A DNA stretch of 64,000 bases, taken from Promethearchaeota archaeon. Lineage in GTDB: Archaea; Asgardarchaeota; Lokiarchaeia; Sigyniarchaeales; SOKP01. The notes under the pieces are model-generated. The model made no database searches, was not told where the DNA came from, and worked only from the letters and a program-made list of their open reading frames with translations. Positions 1-64,000 of this stretch are shown one piece after another. Location of the stretch: contig JBHLLT010000015.1 in the NCBI GenBank assembly GCA_048938855.1, positions 1 through 64,000 of the forward strand, in the 5' to 3' direction. Position numbers and translations under genes: made by a program. Position 1 is the stretch's first letter. Every line of letters begins with the position of its first letter.

Positions 1-1
1 T

Positions 2-364
2 TTATTCCTTCTTTTCTAACTCTTCAATTCTTTTAGAGATATCGGCTATTGCATTATTAATTCCATCCATTTGTGATTCGAGATATTCTTTTTCTTGTTT
101 AAGCACATTTAATTGATTCTCGGGTGTTACAGTTGGTAGAATTCCAACTTGATATGAAGGATAAATTGGTGCATACATCGGGATTCTATAACCCCAACCT
201 CGACCTCTTCCATAACCTACTCCCCAACCTCTGCCCCAACCTCGACCAAATCCCATTCCAGGACCCTTTGTATAACCTGGAGTATCATAACCTGAGCAAT
301 ATCCTAAACCTCTCCCCGTTCTTGAACCTAAACCTCGAGGTCCAGTTCTATCTCCACCTGGCAT
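2..364 (-). CDS. DUF5320 family Gly/Arg-rich protein with C-terminal coiled coil
   Basis: Begins MPGGDRTGPRGLGSRTGRGLGYC. The ATG at 364 lies 8 nt after SD GAGGTGA; the track's GTG start is inside the SD. Confidence 0.8.
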   Translation of the reverse strand: MPGGDRTGPRGLGSRTGRGLGYCSGYDTPGYTKGPGMGFGRGWGRGWGVGYGRGRGWGYRIPMYAPIYPSYQVGILPTVTPENQLNVLKQEKEYLESQMDGINNAIADISKRIEELEKKE

Positions 365-386
365 ATAATTTTTCACCTCTATTTTC

Positions 387-461
387 TGAATATTTATTCA
401 TTATTTCTATCTATTATATTAGTAGTAAACAACTTATTTAAATATTATGAATATATATTCA
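387..461. promoter_or_regulatory. Two copies of palindrome TGAATATWTATTCA (387-400, 448-461), probable operator pair
   Basis: 448-461 is a perfect 14-bp palindrome; 387-400 differs at one central base. Both lie upstream of the DUF5320 gene. Confidence 0.55.
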
Positions 462-640
462 AAAAAACTATATTATAATATTTTTTTAATAGTAAATTAT
501 GATTTAAAAATAATTATATTTGCAATCTCTAATTATTTTTAATTATTCTAAAATTAAATAAAATGTTTATTTAATTTCAACATAAAAATTTAATTCGATT
601 TGAATAAAGTTTGAAAAAAAGATAAGATAATTTTTTTATA

Positions 641-654
641 TTAGGTAAACCTAA
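641..654. promoter_or_regulatory. DtxR/SirR-type metal-repressor box TTAGGTAAACCTAA
   Basis: Near-perfect palindrome directly after the TATA-like TTTATA, upstream of feoA. Confidence 0.65.
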
Positions 655-689
655 ATTAAATTAAAGAAATTTTCTACAAATTCTGTATT

Positions 690-971
690 ATGAAGTCTGA
701 TTTAAATAAAGAATCTTCGAAACATCTTGTTCGTCCTTTATTCTTTGAGAATTTAATTAGCTGCCCAATAGGTAAAAATTTAAGAGTAGAAAAAGTAAAT
801 GTGGGTCGTCATGCGAAAATAAGACTCGCTTGTTTAGGTATCATTCCAAGAGTTGAAATAATAAAAAAGAAAGCAGCTCCTTTTCATGGCCCAGTTGAGA
901 TCATTGTAAAAGGGGCTTCTTTAGTAATAGGCAGAGGTTTAGCAGCAAAAATATTAGTCAAGAGGATTTAA
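690..971 (+). CDS. feoA: Ferrous iron transport protein A
   Basis: RLACLGIIP...APFHGPVEIIVKGASLVIGRGLAAKI FeoA motif; next to feoB. Confidence 0.9.
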   Translation: MKSDLNKESSKHLVRPLFFENLISCPIGKNLRVEKVNVGRHAKIRLACLGIIPRVEIIKKKAAPFHGPVEIIVKGASLVIGRGLAAKILVKRI

Positions 972-1276
972 TATTAATTTTACGATATCTACATAATTCT
1001 TTTTAGTCATATTCAAATCATTTCAACTTTTTATTCTGAAATATAAATGAGAGATTTATAATCTCTGGTATAGAATATTATCTGCTAAGATTAACAAAGA
1101 AATTGTAAATTTAAAGAATTAAAATATAACCTTGTAATGTAAAACGAATAATCTTTTTCATTAAAGCCATTAGATAAAATAATCTTGAATTAAAATATTA
1201 ATTACAAAGGTTTTGGTATTAAATATTGAAGTAAGAATATTTAATTTCCAATCTTTTAAAAAGGAAAAATTTATAT

Positions 1277-1290
1277 TTAGGTATGACTAA
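1277..1290. promoter_or_regulatory. Second DtxR/SirR-type box TTAGGTATGACTAA
   Basis: Same position relative to TTTATAT as the first box, upstream of feoA2-feoB. Confidence 0.6.
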
Positions 1291-1355
1291 ATTTAAAATG
1301 TGAATACTGCTTTTAAAAAAAATTCCATTTAAGGTGAAGAATAATAATTGAACCT

Positions 1356-1643
1356 GTGTATAATGATGATTTAAAAAAACCTAAATCATACGCAACGCTT
1401 CTCAAATGTCTAACAGAATGTAAAAAAGGAACATTTGTTGAAGTTGTTAATGTAAATGCAGGTTTTAAAGCTAAGAGGCGTCTTGCTAATCTAGGAATTG
1501 TTCCGGGAGTAAAAATAATAAAGAAGAAATCTGCTCCCTTAAGAGGACCAATAGAAGTAGTTGTAAGAGGAACATCATTAGTGATAGGAAGAGGACTCGC
1601 AGAAAAAATTATAGTAAAATGCAAAGAAGAATGCGAATTATAA
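1356..1643 (+). CDS. feoA: Ferrous iron transport protein A, second copy (true start may be ATA/ATT at 1344/1347)
   Basis: RRLANLGIVPG...APLRGPIEVVVRGTSLVIGRGLAEKI. Confidence 0.9.
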   Translation: MYNDDLKKPKSYATLLKCLTECKKGTFVEVVNVNAGFKAKRRLANLGIVPGVKIIKKKSAPLRGPIEVVVRGTSLVIGRGLAEKIIVKCKEECEL

Positions 1644-1676
1644 TATAATGCATTAGAAATTTTTTAGCAATTAATT

Positions 1677-3830
1677 ATGAGTTGTCATTTACCACACACA
1701 CCCAAAGGAAAAAAGATATATCAAGATAAGAGTTCAATCAATATTGCTTTAGCTGGTAATCCGAATGTAGGTAAATCTGTTATATTTAATCAGTTAACAG
1801 GACTTTCACAAACAATTGGAAATTGGCCTGGAAAGACAGTTGAAAAAATGGAGGGCTATTTGGATTTCCTTGGTTACGATTTTAATATTGTAGATTTACC
1901 AGGGATTTATTCATTATCAACATATAGTATTGAAGAGATTGTAAGTAGAGAATTTATTGTCTCTGAGGATGTTGATCTTATAATAAATGTAATTGATGCT
2001 ACTAATTTGGAACGAAATTTATTTTTCACTTTCCAACTTTTAGAGTTAAAAGTTCCAATAATTCTTGCTATTAATCAAATGGATATTTTACATAAGAGAC
2101 ATATGGATATAGATTTTAAAAAATTAGAAAAAATAATTAAATTACCTGTTGTACCTCTTGTTGCAACTCATGGGGTTGGAGTTCATCAACTTCTTGAAAA
2201 AGCAATAGAAATGGTAGGAATCCATCACCCTCGTATACATCATAATGAATATAGAGACAAACACGAACAACATCATCAAGATCATCATTATCATCAAGAT
2301 CATGCTAAAAAAAATGAAGAACAAAAACAAATATTAAGAAAAAAATTTGATTTTCCAGAATTATCTGATATTCTTTCTTTTGGTAAAGAAGTTGAGAACA
2401 ACATTAAAGAACTTACTGATTCTATTAATGTCGAAAAAGATTTTTTTACTCATAACCATTATCCTTCAAGATTTTTAGCAATAAAACTATTAGAAAATGA
2501 TGAAGAGATTAAAAAACTGTTTCTAAGTCATGAATCAAATTCCAAAATCACTCAAACAGCAGATAATTTAAGAATCGAGCTTGAAAATGTTCATGGGGAA
2601 GATATTAGTACCATTATCTCTTCAGAAATTTATAATAACATTAATAAAATAACACAACAGGTTTTATTTATAAAATCTGGTAAACAAGCTAAGAATATCT
2701 CATTAGCTGATAAATTAGATCACATTACCACTCATTCTGTATTTGGTTATGTCATATTAATTTTGGCTATTTTTGGTATATATATTTTCACATTTTCAAT
2801 AGGAAATTTTTTAGGTAGTCTATTAGATAATTCATATGGTCTATGGACTGAAGTTATTCATTCTGTATTTGGTGAAAATACAATCCTTGTAAGGATTTTT
2901 TGGGATGGAGGAATGGGAGGAATTATTGGTGCAATTGGGGGTGTCTTAGTCTATGTAGTCCCATTTTTCTTTATAATTGAAATATTACAAGACTCTGGAT
3001 ATTTACCAAGAGCAGCCTTCTTAATGGATAGAATTATGCATATAATTGGAGTTCACGGAAAAACTATAATCCCCATGATTTTAGGTTTTGGTTGTAATGT
3101 ACCTGCATGTGCAGGTTGTAGAATAATGGAAACAGAAAGAGAAAAAAAGATATCTATTGTGTTAACTTCACTAATACCCTGTGCGGCAACAATGACTGTG
3201 GTTATGGGATTAGTAGGAAGATATTTAGGTTTTGGATGGGTTATTTTTCTTTTTATTATAAATTTTTCAGTAATACTCATTGTAGGTAGGATTCTGAATA
3301 AAATCATGCCGGGAAGTTGTACAGAATTAATTATGGAAATGCATGAATACCGAATGCCAAACTATAACGTTATTATAAAACAAACTTGGTTACGAACAAA
3401 AGAATTTGTATTTAAAGCATTTCCAATAATTGTTATTTTGGGAGTTTTATTAGAAATTTTATTAATTTTCAACGCTCTAGAGCCAGTAAATTTCATATTA
3501 TATCCAATTACTGTATTATGGCTAGGATTACCTGCTACGGTTGGTATATTTTTAATTTATGGTATTCTACGTAAAGAGTTAACATTAGTTTTACTAGCAC
3601 TTTTTGCAGAAAATTTAGGCGTAACTCTTACAGTGCTCATATCACCTATTCAGATGATAATTTTTAGTTTAGTAACAATGCTTTATATCCCTTGTTTTGC
3701 AACTATAATTATCATTGCTAAACAAACGAATTGGAAATACGCATTAAAAATCTCAGCAATGGAAATAGGTATTGCTCTATTAATTGGAGGAATTATCAAC
3801 TGGGTATATCTTCTTTTTTCAAGTCTTTAA
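1677..3830 (+). CDS. feoB: Ferrous iron transporter B with His-rich linker
   Basis: GNPNVGKS, NWPGKTVE, DLPG and NQMD G-motifs; GFGCNVPA and YIPC gate motifs. Confidence 0.95.
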   Translation: MSCHLPHTPKGKKIYQDKSSINIALAGNPNVGKSVIFNQLTGLSQTIGNWPGKTVEKMEGYLDFLGYDFNIVDLPGIYSLSTYSIEEIVSREFIVSEDVDLIINVIDATNLERNLFFTFQLLELKVPIILAINQMDILHKRHMDIDFKKLEKIIKLPVVPLVATHGVGVHQLLEKAIEMVGIHHPRIHHNEYRDKHEQHHQDHHYHQDHAKKNEEQKQILRKKFDFPELSDILSFGKEVENNIKELTDSINVEKDFFTHNHYPSRFLAIKLLENDEEIKKLFLSHESNSKITQTADNLRIELENVHGEDISTIISSEIYNNINKITQQVLFIKSGKQAKNISLADKLDHITTHSVFGYVILILAIFGIYIFTFSIGNFLGSLLDNSYGLWTEVIHSVFGENTILVRIFWDGGMGGIIGAIGGVLVYVVPFFFIIEILQDSGYLPRAAFLMDRIMHIIGVHGKTIIPMILGFGCNVPACAGCRIMETEREKKISIVLTSLIPCAATMTVVMGLVGRYLGFGWVIFLFIINFSVILIVGRILNKIMPGSCTELIMEMHEYRMPNYNVIIKQTWLRTKEFVFKAFPIIVILGVLLEILLIFNALEPVNFILYPITVLWLGLPATVGIFLIYGILRKELTLVLLALFAENLGVTLTVLISPIQMIIFSLVTMLYIPCFATIIIIAKQTNWKYALKISAMEIGIALLIGGIINWVYLLFSSL

Positions 3831-4077
3831 ACCAATTTTATAATAAAAACCTTTGAGTATCTAAAAAAGCATCAATAAAAATTGAATGTTTAAGAAAACC
3901 TAATACTAATTTTCAATATTTTTTGATATATTATAAATTAGTAAGGTTTTTTTCTTCTGTATCATAAACGTGAGATTTAATAGTTTCTTTTTTTATTTTA
4001 GTATAGCTTAAAATTTATGAAAATTTAACTTATTAGCTTAGAAATTATAATTAATGAAAATAAAAGGGTGATTTAAA

Positions 4078-4443
4078 ATTAGTGAAAAACAAAAATCAAT
4101 TTTGTATGTTCAGACTAGTCATGATCCAGAACGCCAATATTCGCCTTTAGTTCTAGCTCAAACTGCTAAAGCAATGGATATAAAAGCCACAGTTTATTAT
4201 TTAGGCACAGGATTAAGAATTTTAAAACCCGGAGAAGCAGAAAGAATAAAACTCGGTGAATTTCCAAGTGTAAAAGAGATGATAGATAGAACACTTGAGA
4301 TGGGTGTTGAAATTCTTGTTTGTGAAGCGTCTAAAAGAATGCTTGGCTGGGAAAAGGTAGAATTAATTCCAGGCGTCAAAATTGTTGGAGCTGCTACCTT
4401 AAATGATTTAGTATTAGAAGCTGATGCTACTCAATGGTTTTAA
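4078..4443 (+). CDS. DsrE/DsrF-like family protein (probable ATT start at 4078; track start TTG 4102)
   Basis: ILYVQT...VYYLGTG...GVEILVCEAS...GAATL pattern; SD GGGTGA 6 nt before ATT. Confidence 0.75.
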   Translation: MSEKQKSILYVQTSHDPERQYSPLVLAQTAKAMDIKATVYYLGTGLRILKPGEAERIKLGEFPSVKEMIDRTLEMGVEILVCEASKRMLGWEKVELIPGVKIVGAATLNDLVLEADATQWF

Positions 4444-4528
4444 TTTTTAATAGTTTAAGAGTAAGATAAGATAGACAAGATATAGATATTAATACATATC
4501 AATTTAAAATAATTGTATTAGAATTTCT

Positions 4529-4645
4529 ATGCCTTCAACTATTTTTTCCCATCAAGTTCCTGAATTAGCTTTACAGATTAAATTTCCTAAAAATTTGGAT
4601 GGAAAAGCTTGATACCCAGGGACATTTTTGCTATTTTTTATCTGA
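4529..4645 (+). pseudogene. N-terminal remnant of a DUF4184-like protein
   Basis: Reads MPSTIFSHQVPELALQIKFPKNLDGKA*YPGTF.., resembling the MPxTxSH start of DUF4184; stops at 4610 and 4643. Confidence 0.45.
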
Positions 4646-4699
4646 AATTTATTTTTACGTGTTTATGCATAGTTTAGTCGGTAAAAGTGAGTTAATATA

Positions 4700-6244
4700 T
4701 TAATTTCTATCATACAATCTACTAAGAAATCTTATTTCTTCACCCTTTTCTGGAGTTAATTGATCCCAAGTAAATCTCCATTCCCAATTATTTCCTATTT
4801 TGCCAGGAAAATTCATCCTAGCCTCATCTCCAAGCCTTAAAAGATCTTGAACAGGGATTATGGCCATTTTTGCAACAGAACCCCAGGCAAGGCGAATTAA
4901 ATCACCTACGATATCTTTCCCATCTGAATTTGTATACTCAATAACAACCTTTTTAGCTTGTCTAGATAAATTATCAAACCAAGATTTTGTCGTCTGATTA
5001 TCATGTGTTCCGGTATAGACTAATGTATTTTTGTCAAAAAAATGAGGAAGATATGATTTTTCATTAGAAGTTCGATCTTTGTCTCCAAAAGCAAATTGTA
5101 AAACTCTCATTCCAGGAAAACCAGTTTGTTCTAGCAAATTTTTCACTTTGGGAGTAATAATACCCAAATCCTCTGCAATAATGGGAAGAAAACCTAATTT
5201 TTCTTTCAATGTTGAAAATAGATCCAATCCTGGTCCTGGAATCCATTTCCCAACAACTGCTGTTGATTCACTTGCAGGGATTTGCCAATAAGATTCAAAT
5301 CCACGAAAATGATCTATACGTAAAATATCAACTTTTTCAAGATTATGTTTTATCCGTTGAATCCACCATTTATATCCTTGTTTTTTCATCAAATCCCAAT
5401 TATATAAAGGATTCCCCCACCGCTGTCCTGATGAAGAAAAATAATCAGGTGGAACACCTGCAACGTATATTAATTCTCTTTTGTCGTCCAAAAAATATAG
5501 TTCTGGATTTGACCAAAGATCTGCTGAATCATATGCAACAAAGATTGGTATATCTCCAATAATTTGAATATTTCTAAGATTTGCGTATTTTTTAACATTA
5601 TTCCATTGTTTAAAGAAAATAAATTGAATAAACTGCTGAAATTTAATTTCTCTTTCATTATCCTTTTTCCATCTTTCTAAAGCTTTTTTATCTCGAAATC
5701 GTAAATCTTCATCCCATTTATTCCAAGGTTTTAATTCATTAACTCGCTTAATTGACATATATAAACTAAAATCATCTAACCAAAACAGATTTTTACTTAC
5801 AAATTCAGTAAAATCATATTCTAGCTTGATTGGTGGATTTTTACTATAATTATTAAATGCAAGTTCTAAGATGCCCCATTTATAAGGAATTACTCTTCCG
5901 TAATCAATATAATGTTCTGAAAATGGTTCTTCAGGTTTACACTGATTTTTGAGTAATAACCCTATGTTACATAGCTCTTCAATACTGATAATCATTGGAT
6001 TTCCCGCAAATGCTGAAAAACATTGATATGGAGAATTTCCATATCCTGTAGGTCCTAAAGGTAGGATCTGCCAAACATTTTGCTCATAATCATGCAAATA
6101 ATCAATAAATTTATATATTTCTGGGCCTAAATCCCCAATACCATACTCTCCTGGTAAACTTATTGGATGTAGTAGGACTCCTCCATATCTTCCTTTGTAA
6201 GATTCATTTTTTAAAATCTCTTTTTCTTCATTTGGAGAGGTCAT
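4700..6244 (-). CDS. malQ: 4-alpha-glucanotransferase (amylomaltase, GH77)
   Basis: GVLLHPISLP, GVPPDYFS, RIDHFRG, IAEDLG, YTGTHDN. Confidence 0.95.
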   Translation of the reverse strand: MTSPNEEKEILKNESYKGRYGGVLLHPISLPGEYGIGDLGPEIYKFIDYLHDYEQNVWQILPLGPTGYGNSPYQCFSAFAGNPMIISIEELCNIGLLLKNQCKPEEPFSEHYIDYGRVIPYKWGILELAFNNYSKNPPIKLEYDFTEFVSKNLFWLDDFSLYMSIKRVNELKPWNKWDEDLRFRDKKALERWKKDNEREIKFQQFIQFIFFKQWNNVKKYANLRNIQIIGDIPIFVAYDSADLWSNPELYFLDDKRELIYVAGVPPDYFSSSGQRWGNPLYNWDLMKKQGYKWWIQRIKHNLEKVDILRIDHFRGFESYWQIPASESTAVVGKWIPGPGLDLFSTLKEKLGFLPIIAEDLGIITPKVKNLLEQTGFPGMRVLQFAFGDKDRTSNEKSYLPHFFDKNTLVYTGTHDNQTTKSWFDNLSRQAKKVVIEYTNSDGKDIVGDLIRLAWGSVAKMAIIPVQDLLRLGDEARMNFPGKIGNNWEWRFTWDQLTPEKGEEIRFLSRLYDRN

Positions 6245-6342
6245 ATAGAATTCTAATCCTTTTATTTATTTTTTATTTATTAATAATTAATCTGGTAGTT
6301 AATTATATCCAGAAATACAATATAAAAAAAATAAAAAAAAAT

Positions 6343-7908
6343 TTATGATATAGGTTTTATCCTTAGTTTTGTCTTTTTTTCAAAGAAATGGATCTGTTCT
6401 TTATTAAAGCTGACATAGACTTCATCATCAACTTTAAGAGAACTGATACCTTCCAATTTTACAATCATTATAAATTCCTTAGGAACATCAATGTATGCAT
6501 CTTTTTCACTAGCGGATTTGGGAAAATCAATATATAGAAAAGTATCTGATCCTATTGGTTCGGAGACGCCAATTGCTACTTTATAGCGATTTTCTTCAGA
6601 TTCTCCAGGATTTACTTTAATATGTTCTGGTCGTATCCCCAAAATAATTTCTTGATTGATATATTTTTTTAATATGTTATATCTTTCCGATATTTTATAT
6701 TTTAACACTTTACTAGTAAAAAACAATGAGTTATCTATTTCCTGGATTTTTCCAGTAACAAAATTCATAGCGGGAGAACCAATAAAACCTGCTACAAATA
6801 TATTAATCGGTCTTAAATACACTTCATCAGGTGTTCCAACTTGTTGTAGTAAACCTTCATTCATAACTGCAATTCTATGACCTAATGTCATTGCTTCTAT
6901 TTGATCATGAGTGACATAAATTGATGTAACTCCTAACCTCTTTGATAATCTCTGCAATTCAGCTCTCATTTGAACCCTCAACTTTGCATCCAAATTACTA
7001 AGCGGCTCATCCAAAAGAAAAACAGTAGGATTTCGAATAATGGCTCGACCAAGAGCAACACGCTGGCGTTGTCCTCCGCTTAATTGTTTAGGCTTTTTAT
7101 ATAAATGATCCTCAAGTTCTAATAATTGAGCTGTGTTTTTGACTTTTTCTTCAATTTCTTGTTCAAGCTTCAAATATTCTTCGATAGATTTCTTCGGCTT
7201 TCGTTTTAAAATTTGATCAAATAAATATATTAACCCGAGAACTCCGAGAGCTGCTATAACAGTTATTATAATTGTTGTTACTAAGGTCATTAAACCACTT
7301 TGATATAGCGATATTACAATCATGAATAGGAATAAATAAGGGATTGGACAAATAATTATGTATGTGATGAAATTAGCCATAGTTACTAATGTAATAAGTT
7401 TATTACGTATCGTCTTTCTAGCATCAGAAAATAAAACTATTGTCGCGAAAAAACTAACTACTCCTGCAATAAAAATTGTATTTCCAAAACCAATCAATAT
7501 CAAATTAAGAAGAGTTCCAATTCCAAAGAGAGCCGCTATAATGTAAATGTAAAAACATAATATTATTGTTGTAATAAGTTTTTTCCCTGATTTAATGGAT
7601 TTTGCTCTTAAACCAAAAGCTAAATTATCATAGACATTATAATGAGGATATAAAGCATAACTTTGAAAAACCATCGCTATTTTTCGGTCTTTTGGTTCAA
7701 CCTCATTGACTATTTTTCCATCAATCTTTATAGTTCCTTCTGTTATTTGATCTAGCCCAGCTAACATCCTCAATGATGTAGACTTACCACATCCAGATGG
7801 TCCTACTAAGCAAAGAAACTCATGATCTTCAATTTCTAAATTAAAGTTTTTAACTGCAGTAAAATTACCAAACCTTTTTGTAACATTTTCATATTTTACT
7901 TTTGCCAT
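6343..7908 (-). CDS. malK: Sugar ABC transporter ATPase (MalK-type) with inserted hydrophobic segment
   Basis: GPSGCGKS, LSGGQRQR, LLDEPLSNLD, YVTHDQ, TOBE domain; ~145-aa hydrophobic insert. Confidence 0.9.
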   Translation of the reverse strand: MAKVKYENVTKRFGNFTAVKNFNLEIEDHEFLCLVGPSGCGKSTSLRMLAGLDQITEGTIKIDGKIVNEVEPKDRKIAMVFQSYALYPHYNVYDNLAFGLRAKSIKSGKKLITTIILCFYIYIIAALFGIGTLLNLILIGFGNTIFIAGVVSFFATIVLFSDARKTIRNKLITLVTMANFITYIIICPIPYLFLFMIVISLYQSGLMTLVTTIIITVIAALGVLGLIYLFDQILKRKPKKSIEEYLKLEQEIEEKVKNTAQLLELEDHLYKKPKQLSGGQRQRVALGRAIIRNPTVFLLDEPLSNLDAKLRVQMRAELQRLSKRLGVTSIYVTHDQIEAMTLGHRIAVMNEGLLQQVGTPDEVYLRPINIFVAGFIGSPAMNFVTGKIQEIDNSLFFTSKVLKYKISERYNILKKYINQEIILGIRPEHIKVNPGESEENRYKVAIGVSEPIGSDTFLYIDFPKSASEKDAYIDVPKEFIMIVKLEGISSLKVDDEVYVSFNKEQIHFFEKKTKLRIKPIS

Positions 7909-7923
7909 ATCTTATTTACCTCC

Positions 7924-9669
7924 TTATTTAACTCCTCCTGCTACTACTCCTGAAACAAGTTGCCGTTGTAATAACAAATAAAATATAATTACAGGTGCAG
8001 CGACTAGTATTGAATATGGGGATAAGAGTTCATAAAATGTTGGATTATCAGGAGCATTTAAATTTTGATAATTAAAAAACAATAATGGCAAAGTGGCTCT
8101 TGGATCAGTCTCTCCTATAAAGGTACGAGCCAAAACGAATTCCTGCCACGCGGAAAGAAAAGTGAATACCATTACTGCTATCATTCCTGATTTAGCAAGG
8201 GGGATTACTATTTTTATGAATGTAGAAAGCTTTCCATAACCGTCAATATATGCTGCTTCTTCAATATCCACTGGAATCGTTTCAAAATATCCTTTCATCA
8301 TCCAAGTTACATATGCGGTAGATCCAGTAGCCATTACCAATAAAAGCCCTAACAAAACGACAGGCCTCTCCAAAAACCCCAATGAGCTCATAATTACATA
8401 TTGTGGTATAAGTAGAATAATTGCTGGAAACATTTGAGTTGATAGGATTATAAAAGTCATAAATGCTTTACCTCTAAATTTGAAGCGAGCTAGTGCGTAA
8501 GCTGAAGTCACTGAGAGAACCAATCCAAAAAAACTCGTACCGAATCCAATGAAGAGGCTATTGGTGAGAGCATTTATAAAGGCAGGTTCATCTACTCCTA
8601 CTGTAAACATAACTGAAGAGTAGTTCATTATCATTGAACCGATAGGATCTCTGGGAATGCTTCCATGATTAATCTCAAATGGAGTTGAGATAGATGCGAT
8701 AACTGCGAGAAATACTGGAAATAAAGTAAAAAATAGATACAATATGAGTATAAAATAAAGGGGAACGGTTTTAAGGAATTTTTTTTCAAGTATACCGCTA
8801 ATCACAATTAAGACAAGAATTATGATTGGAACAATAAAAAGATATATATGTGTAAATGAAAAGATATTCCAAATAATGAGAATAATGGATATGAACACTA
8901 ACAATTTAGATATTATAGAAAAACTTTTTTTTGTTGTGATTTTATTCGATGGTTTGTTAGATTCAATTTCATTTTCTTTTTTCATCAATATCAATTGCCC
9001 TTCTTTGTCCATAATTATACCTGGATCATTTTCCCTACTTCTAATTTGATGTCTATGTCTAAGAAAAATGCTTATAGAGAATATGCAAATAATTAAAGAA
9101 GTTATTAGGAAGAGCAGACTAGTCATATCAATAATAGCGGATTCTAATCCAATATCAACTCGTATCCACTCATACCCAGATGATGTTCCTCCTAGAGGTG
9201 GTAACCTTTCAAGTATAATCAAACTATATCGTAGCCAAAATCCCAACACTGAAGCAACTAGACTAAAAAGAGCCATGATACCAATTAATATTTTTGATGT
9301 TTTAACCCAGGAACGTTTCGAAAGATATCGATAGATAATTATGACCGCGATTACCAAAAATAGGAAATTACCAAGTATGTAAAATATCATATTATTGATT
9401 AATAACGAAATTAGTTGTGAGAGTGGATAAGTTAGATAAATAGGATTAGCACTTTGCCATTGTGAGCCAGCTCCGGTAGTATATTTTATTCTATTCCATA
9501 ATATTGTTTCAGTTTCCCAAAAACCAACTACAATAAGAATAAAACTAAATAGCATAAGAAATAGTGATAAATAATCCCAATTCTTAGTAATACTTTTCAT
9601 TGGACTTCTCAGGAAAGAATCTTCTTCTATACCAATTGTCTTCACTTCTTTCTTTATTTCATTTAGCAT
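7924..9669 (-). CDS. malG: Sugar ABC permease (MalG-like) with long extra N-terminal TM region
   Basis: EEAAYIDG EAA loop and C-terminal GVVAGGVK. Confidence 0.85.
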   Translation of the reverse strand: MLNEIKKEVKTIGIEEDSFLRSPMKSITKNWDYLSLFLMLFSFILIVVGFWETETILWNRIKYTTGAGSQWQSANPIYLTYPLSQLISLLINNMIFYILGNFLFLVIAVIIIYRYLSKRSWVKTSKILIGIMALFSLVASVLGFWLRYSLIILERLPPLGGTSSGYEWIRVDIGLESAIIDMTSLLFLITSLIICIFSISIFLRHRHQIRSRENDPGIIMDKEGQLILMKKENEIESNKPSNKITTKKSFSIISKLLVFISIILIIWNIFSFTHIYLFIVPIIILVLIVISGILEKKFLKTVPLYFILILYLFFTLFPVFLAVIASISTPFEINHGSIPRDPIGSMIMNYSSVMFTVGVDEPAFINALTNSLFIGFGTSFFGLVLSVTSAYALARFKFRGKAFMTFIILSTQMFPAIILLIPQYVIMSSLGFLERPVVLLGLLLVMATGSTAYVTWMMKGYFETIPVDIEEAAYIDGYGKLSTFIKIVIPLAKSGMIAVMVFTFLSAWQEFVLARTFIGETDPRATLPLLFFNYQNLNAPDNPTFYELLSPYSILVAAPVIIFYLLLQRQLVSGVVAGGVK

Positions 9670-9672
9670 AGT

Positions 9673-11235
9673 TTAAGTTTTCGCCTCCCACAATTCTTCT
9701 ACTTTAATCAATTTGCGATATACAAGACTAAATGATATCAAAATGATGAAGACAGTGAAACTTAGAGCACTAGCTTGAGAGTATTGTCTATCTGGATTAA
9801 ATCGAGTATATATAAAAGTAACAAAAATATCATAGAAAACTGGATCTCCCAATCCTGTTTGATTTTGAGATAGTAGATAAACGACATTAAATAAGTTAAA
9901 TGTCCAAATTATTCCCAATAAAGATACTGTTAATAGCGTAGGTCTAAGAAGAGGTAAAGTGACTTTTCTAAATTGACCCCATCTTGTTAAACCATCAATT
10001 TCTGCTGCTTCATACAATTCACTAGGTATTGATTGTAAAGTTGCTAAAAAAGAAAGCATCATAAAAGGAACCCCTAACCAAACGTTAATTAATATCGCAG
10101 AAAATGTTATCATTTTAAACTGTAATCCAAAAATATAGATATTGTCTGTAATCCAAAATGTAGATTGAATTTGAGGGATATCTACAATTTTATATCCCAA
10201 TATTCCATCTTGGACTAAACCTAAAGATCCTTGGAGGATATCATTAAAAATAATAACGATAAAGATACCAATAACTCCAATAATGACCAGACTTAAGGGA
10301 CGGAATTTTGCTTTTATTCTAATGTTTTTATTTAGCATTTTATAAGCATAGTAGGTGGCAAGGATACCAGAGATAAACGCTATAATTAAGCTAAGCAGAT
10401 TCCCAACAGTAAAAGCAGCACTAGGTCCAAACTGATTAGTAAGTGAACCTAATACACCTAAATCACTATCAAAAACATATGATCTCCACATCAATGTTGA
10501 TACAAATGAAGGAATAGCCCAAGGTAGGATAAAAAGTGATCTAAAGACTGCTCTACCAGTAAATTTCCGATTTAGAAGGACTGCTAGTCCTATCCCTAAA
10601 ATTATATGTAAGAAAGTGCATGTCAGTGTCCAAAAAAATGTGTTAAATAGTATTCTCAAAAAATCTATATCTGGTGCGGTTAAAACCTGCCTATACTCCT
10701 CTAAAGGAACACCTAATGTTCCTAAGAATGTAAATCCCTTGATGATCCATTCAAAAACAAAGAGCGTTAACGGAGCAACTATTAATCCAAATAAGAAAGA
10801 TATGCCTATTCGTGGGATTTTACTCTTAAAACGCTTTAAAATCTTTAATCTCTTATAGACTAAACGGGTATACCAAATTGCAAAAATAGTTGTAAGGATA
10901 ATGGTTAATCCTCCAATAAGAAACACACCTTTATCCAAGGGTTCATCCAAAAAAAAGAAACTTAGAAGTGAGACCCATGAGACATTTTCAGGATTTAAGT
11001 AATAAAAAAAAGCATTTCTTAATTCTAGAGGTGTAGGATTTTGATAAAGACTTACCATCAAAGCAAAACCTATAGGAATAAACACAAACAGTATCAACGA
11101 TAAATATGCGGGTATTAGGAATAGAACATCTCCTATACTCTCTCGTAAAGATTTTTTTTCCGTTTTAGCATGTTTTCGTAGCTTTCTTTTTTTCTTTAAA
11201 CTAGGTTCAAGTAGTAACTCGTTTTCGATTTCCAA
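9673..11235 (-). CDS. malF: Sugar ABC permease (MalF-like)
   Basis: LFILPWAIP, LYEAAEIDG, FNLFNVVYL. Confidence 0.85.
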   Translation of the reverse strand: MEIENELLLEPSLKKKRKLRKHAKTEKKSLRESIGDVLFLIPAYLSLILFVFIPIGFALMVSLYQNPTPLELRNAFFYYLNPENVSWVSLLSFFFLDEPLDKGVFLIGGLTIILTTIFAIWYTRLVYKRLKILKRFKSKIPRIGISFLFGLIVAPLTLFVFEWIIKGFTFLGTLGVPLEEYRQVLTAPDIDFLRILFNTFFWTLTCTFLHIILGIGLAVLLNRKFTGRAVFRSLFILPWAIPSFVSTLMWRSYVFDSDLGVLGSLTNQFGPSAAFTVGNLLSLIIAFISGILATYYAYKMLNKNIRIKAKFRPLSLVIIGVIGIFIVIIFNDILQGSLGLVQDGILGYKIVDIPQIQSTFWITDNIYIFGLQFKMITFSAILINVWLGVPFMMLSFLATLQSIPSELYEAAEIDGLTRWGQFRKVTLPLLRPTLLTVSLLGIIWTFNLFNVVYLLSQNQTGLGDPVFYDIFVTFIYTRFNPDRQYSQASALSFTVFIILISFSLVYRKLIKVEELWEAKT

Positions 11236-11315
11236 TTAAATCACTTGCTTATAATTTATAAAATTTTGATGTTATTTAATATAAATAAAAAAAAAAAGGA
11301 ATTAAGTACTAATTT

Positions 11316-12734
11316 TCATTTTCTCCTTCTCATCGTATAAACAATGACTCCTAGAATACCTGTTAAGAGTATGCCTAATACTACAGGAACCGCATATCCA
11401 GGGATATTAAGTACTTCTGTTCTACCCCACCCAGGCAAAATGTCCTCCCACTCTCGTATTGTGCGTGAAAGAACGGTATCTAAATTAATTTGTCCAGCTA
11501 GGTATTGGTCAACATAACCACCAAGTACATTTTCCATTTGCCCATAAAATGGTGAAGGGGATAGTAAATGAGCATTAAGACATTGATTGAAGTAGGGTTC
11601 AACATATTGAAATGAAGGAGCTGCCATAAAGGATGTATTAGTCATTGCACTTAATCTTGCTGGAACGTGATAATTTTCAATCCCAGACTTAGCCATCATT
11701 CGTTCAGATGATAAGAACTTAGCTAATAGCACTGCTTCATCATAATGGTCAGATTGTGAGGAAACCGTATAGTAATTTCCTCCAATTAATGCACCATAGT
11801 TATTATCAGCATCATGAGGTACTAACATGAATCCAAGATTACTATTTCCATGAATAGTCCCATTGAATTGTGGATAGTTAGTGAGGAGGTTAGTAATTTC
11901 CCAAGGTCCGGTCGCTACCATTGCAACTTTTCCGTTACCAAAATCAGGGATATAATTACCCCAACCTTGTTCTACCCATGGAGGTGTCAAACTTGAATCT
12001 GTTAAATTTTTAAGAAATTCCAATGCAAACTGTGATTTAGCGTCATCAACAGCAATATGTCTGGTATCGTATATGTATCGTTCCACAAATTTAGCACCAT
12101 GTCCGTAATAATAAGGTTGAGCTCCATAAAACATACCCTGAATTGATAAAGCATAAACACCCGGTGTAGAATTCAATAACACTGTATTACTAGAAAATTC
12201 AGGCCACGTCCAAGAAACATTAAACGAGATATAATTGGGGTCAATCCCAGCTGTACTAAACAAATCTTTATTAAAAAGGAACATAGGGCAATCTATGGCT
12301 TGTGGAAAGCCCCATAATTCTCCACCAAATCTCATAAGAGCTAGTGATGCTGGAATAAAATCTTCCAAATCTGCCTGAGTAAATTCGGCTGTTAATGGAT
12401 CAATCAATCCATCATAAGCAAAACGGACAACATCATCTCTAGGTGTTCTTAATACATCTGGTTCAGTTCCTGCTATAAACGCAGTTGCAAATTCGTCACC
12501 AACGCCAAAAAATCCGTGTTGTGTTGCTGTAACAGTTATACCAGGATTTGCTGCTTCAAAAGCGGCTACTTTTTCTAATAATCCTGGTTTTTCAACATCA
12601 TTCTCAGTATACCAAAATGTTAAAGTCACCTGAGAAGGTTTTGGTCCATTAGCCACTGCATTCCACGCTAAGGGCATACATAAACTAAAAATTACTAATG
12701 TAGCAAGAATAAGTGAATTCTTATATTTTTTCAA
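11316..12734 (-). CDS. malE: Maltodextrin-binding protein with signal peptide and IPGY-TM-RRRK C-terminal anchor
   Basis: LTFWY..E, GKVAMVATGPW, IGGNY; C-terminal IPGYAVPVVLG...RRRK. Confidence 0.8.
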   Translation of the reverse strand: MKKYKNSLILATLVIFSLCMPLAWNAVANGPKPSQVTLTFWYTENDVEKPGLLEKVAAFEAANPGITVTATQHGFFGVGDEFATAFIAGTEPDVLRTPRDDVVRFAYDGLIDPLTAEFTQADLEDFIPASLALMRFGGELWGFPQAIDCPMFLFNKDLFSTAGIDPNYISFNVSWTWPEFSSNTVLLNSTPGVYALSIQGMFYGAQPYYYGHGAKFVERYIYDTRHIAVDDAKSQFALEFLKNLTDSSLTPPWVEQGWGNYIPDFGNGKVAMVATGPWEITNLLTNYPQFNGTIHGNSNLGFMLVPHDADNNYGALIGGNYYTVSSQSDHYDEAVLLAKFLSSERMMAKSGIENYHVPARLSAMTNTSFMAAPSFQYVEPYFNQCLNAHLLSPSPFYGQMENVLGGYVDQYLAGQINLDTVLSRTIREWEDILPGWGRTEVLNIPGYAVPVVLGILLTGILGVIVYTMRRRK

Positions 12735-13003
12735 AATTTTCGCCTTTTTTTTTTAGGTTTTGTTTCATATTTTTTTAATTAAATTTGATTCAAGCTTGCA
12801 AATTTGTGCCATTATATTTAATGATTCTTTTTTTTTTTTATAAGGTATAGATCAGTTAAATCCATCTTGAGGGCTTTTATAAATTTAGACATTTTTTGTT
12901 CGTATTGCAGAAAGAAATAAAAATCCAATTTCATTTTTCATCAAAATAGTAATGTTCTAATATAAATTAGTTAACTTGAAAATCTAAATTTAAGAATATA
13001 CTT

Positions 13004-14968
13004 ATGCCAATAGTACTGGGTATTTTGTTCCATGGTAATTTTCCTTTTTCTATGCATTATACTATTGCTTATAATAGTTGTTATAAGCATTTACCAATTA
13101 TTTTACGAGAATTCCCTGAAATACCAGTGAATTGGCATTTATCTGCAACACTGTTACAACAATTAGCATGGAAGAATCCAGAAACCTTGAAAATCTTTAG
13201 TGAAGGTTTAAATAATAATCAATTTGAACTTCTGGGTTCTTCATATGCTCAGAATATACTTTATATTTGTTCTGAATGGGTAAACAGGGAACAAATCAAA
13301 TGGAATCGTTCTATAATATATAAGTTGTTCCCAGATTTAAAATTCCTGCATGGTTATTGGAATCCTGAAAGAGTTTTTTACGAAGATCTAGTTAATTTAC
13401 TGGTAGATTATGGTTATAATTACACATTGGTTGAAAGTGATATTTTGGAGAGTGCATTAGCAACAAATAATAAAACGGCTGATTATTTATGGAAACATAA
13501 AATAAAAGATAAGGAGAAAAATTTCTATTTCTTTCCTGATAATCAAAAATTAAAAGAAAATGTAGACACAGTGATTCAAACAGGTCAAGTTGATGAATTT
13601 ATTAAATTCTTAGATAATAAGATGGAGTCTGATTCCGATAGATTAATAATGTGTTATGCTGAAGATGCCGAAGTATCAGGTTTCTGGCAGATAGCTAAAG
13701 GTTTGGATTATAAAAAAGCTCATAATAACTTGAGATTATTATTAAATGAATTGATGGAGAATGACTGGATTGAGGTTAAACTGTTATCAGAGATGATCAA
13801 AAAAGAGAAATCATTTGAATTAGGAACAATACCTGCTGGACAAGCTACTTGGATGATAGAAAGTGTAAAAGTAGATGGCTATAAAGATTGGTTTGATTAT
13901 GTGGAAAAAGCTCCTGAAGTACAATACTATAAAAAATATTATGAACAAAGAGAAAATCAATTGAAATTACTCCCAAATAATAAGAAAAAAAGAAATCTTA
14001 TGAAGGAATTATTATCTTTTTATTTATCTCAGCAATTTGAATTTGGATGTTCACCTGGTTCCTTTGGTACGTTAGATACGCGCTATTTGATGAATGTACC
14101 AGGGATGCAGTTATGGGATGATCGTATAACTTTTGACATAATTTATGACTGGTTAATGTTTGATAAAAAGAATATGAACACGCCTAATTGGAAATTTCGA
14201 GGTTCAATGCCAACAATCGAATGGTCTACATCGAAGTGGATTTGTCAATTTAATCCATTCGGTGGTAGATGTACGTTTTTGGTGAACAAAGATAAAGATT
14301 CCATTTTCTCACCAAATCCTTACTTCTCATCACAAGATAGAAACGTGTTATTTAATAATATGCCCTATCTGAAAGTTCACATTAATTATCTTGATATTGA
14401 AGAAAAGTTAAATTATCATGGGAATCTCTTGATGGATAATTGTTATGTTAATAGTAAACCGATTGGGAGTTTAGAAACTTATAAGGTTGAATTAAAACAG
14501 AAGAGTAAAGAATACATTGAAAAGAAATCTCTAAAACATACTTATTTTAACTCTTTAATATTACCCAATAAAAATTCAATATTATTTTGGTATTCGGAGT
14601 CAGGAATATTATTAACAAAAGAAATACGTGAATATGAGTCTAACTTAAGGATAGATTATAAAATTCGAAATTTATCAAACGATTCTAAAAATATCAAATT
14701 TTCTATTACAAACGAATTTTCTCCAAATCCCGTAACAGTGCTTGATTATGGACGAGATAGTCTAGATATGGTAGAATCGCACGAAAAGAATGGAATTAAG
14801 ATTGTAACTAGGAATAATCTTACTAATTCTGAAGTTACAGTTATTAGTAATGTGGAACCTAATAGAATCAAGAAAGTTCCTTCTGAATTTGCTTTACGAC
14901 ACGAATTAATCTATAATTTTACTCTCAATGAAGGTGGGATAAAAGTTATACCACTCACGATTTTATAA
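13004..14968 (+). CDS. GH57-family glycoside hydrolase (amylase/glucanotransferase-like)
   Basis: FHGNFP, ELLGSSY, GYWNPER (nucleophile region), YAEDAE (acid/base region); divergent from the mal operon. Confidence 0.75.
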   Translation: MPIVLGILFHGNFPFSMHYTIAYNSCYKHLPIILREFPEIPVNWHLSATLLQQLAWKNPETLKIFSEGLNNNQFELLGSSYAQNILYICSEWVNREQIKWNRSIIYKLFPDLKFLHGYWNPERVFYEDLVNLLVDYGYNYTLVESDILESALATNNKTADYLWKHKIKDKEKNFYFFPDNQKLKENVDTVIQTGQVDEFIKFLDNKMESDSDRLIMCYAEDAEVSGFWQIAKGLDYKKAHNNLRLLLNELMENDWIEVKLLSEMIKKEKSFELGTIPAGQATWMIESVKVDGYKDWFDYVEKAPEVQYYKKYYEQRENQLKLLPNNKKKRNLMKELLSFYLSQQFEFGCSPGSFGTLDTRYLMNVPGMQLWDDRITFDIIYDWLMFDKKNMNTPNWKFRGSMPTIEWSTSKWICQFNPFGGRCTFLVNKDKDSIFSPNPYFSSQDRNVLFNNMPYLKVHINYLDIEEKLNYHGNLLMDNCYVNSKPIGSLETYKVELKQKSKEYIEKKSLKHTYFNSLILPNKNSILFWYSESGILLTKEIREYESNLRIDYKIRNLSNDSKNIKFSITNEFSPNPVTVLDYGRDSLDMVESHEKNGIKIVTRNNLTNSEVTVISNVEPNRIKKVPSEFALRHELIYNFTLNEGGIKVIPLTIL

Positions 14969-15090
14969 CATAATTTTCTTATTTCCTGTACATGAAAATA
15001 TTACTATTTTGTTTCCATGGTAGCCATAAAGCTAAATTAGATGTTTAATTTATACTAAATAATAGAGAATATAACTGAAATTTCTATTCT

Positions 15091-16515
15091 ATGTTTGTTG
15101 AATATTTTTATTATCTAAAAGATCGCTTACCAATAAGCATCACAGAGTATATGACATTAATGGAAGCCCTTGATAAAGGATTAATCCATAACATGGTTGA
15201 GTTTTATTACACCTCTCGCTCAATTTTGTGTAAAAATGAACATCATTTTGATATCTATGATATTGCCTTTGCAAATTTTTTTAAAGAAGCAATGTTAAAA
15301 TTCCCTGAGGATATAAAACAAGAAATATGGGACTGGCTTAATAAAGAAATCACACTTCCGGAACTTATTGAAGGATTACAACTAATTCTACGTGAATACC
15401 AACAATATATTAATATGGATAACTTGGAAGAATTCCTTGAGAATATTCTGGAGAAATTTAAAGCAAAATATGGAGATACTAGATTAATTAATGCCCCAAA
15501 TGAAATAAAAGATGAAATATGGAAATGGTTAGAGAAAAACTTTGATTTATCTGAGGTTGGTGGTAATTTTCAGGAAATGATGAGTCAGTTTTTTGACCTT
15601 GAAGAAATGCAAAAAAGATTCGAAGAATTAATGCAAATGCAAAATGAAGAACATAATGGTGGAGATCATTGGATTGGCACTCAGGGTTCATCTGCATTTG
15701 GTCATGGAGGACAAAATCCAGCTGGAATGAGGGTTGGAGGTTCATCTGGCATGCGAATGGCTATGCAAATTGCGCAAAAAAGGATTTTTAAAGATTACCG
15801 CAAAGATATTGTTCTCGATACAAGACAAATAAAAGTTGCTTTAAAACGTCTTAAAAAACTTGAAGAAATAGGGAAAAAAGATGAATTAGACCTGGATAAG
15901 ACAATTGACAAAACTGCTAAAAATTGTGGGGATATTGAAATAGTATTTGATAAAAAAAGGAAAAATAATGTTCGAATGGTTCTCTTAATGGATGTTGGGG
16001 GAAGTATGACTCCGTATGCCCACTTAGTTAACCTTCTTTTCTCAGCTGCCAATAATATGTCGCATTGGCGTGAATTTAAGTACTATTATTTTCATAATTG
16101 TATCTATGAATCACTTTATTTTAATGCTCGAAGGAATCCAGATGAAGCTATTGAATTTACCGAATTTTTAAAAAAATTTGATAATAAGTATAAAGTAGTA
16201 CTTGTTGGAGATGCTGCAATGGCAAGTTGGGAACTGACTGAGAAATATGGATCTATATATTATTATCATCGAAACGAACTTCCAGGGATATATTATATTA
16301 AAGAATTAGCAAATCATTTTAAAAATAATATAGTTTGGTTAAATCCAGAACTAATAAGACCTGAATGGGCACCTTGGACCCGAAAAATCATAGCAAGTAT
16401 AATCCCCATGTTTAATTTGACTGTTGAAGGCATTGAAGAGGCAATGGATTACCTTCGAAAAAGTGGTAAAAATATGTATACAACAGTCCAGATGTTAAAA
16501 GGATTAAATTATTAA
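15091..16515 (+). CDS. VWA-domain (CoxE-like) protein
   Basis: HNGGDHWIGT.G.S.FG and MDVGGSM MIDAS motif, YFHNC, VGDA. Confidence 0.8.
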   Translation: MFVEYFYYLKDRLPISITEYMTLMEALDKGLIHNMVEFYYTSRSILCKNEHHFDIYDIAFANFFKEAMLKFPEDIKQEIWDWLNKEITLPELIEGLQLILREYQQYINMDNLEEFLENILEKFKAKYGDTRLINAPNEIKDEIWKWLEKNFDLSEVGGNFQEMMSQFFDLEEMQKRFEELMQMQNEEHNGGDHWIGTQGSSAFGHGGQNPAGMRVGGSSGMRMAMQIAQKRIFKDYRKDIVLDTRQIKVALKRLKKLEEIGKKDELDLDKTIDKTAKNCGDIEIVFDKKRKNNVRMVLLMDVGGSMTPYAHLVNLLFSAANNMSHWREFKYYYFHNCIYESLYFNARRNPDEAIEFTEFLKKFDNKYKVVLVGDAAMASWELTEKYGSIYYYHRNELPGIYYIKELANHFKNNIVWLNPELIRPEWAPWTRKIIASIIPMFNLTVEGIEEAMDYLRKSGKNMYTTVQMLKGLNY

Positions 16516-16544
16516 GCATTTAAATTCAGGATTTTTATTTAAAA

Positions 16545-17075
16545 TTAAGAATTGTAAATTGGTTTTGGTATCTTTTCTGTTAACATAAACTGTAGTATAA
16601 AAAAACTTATCAATATCATCATAATTGCTAATATCATTATTATATTTGCCATTCTTTTATCATATACATATTTTGTAGCTTGATAAAGGAGAAAAAATCC
16701 AATAGAAAACAAAAACATTAAAATTGAGGCAACTATGCTTTCAATTATGAAAGCTTCATGAATATTTTCAGGCCATATGAAAATAGGATTGTCATATGAA
16801 TCAACTCCAAATGCAGAAGAATCACTAAGAATTAAATATACTACACCGGTCTGAAGGACAAATAGAATCGTAAAAATAATTATAAATCCTAATGATCTGG
16901 GTGGAAGCGGTAAAGTTAACTTTCGAAATTTTAATTTGGGAATGATATACTTAGGTTTCCTTATCCACGTTCCGAATATCCACGGTGTTCTCTTTTTTAT
17001 TTTTTCTAGTATTGTCTCTGATCCTGAAATTTCTATTCTAATTTCCTTTTTTTTTGGTTTTTCATGCTTCTGCAT
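16545..17075 (-). CDS. OST3/OST6 (OSTC/DC2-like) oligosaccharyltransferase accessory subunit-like membrane protein
   Basis: Three TMs, TGVVY.I....AFG......PIFI.......FIIESI.AS.L....SIGF pattern. Confidence 0.6.
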   Translation of the reverse strand: MQKHEKPKKKEIRIEISGSETILEKIKKRTPWIFGTWIRKPKYIIPKLKFRKLTLPLPPRSLGFIIIFTILFVLQTGVVYLILSDSSAFGVDSYDNPIFIWPENIHEAFIIESIVASILMFLFSIGFFLLYQATKYVYDKRMANIIMILAIMMILISFFILQFMLTEKIPKPIYNS

Positions 17076-17380
17076 TGAATATCAATCTTAAAAGTTTGAA
17101 TAAAATGTAATTTCTCTTTTTTATCTTTATACATTATACATTCTTATTTAAATCAATAAATACAAAAACTGAGGGAATAAGAGAGAAATCTTAAAAGTAT
17201 TCACTTTATAGATTGATGAATTTATAAGGGTGTGTAAATTTAAAGTGAACAAAGTTATTGATAATTCATAAAATTGTTACATTTTCATGACAGAAAGAAA
17301 AAGCTATAATCATACTTAAAAATACTCTTGAATGTTTATTTAAAAACTCAATTTAAAAAAAATTTAGTAGGAATCTGTGT

Positions 17381-18388
17381 ATGAAAAATAGCCGAAAAGC
17401 TCATCTTATTATCTGCATATTAATTCTTTATTCGGTTATATCAGTTTTTTTATATGTAAATTCTAATCGTTTAGAAGTATCAGAAGATCATAAAACAGAT
17501 AGTATCTCAGAAATAAATACTTCAGATGAGCTAATATTAATTAAATCTATAAAAGACCCTCAAAAATCGGAGATTTCAATTTTTATTGAAAACCTTCTGA
17601 AAAAAAGTACGGAAATTTTACAATTAATTTCAATTAATTGCTTATTTTCATCTGGGATTTTTATTGTAATAAAATTTGTATGCACAAATAAAGAAAACAA
17701 GGAAGAAACTCAACTAGATATTAAAGGTGTAAATGTTTCTGAAGATGAATATATGATCTTTAATCTGATAGAAGATTTTCTAAATCAGAAAAAAATATTC
17801 GATAAAGAAAAGGTTTTTTTTTATGTTAAGTCAAGAGCGAATAATCACTTGAATAAAAATGGCATAAATTTAGCAATAAACAATTTATTAAAAAAAAACC
17901 TTATTATTGAAGGATCACGGCTAACGCGAAGAACAGTATTACTTAATATTAATAGAGAGAAAATCTTTAAAATAATTGGGCAATATCCAGGAATTTATAA
18001 ACATAAGATTTCAAAAATGGTGAATTTAAGTCAATACGTTACAAATTGGCACTTGACAAAGCTAATAGCATTTGATTTCATCCGAGAACGAAACATAAAT
18101 GGGCACAAATGTTATTTTAATTATTCATTAGGAAAAGAAAACGATACTTTATATGTTACTATCAATAAAGAAAAATGTCGAAAAATAATTGAATTTCTAC
18201 ACGAAACAAAGCATAGTTGTACCAAAAATCAGATTTCGAAAGAACTTAATATGCATTATAATACAATAGTACGCTATATTAAGGAAATTGAGAACCATAA
18301 TTTATTGAATCGAATAAAATTGAATAATAGAGAATTTTTCACTTTAGATAAACAAGAATATCAGCAGATATCAAAACGGCTTCATTAA
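17381..18388 (+). CDS. Membrane-anchored protein with tandem winged-helix domains
   Basis: N-terminal TM; LLNINREKIF.II..YPGI...WHL..L and a second HTH (QISKELNMHYNTI). Confidence 0.7.
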   Translation: MKNSRKAHLIICILILYSVISVFLYVNSNRLEVSEDHKTDSISEINTSDELILIKSIKDPQKSEISIFIENLLKKSTEILQLISINCLFSSGIFIVIKFVCTNKENKEETQLDIKGVNVSEDEYMIFNLIEDFLNQKKIFDKEKVFFYVKSRANNHLNKNGINLAINNLLKKNLIIEGSRLTRRTVLLNINREKIFKIIGQYPGIYKHKISKMVNLSQYVTNWHLTKLIAFDFIRERNINGHKCYFNYSLGKENDTLYVTINKEKCRKIIEFLHETKHSCTKNQISKELNMHYNTIVRYIKEIENHNLLNRIKLNNREFFTLDKQEYQQISKRLH

Positions 18389-18414
18389 ATATGCAATGGG
18401 AAAAAGGAACAATT

Positions 18415-19014
18415 TTATTTTATTATTTTTTTTAAGTTACTTATTTCTTTAAGAGATTCCCAATTAGTTATAGGATTATCTTTAAGTTCAAGAACTTCTA
18501 AGTTAGGTAATTCCAATAATCCTTTTATCTCTTCAATTTTATTATATGAAAGATTTAAATATTTAAGGTTTTTCAACGTCTCTAAACCTTTAATTTCTTC
18601 AATCCTATTATTGCTTAAATTCAGATTTTCGAGATTAGACAATCCATCAACACCTTCAATATTAACTATTTTGTTATTATTCAAAAGAAGTTCTTTTAAC
18701 CTATGAAGATGGTTGAGATTCTCGATTTTAGCGATTTGATTTCCACTTAATTCTAAATCTTCTAAATACTTAAGTGATTCTAATCCACTTATATCAGGAA
18801 TATGGTTGAATTCCAAATGGAGTTTTCTTAAATCAGTTAATTTATCTAACCCTTCAATTGCTTTAATGTTGTTTTTTTCTAAATAAAGAGCTTTTAAATT
18901 AGTGTGACGCCCCAACCTTTTAATATCACTTATCTTATTTATCTTAAAACTTTCTAAATATAAATTCCCATCGTTGATAAACACTTTCTTTTTATTCACA
19001 TTTACATAATTCAT
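18415..19014 (-). CDS. Leucine-rich repeat protein (SDS22-like repeats)
   Basis: Repeated 22-aa LxxLxLxxNxIxxIEGL. Confidence 0.9.
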   Translation of the reverse strand: MNYVNVNKKKVFINDGNLYLESFKINKISDIKRLGRHTNLKALYLEKNNIKAIEGLDKLTDLRKLHLEFNHIPDISGLESLKYLEDLELSGNQIAKIENLNHLHRLKELLLNNNKIVNIEGVDGLSNLENLNLSNNRIEEIKGLETLKNLKYLNLSYNKIEEIKGLLELPNLEVLELKDNPITNWESLKEISNLKKIIK

Positions 19015-19124
19015 ATAGCTAAGCTATCACTTTACCTTTATTAGTGAATCTTATAGGATTTATAAAAAAAATGGTATTTTTACTTATAAAATAAAAATTA
19101 GAAATCTGAGATTTTAATAATTAA

Positions 19125-20801
19125 TTATTCAATTTGCCTTAGATATTTTTCCTCAATAGAAACCTTTAAAGAATCATAGAATATTGATGAAAACTTCTGG
19201 TAAAATTCATTTTTCTTTGACATAATGAAATCTTTTCCTTCAATTTTAGCAATACTATCATACCAAAAGATTTTACCTTCTAAATCTAGATTAAGCTTTT
19301 TTCCAGCTTTGACAACAATTCCTGCTTTTACAACATAATCTAAGTTTGACAACGCTTTTTTTAAAAGCTGATGTTCTTTTGAAATTTCTATATCATTTAT
19401 ATTTATATCTAAAATATTTATATCACCATCTGCCCCAGTACCGAGATTACCTTTAATATTGCCTAATCCTAGGGATTTTACTGGACTTACTCTAGAAATA
19501 ATCACAAATTCTGAAAAGTTTAAAACTTTTTCATTATTTTGGAGAGGATTAGTATTTAGAAATTCATTGTTCATTCCATCCATAAAATTCTGGCGAGCCT
19601 CAGTACTTACTAACCAAGTTACAATTTCATGAATATCTGTAATATTAGCATAATTTGGGAAATTTAAAGCAAAACTAACTTGGTATTTATCTTTAACATT
19701 CAGAGCCAAATCAATAGCATTAGCCCATAATACACAATCATGATAATTATTTTTACTGAAATTCCTCATTGAAATAAATGAATCTCCTTCAAATTCTATA
19801 GCCGAACTTATCAATTTATGAGGATTTCCTAGAATATCTTCCATTAACATAGAATTTATTATTCTTCTGTCTGAAGTTATTAATGGATTTACTTGATTGA
19901 ATCCTAAAAATGCTAGATCAATATCAAAACGTTTATTCTGATTTAAGAAATCAATAAATTTTTTATTATCACCATCGGGTGCATAAGTATTAGCATGAGC
20001 AATATGAAATATTTGGTTTCTTTTAAATTTTGAATCATTCTTTTGATAATCCTCGAAATTTAGAGACTTTATTCTATCTAATAAAGAAAAAAGATTACTT
20101 TTCCCAACCTGAGTTTCATATCCTCCTATATGAGCGTGAATTGAGTGAGGTAAACCTAATCTTTCATTGCATTTAATCAAGCTTTCATAAACATCTAAAG
20201 CTGAAAAATTATATAATCTTCCAGACTGTGAAATAGTCTCTTTTAATTCCCTAAAATTCCATGCTTCATTCTCAAAAGGATTATATACTTTAAATCCAAA
20301 ACCATATGTTTTCGATAAAAGATCGGATAAAAATATAGCCATATCATCAGTTTTTCCTCTCTGAAACTCAAGTTCTAAAGGCCAGAAGTTACTAACGTTC
20401 AATAACATTGCTTTATCGAGAACAGGTAAATGTCTGAAGTTAAATATTGTCTGTCTTGCTAAGGATGGGAAGACATTTGCTTCAAGAATAAAAGTATATC
20501 CATTTGAAAGATAAGCTTTTGCAATACTTTTCAAAGTAAGGCCATTCCAAATTTCTTTAAATCTAGTATCATTTGTACCTAATAGTCGTGCCCAGTTGAC
20601 TTGTTGAGATGCTACATGTGTATGAATATCCGTTGCTGCAGGTATAATTGTTTTATCTTTTGCATCAATTTCTTTAACATCTTTTTGATTGCTAAATTTT
20701 TCCACGATTTTGCCAGATTCAATTAGAATATCTTTAATTTCACCATTAATATTATTTAAAGGATCAAACACTAATCCATTTTTAATAATTAATTTACTCA
20801 T
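19125..20801 (-). CDS. fwdA: Formylmethanofuran dehydrogenase subunit A-like amidohydrolase (divergent)
   Basis: IIKNG.VFDP.N, DIHTH, GFKVYNP, LPHSIH.H, G.GADGDI. Confidence 0.8.
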   Translation of the reverse strand: MSKLIIKNGLVFDPLNNINGEIKDILIESGKIVEKFSNQKDVKEIDAKDKTIIPAATDIHTHVASQQVNWARLLGTNDTRFKEIWNGLTLKSIAKAYLSNGYTFILEANVFPSLARQTIFNFRHLPVLDKAMLLNVSNFWPLELEFQRGKTDDMAIFLSDLLSKTYGFGFKVYNPFENEAWNFRELKETISQSGRLYNFSALDVYESLIKCNERLGLPHSIHAHIGGYETQVGKSNLFSLLDRIKSLNFEDYQKNDSKFKRNQIFHIAHANTYAPDGDNKKFIDFLNQNKRFDIDLAFLGFNQVNPLITSDRRIINSMLMEDILGNPHKLISSAIEFEGDSFISMRNFSKNNYHDCVLWANAIDLALNVKDKYQVSFALNFPNYANITDIHEIVTWLVSTEARQNFMDGMNNEFLNTNPLQNNEKVLNFSEFVIISRVSPVKSLGLGNIKGNLGTGADGDINILDININDIEISKEHQLLKKALSNLDYVVKAGIVVKAGKKLNLDLEGKIFWYDSIAKIEGKDFIMSKKNEFYQKFSSIFYDSLKVSIEEKYLRQIE

Positions 20802-20820
20802 TTCTACAATTCCCTAAATA

Positions 20821-21192
20821 TCATTCTTTAATTATATTCAATATTTCATTTATTCCAAGAATAAGATCGTTTGTAACCTCAACATCAACACGAATATTTT
20901 TATAAACTGGTTCCTCATTAACAATTCCAGTTATTTGATTTGCCCAAATTGAGACAGGCATGTTTATGAATCCAACTGGAACATTCTTATCCTCTTCTGG
21001 TCTGATGACAACAGAGCCAAAATTATTTATTAATCTGAGATTTAACTTTGGAGTTAAGTTTAACTTTTTGAAATCATCAGGATTGATGAATCCAATAGCT
21101 AATTTTTCTTTCAAAGAATTAAAATCTCCAAAAGAATATTCCCTGACTTGATCATTATCTACCCTCCTTATAGTATTTACAATCAGTTTCAT
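20821..21192 (-). CDS. fwdD: FwdD-like molybdopterin dinucleotide-binding protein
   Basis: INP.D...L, N.FGSVV, G.I.MP..IWAN, P.YK. Confidence 0.75.
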   Translation of the reverse strand: MKLIVNTIRRVDNDQVREYSFGDFNSLKEKLAIGFINPDDFKKLNLTPKLNLRLINNFGSVVIRPEEDKNVPVGFINMPVSIWANQITGIVNEEPVYKNIRVDVEVTNDLILGINEILNIIKE

Positions 21193-21196
21193 ATTT

Positions 21197-22501
21197 TCAA
21201 CTCTCCCTTAATCTATTAAAAATATTATTTAAAATTTCTACATCAGAAAGAACCTCACTTGGTGGGTTTAATATCTTTTTTAGCTCTATAGGGACATGAT
21301 CTAATCGATAAACTAGTCCTTCACATTCAATACCAGTTATAGCTGAAGGGATGATAACATCCGCAGCTAAGGATGATGCAGATTGTTTATTGTCAATAAG
21401 AATTAAAGGTCTTTTCAACAATTTCTTACTCAAACTTAAAGGTAAGTGTGAAACTGGATCAGTTCCTACAATTATCGAGCAATCAAAATCCTCTTTATCT
21501 ATTTTAGAAATAATTGTATCGGTAGTTTCACTTAACTGACTGTTTGAAAATTGCAAACTATGATTCTTTCCATAACTTGATAGAGCAACATGCTCAAATC
21601 CTACCATATTATAATGTCCACCTAACATTATTACAGAGATTCGTCCTTTTTCCTGCTTAACATTTACTAACTGTACCAACTCAAGCAGTTCTTTAATAAC
21701 ATCTTCTCCCGATTGAGGTTTTAAAAGTCCTTGCCCTATAAAAATAACACCATTCTCCGCTCCAGTTAAATGAAGCAATAATCTCTTGAGATCATGTTTA
21801 TCAATACCAGCTACGCCCATTTCTGGGATACTGTCTGTAGTACAACATTCTTCTTTCAAAACACGTATTAAATCAATATCTTTTCCACTTTCAATTTGAA
21901 GTGCTACATCTCTTACACCCATAACACCAAATGAAGCAGTTTTTACTGGATCTATTACAATCAAAGTTTTAATTTCCCTTCCCGTCATTCTAAACTTTCC
22001 TCTAGAAAAGAGAGTTTTATTTAATAAACGTGGAATAGATTCTGCAGCATTAGCGCCCCATAAGATTAATAAATCTGCTTTATTAATAATTTCTGTTATC
22101 GTAGTTAGAGTTATTCCAGTTTCTTTTGCTTTATTTAATATTTTTCCTTGACATATCACAGAATTAGAATCTATAAACCCATTAATTAACTCTGCTAACT
22201 CAATACCCTTTAGTTGAGCTTCACAACTCGTAGTGGAAAAACCATATAATAGAGGTTTAGAAGATTTTTTTATAATATTAATGGCTTTATCTATAGATTC
22301 TTCTAATGTTACTTTCTCTAATTCACCATTTTTTCTAATAAGAGGATTTAAGATTCGATTTTTGGCGGTAATTTGATCAAATCTTTCTTTTCCTTTCAAA
22401 CATGCCCCTACGACCTCATCAATATATAAACCATCACTTCTTATAATTATATCATCACATAAAAGTGAACAACCTGAACATGTAACTCGTTTACTAACCA
22501 T
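21197..22501 (-). CDS. fwdB: Formylmethanofuran dehydrogenase subunit B-like (divergent)
   Basis: CSGCSLLCDDI...C.KG, PLLYG.STT.CEA, WGAN, GHYN, YRLD.VP. Confidence 0.8.
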   Translation of the reverse strand: MVSKRVTCSGCSLLCDDIIIRSDGLYIDEVVGACLKGKERFDQITAKNRILNPLIRKNGELEKVTLEESIDKAINIIKKSSKPLLYGFSTTSCEAQLKGIELAELINGFIDSNSVICQGKILNKAKETGITLTTITEIINKADLLILWGANAAESIPRLLNKTLFSRGKFRMTGREIKTLIVIDPVKTASFGVMGVRDVALQIESGKDIDLIRVLKEECCTTDSIPEMGVAGIDKHDLKRLLLHLTGAENGVIFIGQGLLKPQSGEDVIKELLELVQLVNVKQEKGRISVIMLGGHYNMVGFEHVALSSYGKNHSLQFSNSQLSETTDTIISKIDKEDFDCSIIVGTDPVSHLPLSLSKKLLKRPLILIDNKQSASSLAADVIIPSAITGIECEGLVYRLDHVPIELKKILNPPSEVLSDVEILNNIFNRLRES

Positions 22502-22543
22502 ATTTCACAACCTTTTTAACTAAATCAAATAAAGATTAAATAC

Positions 22544-23029
22544 TCACACATAATCAATTTTTACAGCTTCACGTGGACAATAAGTCTCACAAACTCGACA
22601 TTCTCTTTCTCTTCCTTCTGCTTCAATCCTTCGACAATGCTCTATTGCTAATAATTCACACTTCCCTCCCTTAACTTGAAACAATTGATGTTTTTCAGGG
22701 GGATAATCAGGAGCTTTACCGCTTAAAGTTGGAGGACAATACCTTGCATTAACGGGGCATACGGTAACACAAATTCCACAACCGTCACATAATTCAGTAT
22801 CTACATCGATTTTAAGCTCTTTTTCTTTTCCTTCTTCAGCACCTATTAGATCTTTTAACATGTCATAATTTTTTTTATATTTGGGCTCTAAAAGTGGAGT
22901 ACAATCATCAATTTTTACTTTTCCCTGTAATAAATCTAAAGCAAAAGCCATACAGGTTGGTTTCCCACACTTTTTGCAATTAGTTTTCGGTAGAAATTTA
23001 TACAGTTCCATAAAATTACTTACTGGAAT
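22544..23029 (-). CDS. Fe-S protein: putative FeS domain plus 4Fe-4S dicluster (FwdG-like role); probable ATT start at 23029
   Basis: LPKTNCKKCG.PTCMAFA, CDGCGICVTVCP, C..CETYCP. Confidence 0.8.
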   Translation of the reverse strand: MPVSNFMELYKFLPKTNCKKCGKPTCMAFALDLLQGKVKIDDCTPLLEPKYKKNYDMLKDLIGAEEGKEKELKIDVDTELCDGCGICVTVCPVNARYCPPTLSGKAPDYPPEKHQLFQVKGGKCELLAIEHCRRIEAEGRERECRVCETYCPREAVKIDYV

Positions 23030-23265
23030 TTAAAATCACCTTCAAAAATTATTTATTCTACGCATTTCAGTATTGAAGAATATTCATAGATTTATTAATT
23101 TCTTTAGTTTATGTATTATAAAATACTCATTATATGAATTAAATTTAGAAACTGAAACTGGGTAAAATTTCATATTTTATTAACAAAAAAATTAAAACGA
23201 CTCAATTTTTCTTTTAATCAACTATTTATAAGTTTAAGATAAAATCATTAAAATTGAGGATAATT

Positions 23266-24117
23266 ATGTCTGAAGAAGAGATTCCGGATATTAATTTAAA
23301 AGAAATGATGTTAGATGAAAGAGAGAAGAATATCAGAAAAAACATGGAAAATATTAAACATAAAATCGTAATAATATCTGGGAAGGGTGGTGTAGGAAAA
23401 ACTACAGTTGCCACCAACCTTGCCATGAGTTTAGCTAGTGTAGGATTGAGAGTTGGTATTCTTGATGTAGATATTACAGGCCCAAATGTTATTAAAATGC
23501 TTGGTGTCAGTTCAGAGTTAAAACCTCGAGTTGATGTGGAAGCTAAAAAATTTTACCCTATTGATGGTCCTTTAAAACTAAAAGTTATGAGTATGGCATT
23601 TTTGACACTTACTCCGGATGAGCCTGTTATTTGGCGTGGTCCTATGAAGATGAGTGCTGTCAGACAATTTTTAGGGGACGCAGAATGGGGTGAGCTTGAT
23701 TATTTGATATGTGATTTACCTCCTGGCACATCTGATGAAACTTTAGATATTTTACAATTAATACCTGATGAGAATGTTGTTATAGTTACAACTCCTCAAG
23801 AAGTTGCCTTGATGGATGCTAGAAAGACTATTAAAATGGCTATGGTGATGCAAAGAAAGATACTTGGAATAATTGAGAATATGGCTGGTTTTAATTGTCC
23901 ACATTGTGGAGAATTCATCGACTTATATCCTCCTGGTGGTGCTCAAAAAGCAAGTACTGATTTTAATATTCCAGTAATAGGCACAATCCCATTTGAAACT
24001 GAAGTTAGCCAACAAGGTGATCAAGGGTTACCATTTATTTTAAAATATCCTGAGAGTAAATCTGCTAAAGCATTTAAGGAAACAGTTAAAAAAATAAGAG
24101 AATTACTAGAAAAATAA
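23266..24117 (+). CDS. mrp: Mrp/NBP35 (ApbC) Fe-S carrier ATPase
   Basis: SGKGGVGKTT, WRGP, DLPPGT.D, ENM...CPHC. Confidence 0.92.
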   Translation: MSEEEIPDINLKEMMLDEREKNIRKNMENIKHKIVIISGKGGVGKTTVATNLAMSLASVGLRVGILDVDITGPNVIKMLGVSSELKPRVDVEAKKFYPIDGPLKLKVMSMAFLTLTPDEPVIWRGPMKMSAVRQFLGDAEWGELDYLICDLPPGTSDETLDILQLIPDENVVIVTTPQEVALMDARKTIKMAMVMQRKILGIIENMAGFNCPHCGEFIDLYPPGGAQKASTDFNIPVIGTIPFETEVSQQGDQGLPFILKYPESKSAKAFKETVKKIRELLEK

Positions 24118-24514
24118 TATTTTTCAACTTTTTTATAAGAGTAACATAAAAATTTTAAAAGGTAAGCTAATTCCATGAGTAGGACAAGATAAAATTAATT
24201 AAAGTCCAAGACTCTGAGCATTTCAATTTAGCCTCCGCAATTACTTGCCCACGTTTAAAACACAGAAGTATTTTATTTATGAAATAGTATATGAAGTTAT
24301 CAAAATTTCAAAATTTTAATTAACTATTTTTTCCTCCGAGCAACTTTGTTTGTACCACCAACACGAAATTATAAAGCTTCATAACTTCAACTATCAGAGT
24401 GTATACCTATTTTCCAGATAATATATCCTATTATTAGATTATAATTTAGATGATTTTATTAACGTAAATAGACTTTAGTTTTATAGGTATTTACTAATAA
24501 TAACGGGGATTATT

Positions 24515-25003
24515 ATTACTGAGGATTATAAACTTCTAAAGGGTATTGTGATTTGTAAAGAATCTGGGGAGTATCTTCTTGATCTTATTTTAGATTCAAA
24601 AATTAATCCAGTTTTATTGTCGTCTTTTGTAGGTGCTTTAGGATTATTCGGCGAAAATTTAGGACAGATTGAAGAAATCACCATTAAGGGTCTCGATGTA
24701 GAGATGATTATAGTATATAAATATAATTTAATTTTCGTAGCGATTCTTGACAAAGAATTTGTAAAACACGATATGAGACAAGAGGCAGAAAAATCATTAG
24801 ATATGTTCTACTCATTATATCATAGAGAAATTGAAGAAAACTGTAATGAAGTTAGTCAATTTACATCGTTTAAAAATATTTTATTCACACAAATAGAAGA
24901 ATACTTCAATAGAATCAAAGAATCAGAAAGGCGTCTTGAAATTGGTGATTTTGGATTCTTTACCGATGCTATTAAAAAATTGAGAACTAACACTATCAAC
25001 TAA
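24515..25003 (+). CDS. Longin/roadblock-like small protein (probable ATT start at 24515; track GTG 24548)
   Basis: beta-beta-alpha(LLSSFVGAL..F)-beta-beta-beta-alpha pattern. Confidence 0.5.
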   Translation: MTEDYKLLKGIVICKESGEYLLDLILDSKINPVLLSSFVGALGLFGENLGQIEEITIKGLDVEMIIVYKYNLIFVAILDKEFVKHDMRQEAEKSLDMFYSLYHREIEENCNEVSQFTSFKNILFTQIEEYFNRIKESERRLEIGDFGFFTDAIKKLRTNTIN

Positions 25004-25884
25004 AAATCTTTATTCTTTTTTTTGAAGATTAAATCTCCAATTTTCACTTTAAAGATTCTTTCCATTAGGTTACATTTTGCTTTTAATAAATAGTAGACCT
25101 CTTTTTGAGGAATCTCCATACCATATAGACTCTCAAAATTTCCTTGACCTTTGGATAAAATCACACCATTCTCCATAAAAAAATGCTTTTTAAATTTCTC
25201 TGTTGCTTCAGATAGAATTATTCCTGGAGCATCATTTGATTCAATTACTTCTATTAAATCGGTCAAACTAATAAATTTAGCATCTTCAAGGGTGGCATCA
25301 TTAATTATTGGTTTTGATCTCACAGAATAAACAATTTCTAAATCGGGGTAATACTTTTTAAGGATCAGAATTAGAATTTTATCGAAGACTATTTCACCAG
25401 CATTATCACCAAGAATTAATAAATGTGTGGTATTATCAAGTGATTTTCGAAATTTTATATAGTCATTTATAACTAAATCCTCCATAGCAAAATTATAGAC
25501 ATCAGATATGAGGTCAATTTCATGTTGACTGGCAAAATCAATTGTATTTCCTAAAGCTGATGCCAAAATAGCTTTAGATAGTGGGTCGTTCGCATTTTCA
25601 ATTACATTTACAATTTCTCCAAAATATTTCATAACTAGGCTATTATATTGCATTTTTAAATTATAATATGGATCATTATCATTCAAAAGATCTGAAATTA
25701 TATTGTATGTAATTTTCCCTAGATAAGGAGCTGCTCGTTGTTCTATGTCAAAATTTATTAAATATTCCATGAGTTCTTTCTGAGCTTTAATAATTACCTT
25801 TCTAGAAAAATCAGGCTTTAGTAATCTAAAGGCTTTAAGCATTTGATTAAAAAGACAACCAATACACTCTGGTTCTAATTTCAT
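25000..25884 (-). CDS. ARMT1-like / DUF89 damage-control phosphatase
   Basis: ECIGC, GNTIDF, DNAGEIVFD, PIINDAT, KGQGNFESL. Confidence 0.9.
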   Translation of the reverse strand: MKLEPECIGCLFNQMLKAFRLLKPDFSRKVIIKAQKELMEYLINFDIEQRAAPYLGKITYNIISDLLNDNDPYYNLKMQYNSLVMKYFGEIVNVIENANDPLSKAILASALGNTIDFASQHEIDLISDVYNFAMEDLVINDYIKFRKSLDNTTHLLILGDNAGEIVFDKILILILKKYYPDLEIVYSVRSKPIINDATLEDAKFISLTDLIEVIESNDAPGIILSEATEKFKKHFFMENGVILSKGQGNFESLYGMEIPQKEVYYLLKAKCNLMERIFKVKIGDLIFKKKNKDF

Positions 25885-25961
25885 AATTGTTCATTTGAGA
25901 TTATTATAAATAATAAAAAAAAAGAAAAAATATAAAGATTAAAAATTCAAACTTCGAGATG

Positions 25962-27290
25962 TTATAATTCTTGGATTGCTTTTTGTTTCGCAAGTTTTTC
26001 TTCTTCTGTAAGTTGGGGCTCTCCACGCTTTACAAAGAACATAAGGACTAATGCAATTATTAAAAAGATTGCTCCATTTAAAACTAAAGTATAAGGAGGG
26101 CTGATTAAAGGATTATTGAATAGATCTGTTAACGCTCCTAAGATATATGGACCAGTAATCGCAGCTAGGAAAGAAAAGAAGTAATAGATACCTGTATATG
26201 TTCCTATTTTTTCACTAGATGGTGCTAATTCCCAAATTATTACAATTGAATTGACATTCACAAAGGACCAGCCAATTCCAGCAAATACTAACAGAATAAT
26301 TACAGGGATTAATGCCGCAGCTCTCATAAATCCAACAAAGAATATTACGAAAAGGCAAGTAATCATGATTGCTAGACCTATCTTGATCGCATTTCTTCTA
26401 CCAATTTTTCCTGCAATAATCGCAAAAGGATACGCAAATATTATTATAGGTAAAGCTACAAAAAATGCTAGAAAACCTGAGAAGTCATCAGATTGTAATA
26501 ATACATTAGTTCCATATAAAGTGAGTAAAGCTGCTAAACCTTGGAAAGCAACAAACCATGAGAAAATAGCAAGCCCCATAATCAATGTACTTTTATCTTT
26601 TTCCCGTAAAATATCTTTAAAGCTACTAATTAATCCTGGTCTTTCTGATCCGCCTTTAATTTTTCTACCTTCTAATTTTTCTTTTTCTAATAAAGCCTGA
26701 TAACTATACGAATCTTTTTCTTTTACTTTCCATACCAAGACGAATAAAGAAATTATCATTAAAACAGAAGCGATAATGAATGATCCTTGTAATGTTATTA
26801 ATCCTGCTATCAAACTTAAGCCATAGCCAAATACACCCCCAAGACCACCCATCATATTAATAATTGCATTCCCCTTACTCCTATTTACAGGTTTAACAAA
26901 ATCTGGCATCAATGAAACCGCTTGTGATCGATAGAAGCCCATAGCTACACTAAAAAAAAACATCCAGATAATTAATTGGAATAAATTCTGTTGAGTCGGT
27001 AATAAAGTAAAAAAGACTGCAGCTGAAGGTATTCCAATGATGATATAAGGCATTCTTCTACCTAATTTTGTACGTGTGTTATCAGAAACTGACCCCATAA
27101 TTGGTTGGAGAATCACACCGATGATATTATCAAGTGCCATCCACACTCCCACGAATCCTAGAAAGACTAAATAAGTTTCTAAGAGCCTACTCACTCTCGC
27201 ATTATATAAGCTCCATGCTATTTCAGTTGTAAAGAATGCTAGGCCTATGAAAAAAATAAGACTTGTTTTAATCTTTTTTTCTTCTCCCAT
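25962..27290 (-). CDS. MFS sugar transporter (SLC45/GPH-like)
   Basis: SDNTRTKLGRRMPYI, about 12 TMs. Confidence 0.85.
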   Translation of the reverse strand: MGEEKKIKTSLIFFIGLAFFTTEIAWSLYNARVSRLLETYLVFLGFVGVWMALDNIIGVILQPIMGSVSDNTRTKLGRRMPYIIIGIPSAAVFFTLLPTQQNLFQLIIWMFFFSVAMGFYRSQAVSLMPDFVKPVNRSKGNAIINMMGGLGGVFGYGLSLIAGLITLQGSFIIASVLMIISLFVLVWKVKEKDSYSYQALLEKEKLEGRKIKGGSERPGLISSFKDILREKDKSTLIMGLAIFSWFVAFQGLAALLTLYGTNVLLQSDDFSGFLAFFVALPIIIFAYPFAIIAGKIGRRNAIKIGLAIMITCLFVIFFVGFMRAAALIPVIILLVFAGIGWSFVNVNSIVIIWELAPSSEKIGTYTGIYYFFSFLAAITGPYILGALTDLFNNPLISPPYTLVLNGAIFLIIALVLMFFVKRGEPQLTEEEKLAKQKAIQEL

Positions 27291-27420
27291 ATCTTTTCAC
27301 TAGACTAAATTTTTTGTTTAATAAATGAGTTTAAAATTATCTTGTTTCTTCTTATATTTATATGTTCTATATAATTTGACCATAGAATTTTTTGACATTA
27401 GAAACATAAAAAAAGAAAAA

Positions 27421-27573
27421 TTAAAAATTAATTTCAATTTTAATATTTTCTATCTTTTCAGGCATTCCCTTTGTGGTCTTTAAATAACCAAGGATAATAT
27501 TAGCTAACATCTCTTGCATAAAATCTTTTAAAGGGATTTTCCGCTCATTTACAGTTAGGTTTGTGGTAGTCAT
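27421..27573 (-). CDS. 50-aa protein resembling the MobB C-terminal-type small domain (not in ORF track)
   Basis: MTTTNLTVNERKIPLKDFMQEMLANIILGYLKTTKGMPEKIENIKIEINF*, clean ATG to TAA. Confidence 0.6.
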   Translation of the reverse strand: MTTTNLTVNERKIPLKDFMQEMLANIILGYLKTTKGMPEKIENIKIEINF

Positions 27574-27674
27574 ACTTGAATTAAAATTTCTGATTTTTTA
27601 AAATTTGGGATTATGAAATGAATAATATCAAAAAAGAGTTTGAATTATTCTTATTATTAAAAATAGCAACTATG

Positions 27675-27742
27675 ACCGAAACCATTGCTTGGTAGGTCTT
27701 CTTGTTACTAATCTTTTTTTAACAAGATTCATTCCTTTCGGT
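27675..27742 (-). promoter_or_regulatory. Eukaryote-like SECIS element
   Basis: A-UGAA | UCUUGUUA | AAAAAAGAUUAG | UAACAAGA | AGAC: AUGA/GA core, perfect 8-bp helix, A-rich loop; closed by ACCGAAA/UUUCGGU. Confidence 0.75.
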
Positions 27743-27744
27743 TT

Positions 27745-27957
27745 TTATATTAGAATTATAAAGTAAATCAGTATTTGGTAATTAATAAAATAATTTGTCA
27801 TCGACTGGATGATTTGAGGAGGAAGTATGAAACCACCTCAACCACAACTTCCATTCGTACCCGCATTTACTAGAATCATAGTAACAACTGTAATAATTGC
27901 CCCAAGTCCTACTACACTTAAAATAATCACGAGTAATTTTCTAAGATCTTCTCTCAT
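27745..27957 (-). CDS. Candidate 70-aa membrane selenoprotein with CxU motif (UGA at 27838-27840 read as Sec)
   Basis: MREDLRKLLVIILSVVGLGAIITVVTMILVNAGTNGSCG(U)GGFILPPQIIQSMTNYFINYQILIYFIILI*; SECIS immediately 3'. Confidence 0.7.
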
Positions 27958-28052
27958 TATTTTTATATCTAAACCAATTTGATTAATATTATATTTTATT
28001 AGGAAGCTTTTCCTAAAAATATTAACTGAAAGTAAATGCTAAAGCGTCTAGT

Positions 28053-29078
28053 TTAAGAACTTGAGCCTTCTTTATGTTTAAATATTGTATAAATTCCTAT
28101 AATAAGCGTAAATAGTGCAAAGAAAATCCATAATATTTGAACCTGAAGTATTCGTTGTTCTAATATTATTCCAGGGGCGAGAGGAGTAATTACTGCTTGC
28201 CAAATTTTCATAATTTGAGTTACAAGTTTAGTGAGAACTAAGAATAATGCTATGTTATCAACTCTAAATATCTTAAGTTTCTCCTTTATATAGTCAACTC
28301 TTTCATAGATTGAACCGATAATATATATGAATAATAGTAAATCGATGAAAAATGAAAAAATATCATAAGGGCCACTGTCGCTAAAGATGATTTCTGCTAA
28401 AATATCCACAACAAGATAAACAACATAAAAGTAGGTTAACATCATAAATAACGAAATATAAGCAGCTAATTTCTTAGTAAATATTAATCTAATTAGAGTA
28501 ATCCCTATTATTGTTACTACGATTAGAAAAAGCCAAAAGAAACTTCTGGGTATATTAGAAGTTGCTGTGAGGGGGATACTAGTAAAAAATCTAATTGCTA
28601 GAGAGATAAACCACCATATGAGAAAGAAGAAAAAAGAAAATTCGAGAATTCGTGTGAATACTCTGGAGCGTTTTTTCTTGTACAAGTAATCATCAACTTT
28701 TATTGAACTATCCATACATAGTTTATAAGCAAAAAACGCAATTAAAATGGAATCTGTAATGGCAAAAAATCTATATATATAAATTACGATCCATCTAAAA
28801 ATCCAGAAAACGGGTATTGCTAATATTGCAAAAATTATGGCGATAATTATTATTAGGGCGCCCATTTCATTAATCGGTTTGAAAAATGAGATTATAAATA
28901 ACACGAGTGTAAATACTGCTAATGTTCCAATAAAAAATAAAAAATAAAAACCAAGTTCATAATTTCTAAAAATATCAATTATAAAAGTGAAGAGAAACCA
29001 AGATATGATGAATATAATAGCAATAATCAATAAGAGGGTTTTTTTTGAAAGGTTCTTTAGACCTTTAATAAATCTCAT
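28053..29078 (-). CDS. Hypothetical multi-pass membrane protein
   Basis: 341-aa ORF with about 10 hydrophobic segments. Confidence 0.7.
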   Translation of the reverse strand: MRFIKGLKNLSKKTLLLIIAIIFIISWFLFTFIIDIFRNYELGFYFLFFIGTLAVFTLVLFIISFFKPINEMGALIIIIAIIFAILAIPVFWIFRWIVIYIYRFFAITDSILIAFFAYKLCMDSSIKVDDYLYKKKRSRVFTRILEFSFFFFLIWWFISLAIRFFTSIPLTATSNIPRSFFWLFLIVVTIIGITLIRLIFTKKLAAYISLFMMLTYFYVVYLVVDILAEIIFSDSGPYDIFSFFIDLLLFIYIIGSIYERVDYIKEKLKIFRVDNIALFLVLTKLVTQIMKIWQAVITPLAPGIILEQRILQVQILWIFFALFTLIIGIYTIFKHKEGSSS

Positions 29079-29280
29079 TTTAACTTTCTCATGATGTTTT
29101 GATATAAAATTTGTAAATATCCAATGTGTTAAATAATTTTATTATAAAACTACCTAAAAATTCACTTTTGTGTATAAAACCAATAAAAACTTTTGCTTTA
29201 CTCTTTTTAAATTATTAAAAAAATCTTTTTATCTTTCAAATAATTCTCAAACATATAATAATATTTAAGTGAATAGGTTA

Positions 29281-30567
29281 ATGTCTGAAGAACAAAAAGT
29301 TAGAAATCGTTGGATTGTAGTCATCGGAGCAATCTTGATTCAACTCGCGCTAGGAACAATTTATTCATGGGGAACACTTACTGTTTTTGTTAGTCCATAT
29401 TTAAATGAAATTAAGGAAGTAACTGTCTACATATTTGGTGTAGGATTATTATCATTTGCAATCACCATGATTTTTGCCGGAAAGTTACAGCAGAGATATG
29501 GACCACGAAATATAGCTATCCTTGGTGGAATTTTGATGGGTGGAGGTGTAATTCTTTCTGCATTTATGACCACATTTATAGGTCTATTAATTACTTATGG
29601 CATTATTTTTGGTGCAGGAATTGGATTTGGATATGTTTGTCCTATAGCATCAGCAGGTAAATGGTTTCCAGATAAAAAAGGTTTAATAAATGGAATTGCT
29701 GTAGCCGGATTTGGAGCAGGTTCATTCATATTCAATTATGTAATAAAAGCAATAGCAAATCCCACAGGTTTAGAAACAGATGATCCAAATTTTCTATCAA
29801 CAATATCCCCAAATATCCCTATTATGTTCATTATACTAGGGATTATATATTTAGTTCTTATAGTCGGAGGTGCTATGAGTTTAAGTAATCCTCCCGAAGG
29901 ATGGGCCCCAAGAGGTTGGAATCCTCCTCCCCCTTCAGAAGAAAGTGGAGTTTCAGGTCTTGAATTCGAGAGAAAACAGACTATAAAATTATCACAATTT
30001 TGGATGCTGTGGGCAACATTTATTCTAAGTGCAATATCTGGATTAATGGTAATTGGCTCTTATTCTTCTTTTGCAAAAACAGTCGATATTAGTGATAATT
30101 TCATTTATGTGATAGGGACGGCAGATTTCGTCCTAATTGGTAGCTTAGCAGCGCTCTTTAATGGTTTGGGAAGAATAGTTTGGGGACAACTTGCTGATTT
30201 AATTACTTACAAGAAATCTATGATGATAATGTTCATTACTCAGGCGATATTGATGTTTATATACTTTACAACAAATCTGAATGCTATATATTTCTTAATA
30301 ATGACTTGTGCAATATATTTCTGTTTTGGAGGGAATTTCAGCTTGTTTCCAACCGCTACAACTGATTTATTTGGCTCAAAAAATTTAGGACCAAATTATG
30401 GAATCGTATTTACAGCATACGGAATTGCCGGATTTATGGGTGCGACAATGGTAAATACATTTGTTTTATTATTTGGTGGTTATTTAACCTTGTTTATTGT
30501 TATGGGGATTATGTCATTAGGAGCTGCCTTATTAGCTTTTTTGATAAAACCTCCTACTCGCAAATAA
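29281..30567 (+). CDS. MFS transporter, oxalate/formate antiporter (OFA) family
   Basis: NRW...G..YSW, KWFPDKKGL..G.AVAGFG, FNGLGRI.WG, FG.KN.G.NYG. Confidence 0.9.
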   Translation: MSEEQKVRNRWIVVIGAILIQLALGTIYSWGTLTVFVSPYLNEIKEVTVYIFGVGLLSFAITMIFAGKLQQRYGPRNIAILGGILMGGGVILSAFMTTFIGLLITYGIIFGAGIGFGYVCPIASAGKWFPDKKGLINGIAVAGFGAGSFIFNYVIKAIANPTGLETDDPNFLSTISPNIPIMFIILGIIYLVLIVGGAMSLSNPPEGWAPRGWNPPPPSEESGVSGLEFERKQTIKLSQFWMLWATFILSAISGLMVIGSYSSFAKTVDISDNFIYVIGTADFVLIGSLAALFNGLGRIVWGQLADLITYKKSMMIMFITQAILMFIYFTTNLNAIYFLIMTCAIYFCFGGNFSLFPTATTDLFGSKNLGPNYGIVFTAYGIAGFMGATMVNTFVLLFGGYLTLFIVMGIMSLGAALLAFLIKPPTRK

Positions 30568-30590
30568 AATAATTTTTTTTTTTTTTTTTT

Positions 30591-31403
30591 TTATTTCTGA
30601 GTTAAAGTAATAGCGTGGTTCGGACATTTTGAAACACAAATACCACATCCAAAACATTTAATTGGATTAAATTGGATTATATCATTGATAATTTTCCGTG
30701 CTCCGAAATGACACCATTTCTCACACGTTCCACAATTAATGCAACTCTCTAAATTTGTTGTCGCGATAAAATCGCTTTTAATCATCTGTGGAGATCCATA
30801 GTTAAGGAATTTATTCAACACCACACAGCAACAAGAACAACAATTACATATTATATAGTAAAACTGAGGAGTTGGAAAATAGATTAATTGGTGAATTAGT
30901 CCTCTTTCATCGCATTCTTCAAGAAGATCTTCAACTTCTTTTTTTGAAACTTTCTTTAAGTTATGAGACTTATAAGGAATTTCATAAAGAGATTTCCCAA
31001 AACTTAGATGAATACATGAAAATAAGGGATGATCACAGTTCGGCTCATTGTATTTTCTTTGAACAGAACGACAATAGCACCAACTTATCCCTACTACATT
31101 TGAACGCTTTATTATTTCCAAAATTTCTTGAGAAGAGATAAATTTTGATTCAAAATTAATATTTTTACCCAAGGGAACAACTCTTCCACCCCAACGTCCT
31201 TTTAATAGATATTTATTAATTTTTCCCCATGAATATATATTAAATTTGTAATCAATTCTTCTAAAAAACTCAAGAATATATACTTCAAAGGCTCCAAATA
31301 GACTTGATAATAATTTCCCAATGGCTGGAACCTTTTTCAGGATATTATCAATCCAAGTTTTAAATTCTCGATATGGTAATGAATCCTTGTTATTTTTTAT
31401 CAT
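30591..31403 (-). CDS. 4Fe-4S dicluster domain protein
   Basis: CYCR, ICNCCSCCC, CINCGTC...C, CFGCGICVSKCP. Confidence 0.85.
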   Translation of the reverse strand: MIKNNKDSLPYREFKTWIDNILKKVPAIGKLLSSLFGAFEVYILEFFRRIDYKFNIYSWGKINKYLLKGRWGGRVVPLGKNINFESKFISSQEILEIIKRSNVVGISWCYCRSVQRKYNEPNCDHPLFSCIHLSFGKSLYEIPYKSHNLKKVSKKEVEDLLEECDERGLIHQLIYFPTPQFYYIICNCCSCCCVVLNKFLNYGSPQMIKSDFIATTNLESCINCGTCEKWCHFGARKIINDIIQFNPIKCFGCGICVSKCPNHAITLTQK

Positions 31404-31659
31404 CTTACCTTCCGGGTTCTATTCAGAGGTTTTTGTCCAAAAATTTATAAATACTTTTTAGCTGTAGTATACATAAATGTAATTTAATCCAAATAGATAT
31501 TCAAAATCTTTTTCCCATTTGTACATTCCATTTAAAAAGAATGCTATCTAATTGTATATCTTAAATAATAGTATTAAAATAAATATAACCTATTTAATGT
31601 AAATCCAGTGATAAGGTAAGAAAGAAAATTTAACTGAAAATTAAATAGATGACAATTTA

Positions 31660-34161
31660 ATGACTGCAAAGAGTTTAAGCCTTTATGCAATAGCAAAATA
31701 TGCCAATCAGGAACTTTTATTAGAATCTTTACTTCAAGCAAAGGGTTCTTTTCAATCATTGTTTTTAGAAAAATTTCGAAAAAGACAAAGAACTCTTAAA
31801 ATTAAAGTAATTGCCACAAAAATATTATACTCTGTTATCTTTGGGATTTTACCTGTGATGTTGATTTTTACATATATAGAAATCATCCAAAGCGCTGATT
31901 TATACCCATTTTCACCCGATAATATTATATTTACGGGCGTAATTTTTTTTGGGTTGTATTTTGTTCTGCAGTTTTTTAATTTTTTCCTCATGGGTATATT
32001 AGAGTCCAGTATGGTGATGTCAGGCTTAATTTTCAGCTGGTTCGAAACATTACCTATTCCAAGAGAAAAACTAAGGAAATTAGCATATTTAACGATTTTT
32101 CGAACTTTTGATCTACCGATTATATGCATAATATTTGGATTTCCAATTACAATGCTAATACAAACTCAAAATATTTTAATTTTTTTTATCAGTCTTGGTA
32201 TTTCCTTTGTAAATATACTATTTTCATTCGATTTACTTATATTATTTGGGGAAAGACTGCATCGCGTTTTATATTCTAATAAAACTAGCCCTAAAAAAGC
32301 TCTTTTAGTTAGATTAATCAACATATTAAGTTATATTGCCGTAATACTTGGGACTATTTATATTATCCAATGGGTTTTTGGGTCAATAGAATATGTTTTT
32401 AGTACAATGATCTTATTTCCTCATGCTCAATTGCTAAATATAATCTTTAGTACACTTCCTTATCCATTTAATCCTAGTTATATATTGTCATTAGCAATTA
32501 CTCCAACTCTTCTTTCAGTTAATTTATGGATTAGTACTTTTGTTGGATTAGGACTTTTTATTATAATAACCTATGTAGTTCATAGGAAAACGTCAAAAAC
32601 TCTCTTTAAAATTACCAACTATAGTTCGCTTAACTCTCGACAAGTGTACCAGAAAGAAGAAATCGAAATTAAAATCAAGATACGTACTTCTATTGGTGCA
32701 TTTTTAAGAAAAGATCTTGCTGTAGCATCTCATGATATTAAAGTCTTTCTCTCATTAATTATGCCTATAATATTAGCATGCATATTCACTTTCTCTTTTA
32801 ATATTGGATTAGTTTCTAGTCCTATTATATTCGAAAGGGATGTTATAATCTATTGCTTAGGTATATTATTATTTTGTCCTATAATCTCTAGTATGCTGGT
32901 TTATGGAATATCTTATATAGATTTGTCAGGAGAAACTGTTTTGGCGGGATTACCTATTATTCCTCGAGATAGAGTTAAAGCTAAATTAATCCTGATGATA
33001 ATCCTTCAGACTATAGCTTTAATTTCTCCTTCTTTAATGTATTTATTCACTCCAAAATTTTCTAGTTTCTTTTTTGCTACTATTATAATGGCTCCATTTG
33101 TGTGGATTTTTCTTCTTTTGACTTATGAATTAAAAATTTATTTTTTTAACAAGTTTGGAAAGCGTTATGTAATTGGTGATATAAATCCAGAGAAAAGAAT
33201 TGTAAAATGGGCACTAATTATTTGCGTACAATATGTAATTAATTTTTGGATTACATCTTTTGTGCTTATTTTTTTTATTAGTCAATTAACTTCTGTAATT
33301 GCTACATTTTATCTTATAATAACAATTGTAAGTGCCCTATTGAGTATTTTAATCCTAAATAGTATGTTTCCAATTATTCGAGAAAGAAGATCTAAGCATT
33401 TGAAAGACACAGGTTCAACCTATTTCACACGCCATACATGGGTAAGTCTATTTGTTTTATTTGTTTTATACAATATACATTTATATATATCAATATTTTT
33501 AACTAACATTTTTGCTCAACCAGTTTATATTGATATCTTTAATGATTATTATTTTAATGCTTTTAGCTTAATTGGCTTACTTTTACTTAATTTGAGTTTT
33601 GCTCCACTATTTTTTATCCTAATTCCAAAATATTTAGGCTTACCATATGGAAAACGACCATTACGTCAATACTTACCCAATATTAAAGCAGGGTGGTTAA
33701 TAAAATTCTCAAAAATTCTTCTTTGGTCAATATTAGGATTAATACTATTCTACGTTACAACATTTATAACAAATATAGGGTATTTAATTTCACCTGGTAT
33801 TATTGCTATTAATATGATGGTATTTATAGTAATTCTAAATACAAATTTTTCTTTTTGGTCAGAATTATTTTATAGAGGAATAGTTTTGACTATACTTCTA
33901 AAGAACAATAGGAAGAAATCAACTGCAATCATATTAAACGCATTAATTGTTTTAATATCTTTTATAATAATTCAAAATTTATTGTATCGCCAACTAATTA
34001 TCTTTTATTCCCCTTTTAATTATTTAATAATGTTTCTTCAGCAAGCTTTACTAGCCTACTTATGTATTAAAACAAAGAGTATTTTTCCAGGAATTATAAT
34101 AAGAGTGGTTTTAATAAGTATACTTAATTTAACAATAGTTCCTATTTTTGTTATATATTAA
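31660..34161 (+). CDS. Large membrane protein (ABC-2-type exporter-like) fused to a degenerate CPBP/Abi-like domain
   Basis: More than 18 TMs; C-terminal WSELFYRG and KTKSIFPGII. Confidence 0.55.
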   Translation: MTAKSLSLYAIAKYANQELLLESLLQAKGSFQSLFLEKFRKRQRTLKIKVIATKILYSVIFGILPVMLIFTYIEIIQSADLYPFSPDNIIFTGVIFFGLYFVLQFFNFFLMGILESSMVMSGLIFSWFETLPIPREKLRKLAYLTIFRTFDLPIICIIFGFPITMLIQTQNILIFFISLGISFVNILFSFDLLILFGERLHRVLYSNKTSPKKALLVRLINILSYIAVILGTIYIIQWVFGSIEYVFSTMILFPHAQLLNIIFSTLPYPFNPSYILSLAITPTLLSVNLWISTFVGLGLFIIITYVVHRKTSKTLFKITNYSSLNSRQVYQKEEIEIKIKIRTSIGAFLRKDLAVASHDIKVFLSLIMPIILACIFTFSFNIGLVSSPIIFERDVIIYCLGILLFCPIISSMLVYGISYIDLSGETVLAGLPIIPRDRVKAKLILMIILQTIALISPSLMYLFTPKFSSFFFATIIMAPFVWIFLLLTYELKIYFFNKFGKRYVIGDINPEKRIVKWALIICVQYVINFWITSFVLIFFISQLTSVIATFYLIITIVSALLSILILNSMFPIIRERRSKHLKDTGSTYFTRHTWVSLFVLFVLYNIHLYISIFLTNIFAQPVYIDIFNDYYFNAFSLIGLLLLNLSFAPLFFILIPKYLGLPYGKRPLRQYLPNIKAGWLIKFSKILLWSILGLILFYVTTFITNIGYLISPGIIAINMMVFIVILNTNFSFWSELFYRGIVLTILLKNNRKKSTAIILNALIVLISFIIIQNLLYRQLIIFYSPFNYLIMFLQQALLAYLCIKTKSIFPGIIIRVVLISILNLTIVPIFVIY

Positions 34162-34237
34162 TTTAAAAATTATATTGTATAAATTATTGATTAAAAAGAT
34201 AGTTAAATTCTTTTAGAATCCTATTTATTGATTAATT

Positions 34238-34717
34238 ATGAAAATAAGTATAACCTATGAAGAAAAACTTCAAATCGATACTCAGAAGGCTTTTGAACTA
34301 ACACAACAATGGTTAGGAGGACAATATAAGGCGAAGATTAAGAAATCAATACCTCCTACATTTATTGAGGCAAAACAAGGAACAATGTTGACTAACACGG
34401 GTCATGATCCGAATTGGAAAAAGAGAATTACTATTAATTTCTATGCATTGGAAGGAGACCAAACGTTAGTTAGAGTTGAAGCGATTCCCCTTGCCAGAAA
34501 TATTTTTAGAGTAGAAAAACTAAAACAATCTTGGTATAATGGACTATTTTCTCATCTATTCTCACTTTTAAAAACATATGACCAATCCACAAAACATGAA
34601 AAAATCAAAGAAACTAATATTATCGAAGGAACGAAAATTAGATATTGTACATATTGTGGAAATAAAATTGAAGAAAATGTTAAAATATGTCCTAGTTGTG
34701 GTATACAGATAGACTAG
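34238..34717 (+). CDS. Hypothetical protein with C-terminal zinc ribbon
   Basis: YCTYCG...ICPSCG. Confidence 0.75.
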   Translation: MKISITYEEKLQIDTQKAFELTQQWLGGQYKAKIKKSIPPTFIEAKQGTMLTNTGHDPNWKKRITINFYALEGDQTLVRVEAIPLARNIFRVEKLKQSWYNGLFSHLFSLLKTYDQSTKHEKIKETNIIEGTKIRYCTYCGNKIEENVKICPSCGIQID

Positions 34718-35099
34718 TTAATGAAAATGTTTCTTCTCATAAGTTTTTATAGTAATTATTTCTAAAATTTGTCGGACTCTTTCAACTTAAATGAAAGAGG
34801 ATCATTTATCCTCTTGTGACAAGTACAGATTCTTTTTATGATTGGGAATTAAGAATAAGAACTAAACCCCATTATCTTAAAAAAAAGAAAAAAAGTAAAA
34901 ATGAAAATTGTTTAGGTATCTCTACTGAGGACTTTAAAAAATACATAAAATTATGGAAAAGTAAAAATATTGCATTCTAATTCTTTTCTCAAATTCTTCT
35001 CTTTTCTCACTCATAATCCTGTTTGCAATTGAAAAAGAATTTTGCTTTTTATAATAATTATTGTTCAATAATAATAGTTAAGATTAGAAGTATTAGTGG

Positions 35100-35462
35100 T
35101 ATAGAAAGAAGGGACGAGAAGTTGCCAATGAATCCCAGAAGGTTTTCATAAGCAAACGGTATTGTTATTTTTCACTTTCATGAAAAAATTACAAAACATT
35201 AAATCATTTTGCGTCATGAAGAGAAATACCATACAATGAATAATTTCTTACTCGTCGGATGGTGTTATCGTTTGATAACCTTACCAATTCTTGCGAATCA
35301 GCCAGATCGAACACCGAATATAAACCAAATGGCTTACATTTTAGTTCAAATTATGCTTTTACACATAATCTCTTTCCATATCGCAACAGATTACCTTGCG
35401 GTGCCAATGCTTTGAGGTAACAATACCTCTTCTCGACGTTCAAACCGTTAGGATTGAACAAT
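35100..35462 (-). ncRNA. Candidate large structured non-coding RNA, family unknown
   Basis: At least 7 local hairpins plus two long-range helices; G-U pairs favour the minus strand; TATA-like TTTAAATA ~25 nt upstream. Confidence 0.6.
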
Positions 35463-35619
35463 ATATGTTTTGAAGGATTCATATTTAAATCACACTATTA
35501 AGGGATTATTATATATTTTTGTCGAAGAAAACAGTTTATGTAATTTTTATGTCGGAGTTTTAAAACTTGGTTTTTTCAACATAAATACGAGTCATAAGAT
35601 AAAAAAAGAAGGAGGAGAT

Positions 35620-35997
35620 TTAGAATGGCCATATATTTATTGTTACGTTCAATAGCGTACTTAGTAACAGAACCACAAGAACATATAACAGAAAAGCTAT
35701 AACAGTTATTACAATTGCACTTAGAAATCCTACATTATGGCTTACACAAATTAGTATCCAAGTTACTATTAAAGCAACTAACCAAGCGACCCAACCTTCT
35801 AAAAACAAAAATACTAAAGCAAAAGTGATAGTAATTAAGAAGGCTGTTAAAAAGACATTACCAAAATTAGTATGTTGTGCTTTACTAAAGAAACTTAAAG
35901 TAAGTTTCAAAAAAATTGTTATTACCAACAGGACTATAAGGTAAAAGACTAAAAACCACATAACTTCTTCAAATGTTAGTAAAATCATTTTATTCAA
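35620..35997 (-). CDS. Small four-TM hypothetical membrane protein
   Basis: Hydrophobic 125-aa ORF. Confidence 0.7.
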   Translation of the reverse strand: MNKMILLTFEEVMWFLVFYLIVLLVITIFLKLTLSFFSKAQHTNFGNVFLTAFLITITFALVFLFLEGWVAWLVALIVTWILICVSHNVGFLSAIVITVIAFLLYVLVVLLLSTLLNVTINIWPF

Positions 35998-36107
35998 ATC
36001 TGAGTTTATATTTAGTACTTTAAATCTTTAGAATATTCTATATGGATAGAATAAAAAAATTAACATAGTATATAAGATAAATCTTATTTTGACAAAAGTG
36101 ATTTTTA

Positions 36108-36473
36108 ATGAATTTAAGAGATCCAAAACTAATAGCTCTTCAGTTTAATGAATATATTAATAATCAAGATATTAAGGGATTATCGAAGCTTATGACTGAA
36201 GGTCATATATTTATTGATAGAGCTAATGATCATTATGGAGATATGGTTAATGGGTGGAAGGACTTCTTCAGCAGTTTTCCAACATATAAAAACTATTTTC
36301 ATAGAGTAGATTCGCGAGGTAATATAGTAATTCTATTAGGTTATGCAAAATGGTCAAAAGACTCCTTAGAAAAAGATTATGCAATATGGACAGCTAAAAT
36401 TGAAAATGATCTTGTATCTGAATGGCGTATTTATGAAGATACGGAGGAAAATAGAAAATTACTAGAACTCTAA
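36108..36473 (+). CDS. NTF2/SnoaL-like protein
   Basis: FNE.IN..D...L..LMT..H.FID, W..FF..FP.Y, WRIYED. Confidence 0.8.
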   Translation: MNLRDPKLIALQFNEYINNQDIKGLSKLMTEGHIFIDRANDHYGDMVNGWKDFFSSFPTYKNYFHRVDSRGNIVILLGYAKWSKDSLEKDYAIWTAKIENDLVSEWRIYEDTEENRKLLEL

Positions 36474-36478
36474 AATAA

Positions 36479-36583
36479 CTATAAAAATATACCTGCGAGT
36501 AACATAAAAAGAAGACAAAGACCAGCTAAGCTTGAAAAACCAATAATAGTTAGTAGAACTTGATACCAATCTTTAATAGTCAT
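36479..36583 (-). CDS. 34-aa single-TM small protein (not in ORF track)
   Basis: MTIKDWYQVLLTIIGFSSLAGLCLLFMLLAGIFL*, preceded by AGGAG. Confidence 0.5.
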   Translation of the reverse strand: MTIKDWYQVLLTIIGFSSLAGLCLLFMLLAGIFL

Positions 36584-36818
36584 AATTTTATATTTCTCCT
36601 TTATTTATTTTTCAAAAATATACTTATATCCACTATTATATATAAAAGTATATATTTAAAAGTTATGATTTAACCTTATTAACTTCCCTCATCTATATGA
36701 GAATATTATATAATTTAAACTAGTATATATTTATATATATTTTTATATACTAAATATTATTTAGATTTAAACTAATGTATTAAAAAATCTCTAAAAATAT
36801 TATCCGAATGAGCTTAAT

Positions 36819-37778
36819 TTAAAATAAAATGATTAAAACTCCGATAAAAGTTACTATAATTCCAATAAATTCAGTTTTCGAAATTGATTCCTTATTGATT
36901 AAGTAAGAAAAAGGGATTGTAAATAAAGGTAATGCAGTAGAGATGATAGACATAAATATAGCACCTGCAGTATGAACTGCTTCTCCGAAAAAGACACTTC
37001 CAATTGAATAACTAAGTAAAGCAGATATAATAAGGATACTCCAAGTATTTTTTTTCTTTGGGATTGGAGTTTTTCTACTCTCTATAAATGCAATAATACT
37101 TAATGAAAGAGATGCGAATAGAAATCTTATCATCATGGCTATCATTGTACTTAAAATTCCTAAACTTAATACTTGATCGACTTGGTTAATAGAGTAATCT
37201 GTAAGAGAAATACCTATTGCCCAAGAAATTGCCGTAGTCACTGCTAATAGCGTTCCTTTAATGCTTTTTGATATCCTATTTCTTTTTAAATCCTCCTGGT
37301 TACTATCTGTAAAAGAATCTGAATTGCTAAAATCATGTTTCGAATTGATATTATTTTTTCCTTTTGTAATTATAATTACCCCAATTCCAATTAAGATTAT
37401 CGAAAATACCATTAGAAGTGTAAAAGGTCGATTCAAAAAGAAAGTAGAAAACAGCAATGTGAATAGTGGAGTTGTTGTTGAAATCGCAAGAGCTTTAGCA
37501 GGACCTAACATTTTTTGTGATTGAAGATATACCGTATCCCCTATTATCACTGTAAACAAAATACTCATTATAAGAAATAAAACAATTAGTATCGAAAGAG
37601 AAAAGGTTTGTAAAAAGATACCCAATGATAAAGAGATAATTAAAAATGTGAAAAAACCAATAATTGAACGAATTGTAGTCTGAAAAATTGGTGTTGCATC
37701 ATTTTGTATCCTCCTTGCTAATACAAATGAAATAGCAAATGAAACATTGGTAAGAATTGCCATGATTTCCCCATACAT
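36819..37778 (-). CDS. DMT/EamA family transporter
   Basis: Two 5-TM repeats, GD..Y..S...LG, PLFT. Confidence 0.88.
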   Translation of the reverse strand: MYGEIMAILTNVSFAISFVLARRIQNDATPIFQTTIRSIIGFFTFLIISLSLGIFLQTFSLSILIVLFLIMSILFTVIIGDTVYLQSQKMLGPAKALAISTTTPLFTLLFSTFFLNRPFTLLMVFSIILIGIGVIIITKGKNNINSKHDFSNSDSFTDSNQEDLKRNRISKSIKGTLLAVTTAISWAIGISLTDYSINQVDQVLSLGILSTMIAMMIRFLFASLSLSIIAFIESRKTPIPKKKNTWSILIISALLSYSIGSVFFGEAVHTAGAIFMSIISTALPLFTIPFSYLINKESISKTEFIGIIVTFIGVLIILF

Positions 37779-37973
37779 TTTTTAACATATCTCCTTCTTT
37801 CTTGTTGAATTTTCTAACTTTCCTTTTAAATTTTTACTATTCTCATAATTTATTTACCTCTCTTGCATTTTTAAAGAGAATTGTGTCTTTAATTGTTTAT
37901 GCTTTAAATTTAAGGATATTATCCACAAGTGTCAATGGAATAGAAACTAGTCCAATGGATTTTTATATCAAAA

Positions 37974-38723
37974 ATGATAAAAAAAAATAGGAATCTAAAA
38001 AGTAATATAGATAGATTGTTGACTTGTAGTGCTTATAATTCTTGCAATTTTAATAAGATCCCTCCTTTAATCGGTTTTTTAATTGGAGATCAATTTGGAA
38101 ATACCTTGATGGTAATTGAGTATGATTCAAATGATAAAACCAACTTTAATCCAATTAAATCATATCTATCTGAAAATGAAAAAAGTCTTTTAGAAATGGA
38201 TTTAATTTCGATGTATTTTAGCTCGTTAAAAGTATTTGCAGGTCAAACAAATATAAAGAATCTATCGAATTTGGAAGTACATGGTTCTAATATTAAGGTT
38301 CAAATTTTCTTTCTTTTAGATAAATACATGGTCATCTTATTTTTAAATTCCAAAACTGAACTAAATTTGAAAGAAAAGACACTTATTGTAAAATATTTTA
38401 ATGAAATACTAACCAAATATGAATTTGAATTTAAACATTTTAATGCGGCAAAATCCAGGCAAATAATTGCTATGTTAGAAACTAAAGGAAAGGTATGGCT
38501 TAAACAATTAAATAATCATCATTTACATAGTTTTGAAGATACATATTTGAAAAAACATGAAATTATTGATGAATTAACAAGTGATATTGAGCCGATAATT
38601 AAAAAAGTACTTGTAGAATATCTAAAATACATTCCAGAAGAAATTATGCAAAATATATCCAAAGAGATTAATAATAAAATTCAAGATTTATTATTTGGAT
38701 TTGATTCTAATCTTAATTGCTAG
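37974..38723 (+). CDS. Hypothetical protein, possibly roadblock/longin-like sensor
   Basis: IG.LIGDQFGNTL, DLISMYFSSLK.FA helix followed by beta strands. Confidence 0.6.
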   Translation: MIKKNRNLKSNIDRLLTCSAYNSCNFNKIPPLIGFLIGDQFGNTLMVIEYDSNDKTNFNPIKSYLSENEKSLLEMDLISMYFSSLKVFAGQTNIKNLSNLEVHGSNIKVQIFFLLDKYMVILFLNSKTELNLKEKTLIVKYFNEILTKYEFEFKHFNAAKSRQIIAMLETKGKVWLKQLNNHHLHSFEDTYLKKHEIIDELTSDIEPIIKKVLVEYLKYIPEEIMQNISKEINNKIQDLLFGFDSNLNC

Positions 38724-38730
38724 ATATATA

Positions 38731-39111
38731 TTATTTAATTTTATGAGAGAGTTTATGGACGATCCACCACTTATTCCCTATTTTCATTAAATTAAAGTAA
38801 TCAATATAACCCACTTCTTCACATTTGATTTTAAGTTTAACAGCAGCATTATTCCCAGTAACATCAATACTGTAAAATTCAGTATTCCAAGTTAAATCCT
38901 CATTCACATTTTTAGGATTATACCATGACATATATTCTTCTCTATCTACAATTCTAAATTGCCCCTCCTTATCATAAAAGAAAAATTTCCATTGTTCATG
39001 TAAAATCTTCTTATATAGCTCTGGATCGTTTTTAACATGACCCTCATGATAATAATCGAGTATATCTTTTTTAATTGCTAATATTTCTTCTTCATTGCTA
39101 GTGTTTGGCAT
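38731..39111 (-). CDS. NTF2-like (putative lumazine-binding) protein
   Basis: IDVTGNNAAVK, YIDYFNLMK....WWIVHK. Confidence 0.8.
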   Translation of the reverse strand: MPNTSNEEEILAIKKDILDYYHEGHVKNDPELYKKILHEQWKFFFYDKEGQFRIVDREEYMSWYNPKNVNEDLTWNTEFYSIDVTGNNAAVKLKIKCEEVGYIDYFNLMKIGNKWWIVHKLSHKIK

Positions 39112-39387
39112 AATGTCTTTTTTTTCTTAGTAATTTAAATAATGGTGAGTGAATAATGAGCAAGAAATATTTATATATTATTTAAAAAAAGCTTAATATA
39201 CTCAATAATGAGATTTTTCAGTACAAATAATTCCGACTTATTTTGTTTTAATTATTGATCATATAATATTATAGAATTATAAATCTCAGGGCAATATTGA
39301 AAGAACTTAAAGAAGGAACAATAAATGCTAATTGAATTAAGATTATAATTGAAAACTAAAATATTATCAATATCGTTAATATCTTTT

Positions 39388-39597
39388 TTACATTTCCGTT
39401 CTATGTTTTCTAATAATAATAAAACCGAGAAGGATAAAAACCAATTCAAAAAGAATATCTTTCACATATAAAACAATCCCGGTATACCAAATGAATAAAC
39501 CTATTATTAGAGTAATAACGCTGTACACAACAGTTATTAAACCAATTGAAAATATTAAATATCCGATGATTAAATTAAGATCAGTTTTTCTACTCAA
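39388..39597 (-). CDS. Small two-TM hypothetical protein
   Basis: 69-aa hydrophobic ORF. Confidence 0.55.
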   Translation of the reverse strand: MSRKTDLNLIIGYLIFSIGLITVVYSVITLIIGLFIWYTGIVLYVKDILFELVFILLGFIIIRKHRTEM

Positions 39598-39738
39598 TTT
39601 TAATTCTCTAAAAAATGGGAGCTAATTTTTAACTCTTGAGCTATTAAAGAATTTGATTATTAATATGAAAAGATACTATTTAAAATTCATCTAGAATATT
39701 TGAAATTTTCAAATTAACAGAATAAATAGGTTAGAATG

Positions 39739-40032
39739 CTAATCAAAACCAGAATATGTATTAAAATTTCGATATTTCTCGTGATAATTAAAATTCCTTC
39801 TTTTTGCCCTAAAGGGTCTTTCAGGCAGATTAAAATAACATTCAGGGCAAAAAATAATTACCATAGAATCATTCCAAAGCTCTTTAGCTCTTAATTCTGA
39901 AATTGATGAATTATCCCTCATAAATTCTGAAAATGATATTGATTTTTTACATACCATACAGGCTTTATCTTCTCTAATCATATAAAAACTATTTTTATTC
40001 TCTTTTAGTAAATGAATATTTAAGTTTATCAT
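39739..40032 (-). CDS. Small zinc-finger-like protein
   Basis: CMVC...FCPECY. Confidence 0.65.
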   Translation of the reverse strand: MINLNIHLLKENKNSFYMIREDKACMVCKKSISFSEFMRDNSSISELRAKELWNDSMVIIFCPECYFNLPERPFRAKRRNFNYHEKYRNFNTYSGFD

Positions 40033-40040
40033 ATAAAAAG

Positions 40041-40187
40041 ATGGGACTCAGGTTATTTTTCATTAGAAATCTTATAGCATATTTATGTGAAGATCAAAAG
40101 AATCTTTTAGAAATGGACTTAATTTCGATGTATTTTAGCTCATTAAGAGCATTTGCAGGACAAACAAATATTCAAAAAATTTATTAA
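40041..40187 (+). pseudogene. Fragmentary paralog of the 37974-38723 gene
   Basis: YLCEDQKNLLEMDLISMYFSSLRAFAGQTNI versus YLSENEKSLLEMDLISMYFSSLKVFAGQTNI. Confidence 0.75.
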
Positions 40188-40317
40188 ATTTTACATTAAT
40201 GTATAATCCTTAAAAATAAAGGAATTTTATATTCTTTTTAGTGAAATCTATTTAAAAATGTAATTAAAATTAGATAAAATAGTTTGAAAAAAAATAAAAA
40301 AGATGAGTTGATAAAAA

Positions 40318-42456
40318 ATGAGAAAAAAAACAATAATTTTATTGGTACTAGTAGTAGCACTCTTAAATGTCGTTAATTTTGGAATTTTCTCTCTCCCAAC
40401 TGCAGCCAAAAATACTCATGAACTTCCTGAATATATCGGTGTAGACTGGAACAGCAACCTTGCAGGTGATGTGAAGATGCCTGTAATCGATCCAACAATT
40501 TCAATGTCAGAAAGAACTGGATTATCCATGTCAACACCTCCGGTAGGAACTACTGTAGATGATTGGTATATAGGATCGGTAACTGGTAATTCTCACATGA
40601 CTCTTAGAGCTATTTCTACATATGCGGAAATATGGGTGGCTGAAGATCTCGCATTTCCCGCGGGGGATCCAAGAAATTCTGATCCAAGAAATTATTTAAT
40701 TACTGATGAAATGGCTGAATATCTAGCTGAACAATTTGATTTGTTTATATACGAGAATTGTATCAATTATTTTGGCGCTCCTTATGATAGAGATGGTACT
40801 TATACTATTTTTGAGCTCATAGGTTTTCCTATGTCATATTGGGATTGGATTGAAACAACTGATCCTTATAATCCTCAAAGAGTTATTTTAAAAATCTTAA
40901 ATATACGCGATACTAACTATTATGATCCGACTTATCCGTATTACACGATTGGTTTCTATAGCATTACATATACTCAGCAATATTATAATAGGAACATGGT
41001 TCATATTGATTGTTGGCAATGGTTTGACAATTTAGGTCCGGAAGGATATGAATGGTACTCCGATACAGAAGTAACAGATCCATATACAATTGAACAAGCG
41101 ACTGCTCATGAATATCAACATAATATTCATAGAGATTGGCAACCACATCCAGAAGCTTTTATGAACGAAGGCTGTTCTATGGCTGCTGAATTTCTATGTG
41201 GATATCCCTATCCATGGGGATATGTACCATACTTCTTAGCAACCCCAGATAATTCCCTTGTTGAGTGGGGTGATCAAACTGATGATAACATAATTGCAGA
41301 TTATGCTCATTCTCTATTATGGTGTACATATTTAGCAGATCACTTTGGAGCTGAATTCTTGACTGAATATATACAATCAGGAATCCCTGGCATTGAAGGT
41401 ATTAATACCGCTCTTGACACTTTGGGTTATGCTGAATCTTTTAATGATCTATTCCATGATTGGAGGATTGCCAACTTAATCCATACAGATGATCCAGGAA
41501 ATGGTAGATTTAACTATAAGTCAATTGATTTGAGTGAATTCTTAGCTGGTGATTTTGCTTCGGAAATACCGAGGGTTTATGAAGTAGGAGGAAGAGTTGT
41601 ACCATGGACTTGGGGTTCAGATTTTGGCCATACAGTTGTCTACGGTGGATTATTTGATTTATGGGATGTAATCAATGTTGGATCCTACGGTACCGATTAC
41701 ATTTCTTTTACTGACTTACGAGGTGTTAACGAGATATGGTTCGAGGGAGAACAGTTTGTAGTGACACCAGGATGGGAAGTTTTAAATAGTTTCTGGTATT
41801 CTGGAGCGCAAAATCTTATGAATACACTTATTGCAACTGAAGTTTATGTCGATCCTCTTGATCCATTCTTATATCTAACTACCTATTGGGATATAGAAGA
41901 TTTCTGGGATTTTGGTTTTGTCCAAGTGTCAGAAGATGGAGGTAAATGGGATTCAACTTGGACTTCTTTAGAAAATATATACACTACTTATGATCATGAT
42001 CCAAGTGCTATTATTTGGGCTATAGAAAATCTACCAGGACTTACAAGCTGGAGTGGCTTTATAACACCAGATGGAATAGTTGAAATGACTTTTGATCTCT
42101 CTGCATACGCAGGACAGACGATACATCTGGGTTTCCGATACGTAACAGACTGGGGTACACTTTATGAAGGCTGGTATCTTTTGGAAGGAACAGTAGGTGG
42201 AACAGAGATCTTATCTACACTTGAACATGTATATCCTCCAGTTAATTGGATGGTTAGCATTGTGGAAAGAATGACACTTCCGACGGGAGATGTGAGCTAC
42301 ATTGTTAATGACATTGCTATGTCTGATGATGGTACATGGGGATTGGGTGTTATTAATGTAAATCATTTAGAAGATATTATCTTGGTTATAAGCCCTATAA
42401 CGGATATAGGTGTCGCAGACTATCGCTTTAGAACATATCATCCAAAGTTTTCGTAA
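40318..42456 (+). CDS. Secreted zinc metallopeptidase (M30 / immune inhibitor A-like)
   Basis: Signal peptide, AHEYQHNIH...NEG.S, YWDIE..WDFG.V, FRY.TD C-terminal domain. Confidence 0.8.
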   Translation: MRKKTIILLVLVVALLNVVNFGIFSLPTAAKNTHELPEYIGVDWNSNLAGDVKMPVIDPTISMSERTGLSMSTPPVGTTVDDWYIGSVTGNSHMTLRAISTYAEIWVAEDLAFPAGDPRNSDPRNYLITDEMAEYLAEQFDLFIYENCINYFGAPYDRDGTYTIFELIGFPMSYWDWIETTDPYNPQRVILKILNIRDTNYYDPTYPYYTIGFYSITYTQQYYNRNMVHIDCWQWFDNLGPEGYEWYSDTEVTDPYTIEQATAHEYQHNIHRDWQPHPEAFMNEGCSMAAEFLCGYPYPWGYVPYFLATPDNSLVEWGDQTDDNIIADYAHSLLWCTYLADHFGAEFLTEYIQSGIPGIEGINTALDTLGYAESFNDLFHDWRIANLIHTDDPGNGRFNYKSIDLSEFLAGDFASEIPRVYEVGGRVVPWTWGSDFGHTVVYGGLFDLWDVINVGSYGTDYISFTDLRGVNEIWFEGEQFVVTPGWEVLNSFWYSGAQNLMNTLIATEVYVDPLDPFLYLTTYWDIEDFWDFGFVQVSEDGGKWDSTWTSLENIYTTYDHDPSAIIWAIENLPGLTSWSGFITPDGIVEMTFDLSAYAGQTIHLGFRYVTDWGTLYEGWYLLEGTVGGTEILSTLEHVYPPVNWMVSIVERMTLPTGDVSYIVNDIAMSDDGTWGLGVINVNHLEDIILVISPITDIGVADYRFRTYHPKFS

Positions 42457-42743
42457 TGAAGAAAGTTGTTGTGTTTTATGTTTAAAAATAATCATTAATA
42501 TTTTTTTTTTTAAATTTTCCTTTATCTTGTAATATATATGATTTAATAAATTTGCATTCGTTTTCCTTTTTTAGATTAAAATAACAATCAGGACAAAAAA
42601 TAGCTACTATAGAATTATTCCAGCCCAGTTGTTTTTTCTTAGCAAGACAGAAATATCACACTTTTAAACTTTGCCATTACTTCGAACTTCGCAAAAAGTT
42701 TTATAATAAAAACTATTAATCGAAGCCTGAATATATAATAATT

Positions 42744-43151
42744 ATGAGCCTAATTACAATTGGTAAAGAAATAAATATTGCAGAAATAACCATTCCTTTC
42801 TCTGAATTTGGAGAAACAAAAATTACTCCAGATTTATATGAAGGTACTGAAAAAATTCCATTTTCAGATAGAGATCCCAAATACAAGAAGATTTTAAAGG
42901 ATGAGTTTACTCAAGGATCTCTCTTCGAAATGTACAAACATCTAATCAAAATTGATTACATATTAACCAAACTGAGCGAGTAAAAAATGTCAGTTAATTA
43001 TTATATGTTTTTGGAAGAAGTTAGGTTAATCACTAGTCAATTAGACGTGATAGAAGAATCGAACAACGAAAAAGTGTTAAAATCATTTTTTTTCATAGAT
43101 GACCTTATTTCAAAATTGAAAAATGTTAACAATCTATTAATGGGGAAGTAA
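42744..43151 (+). pseudogene. Two in-frame small ORFs (42744-42983, 42987-43151), possibly one gene split by TAA
   Basis: GAG TAA AAA ATG junction keeps the same frame. Confidence 0.4.
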
Positions 43152-43223
43152 AAAAGATGACAGGAAAGGGAAATAGAATAATAATCATAAGGAATGAAGT
43201 AATTGTTCGGTTATGAATGAACT

Positions 43224-44069
43224 TCAAAAAATTTGTAGATCATTCCCAGAAATCAATTTTCCAGTATATCCCTCTTTTACTTCTGCAACTAATTCTGCTT
43301 CACTAGCACCCCAGAAAAGTTGGTGATAAAGAATTAATAACTTTGGTTTTACTTTAGAAGCTATCTCCGCAAGCTCATAAGATGAAGTATGTACACTCGA
43401 ATGGTATTTTTTCCATTTTGGTGGCAAAGTCTCAAACTTTTTTGAAGAATAAACTTCATGGATTAAAATATCACACTCTTTATAAAAATCAATACACTCA
43501 TCAAAGGGAGCAGTATCTCCTGAAATAACAATCTTTTCATTATGTGTATTAAACTTATATCCAAACGATGTTAATGTTCCATGATTAACTGGAAACGCTT
43601 CAACTTTTATATTTTTATCCTCATAAACCACTCCAGGTGTTATTTCATTTACATTGACTTTATAACCTGAAGAATTTGCTGGTTCTAAGCCATCGATTCT
43701 TTCTTTTATATCTAAATTGTATGCTTTAATAATATGATTCGTCATTTTCTGAGTGCCTTGAGGACCAAAAACGTCAAGAGGACGCGTTCTTCCCATTATC
43801 CAAGGAGTTAAAATTAGATCAGGATATCCAAGAGTATGATCAGAATGTAAATGAGTTAAAAAACCTTTTGTCAATTGAGAAGATTCTAGAGCTTTAATCC
43901 CAAGATTGAAATATGCAAAATCTGTTCTACGAGTAATACCTACTCCAAAATCGATTAAATAAGAGAGATTATTTACAATTATTGCTAGAGAGGGCCCCAT
44001 TCTTTCGGGATCAGGATTTGGATTTCCAGTCCCTAAGAGAATAACTTTAGTATCTCTTGAATTGATCAT
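43224..44069 (-). CDS. MBL-fold hydrolase, RNase Z / arylsulfatase-like
   Basis: LLGTG.P, THLHSDH, SGDT, LIHE, HT, YH. Confidence 0.85.
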   Translation of the reverse strand: MINSRDTKVILLGTGNPNPDPERMGPSLAIIVNNLSYLIDFGVGITRRTDFAYFNLGIKALESSQLTKGFLTHLHSDHTLGYPDLILTPWIMGRTRPLDVFGPQGTQKMTNHIIKAYNLDIKERIDGLEPANSSGYKVNVNEITPGVVYEDKNIKVEAFPVNHGTLTSFGYKFNTHNEKIVISGDTAPFDECIDFYKECDILIHEVYSSKKFETLPPKWKKYHSSVHTSSYELAEIASKVKPKLLILYHQLFWGASEAELVAEVKEGYTGKLISGNDLQIF

Positions 44070-44156
44070 CTTTCATCCATTTCATTGAATTATAAAAAGA
44101 ATATTAATATTATTCAATGAGATTCTATTTAGAAATTTATGTATTAGATTTTGACT

Positions 44157-45944
44157 TTATGCTCTGTAGGTTGGGTACCAATATAAATTCCTCATACAAT
44201 TATATGGAAAACCCTTCAAGTTAGCAACATGTGTAAAGTAGATTTTATCGTACTCTAAAGGCATGTGGTAGTATTGTACATCGATAATATACCCTTGAAG
44301 TCTCTGGTACAAAATGTACCTCGCAGTAGTATTAGTTTCAGCAACAGTCTGCTCTAAGAGATCTTGTAAATGAGGATCATTGATTCTAGCAAAGTTGGAA
44401 GCAGAAGCATTATTGACCAATGGATCAATCATATTGAAAGTCTCAAAATAATCAGGACCATATCCAAGATAATAAATGTGAAGTCTTTCGGGATGAAGTT
44501 GGCCCATCCTAATAAATTGATCCCAGGTTAATATCTGGGGGACAACATCGACTCCAATTAGATCCATATCTTCCGTGAATCGTTGGATAAGAAGTACCAT
44601 AAAATGACTCCCTTGTCTATGACGGAAGTTCCATTGATTATTTGAAAAGTTTCCTATATCTGGAATGAATTGTGCTGATGTCCATAGAGTTTCATTGGCT
44701 CCAGGAGTGAAGATATCTCCATGCATCGTACCTACATCCCATCCTACTCCAAAACCCATAGATTGCATAAAAGTTCTTGCTATAGGGATATTATAATCGG
44801 CTCCTCTGGTTGACGAGTTGTGAGCAGGAAAGCCTGATGGGACGAGTGAATTAGCTTTTACCTTGGTGCCTTCATCTATATCATGGATAAGATATGAATA
44901 ATTAAACGCATGTGATATAGCTTTTCTCCAAGTTATATTAATACATATACTATTAAATGCTAAATACCAATAAATCGATCCATTGATATATGGATTGATT
45001 CCGTCTCCAGTTACAATGATATCTGGATCTAACTCAAAATAAGGCTTGAGCGAAGCTAGACCTTGCCCTAAATAATCAATATCTAAGGCTAGCATTGCGT
45101 TATTAGCAGTAACAGCATCTCTATAATATACATAGACAATTTGACCCCAATAAGCTCCAGTTCTCCAATATCTCTCCCATCGGGCAAATCGAATCTCTGA
45201 GTTAGGAATATATCTCACCAATTTGAAAGGACCAGTCCCAATAACTAAATCTTCACTAGGATCTAACATTTCATACTTAGGAGTAGATGTATGCCCTACA
45301 ATTGCGCTTGCGGTGTAGGCTATTAAACCTTCAAAAGGAGCGAATGGAGCATTTAAAAAGAGCATAACTGTATATGGATCAGATGTGTTATGAGCATTCC
45401 ACCAGGCTCTACTGAGAGTATCATTAAAGATTGGAGTACCATCACCAAATTTATAGAGAAAATGTGGAGAGGCTTGGGTATAAATATTCGGATCTAACGT
45501 TCCTGTCCAGTTGCCAAAATAGTTAATTCTTTCGAAAGTATGAATAACATCTTCTCCAGTGAAAAGTTCACCGTCATGGAAATATACATTTTGACGAAGT
45601 GTAAATGTAATATTCGTGCCATGTTGAGTAGACGCGAAATCCCAATCTTCAGCAAGTCTTCCTACAAGTGGTAAATCAGGATCGCTAAAATCATAAGCAA
45701 TTAGGGTTTCAACGACCTGATCCAGCATATCATTTGATACACTATCCCAAGAATCCATTGGATCCATAGTAACTGGATTAGACGTTCTCGCGACTTTCAG
45801 CACCTCTCCAGGATAAGGAACATAATCATTATCAAAAGGACCAGAATACAAAAAAATACTTAAAGTGCTAAAAACAATACTGTTGACAACTATAGCAATA
45901 CAGATCAATGAATTTAAAAAACTATCCTTGCTTCTATCCGTCAT
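44157..45944 (-). CDS. ABC peptide-binding protein (family 5, OppA/DppA-like)
   Basis: TMDP, ETL, LAE.W, FTLRQNVYFHDG, IGTGPF. Confidence 0.88.
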   Translation of the reverse strand: MTDRSKDSFLNSLICIAIVVNSIVFSTLSIFLYSGPFDNDYVPYPGEVLKVARTSNPVTMDPMDSWDSVSNDMLDQVVETLIAYDFSDPDLPLVGRLAEDWDFASTQHGTNITFTLRQNVYFHDGELFTGEDVIHTFERINYFGNWTGTLDPNIYTQASPHFLYKFGDGTPIFNDTLSRAWWNAHNTSDPYTVMLFLNAPFAPFEGLIAYTASAIVGHTSTPKYEMLDPSEDLVIGTGPFKLVRYIPNSEIRFARWERYWRTGAYWGQIVYVYYRDAVTANNAMLALDIDYLGQGLASLKPYFELDPDIIVTGDGINPYINGSIYWYLAFNSICINITWRKAISHAFNYSYLIHDIDEGTKVKANSLVPSGFPAHNSSTRGADYNIPIARTFMQSMGFGVGWDVGTMHGDIFTPGANETLWTSAQFIPDIGNFSNNQWNFRHRQGSHFMVLLIQRFTEDMDLIGVDVVPQILTWDQFIRMGQLHPERLHIYYLGYGPDYFETFNMIDPLVNNASASNFARINDPHLQDLLEQTVAETNTTARYILYQRLQGYIIDVQYYHMPLEYDKIYFTHVANLKGFPYNCMRNLYWYPTYRA

Positions 45945-45972
45945 CTTAATCACTTATCAATTATTAATTTCA

Positions 45973-46491
45973 TTAAAAAATTAAAAATATAGCAAAACCA
46001 ATGGCAAAACTTGCTAAATTTGCAGAGATTGTAGCTTTTATAATAATCATGTTGTTTACTCTGTACTCAAAATAATGGAGATCATTGAATTTTCCATATA
46101 TCTTTAGATTCAATAAACATTCTAATAAAAGTGGAAAAGCTTCAATTGCAATGCAAAAAAATAAAAAGTAATTTAAATCAATAAAATTTGGTCTGTATAA
46201 GAAAAAAGCAAAAAGTTGTGTTAGTGGAAATGTGACTAGATTAACTGCGAATACTGATTTGTAAAATTTTTTAGAATTTTCTTTAAATTTATTTGGTTTT
46301 AAAAAAATACTAATTATAAAACTTTCAATAATAAACGTAATAATAAAAAGTAAAACTAATTCAAGAAGTATATAAGGATGCCATAATAAGACTTGGGGCA
46401 AAATTGAAAATAATGATACTAAAAAGGGTAATATAAAAAATGGTGTTATTACGAAGATTACTATTACCTTTTTTAATTTTTTAAAATTCAT
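45973..46491 (-). CDS. Hypothetical membrane protein
   Basis: TFIIE, VNLVTFPLTQ, ANLASF; about 5 TMs; likely ATG start at 46491. Confidence 0.65.
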   Translation of the reverse strand: MNFKKLKKVIVIFVITPFFILPFLVSLFSILPQVLLWHPYILLELVLLFIITFIIESFIISIFLKPNKFKENSKKFYKSVFAVNLVTFPLTQLFAFFLYRPNFIDLNYFLFFCIAIEAFPLLLECLLNLKIYGKFNDLHYFEYRVNNMIIIKATISANLASFAIGFAIFLIF

Positions 46492-46764
46492 TCTAAAAAA
46501 AATACTATTTTTTGGTTTTCTATATAATTGGGAAATAATTTCTTTAGTCAAAATATAAATCTTTTTCAAGTTTTGGGATTGTTTTATATTATCGTAACAT
46601 TTATTGGGATTTTACGAGATTTTTTCCTTTTATCATTAAAATAAGTTTTTTCGCTTGTATAATTATTTTAAATAGTCCCTTCTGTTATACCTATTAAAAT
46701 TAACTAGGAGATTATTAGATAAACTTGAAAATATTTATAAAGCTTAAAATTGAAATCTTAAAAC

Positions 46765-48834
46765 ATGAAATTCAAAAATAATTTTTTTAAAAAATTTAAT
46801 TCTGAACTCATTTTATTAACGGTGATGTTTCTATTCTTTTTCCAATTACTCGGTGATTTAATTGAATCTGTTTATATGCTAGATCTCCTAAATTTAGAAT
46901 TAGATGAAAAAGCAGCTGGACTATTTTTCTTATTTACTCCTCTTATATTGTTATTTTTTAGAAGAAAGATTCCTAATTACTTTTTAGAGGCTGTAGCAAT
47001 AATTTGCATTGTTTTTCGACTTATTTCACCATTTTTGGATTCAGCAAATAGAATTATAACTTCTGGAATCGGTGTAGGAAGTTTTATGCTTTTCCTTCCG
47101 CTCTATTATTTTCATGGTATAAAAACTCAAAATTCGGATAAAGCGGGACAATTAGGGTTAAAATTAGGTATTGGGCTTGCTTCTGCTATTTTGCTTTCTA
47201 TTACTCTAAGAGCATTAAATTCTACTGTTGATCTTTCAATATATGGATATTTTCAGTTTATAGGTTGGGTTCTTGGAATTATTGGGATTCTATCAATAAT
47301 TAGTAGAATTAAAGAACCTCAAGTAGAAGAAGCTATAAATAATCCAAATAATTTAGAAACAACTAATCTAGCAAATAATCAAACTAGAAAGAGACTTTCT
47401 CTAAAGGGTGTTAAATTATTATCTCTAGGACTTGTGAGCGTATTGACCCTTAATTTCTTTGCATTCATCAGTCCTACCGTTATTTCAAGATGGACTGAGG
47501 GGGACTACATAACAATAACAATAAGCATAGCAGCCGTAATAGCCTTTACAATATTTATATTAGCTTTCAAACCAGGAATTCTTAGTAAATTGAATTCACG
47601 AATCTTATGGATTTGGAACCTACTATATGTGGTATCGCTTGTACTAACGATTGCAGTCCATACATTTCCATTTCCTGCAAATCCAAGTTCAGATCCTGTA
47701 ATTATTAATCACCCTATAGGATGGTGGTATTATATTCCATTAGTAGTAATGATCGCTTTGTTACCGATTATTTTCATTGATTTTACACTTCTTTCTAGAG
47801 AGATGATTAATAAACATCCAAAACCCTCAAAATTGGGTGGAGGTTTTGCTATAGGGAGTCTATTTTTCGTATTTGTTATGTTTATGCTTGTATTTACAAA
47901 TATCTGGGGATATGTCGATCCCATTAGTCAGCTTTTCCGAAATTTATATTGGCTTCCTTTCTTATTAGTGGGTGTAGCAATTCCAATAATGGGAAAGGCG
48001 ATCTTTAAAAGAAACACATTGGAATTTAAATCTATAATTATTAATTTTAAAAATAAATTAATCGTCGGTTTATTCATCGGCCTTTTAATAATAGGAACTA
48101 CTTTATCAGTAACAATATGGGAACTCCGTCCTAAAAATCAAGATACAAGCGGGATTACCTCAATAAAAGTAATGACATATAATATTCAACAAGGAGTAAA
48201 CGTAAATGGAGAAAAAAATTATGACAGGCAACTAGCAATTATTCAAGCCGTTAATCCAGATATTATAGGTTTACAAGAATGTGATACAGCAAGAATGACC
48301 CATGGTAGCTCTGATGTTGTGCGTTATTTTGCTAACCGATTAAATTATTATTCTTTTTATGGTCCAAGAACAGTAACAGGAACATACGGAACTGCTGTAC
48401 TTTCTAAGTATCCAATTATTAGTGCTAAAACAATTTTTACATACAGTAATGTGGATGAAATTGGAACAACTGAAGTTCAGATTAGAGTAGGAGCAACAAC
48501 CTTTAATATTTATGTGAATCATCCCGCTGGAAGTGATGCTGCACATCTAGCACATATGCAAACCTTAATGGCTCAAATTGGAGTAAAGACGAATGTAATA
48601 TCAATGGGAGATTTTAACACAGAACCAGATTCTATTTACTACAATATGTCTGTTGCAGTTTTAAAAGATGCCTGGGTAAATGCATCATTAAGTGGAGTTG
48701 AGGGGGCCAGTTTTAACATATCAGAACGCATTGATCATATATTTGTATCTCATAGTTTTATAGTGACAGAAACAAGATATCTCAATTATCTTGCATCAGA
48801 TCATCCAGCGCTTTGGACTGAACTCCAATTTTAA
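46765..48834 (+). CDS. Multi-TM protein with C-terminal EEP domain (CWH43/PGAP2IP-like)
   Basis: MTYNIQQG, GLQECD, LSKYPI, MGDFN, RIDHIF, SDH. Confidence 0.8.
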   Translation: MKFKNNFFKKFNSELILLTVMFLFFFQLLGDLIESVYMLDLLNLELDEKAAGLFFLFTPLILLFFRRKIPNYFLEAVAIICIVFRLISPFLDSANRIITSGIGVGSFMLFLPLYYFHGIKTQNSDKAGQLGLKLGIGLASAILLSITLRALNSTVDLSIYGYFQFIGWVLGIIGILSIISRIKEPQVEEAINNPNNLETTNLANNQTRKRLSLKGVKLLSLGLVSVLTLNFFAFISPTVISRWTEGDYITITISIAAVIAFTIFILAFKPGILSKLNSRILWIWNLLYVVSLVLTIAVHTFPFPANPSSDPVIINHPIGWWYYIPLVVMIALLPIIFIDFTLLSREMINKHPKPSKLGGGFAIGSLFFVFVMFMLVFTNIWGYVDPISQLFRNLYWLPFLLVGVAIPIMGKAIFKRNTLEFKSIIINFKNKLIVGLFIGLLIIGTTLSVTIWELRPKNQDTSGITSIKVMTYNIQQGVNVNGEKNYDRQLAIIQAVNPDIIGLQECDTARMTHGSSDVVRYFANRLNYYSFYGPRTVTGTYGTAVLSKYPIISAKTIFTYSNVDEIGTTEVQIRVGATTFNIYVNHPAGSDAAHLAHMQTLMAQIGVKTNVISMGDFNTEPDSIYYNMSVAVLKDAWVNASLSGVEGASFNISERIDHIFVSHSFIVTETRYLNYLASDHPALWTELQF

Positions 48835-49006
48835 ATTTATTTTTTCTTAATTTTAATTGTTTCTGATGAAATCTTTTTTCCTAACCTTCAAAAACTTCAA
48901 AATCATTCCAAATGGATTTATAATATTTCTTTAATCCTATTTTATTAAGTATACAAAAATTTAGTATACAACAATTTAAATTAATAATAAATAAAAAGTG
49001 AAATGA

Positions 49007-49339
49007 ATGAGTTTTGATGAATTTGATGAAGATTTAGGCGGAGAAGAGCCAATGAAATCTAAAACTCCCGCCTCTAAAACCCCCTCAAGTGGAAAGAAAC
49101 TAACGTTATACTTTATGTCTACCATTGGTCCTGGTGAAAAAAAGGAAAAATTGACAGTGAATGACAGCAATCATGTGAGTGATATTAAGCAGACATTAGG
49201 AAATTTATATGGTCTTGATCCTAATGACTTTCACTTATCTTCTGGTGGAGTTACCATGGATGAAAACAGCGCTTTAAGAGATTATAGTGTTAACGATGGT
49301 GATGATATTCTTTTAATCCCAGCAAGTACTGCTGGTTAG
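49007..49339 (+). CDS. Ubiquitin-like protein with acidic N-terminal extension, C-terminus STAG
   Basis: Beta-grasp pattern (VSDIKQ.L, L...G..MD....L.DY.V.DGD.I.L); ends in Gly. Confidence 0.75.
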   Translation: MSFDEFDEDLGGEEPMKSKTPASKTPSSGKKLTLYFMSTIGPGEKKEKLTVNDSNHVSDIKQTLGNLYGLDPNDFHLSSGGVTMDENSALRDYSVNDGDDILLIPASTAG

Positions 49340-49410
49340 TATTCTTTCAAAATTTTTTTTCTTTTTTTTTTATTTATATTTTAAATTGCAGTTACAATTT
49401 TATTGATCAA

Positions 49411-49592
49411 TACACACTGAATGTAAATTTTTTTTCCATTACACACTCCTAAAATAATTAAGAAAATATGAGAAAAACGTCTCTTCTAGTTGTTTTTGAG
49501 GTTTAATAATAATTTAATACACACTCTGATCCACAACATTTAAATATGATAATACACACTTTATGATCAGAGAATAAAAAATTATACACACT
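49411..49592 (+). repeat. Five direct repeats of TACACACT, probable operator array
   Basis: Copies start at 49411, 49440, 49518, 49553 and 49585. Confidence 0.75.
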
Positions 49593-49630
49593 CAAAAAAA
49601 AATAAAAATAAAAAAATGGTGAAAAAAAAA

Positions 49631-49714
49631 ATGGAAAATAGTTATGAATATTACAAGGATATTAAAGCCCATTTCGACGCTAAAAGAGCGTTTATTGGAA
49701 AAATGTATTATTAA
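49631..49714 (+). CDS. 27-aa peptide (not in ORF track)
   Basis: MENSYEYYKDIKAHFDAKRAFIGKMYY*, with GGTGA SD upstream. Confidence 0.5.
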   Translation: MENSYEYYKDIKAHFDAKRAFIGKMYY

Positions 49715-49807
49715 ATACAATTTTTTTTATTTTTTTTTATCAAGATTATCAAAATTATTAAATTATACTAAAGAAAAGAAAAACAACAAATTAGAGGTAA
49801 AGAAAAA

Positions 49808-50491
49808 TTGAAAATATCTGGATCAGGAACCCTCTCAGAGGGAACAATAAATGATGAATTATATGTTTCCGGTTCAGCAAAAATAAAAGGAAATTTTGAA
49901 TGTAATGGTTTTTATTCTTCTGGATCTTTGAGAGGACAAGGAAACTTAATTGTTCATGGCGACATTAAGAGTTCAGGCTCATTTAGACTCGCTGGAAACC
50001 TTTATGGAGATGGTGACCTCAGATCATCTGGTTCAACCTCCATTGATGGCGAAGTGATAATGAAAGGAAAACTTCATGTTTCAGGCTCATTAAGAGCTGG
50101 AAATAAAGTTGAAGCTCATGATGGAATCAAAGTATCTGGTTCTGCTAGAGTTCAAGGTGATATTTTAACTTTAGAGGCTTTGGATATTTCTGGATCAAGT
50201 CTAGTTAACGGAAATATAACAGGAACAGATGTAATTTTAGGACGTGAAAAAATATTAAGTAGAAGCATATATAAACATCCTAATAAGGTGTATGGTACGA
50301 TACTCGCAAGAAACAATATTAGACTCATAAGTGCACTTGTTGATGGTGATGTAAAGGGTCGGGATGTATTTATAGGTCGAGGAACAGAAATTTCAGGAAT
50401 TGTTTATTATGTTGATACTATTGAAGTTCACGATAAGGCTACTTTAGCTCATGAGCCTGTTAAAATTTCAGAAGAAGAATTACATTTATAA
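49808..50491 (+). CDS. Bactofilin-like polymer-forming beta-helix protein
   Basis: Repeated (V/I)SGS.xI.G units. Confidence 0.8.
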   Translation: MKISGSGTLSEGTINDELYVSGSAKIKGNFECNGFYSSGSLRGQGNLIVHGDIKSSGSFRLAGNLYGDGDLRSSGSTSIDGEVIMKGKLHVSGSLRAGNKVEAHDGIKVSGSARVQGDILTLEALDISGSSLVNGNITGTDVILGREKILSRSIYKHPNKVYGTILARNNIRLISALVDGDVKGRDVFIGRGTEISGIVYYVDTIEVHDKATLAHEPVKISEEELHL

Positions 50492-50519
50492 AAATAAATT
50501 AGGTATGGTGGTTATTAGA

Positions 50520-51449
50520 ATGTCTTATAAAGATAATTGGAAGGAAGAAAAAAAGAGTAATGAAGAGGAGAAAGAAAAAACTAAAGTTCGATGGGAATTA
50601 AATGACATTCGTGACGAGCTTATGTTCGAATTAGATGATTTGTACGATGATCTACAGGATGAGATTGAAGATATTAGAGATGACGCTGAAGATATTAAGG
50701 ATGATTTATTAGATGATTTGGATGATCTTATGGATGAAAGAGAATCTTTACTAGAGGAAGTTGGGGATTTTAGAGGTGATGTAGCACAATATGGAGATGA
50801 TGCAAGGGACAAAATAGAGAATGCTAAAGAAAAGCTTGAGCATTTAAAAGAAAAAATCAGAAATCATGAAGCCAAGTTTAACGCTAAAGTCATGAAAAAA
50901 GTAGATAAAGCAAAAAGGAAAGCATCTAGGATTAACATATCTGTTGATCCCGGCATGAGTGAAGAGTGGAGAGATTGGGCGGATGGATTAGGCGCTTCTG
51001 TTTCAGAATTGGTTAGAAAGTCGATGAAATTTGTCAAAAATAATATTGGAGACATCGCAAAGTTGGAGAAATTAGGTCGAAATTTGGAGTTAATGGGAGA
51101 AGATATAGAAAAAGCAGTAAAAGAATCAGGTTTAGAGGAAATTGGTGAAAAAATTGAGAAAAAATTAAGCAAAAAGAAAGGTGAACATAAAATTAAATTT
51201 ACAATTGATACTGAATCTAAAAAAGATCAAATTAAAAAGAGAGTAAATGGTCTAATTAAACTCTATAAGAGTTTACCAATTGATAAATTGGCACAAGCAC
51301 TAGAAAAATCCGATGAGGATGCTGAAAACATGATATATGAATTAGTAGCGGAAGAAATTAAAGGGAGTCTTGAAGAAGGAGTATTTAAATTCACTAGTTC
51401 GGAAGAGGAAGTAATAGCAAAAATGAATGAATTAATTGATAAAATGTAA
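50520..51449 (+). CDS. Acidic coiled-coil + ribbon-helix-helix + PCI-like winged-helix protein
   Basis: RINISVD....EEW..WA...GASVSELVRKSM; C-terminal LPIDKLAQAL...AENMIYELV...IKG. Confidence 0.7.
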   Translation: MSYKDNWKEEKKSNEEEKEKTKVRWELNDIRDELMFELDDLYDDLQDEIEDIRDDAEDIKDDLLDDLDDLMDERESLLEEVGDFRGDVAQYGDDARDKIENAKEKLEHLKEKIRNHEAKFNAKVMKKVDKAKRKASRINISVDPGMSEEWRDWADGLGASVSELVRKSMKFVKNNIGDIAKLEKLGRNLELMGEDIEKAVKESGLEEIGEKIEKKLSKKKGEHKIKFTIDTESKKDQIKKRVNGLIKLYKSLPIDKLAQALEKSDEDAENMIYELVAEEIKGSLEEGVFKFTSSEEEVIAKMNELIDKM

Positions 51450-51469
51450 ATGAAAGAGTTAATATAAAA

Positions 51470-52579
51470 ATGATTAATCCGTTTTACACCAAATTGGCAA
51501 AATTGGCAATCAATTACTCTACAGACATTAAAAAAGGAGATAGAGTATTTATTAGTGGTCTCGCTTTAGCAAAAGATCTATTTCAAGCACTTTATGTTGA
51601 AGTTATCAAAGCAGGAGGTCATCCTCTTTTACTTGTCGGAATTGAGGGAATTCAAGAATTAAATTATAAATATGCATCTGAAGAACAACTACAGTATGTA
51701 GATCCAGTAATTAAAAAAGCAATTAAAGAATTTGATGCATATATCGAAATATCAGGAGATTACAATACCCGAAAATTAAGTCTGGTTGACCCAAAATTAA
51801 TTTCAAAATCTAAAGGATCACCTGCCTATAGAGAAATTTGGGAGATTTTAATGAGTAGGCTAGGTTCTAGAGAATTGAAATATCTTGCTTTACCTTTTCC
51901 ATGTAATTCACTAGCTCAGGAGGCAAATATGGATTTATTTTCCTATTTTGAATTTATTGAAAAAGCTTTATACTTGGATAAAGAAGATCCTGTGAAAGAA
52001 TGGTTAGAATTGGAGAAGAAGCAAGAGACACTAGTCGAATATTTAAATAAAGTTGAAAAAATTCAAATTTTTGGAGAAGATACTGAGCTAGTTATATCAA
52101 CTAAAGGTAGAATTTGGGAGAATGATTGTGGACGGTTAAACTTACCTGATGGTGAAGTCGCTACTAGTCCGGTAGAAAATTCTGTTAATGGACATATTCG
52201 ATTTACTTATCCTGGAATATTTCAAGCAAAAGAAATTGAAAATATATACTTAGAATTTAAAGATGGAAACGTAGTGAATTATTCAGCAGATAAAGGTCAA
52301 GAATTATTGGAGGAAATATTAAAAATAGATAATGCTCAGAGATTAGGAGAATTCGCGATTGGCACAAATTATGGTATTACTCAATTTACAAAAAATATGC
52401 TTTTCGATGAGAAAATTGGGGGTACAATTCATTGCGCTCTTGGGGCCGGGTTTAAAGAATTAGGGTCAGAGAATGATAGTGCAATACATTGGGATATTCT
52501 AAAGGATATGAAATCGCCCAATTCTAAAATTTTAGCTGACGGAAAGGTTATCTATGAAGAAGGAAAATGGAAAATTTAA
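51470..52579 (+). CDS. Aminopeptidase, M29 (AmpS/AmpT) family
   Basis: NLPDGEV, GEFAIGTN, LFDEKIGGTIHCALG, SAIHWD. Confidence 0.92.
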   Translation: MINPFYTKLAKLAINYSTDIKKGDRVFISGLALAKDLFQALYVEVIKAGGHPLLLVGIEGIQELNYKYASEEQLQYVDPVIKKAIKEFDAYIEISGDYNTRKLSLVDPKLISKSKGSPAYREIWEILMSRLGSRELKYLALPFPCNSLAQEANMDLFSYFEFIEKALYLDKEDPVKEWLELEKKQETLVEYLNKVEKIQIFGEDTELVISTKGRIWENDCGRLNLPDGEVATSPVENSVNGHIRFTYPGIFQAKEIENIYLEFKDGNVVNYSADKGQELLEEILKIDNAQRLGEFAIGTNYGITQFTKNMLFDEKIGGTIHCALGAGFKELGSENDSAIHWDILKDMKSPNSKILADGKVIYEEGKWKI

Positions 52580-52617
52580 AATTGAACTATAAAAGTTAGG
52601 AGATTAGGGGATAATAT

Positions 52618-53916
52618 ATGGCAGAATTAGCAGATAAGCACACTTTTAGAAAGTATCTCTTTTTTTGGACAGGACAATTATTTTCCTTGTTAGGTTCACT
52701 CATTGTTTTTTTTGTTATATTTGTTTGGATTACAGATGTGACTGGCAGTGCGTTAATGTTAGCATTAGGAAATTTCATTTATTTAATTCCAATGTTAATT
52801 ATTACGCCCTTCGCAGGGGTTATATCAGATCGATATTATCGAAAGAATATAGTTTTAATCGCAGATTCATTACAAGCTTATTTTACATTAATATTAATAA
52901 TATTTTTCATATTCAATGCTGCTCAAGTATGGATTGTATTTATATTTATAGCTATTCGAAGTGTATTTCAATCGTTTCATTCACCAGTGGTAGGAGCTAT
53001 ATTACCTTCTATGGTTCCAAAAGATATGTTAGGTAGAATAAATGGTATTAATTACTTTTTTACCGGACTCATACAGTTAATAGGACCTGCTGTAGGTGCA
53101 ACTTTATTATTCATTTTTCCAATACAAATAGTTTTATGGGTTGATGTAATAACTTATTTTATCGCGTTAATTCCATTAATACTCATTAAAATTCCAAGAG
53201 TTAAGGTTAAATTAGATAAGAATGAAAAAAGTAGCTTTTTTTCAGAAATGAAAGAAGGTTTTGTAGCAATTAGAACAATCCCAGGGCTCTTAACAATCAT
53301 GTTAACTGCTATGCTATTAAATATGCTAATTCAACCATTAGTTGTTCTAATGCCCTATTATATCAAGATTGTAAATAATGGAAATAATTTCATATTAGCA
53401 ATATTGGAGATGGTTTTACAGGGTGGTATGATTGTAGGAGCAATTGTTCCTTCAATAAAGAAAAAATGGAATAATTCGATAAAAACTATGATTATTGGAA
53501 TAGTGGTGTTAAATATTGGCTATTTAATGTATGCAATTGCTCCAATTGGTTTTTATCCAATGATGGCTTTAGGAGCATTGCTTCTTGGTTTTGTTCTTCC
53601 TATAATAAATACCATAGTTCTAACAATTGTTCAAAAAACAATTCCCCAAAATAAGATGGGAAGAGTATTTTCAATTCTTAACACACTTTCTATGGTCGCT
53701 TCACCAATTGGAGCGATAGTATCAGGTCCGTTAAGTGAAATCTTTGGCATCTCCTGGCTTTATTTCTATTGTGCTATATTTGGTATAATTATAACAATAT
53801 CTGCCTATTTGTTTACTAGCCTACGACATGTAAATTATGATAAAGAAATAAATGGTGATAAAGAAATGATAATTGAGAAAACAATAGCAAAAAGGGGTAA
53901 TAGTATAAATGATTAA
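52618..53916 (+). CDS. MFS efflux permease, DHA3/MefA-like
   Basis: FW.GQ.FSLLGS, PFAGV..DR, MVPK..L.RING. Confidence 0.88.
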   Translation: MAELADKHTFRKYLFFWTGQLFSLLGSLIVFFVIFVWITDVTGSALMLALGNFIYLIPMLIITPFAGVISDRYYRKNIVLIADSLQAYFTLILIIFFIFNAAQVWIVFIFIAIRSVFQSFHSPVVGAILPSMVPKDMLGRINGINYFFTGLIQLIGPAVGATLLFIFPIQIVLWVDVITYFIALIPLILIKIPRVKVKLDKNEKSSFFSEMKEGFVAIRTIPGLLTIMLTAMLLNMLIQPLVVLMPYYIKIVNNGNNFILAILEMVLQGGMIVGAIVPSIKKKWNNSIKTMIIGIVVLNIGYLMYAIAPIGFYPMMALGALLLGFVLPIINTIVLTIVQKTIPQNKMGRVFSILNTLSMVASPIGAIVSGPLSEIFGISWLYFYCAIFGIIITISAYLFTSLRHVNYDKEINGDKEMIIEKTIAKRGNSIND

Positions 53917-55018
53917 TCCAATTTATGAAAAACTCGCAAAATTAGTAGTAGAATATTCACTTGAGATAGAAAAAGGACAAACAGTCTTTATTGGAGGTCC
54001 TGCTTTCGCTCAGGAATTATTCCAAGCATTATATATAGAATTAATTAAAACAGGCGCTCATGTTCTGGTAAGCCCTAAATTAGATGGTATTAGGGAAAGT
54101 CGATTCAAATATGGAACTAAAGAACAATTGCAATATGTTAGTAAATTTGAAGAGATGGTATTTAAGGACTTTGATCGTCTAATTGAAATAAGAGCAGATT
54201 ATAACACTCGTTCTTATAGTAATGTTGATCCTAAAAAACTGGCAATGTTTATGAATGTACCAAAAAGAAAAGAGTTAAGGGAGATTCAAGAAAAGAGGGC
54301 CTCACGGGGAGAACTAAAGTGGATTGTAATTCCTTTTCCTTGTAACGCTCATGCTCAGGAAGCAAATATGGATTTGTTTTCATATGCTGAATTCATAAAT
54401 AAGAGTTTATTCTTAGATATAGACAATCCTGTGGATGAATGGAGAAAAATGCAGAAGACCCAAGATTTAATTATAGAGTATCTGAATAAGGTTAAAAACA
54501 TTCAAGTTATTGGTGAAGATACTGATTTAAGGCTCTCTGTGAATGACCGTAAATGGATAAATTGCAGCGGACATAGAAATTTACCTGATGGAGAAGTATA
54601 TACCGGTCCAGTCGAAGATTCAGTTAATGGGCATATTAGGTTTACATATCCAGGGATTTATATGGGGAAAGAAGTAGAAAACATCTACTTAGAGTTTAAA
54701 GATGGAGAAGTAGTTAAAGCAACGGCAACAATAGGGGAAGATGTTCTTCAAGAGGTATTGAAAGTGGAAAATGCAAAAATAATTGGAGAGTTCGCAATTG
54801 GAACAAATTTTGGGATCAATAAATTCACTAAAAATATACTCTTTGATGAAAAAATGGGAGGAACATTACACTGCGCTTTAGGTCTTGGGTTTGAACAAAC
54901 AGGTTCAAAAAATAGATCTGCAATTCATTGGGATATTTTAAAAGATATGAAAGTCCCAGGATCAAAAATAATTGCTGATGGTAATGTAATTTATGAAGAA
55001 GGAAATTGGAAAATTTAA
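53909..55018 (+). CDS. Aminopeptidase, M29 family (paralog)
   Basis: NLPDGEV, LFDEKMGGTLHCALG, SAIHWD. Confidence 0.92.
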   Translation: MINPIYEKLAKLVVEYSLEIEKGQTVFIGGPAFAQELFQALYIELIKTGAHVLVSPKLDGIRESRFKYGTKEQLQYVSKFEEMVFKDFDRLIEIRADYNTRSYSNVDPKKLAMFMNVPKRKELREIQEKRASRGELKWIVIPFPCNAHAQEANMDLFSYAEFINKSLFLDIDNPVDEWRKMQKTQDLIIEYLNKVKNIQVIGEDTDLRLSVNDRKWINCSGHRNLPDGEVYTGPVEDSVNGHIRFTYPGIYMGKEVENIYLEFKDGEVVKATATIGEDVLQEVLKVENAKIIGEFAIGTNFGINKFTKNILFDEKMGGTLHCALGLGFEQTGSKNRSAIHWDILKDMKVPGSKIIADGNVIYEEGNWKI

Positions 55019-55086
55019 ATTGAATAATTTAATAAAAAAAAAAATCAAACAAAAAAATAAAAAAAATAGGAAATTAGGGGAAAAAA

Positions 55087-56373
55087 ATGGAAGAAATTGC
55101 TAATAATAGCACTTTTAAGAGCTATATGTTCTTTTGGAGCGGTCAAATATTCTCTCTGCTTGGTTCGATGGTTGTATTTTTTGCAATTAATTTTTGGATT
55201 GCATTTATTTACAATGATCCAATAATAAGTGCTTTTGCATCATTTCTGGGAGTTTTAATGATGACAATTTGTATGCCTTTTGCTGGAGTATTAGCAGATA
55301 GACTTAATCGAAAAATACTCATTATAGTTGCAGATGCTTTACAAGCTTATGTTACAATCCTACTGATAATAATTTTTAATTTCGGGATGGCTAATATCTG
55401 GATTGTTTACATTTTTATCAGTCTTCGTTCAATGTTTCAAGCTTTTCACGTCCCTACTGTAAATGCAATTATTCCTACTATGGTTCCAAAAGATAAGCTC
55501 TCAAGAATTAATGGGGTGAATTTTTTATTTACAGGTGTAGTACAACTCCTTGCACCAGTTATAGGGGCATTGATGTTACTGTTTTTATCAGTAAATATGA
55601 TTTTTTGGGTAGATATCATAACATTTTTTATTGCATTAATCCCTTTATTACTAATTTCTATCCCTTCAGTAAGACAAATCAATCATTCAGGGCAAAAAAA
55701 GGAAAAAAATTCATTTTTAAGAGATTTTAGACTGGGGCTCAAAACATTGAAATTAATTCCAGGATTAGTCGTTTTGGTTATTTTATCAATGTTATTAAAC
55801 TTTTTAGTCCAACCAATTAATTCACTTATGTCATTGTTTATTATTGATGTACATGGAGGAGGTCCAGCGCAATTAGCACTAGCAGAAATTACTTTTACTA
55901 GTGGAATGATTATTGGAGCGATAGTAACTTCAATTAAAAAAAACTGGAAAAATAAGATTAGAGTTATTTTTATTAGTCTTGTTATCGCCCTTCTTGGATA
56001 CATGATATTTGCTGTTGCACCTAGAGGAAATTATTATATAATGGGTCTTGGCGGAGCTATATTAGGATTTAATTTGCCAATCGTAAATGCACTCTATCAA
56101 ACCTTTATGCAGACTACAGTACCTTTCGATAAACTAGGAAGAGTAACATCAATTGATAGTACTTTATCTTCAGCGATCTCTCCGGTTGGTTCATTGTTAG
56201 CAGGACCAATAGCATTACTCATTGGTATTCCATCGTTGTTTTTTTTCAGTGGATTTCTTGGTGTGGCATGTACGATCCTCTTTTGGACATTTACAGGTAT
56301 TAGGAAAATTGATGTTGACAGTAAAAGTGCTTTAGAAGAAATCAATGGAAAAATTGAAAATATCGCAATCTAA
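55087..56373 (+). CDS. MFS efflux permease, DHA3/MefA-like (paralog 2)
   Basis: Same motifs as 52618. Confidence 0.88.
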   Translation: MEEIANNSTFKSYMFFWSGQIFSLLGSMVVFFAINFWIAFIYNDPIISAFASFLGVLMMTICMPFAGVLADRLNRKILIIVADALQAYVTILLIIIFNFGMANIWIVYIFISLRSMFQAFHVPTVNAIIPTMVPKDKLSRINGVNFLFTGVVQLLAPVIGALMLLFLSVNMIFWVDIITFFIALIPLLLISIPSVRQINHSGQKKEKNSFLRDFRLGLKTLKLIPGLVVLVILSMLLNFLVQPINSLMSLFIIDVHGGGPAQLALAEITFTSGMIIGAIVTSIKKNWKNKIRVIFISLVIALLGYMIFAVAPRGNYYIMGLGGAILGFNLPIVNALYQTFMQTTVPFDKLGRVTSIDSTLSSAISPVGSLLAGPIALLIGIPSLFFFSGFLGVACTILFWTFTGIRKIDVDSKSALEEINGKIENIAI

Positions 56374-56419
56374 TTTTTTTCTCTTTTTTAAAAAAAACTT
56401 TTAATTAAAGGTAAGAAAA

Positions 56420-57703
56420 ATGACAGAAAATTTAGCAAATAAACATACTTTTAACAATTATCTCATTTTTTGGGTAGGGCAATTATTTTCAGTGTTAGGA
56501 TCATCAATTTCACAGTTTGCGATTATTTGGTGGATAACGGATACAACAGGGAGTACAACTCTTCTCTCATTAGCCAGTTTTCTTTATGTATTACCAATGA
56601 CTATTGTGATCGCTTTATCTGGCGTAATAATTGATAAATGGAATCGGAAAGTAATTATTGTGATTGTAGATTCATTACAAGCATATGTTATGCTTTTAGT
56701 AATCATAATATTTAATTTAGGAGGAGCCAATCCAATATTAATAGTCTCAATAATGAGTCTACTGGGAATTTTTCAAGGTTTTCACATCCCTACTCTAGGA
56801 GCTATTGTTCCTACCATGGTTCCTAAGGATAAGCTGAGTAGAATGAATGGGCTAAACTTTTTCTTTAGAAGTTTTATTCAAATCATTGGTCCAGTGATTG
56901 GCGCTTTATTATTTTCATTTATTCCATTTGAAACCATACTTTGGATTGATCCGCTTACATTTATTTTTGCTTTGATTCCATTATTGGCTATTAAGATTCC
57001 TAAAATCAAACAGAAAGTTTCAACTGTGGAGAAAAATTCATTTTTAGAAGACTTTAAAGATGGAATCCGAACATTAAAATCAATTCCAGAAGTTCTTATG
57101 ATGCTTGTAATATCAATGTTTATTAACTTTCTTTTAGTCCCAGTGAATATTTTGATGCCGTATTTCATTAGATATAACCATTCTGGTGATGCATCCAATC
57201 TTGCATTTATTATTGCTTTTATGAATGGTGGTATGCTTTTAGGGGCATTAATTACTTCGTTAAAGAAAGAATGGAAGCATGCTCTTTTCATCTATTTTGG
57301 GTTTGAGTTCATCTTAATGATGAATAGCGGCTTAATCGCCTTAACGCCATTTCAATTATTTCTAATGCTGGGTATTGTAGGTGGTATTACAGGCATTACA
57401 ATCCCTATACTTAATACAATATATTTAACAATCATGCAAACTAAAGTTCCTCCAGATAAAATGGGTAGGTTATCTTCTCTTGATTGGGCGATCTCATCTG
57501 CAATATCTCCAATTGCAACTATAATTACAGGGCCATTATCAGAACTAATTGGAATAACAAGTTTATTTCTTACGTGTTCAATTATGGGAATGATTATTAC
57601 ATTGATATTGTGGTGGATCGCACACATTCGAGTAAAAACGTACTATAAGAGGAAGGAAGTTAAAGAACTTAGTAGGGAAGCTGAAAGTATAATTCTAGAA
57701 TAA
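56420..57703 (+). CDS. MFS efflux permease, DHA3/MefA-like (paralog 3)
   Basis: Same motifs as 52618. Confidence 0.88.
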   Translation: MTENLANKHTFNNYLIFWVGQLFSVLGSSISQFAIIWWITDTTGSTTLLSLASFLYVLPMTIVIALSGVIIDKWNRKVIIVIVDSLQAYVMLLVIIIFNLGGANPILIVSIMSLLGIFQGFHIPTLGAIVPTMVPKDKLSRMNGLNFFFRSFIQIIGPVIGALLFSFIPFETILWIDPLTFIFALIPLLAIKIPKIKQKVSTVEKNSFLEDFKDGIRTLKSIPEVLMMLVISMFINFLLVPVNILMPYFIRYNHSGDASNLAFIIAFMNGGMLLGALITSLKKEWKHALFIYFGFEFILMMNSGLIALTPFQLFLMLGIVGGITGITIPILNTIYLTIMQTKVPPDKMGRLSSLDWAISSAISPIATIITGPLSELIGITSLFLTCSIMGMIITLILWWIAHIRVKTYYKRKEVKELSREAESIILE

Positions 57704-57727
57704 AAAAACAAACACTTCTTTTTTTTT

Positions 57728-58231
57728 TTACTTTAAATTATCATCTTGGGTATTTAACCAATTTAATAAATCTTTACTCTTTTTAGGGAACAAATTACTT
57801 AAAATCTCTCTTGCCGTTTTTACAACGTTAGGGTCTTCATCCGAAAGTACACAATTTTCCAAAAAATTATAAGCTTTATCACTTTTGAGTTCTAAAATTT
57901 TGAATGCTAGCAAACTTATCTTTCTAATTTCTTCATTATCATTGTTTTCAAGAAAATAATTTAACATTTCAACAGCATCTGATTTACTCATCTGATTTGT
58001 TGTAACATAATCATATATTTTAGCTACAGTTAGGTCTTTATTAATGAAATCAAGTGCATCTTGATATAAAGTTTTATTCAAAGAGTTAATACTTTTATTT
58101 TTTCTCCTTAAATCGAATGGACATGCATGATTCTCTGGTAATCTATGCTTGGTACAAAATATCATACCACAAAATTTGCATCTATATGGGATATCTTTTA
58201 TATCAACATCACAAAAATAACAATTTAACAA
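57728..58231 (-). CDS. AN1-type zinc finger protein with HEAT-like C-terminus
   Basis: C..C......PYRCKFCG..FC..HRLPENHAC. Confidence 0.85.
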   Translation of the reverse strand: MLNCYFCDVDIKDIPYRCKFCGMIFCTKHRLPENHACPFDLRRKNKSINSLNKTLYQDALDFINKDLTVAKIYDYVTTNQMSKSDAVEMLNYFLENNDNEEIRKISLLAFKILELKSDKAYNFLENCVLSDEDPNVVKTAREILSNLFPKKSKDLLNWLNTQDDNLK

Positions 58232-58306
58232 GATAAAAAAATTAGATTATGAATTTTATAATTTAATATCCATTAGGATAATTTCATTTAAAACTCCTAT
58301 ACAAAT

Positions 58307-60706
58307 TTACAATAAATGTTCCAATCTATCAATAATATCATTCTGAATAGGAGTTCCAAGATCAATAAATGTAGCATTATAACCTCCTACTTTTACTATT
58401 AAATCTGGATATTTTTCAGGATTTTTCTGAGCATCTCTCAAGGTCTCAGTTGAAACCGCATTTGGTTGGAGTTGCATACCTCCATTATCAAAATATCCTT
58501 TCAAAAGAAAATAAAATTTTTCAATATTTTCTTCATTTATTAGATTTTGAGGGTGGATTCTGATATTCAAAGCGATTCCATTTGTCGCATAATCATAATT
58601 TAATTTTGCGACTGAATTTAAAATTGCGGTAAGCCCTTCTTTTTCAACATTGTTCACGGGAGAAAGACTATTAGAGATAGCTTCCATCGCTTTCCTGCCA
58701 TCTGCTGTAGGTTGAGTAAAAAATCCTTCCATAACATGAATTCCCATGGAATACGCTCCTGCACTATATTTTCCTCCTCTTATCGTTTTCTGTTTACCTA
58801 CTTCAGTACAAAATAAATACCATAGATTATTAGCAAATGAATCTATTTCTTCTTTGTCATTTCCCCATTTTTGATATTTATTTATTAGGTGTTGTCGAAA
58901 AGCTTCTTGGCCTTCAAAATTTGAATTTAAAACTTTAATGAATTCGGGTAAAGAAATTAAATTTTCCTCATAAACAACTTTCTTAATATTATAGAGAGAA
59001 TCAACTAAAGTAGCAAAGCCATAAGCAGTAATAGATGAAAAATTATATTTTGCACCCCCACAAACATAATCTTTTCCATTTTCCATACATCCTTCTATAC
59101 CTGCTGAAATGAATGGGTGTTGCATATATTTCATTGCTTCCTCATCTCCTATTTGGGCGATCTCTGCAGATTTTTCAATATTGAATCTTAACTGCTCTTT
59201 AAAAGCTTTAAATAATTTGTCAAAGGTGGAAAAGTTTGCCGGATCTCCAGTTTGTAAACCATCAATCGTTTTTGATAAATTACTATAGCCATTATTCAAG
59301 ACTAATTCAAGAATTCCTGGCAAGTTCATAAACATACGACCAGTGGCAGAAAAACTATTACCTTGGCCCGAAGGTTCAACGCAACCAATAATTACATAAT
59401 TTATAGCATCTTCTAATGAATAACCTGCTTTAACCAACGCAGGAATATGTATATCATCATTGTAAAAAGCGATGCCTGACGTAGAGCTAAGAACCTTTAA
59501 AGCCTCCTTTAAAAATTCTTTTGGAGTATTTTTATGGATTCTAATTGACAGATCAGTAGTAAATATTTTAACTTTTTTATAAGCTTCAAGAAAAAGGTAA
59601 GATAATTCATTTGTTGCATCATTACCCTTTATATCCATACCAGAAATTGTAATTGTTTGAGTGTTTTGCCCAAGTGCATTAGCGACCATCGTAAAATCAA
59701 TTGGTAATAACGTTAAATTCCACGTTAATTTTAGATTCAATTCTTCTATTAATTCTAGTGCGAATTGACGGTTAATTTTTCTTAATGATATGTCTTTTTG
59801 ATAATATGGCCATAGGATTTGATCTAATCTTCCAAGAGCAAGAACACTGCGTTGGTAGATGATGTTTGCAATATTCTGAGAAAAATTAATATATTGAACC
59901 GCTTCATAAAAAGTCTCTGGAGGATTTTCAGTAAACTTTTGCATCATATCTCCAATATGTTTAAGTTCTGATTTTCTAGAAGCATTTTCCTCTGTTGCTG
60001 ATAATTTGATTGCTAGATTGGAATATCTCTTACAGAATTCTATTGCACTATTGTAATAAATTTTAACAGCTTCATAGAAGTTACTTTTCTCTTGGAAATT
60101 TTTATCACTTTTCTTCAAGTTGCGTTGAAAAGATTCAGCTTCTTCAATAATACCTTTATAACCTAACTTCAATAGTTTTTCGTATCCTGCACATACATGC
60201 CCTTCAGTAGTTCCCTGATGAATAGCAATATTAGGAGCTAATGAGGTTATTTTTCCTTCTCCTGTTATTAAACCTTCTTTTAATAGTCGCTTGTTTATCC
60301 TATCTGCTACAAGCGATCTACCTTCCCAAAATGGAATCATATCTAATAATTCATCACGATTTTCATCTGAAATAAAAAAGGGTTGTAGCTTTCTTCTAGC
60401 AAGCTTTTTGTATGTACTAGGTTTATCTAAACTATTATCATATCTTAGAAGATCAAGATTGATTTTTTCTGCTAAAGGTTTACTTGTTTCATTTCCCACT
60501 AATAATTCATCATCTCTGATGAAAATAGTCATGTTCTTTAAAGTGTGTGCTATTGCTTTAGCCCGCTTTATAACTTCTGGGTCATTAGAACATTGCTTAT
60601 AAATTTCCGTAAAATACCTCATGCGTTCAATGCATATTTCATATTTACTGGATAGTAAGTTATTTTTTAGCCTAGTAATTCTATCTAATGATGCTTCAAC
60701 TATCAT
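58307..60706 (-). CDS. Glycyl radical enzyme (PFL2-like)
   Basis: I...ELLVG, LGRLDQ.L.PYY, IGCVEP Cys loop, DAQK.PE.Y.DL.VKVGGY. Confidence 0.9.
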   Translation of the reverse strand: MIVEASLDRITRLKNNLLSSKYEICIERMRYFTEIYKQCSNDPEVIKRAKAIAHTLKNMTIFIRDDELLVGNETSKPLAEKINLDLLRYDNSLDKPSTYKKLARRKLQPFFISDENRDELLDMIPFWEGRSLVADRINKRLLKEGLITGEGKITSLAPNIAIHQGTTEGHVCAGYEKLLKLGYKGIIEEAESFQRNLKKSDKNFQEKSNFYEAVKIYYNSAIEFCKRYSNLAIKLSATEENASRKSELKHIGDMMQKFTENPPETFYEAVQYINFSQNIANIIYQRSVLALGRLDQILWPYYQKDISLRKINRQFALELIEELNLKLTWNLTLLPIDFTMVANALGQNTQTITISGMDIKGNDATNELSYLFLEAYKKVKIFTTDLSIRIHKNTPKEFLKEALKVLSSTSGIAFYNDDIHIPALVKAGYSLEDAINYVIIGCVEPSGQGNSFSATGRMFMNLPGILELVLNNGYSNLSKTIDGLQTGDPANFSTFDKLFKAFKEQLRFNIEKSAEIAQIGDEEAMKYMQHPFISAGIEGCMENGKDYVCGGAKYNFSSITAYGFATLVDSLYNIKKVVYEENLISLPEFIKVLNSNFEGQEAFRQHLINKYQKWGNDKEEIDSFANNLWYLFCTEVGKQKTIRGGKYSAGAYSMGIHVMEGFFTQPTADGRKAMEAISNSLSPVNNVEKEGLTAILNSVAKLNYDYATNGIALNIRIHPQNLINEENIEKFYFLLKGYFDNGGMQLQPNAVSTETLRDAQKNPEKYPDLIVKVGGYNATFIDLGTPIQNDIIDRLEHLL

Positions 60707-60841
60707 TGTCTGTCAATCAAATTGAATAATAAATTATTTAAAATAATTTGAAAGCTAATTACTATTTATAATTAATGGTTCAATAAATTAATTGAAATTT
60801 AGGTAAATTATATCATATTAAAGTTATAATAATTTAAAGAG

Positions 60842-61615
60842 ATGTCATATCCTAACTTTCCAAATAAATATCAGGAGAAATCTTTATCAACTGCTAAAAG
60901 ATTTTGGAACTATAAAAGAAAAATAGGGAGAACTCCTAAGATTGAGCCTCCTAAAGGTGTTATTATTTGTTATTCCACCCGACTTCTTAACTATATAATA
61001 GAAAATCATTCAGCGGAAAAAGTTGATTTTGTTTTTGGAGATTCTTTCTACCTTTTAGAGGAGGAGGGTCAACAATTAGGAGTATGTGGTGGTTTTGGAA
61101 TTGGTGCTCCTATTGTTGGAATTATACTGGAGGAGCTAACTGAATTTGGTGTAAAATCGTTTTTATCAATAGGAACAGCAGGTGCTCTCCAAAAAGAATT
61201 AAAATTGGGAAGTTTAGTAATCTGTGATAGAGCAATCCGCGATGAGGGTACATCGCATCACTACTTAGAAGTTGAAAAGTATTCATATGCATCAAAAAAA
61301 ATAACTAAAAAACTATGTGAAGTTATGAAAAAATTACATCTAGAGTACACTATTGGAACTACTTGGACTATTGATGCCCCCTATCGGGAAACTTTCTCTG
61401 AGATTGCTAGGTATAAACAAGAGCATGTTTTAACTGTTGATATGGAAGCTGCGGCTTTCTTCGCTGTAGCACAATATTTAGGTGTAGATGCTGGAGTAAT
61501 ATTTACAATAAGTGATTATTTAAGTGAGGATGATTGGGAATTACACTTTCATTTAACTGAAGAATTTTTGCATAAATTATTTCTTATAGCAAAAGAAACC
61601 ATAAATTCTCTTTAA
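60842..61615 (+). CDS. Nucleoside phosphorylase (PNP/UDP family 1)
   Basis: GIGAP, IGTAG, AIRDEGTS.HY, WT.DAPYRET, VDMEAA. Confidence 0.9.
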   Translation: MSYPNFPNKYQEKSLSTAKRFWNYKRKIGRTPKIEPPKGVIICYSTRLLNYIIENHSAEKVDFVFGDSFYLLEEEGQQLGVCGGFGIGAPIVGIILEELTEFGVKSFLSIGTAGALQKELKLGSLVICDRAIRDEGTSHHYLEVEKYSYASKKITKKLCEVMKKLHLEYTIGTTWTIDAPYRETFSEIARYKQEHVLTVDMEAAAFFAVAQYLGVDAGVIFTISDYLSEDDWELHFHLTEEFLHKLFLIAKETINSL

Positions 61616-61654
61616 TATTTAATTATAACCTAAAATAAAATTATGTGATTTTAA

Positions 61655-62515
61655 ATGAAGTTTGAAACAATTAAATTTAATCTAAGAGAAGATGGGATAG
61701 GTTTATTAACCTTAAATAGACCAGATAAATTAAATGCTTTGAATTTTCAAATGATCGAAGATTTGCACTCATTACTTGACCATTTAATGGTAAATCTAGA
61801 TTGTCGTGTTCTTATTCTAAAGGCAGCAGGAAAGGTTTTTTGTGCAGGTTTGGATCTCAAAGAATCTACTGTACTTCAATCCAAAAAAAAGCCTGAGGAA
61901 CTAAAAGAGAAATTTTTCTTCATGAGGGCTCCAGATAAAGATACTATTAAAGCAAAAATATATGCACAAGCTCGTGCTAGTCAAATAATTGTCAAAATGA
62001 GAAAAATAAGTCAGCCTATTATTACCATTATACAAGGACCAGCTACAGGAGCGGGATTTACATTGACTTTAGCGGCAGACATAAGAATTGCAGGTGAAAA
62101 TGCCAAATTGGCGAACTCATTTATCAATGTTGGTTTTTCTGGTGCAGATTTAGCAAGTAGTTATCACTTACCTCGTTTAATAGGTATGTCTCGTGCTGCT
62201 GAGATACTTTATACTGGACGCTTTATTGAAGCTAAAGAAGCTGAAAAAATAGGACTGATTTTTAAAGTAGTAGAAGGTGATGAAATTAAATTACTTGAAG
62301 CTGCTATAGAAATTGCTGAAAATCTTCTTTCTAAAAGTCCACTAGGGCTACGAATGACCAAAGAAGCAATTAATATTTCACTTGATTCACCAAGTTTAGA
62401 TACGATTATGCAAATAGAAAACCGAACACAGATGTTATGTTCAACATCGACAGATCTCTTAGAAGGTGTTAATGCTTTTTTTGAGAAAAGAAAACCTAAG
62501 TATCCAAAATCATGA
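61655..62515 (+). CDS. Enoyl-CoA hydratase/isomerase family protein
   Basis: LNRPDKLNAL, FCAGLDL, G.A.GAG..L.LA.D.R. Confidence 0.9.
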   Translation: MKFETIKFNLREDGIGLLTLNRPDKLNALNFQMIEDLHSLLDHLMVNLDCRVLILKAAGKVFCAGLDLKESTVLQSKKKPEELKEKFFFMRAPDKDTIKAKIYAQARASQIIVKMRKISQPIITIIQGPATGAGFTLTLAADIRIAGENAKLANSFINVGFSGADLASSYHLPRLIGMSRAAEILYTGRFIEAKEAEKIGLIFKVVEGDEIKLLEAAIEIAENLLSKSPLGLRMTKEAINISLDSPSLDTIMQIENRTQMLCSTSTDLLEGVNAFFEKRKPKYPKS

Positions 62516-62539
62516 ATAAATATATAGCTGTGAATTTAT

Positions 62540-63385
62540 ATGAAATACAAAACAATTAAATTTGAACTACAAGAAAATGGCATCGGAATTTTAACTTTAA
62601 ATAGGCCTGAAAAATTAAATGCGATTTCCTTTCAGATGGAAGAAGATCTTCATCTAATTTTTGATAATCTTATGACAAATATGGAATGCCGAGTATTAAT
62701 ATTTCGAGGAGAGGGAAGAGCATTTTCTGCAGGAACTGATTTACAAGAAGGTTTAATTCTCAATTCAAAGAAAACTCCGGAAGGATACGATAAATTTTAT
62801 TTCTTAAATGTATCCGAGCCAATAAAAAGAAAAATATATCACCAATGGCGTATAACACAAATTATTGTGAAAATGAGAAAAATTCCTCAACCTATTATTG
62901 CTGCTGTCCATGGTGCTGTAGCAGGAGGGGGACTAGGATTTGCTATGGCTTCTGATATTAGAATTGCTTGTGAAGATGTTAATTTTATTAATGCTTCCAT
63001 CAATATTGGATTAACGGGAGCAGATATGGGAAGTAGTTATTTCCTACCTCGTCTTATTAATCTTTCAAGAGCTACTGAAATAGTTTATAGCGGGAGAGGG
63101 GTTTCTGGGAGGGAAGCTGAAAAAATAGGATTTATCTTAAAAATTGTGGAACAGAAAGATCTATTAGATAATGCTATAGAATTAGCAGAACTATTGTTGA
63201 CTAAAAGCCCTTTAGGGTTGCGCATGACTAAAGAAGCTCTTAACTTATCACTCGATTCTCCAAGTCTAAATAACATGCTGCAATTTGAAAATAGTTCTAT
63301 TGTTTTGAGTTTCTCTTCTAAAGATGTAAATGAAGCTTCAAGTGCTTTTTTTGGAAAAAGAAAACCAAAATATCCCTTAAGATGA
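62540..63385 (+). CDS. Enoyl-CoA hydratase/isomerase family protein (tandem paralog)
   Basis: LNRPEKLNAI, FSAGTDL, HG...GGG. Confidence 0.9.
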   Translation: MKYKTIKFELQENGIGILTLNRPEKLNAISFQMEEDLHLIFDNLMTNMECRVLIFRGEGRAFSAGTDLQEGLILNSKKTPEGYDKFYFLNVSEPIKRKIYHQWRITQIIVKMRKIPQPIIAAVHGAVAGGGLGFAMASDIRIACEDVNFINASINIGLTGADMGSSYFLPRLINLSRATEIVYSGRGVSGREAEKIGFILKIVEQKDLLDNAIELAELLLTKSPLGLRMTKEALNLSLDSPSLNNMLQFENSSIVLSFSSKDVNEASSAFFGKRKPKYPLR

Positions 63386-63476
63386 TATTTTGAACACTAA
63401 TTTTTAAATTCTATAAAATTTATATATTGCCTTTTATTCATAGAATTTAATAAAAATTCAGTAGGTGAGACAAAAA

Positions 63477-64000
63477 ATTTCAGATATTTATGTCCCAATT
63501 GATTTTTCAGATCTTAAATCCGTGATCCCTCCAGGAGAAGACATTATATATAGTACATTATGTAAAGGCAGAGCAACTGTTATGAGTAAATGGGATGCTA
63601 GAAAGAATATTACAACTACTTGGGTTACACATGTTCTGTTTACTGAGAATGGTGTTGCATGGGTTAAACCTAATTATTGGAAGAAAAAGAAACCTTCCAC
63701 TCAAGAATATAATTCTCTAGTGGATATTGATTATGTTTTTTATGATAAGGTACCTAGTTTCAGGATAAGTCCTGCAAGAATATTTCTTGCAAGAGAAGTA
63801 AATTTTGAAACTAAAGAAAAATTTGTGGAACGATGTGAAGAGTTTTTACTTAAATTCGCACCACTAATAGTTCAGAAAAAAGAAGAATGGTTACAGCAAA
63901 ATGAAAATAATCCAGAGATTAGAGAAAAATATAAAAAAAGAGTTAGTAAGCATATAACGAAAATGAATAATCAATTGAGAGACGAGATGGTAAAAAGAGA
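63477..64000 (+). CDS. Hypothetical protein running off the window end (ATT start 63477 or GTG 63465)
   Basis: Open frame (I)SDIYVPIDFSDLKSVIPPGEDIIYSTLCK... with no stop up to 64000. Confidence 0.7.
   Translation, partial: MSDIYVPIDFSDLKSVIPPGEDIIYSTLCKGRATVMSKWDARKNITTTWVTHVLFTENGVAWVKPNYWKKKKPSTQEYNSLVDIDYVFYDKVPSFRISPARIFLAREVNFETKEKFVERCEEFLLKFAPLIVQKKEEWLQQNENNPEIREKYKKRVSKHITKMNNQLRDEMVKR

Follow-up and report, generated by a model that had tools for sequence, protein, structure and literature searches.

What does the DNA between positions 35100 and 35462 of the window (the whole 64,000-nt stretch analysed) encode, and how might its product act? This stretch lies between a minus-strand ORF of 125 aa (35620-35997) and a plus-strand zinc-ribbon ORF of 159 aa (34238-34717). 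The initial annotation, made from the letters of the DNA, described it as a densely folded, protein-free spacer and proposed a stand-alone ncRNA of about 360 nt, either of a novel class or as a non-autonomous omega/HEARO-like element. The evidence considered here leaves little doubt that a genuine structured ncRNA has a stand-alone gene on the minus strand of 35105-35459 and that its family is undescribed; the family is archaeal, modular, and comes with its own promoter. How the RNA works is a separate question, for which only graded answers can be given.

The G+C content of 35100-35462 is 33-35%, compared with 23-27% in the flanking spacers and 30% in the genome, which agrees with the enrichment first noticed. 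Only short, unconvincing ORFs run across the stretch and no reading frame is open throughout the homologues, so the early judgement that it holds no convincing protein stands; ARAGORN found no tRNA or tmRNA in the window. The dense folding was likewise borne out. For the minus strand the folding energy is -114 kcal/mol, whereas 100 dinucleotide shuffles give -76 ± 5 kcal/mol and none of them folds as well (z = -7.55); the plus strand folds at -83 kcal/mol (z = -3.6). The homologue consensus has many pairs that are either G-U or exchange G-U with A-U or G-C, and the RNA strand is therefore the minus strand, as the wobble pairs had earlier suggested. The gene at 35105-35459 is about 355 nt long, with a presumed 5' end at G 35459 and a presumed 3' end in the T-run that lies past the closing helix, P1. 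The RNA is single-copy in the genome to which the window belongs (G000; 3.95 Mb, 93 contigs, 97% complete).

The gene is preceded on the minus strand by a conserved promoter block (35460-35526), which contains a TATA-like box, TTTAAATA, at 35489-35482 (-30 to -23) and the upstream boxes TTAATAG, TAATAA, and CGAC-A5. A box about 25 nt upstream of the RNA had been pointed out by the initial annotation; this is TTTAAATA, and the block that holds it is conserved in 18 aligned homologues, two of which have TTTATATA instead. The start purine, G 35459 here, lies 30 nt past the first base of TTTAAATA and opens the 5' hairpin. The distance from an upstream TATA-like box to the RNA start is fixed across 52 distinct family members; nearly all have TTTAAATA as the box, and most start with a purine. 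The promoter block accompanies the RNA gene into at least five genomic contexts, and in G000 the promoter pattern is present at the RNA locus only. One member without the 5' hairpin (G013) keeps the spacing from the TATA-like box to the start; its start would then fall at P1, which supports the promoter reading.

At the other end of the gene, a tail at 35105-35114 (minus strand) consists of a C-rich stretch followed by a T-run, and this arrangement follows P1 in all family members, which accounts for the pyrimidine run previously seen at the 3' end. A C-rich stretch and then a T-run is the usual appearance of an archaeal transcription stop, and from its composition the tail is probably a terminator. 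A triplex of the tail with P1 was considered and ruled out; no loop is available for the turn, and the tail varies among relatives.

The secondary structure was derived by comparison of homologues. Full-length homologues of 70-94% identity occur in 14 genomes of the genus, and a first RNAalifold consensus of 15 such sequences contains 104 pairs, 28 of them with compensatory changes. With the alignment extended to 37 full-length sequences, the most distant of which is 65% identical to the window, 96.2% of cells are paired and 29 pairs covary (our own count on the RNAalifold consensus), compared with 31-45% of cells paired and 6-15 covarying pairs in controls in which the partners were slid. Most of the helices first proposed have counterparts in the 15-homologue consensus: the hairpins placed at 35437-35460, 35382-35400, 35348-35371, 35317-35340, 35283-35302, and 35264-35279, and both long-range helices, CGAGAAG/CUUCUCG and GGUAUUGUU/AACAAUACC. 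Two proposals had to be given up. The sequence assigned to a hairpin at 35177-35220 instead forms the 3' strand of P3 (35192-35201) and a shorter hairpin at about 35169-35188, and the direct repeat of CAUUGGCA near the two ends is not conserved, its 3' copy being CAUUUGCA or CAUUAGCA in relatives.

The RNA consists of a base that closes the molecule and an interior domain; all of the features that follow are on the minus strand. The base comprises the 5' hairpin and helices P1, P2, P3, P11, and P12. The 5' hairpin (35438-35459, RNA positions 1-22) is an optional part: most members retain it, forms of 293-297 nt have it twice, and it is missing in G013, G061 (locus L086), and locus L084 (from G049), in which the start would be P1. 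P1 closes the molecule by pairing CGAGAAG (35429-35435) with CUUCUCG (35115-35121); it is invariant in the genus, and in genus g17 both of its sides are altered together, to UUGAGAAG with CUUCUCAA. P2 pairs 35419-35427 with 35158-35166; two of its pairs change from G-C to A-U in a compensatory manner among the 15 sequences, and three pairs covary over 20 cells among the 37. P3 joins 35405-35414 to 35192-35201 with changes from C-G to U-A and from U-A to A-U. A hairpin of the form ACC-GNRA-GGU follows at 35393-35402, with a GCAA loop here and GUAA or GAAA in relatives. On the 3' side, the P11 hairpin (35169-35188) is variable in sequence, and its pairs at RNA positions 310-312/328-330 covary from U-A to C-G. 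The 3' hairpin P12 (35122-35155), which has a UUCU loop here and UUCG in many relatives, abuts the 3' strand of P1, and linkers of 0-2 nt join P1, P2, and P12 in a three-way junction.

The interior of the RNA described here is a multi-helix junction domain of 173 nt, the L-core (P4-P10; 35211-35383, RNA positions 77-249). It is entered via P4, a 4x4 internal loop (AUAU against AYGA), and P5, beyond which are five hairpins, P6-P10; a GUAAAA hexaloop and a GNRA loop are conserved. The homologue consensus includes within this span the hairpin GCUGAUUC-GCAA-GAAUUGGU (35283-35302) and hairpins at about 35349-35370, 35318-35339, and 35264-35279. In an alignment of 27 L-cores, 54 pairs are formed with 95.3% of cells paired, and 24 pairs are changed on both sides; none of 500 shuffles reaches these values, and sliding the partners by 1-3 columns gives 34-46% of cells paired and 5-11 pairs changed on both sides. 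A pseudoknot scan over all column pairs returned only 3-bp candidates that overlap local hairpins, with no supported long-range tertiary pair, and the compactness of the L-core is thus presumed rather than observed. A K-turn in the GA-containing 4x4 loop was rejected, as its register would break covarying pairs of the next helix. The family as a whole is rich in GNRA and UUCG tetraloops, a wealth that is typical of self-folding RNAs.

Three covariance models were used to follow the family through other genomes: R2 (promoter, 5' hairpin, and the 5' strands of P1 and P2), R1 (the 3' hairpin and the 3' strand of P1, its anchor), and R3 (the L-core). Scores for the window are 143.3 bits (R2), 87 bits (R1), and 191.4 bits (R3, match at 35209-35384); it attains them by construction as part of the seed alignments, and independent members elsewhere score 40-199 bits. 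In the window's genus, R2 is found in 37 of 54 species genomes and R1 in 38 of 54, the 38th match being marginal (E = 0.02). R1 is also found in 13 of 42 genomes of the sister genus g14 and one of six of a third genus, g17, and in none of 19 genomes from three other families of the order; R3 is found in 27 of 49 genomes of genus g1, in 10 of 40 of genus g14, and in none of the 61 other class-level genomes sampled. These counts describe samples, so that a zero or a missing member means 'not found in the genomes searched' rather than absence. Among the 17 of 54 genus genomes in which the RNA was not found, several are rated 100% complete, which marks the gene as accessory, lineage-restricted, and dispensable.

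All 35 pattern matches in the species-genome collection are in Asgard MAGs (Promethearchaeota/Promethearchaeia), with none outside them; some of these MAGs carry the labels Hod-, Hermod-, or Thorarchaeota from their submitters. A metagenome scan matched three DNA contigs and no transcript-like records. Two pattern scans of viral contigs (IMG/VR) gave three matches and none, respectively; all three failed both models and are therefore taken as chance matches. A literature search found no description of the RNA family. The RNA is a member of an undescribed modular family that occurs in one family of Lokiarchaeia (Promethearchaeia) only.

The modularity of the family is apparent from its size classes: 231, 241, 260, 273-276, 293-297, 329-334, 350-358, 669, and 737-740 nt. 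The promoter and the elements of the base are constant across these classes; the interior differs. In short forms the place of the L-core is taken by the S-core, which consists of four hairpins with UUCG-type loops and is unrelated to it. S-type cores and the L-core are combined on one base in the 669-nt forms, and both core types are present in one RNA at locus L078. The 740-nt forms consist of three complete units in tandem behind a single promoter, each unit with its own 5' hairpin; in one such triple form (L089), full-length comparison with a single-unit RNA gives 92% identity for unit 1 and 65% for unit 3. One genome has two complete RNA genes 512 nt apart, and some genomes have an S-type and an L-type gene at separate loci. 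The presence of two unrelated cores on one base implies either that the base is the functional part or that members of the family differ in their job.

No neighbouring gene is constant across related loci. At 15 loci near the window's type, the RNA lies downstream of the 125-aa four-TM ORF on the same strand, with another gene between them in two. At 16 loci in two genera, with S-type and L-type RNAs, the RNA directly follows a gene for a family-B DNA polymerase of about 680-780 aa (PF00136, E = 5.6e-27), and a convergent 180-aa membrane ORF, unrelated to the 125-aa TM ORF of the window's type, lies after the RNA. Other loci have still different neighbours. The next downstream gene is convergent in most contexts, and the RNA therefore does not serve as a leader. 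An ORF for a SAM-methyltransferase was rejected as a constant partner: it stands beside the RNA in four loci only and is of a generic class I type; its closest relative in G000 has 33% identity (29 bits), and no close homologue is present there.

An obligate link of the RNA to the polymerase was also rejected. The PolB gene is present at 85-87% identity in genomes without the RNA, with a clean spacer of about 100 nt at the RNA's place; such a spacer follows PolB in G000 and in three RNA-less genomes. The polymerase therefore needs no adjacent RNA gene and the RNA is not tied to PolB. The G000 protein (87% identity) reads HGIVDS at the position of the catalytic motif, for which we take YGDTDS to be the expected form, and judged by this substitution it looks like an inactivated PolB2-type protein.

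Does the RNA belong to a known class? A search of the whole window with Rfam 15 at the gathering score found no family, and cmscan at E <= 10 of this copy and 17 diverse homologues (18 loci) also found none, in keeping with the earlier view that no RNase P, SRP, intron, or riboswitch class could be recognized. The matches returned were chance ones (mir-4875, a CRISPR repeat, GIR1, and a histone stem-loop). No conserved pair of C (RUGAUGA) and D (CUGA) boxes and no ACA tail is present in the alignment, and no snoRNA family matches. Together with the conserved promoter and stop, the convergent downstream gene, and the strong covariation, these results uphold the proposal of a stand-alone ncRNA of a novel class.

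In general character the RNA resembles OLE (RF01071), ROOL (RF03087), GOLLD (RF01998), and the raiA motif, which are likewise stand-alone, highly structured, covariation-supported RNAs of several hundred nucleotides with many tetraloops and a patchy, lineage-restricted distribution, and whose function was unknown at discovery. The likeness does not extend to sequence or structure models, to which the Loki RNA has no match (E <= 10), nor to hosts or size, since those RNAs are bacterial and from phages, whereas the Loki RNA is archaeal (Asgard) and shorter; it also differs in being modular, with unrelated cores on a constant base and tandem whole units. OLE has a small membrane protein as its partner. 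The small four-TM ORF upstream of the Loki RNA in 15 loci recalls this arrangement but is not constant.

Several explanations of the RNA place it in, or close to, a known mode of action. A very divergent universal RNA (RNase P, RNase MRP-like, or SRP RNA) would account for the closed P1, the multi-domain architecture, and the size, which is comparable to the about 300-330 nt of these RNAs in G000; A/T-rich TATA-like boxes also precede the genes for RNase P RNA and SRP 7S RNA (TTTATAAA in the case of RNase P RNA). G000, however, has a good RNase P RNA (RF00373, contig C20:5911-6235, 134.9 bits) and a full-length SRP RNA (RF01857, C70:155534-155862, 72.4 bits), both away from this locus, where the RNase P, MRP, and SRP models have no match at E <= 10. 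The Loki RNA has no conserved P4-type or helix-8-type motifs, and no motif like CR-I (GGAAAGUCC) or CR-V (ACAGAA...GGCUUA) is seen by eye to be kept across the alignment; in contrast to the universal and essential RNAs, it was not found in 17 of 54 genus genomes, complete sister genomes among them. With both universal RNAs located elsewhere, this identity is ruled out for practical purposes, its probability being negligible. The omega/HEARO-like element of the initial annotation, which would be a guide RNA of an IscB- or TnpB-type mobile element, fares hardly better. The RNA is ornate, intergenic, and a few hundred nucleotides long, as HEARO and omega RNAs (RF02033 and relatives) can be, but it is single-copy in G000, its neighbours at about 45 loci encode no IscB, TnpB, Cas, transposase, or reverse-transcriptase domain (Pfam; ORF clustering), and the HEARO model matches neither this copy nor the 17 homologues at E <= 10. 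A variable guide segment is also lacking, the two ends being the most conserved parts of the molecule and paired as P1, and the RNA was not found on IMG/VR viral contigs; this identity, too, is rejected as highly improbable. Regulation in cis or by base pairing is very unlikely. The 125-aa four-TM ORF on the same strand at 15 related loci would allow the RNA to be the 3' UTR of that gene, but the RNA is served by an invariant promoter of its own, set at a fixed distance, it is separated from the ORF by another gene in two loci, and in more than 20 other loci the cassette follows PolB or has other neighbours. An antisense sRNA would require a long conserved single strand and a complementary genomic target. 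No conserved unpaired stretch exceeds about 6 nt, and the best match of the RNA to either strand of its own genome, 18 nt in a variable A/T-rich part, is nothing beyond chance.

The conserved single strands are no longer than about 6 nt, no meaningful complementary target is present, no gene lies downstream in the same direction, and neither end is guide-like; these points favour action in trans as a folded RNA. On balance we lean, by a little, towards the reading that this is a stand-alone ncRNA that acts in trans as a folded molecule and not as an antisense RNA, a leader, or a guide; this reading is broad enough to include ligand sensing, catalysis, and assembly from RNA alone. As a trans-acting ligand sensor, the RNA would use its L-core as an aptamer for a metabolite or ion, which it would sequester or report. 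A multi-helix junction domain of about 170 nt may resemble large aptamers such as those of lysine and cobalamin riboswitches, and the junction nucleotides are highly conserved, but no riboswitch family matches, the RNA has neither an expression platform nor a same-strand downstream gene, and the L-core is never found in a 5' leader in 150 class-level genomes, occurring only inside the Loki RNA family; we regard this role as improbable. A ribozyme with the L-core as its catalytic domain, for example for RNA cleavage or ligation, is slightly easier to entertain but still quite unlikely. In its favour, the L-core is a compact multi-way junction whose nucleotides at the junction and in the internal loops (AUC, AAG, AUU, and the 4x4 loop) are invariant, and the architecture is large and closed, as is typical of RNase P and of group I and II introns. 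Against it, many members have an unrelated four-hairpin core in place of the L-core on the same base, sister species do without the RNA, none of the known ribozyme models matches, and no processing site or substrate is evident. An assembly of RNA alone, in which oligomers form through loop-helix (A-minor) or kissing contacts and the multi-unit forms are covalent versions of the oligomer, is unlikely but is the best of these three. No conserved self-complementary loop is seen; the palindrome in P3, CAAUGCAUUG, is not kept in divergent members, and P3 covaries as an intramolecular helix; and at 355 nt the RNA is well below the sizes of ROOL (about 580 nt) and GOLLD (about 800 nt). On the other side, the fold is ornate and closed and has many tetraloops, the GNRA type of loop is conserved while its sequence varies (GCAA, GUAA, GAAA), tandem three-unit forms exist, and OLE, ROOL, and GOLLD have been found to form homo-oligomers without protein, OLE as a dimer and ROOL and GOLLD as cages (PMC12286853).

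The mechanism that we prefer, tentatively and with appreciable doubt, is that of a trans-acting scaffold or binding RNA. The RNA would be transcribed separately from its own TATA-type promoter, and its transcription would stop at the C-rich stretch and T-run. The closed, presumably nuclease-resistant base (the P1/P2/P12 junction, P3, and P11) may serve as a stability or handle element, leaving the upper domain or domains as the working surface on which a partner would bind, with a protein the most likely candidate; the outcome could be an RNP or the titration of that protein. Tandem and multi-core versions would multiply the binding surface and raise its valency. The patchy distribution fits a scaffold for an accessory function, and other accessory roles fit it equally well.

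A broader picture of the scaffold, to be held more loosely than the mechanism itself, is that of an Asgard (Loki-type) class of RNAs that serves as a plug-in platform: a constant base on which domains are swapped, stacked, or repeated, at the core of either an RNP or a protein-free assembly. The ancestral site of such a platform might have been the position after the apparently inactivated PolB2-like gene, which would hint at a link to DNA replication or repair; this picture is possible but doubtful. A core cellular machine is an improbable role for an RNA that can be dispensed with and has so narrow a distribution.

To our knowledge, large structured RNAs with strong covariation and no assigned function are rare, and almost all of those known are bacterial. 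Very few stable RNAs are known from archaea besides rRNA, tRNA, RNase P RNA, SRP RNA, and guide sRNAs, and the Loki RNA joins this small group. Its single base with different cores and tandem units is a natural experiment in RNA-domain recombination, and more than 50 natural variants are ready for structure probing, cryo-EM, and partner pull-downs. Among prokaryotes, Asgard archaea are the nearest relatives of eukaryotes, and the discovery of a partner protein or an activity for this RNA would define a hitherto undescribed RNP or RNA machine from the lineage leading to eukaryotic cells.

The gene for the structured RNA (about 355 nt, minus strand, in the window) directly follows a family-B DNA polymerase gene at 16 related loci. 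The polymerase of the genome studied here is encoded outside the window (L092; G000:C49:384116-386149) and has an intact motif A (DFSSMYPS); at the expected place of the catalytic motif YGDTDS it carries HGIVDS, and because of this replacement its sequence looks like that of an inactivated PolB2-type polymerase. Polymerase identity is 85-87% throughout the genus, including genomes that lack the RNA, and the polymerase is a core gene of the genus.

In the window, the RNA gene is preceded on the same strand by an ORF of 125 aa (35620-35997, minus strand), which matches nothing in Pfam and for which about four membrane helices are predicted. At 15 related loci this ORF likewise lies upstream of the RNA gene in the same orientation, and comparison with the 180-aa membrane ORF of the polymerase-linked setting revealed no relationship. 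At four loci (L080, L086, L101, and L127) the RNA gene adjoins an ORF of about 190-240 aa for a class I SAM-dependent methyltransferase, in three different arrangements and with an N-terminal membrane segment in L080 only. The methyltransferase was considered as a partner of the RNA; since G000 has no close homologue of it, the adjacency was set down to coincidence.

The RNA also varies in unit number and completeness. Some relatives have three complete units in tandem behind one promoter, every unit with its own 5' hairpin; forms of about 740 nt are found at L089, L090, L105, and L113. In L089, the tandem RNA for which units were compared, identity to the single-unit RNA of L081 is 92% for unit 1 and 65% for unit 3. 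One genome contains two complete RNA genes in tandem, 512 nt apart (L087; G058:C76). A 231-nt member (L082; G069:C3:121547-121839) has lost most of the 173-nt multi-helix core but retains GCGAUAUGAAAAG and the CGC that closes the core. The fold of this member is weak (-31 kcal/mol) and its scores with the covariance models of both constant ends (R1 and R2) are low; it may be a decaying copy.

A separate locus of G000 (L006; G000:C70:155534-155862) is a full-length match to Rfam Archaea_SRP; this SRP RNA would escape standard annotation because its score of 72.4 bits lies below the gathering score of 96.5 bits.

Upstream of the TATA box of the RNA gene, a block conserved in all homologues (window 35490-35526, minus strand) comprises three boxes, TTAATAG, TAATAA, and CGAC-A5, the last of which is doubled in some relatives. 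The combined pattern has no second occurrence in G000, and a dedicated transcription factor could bind at this block.
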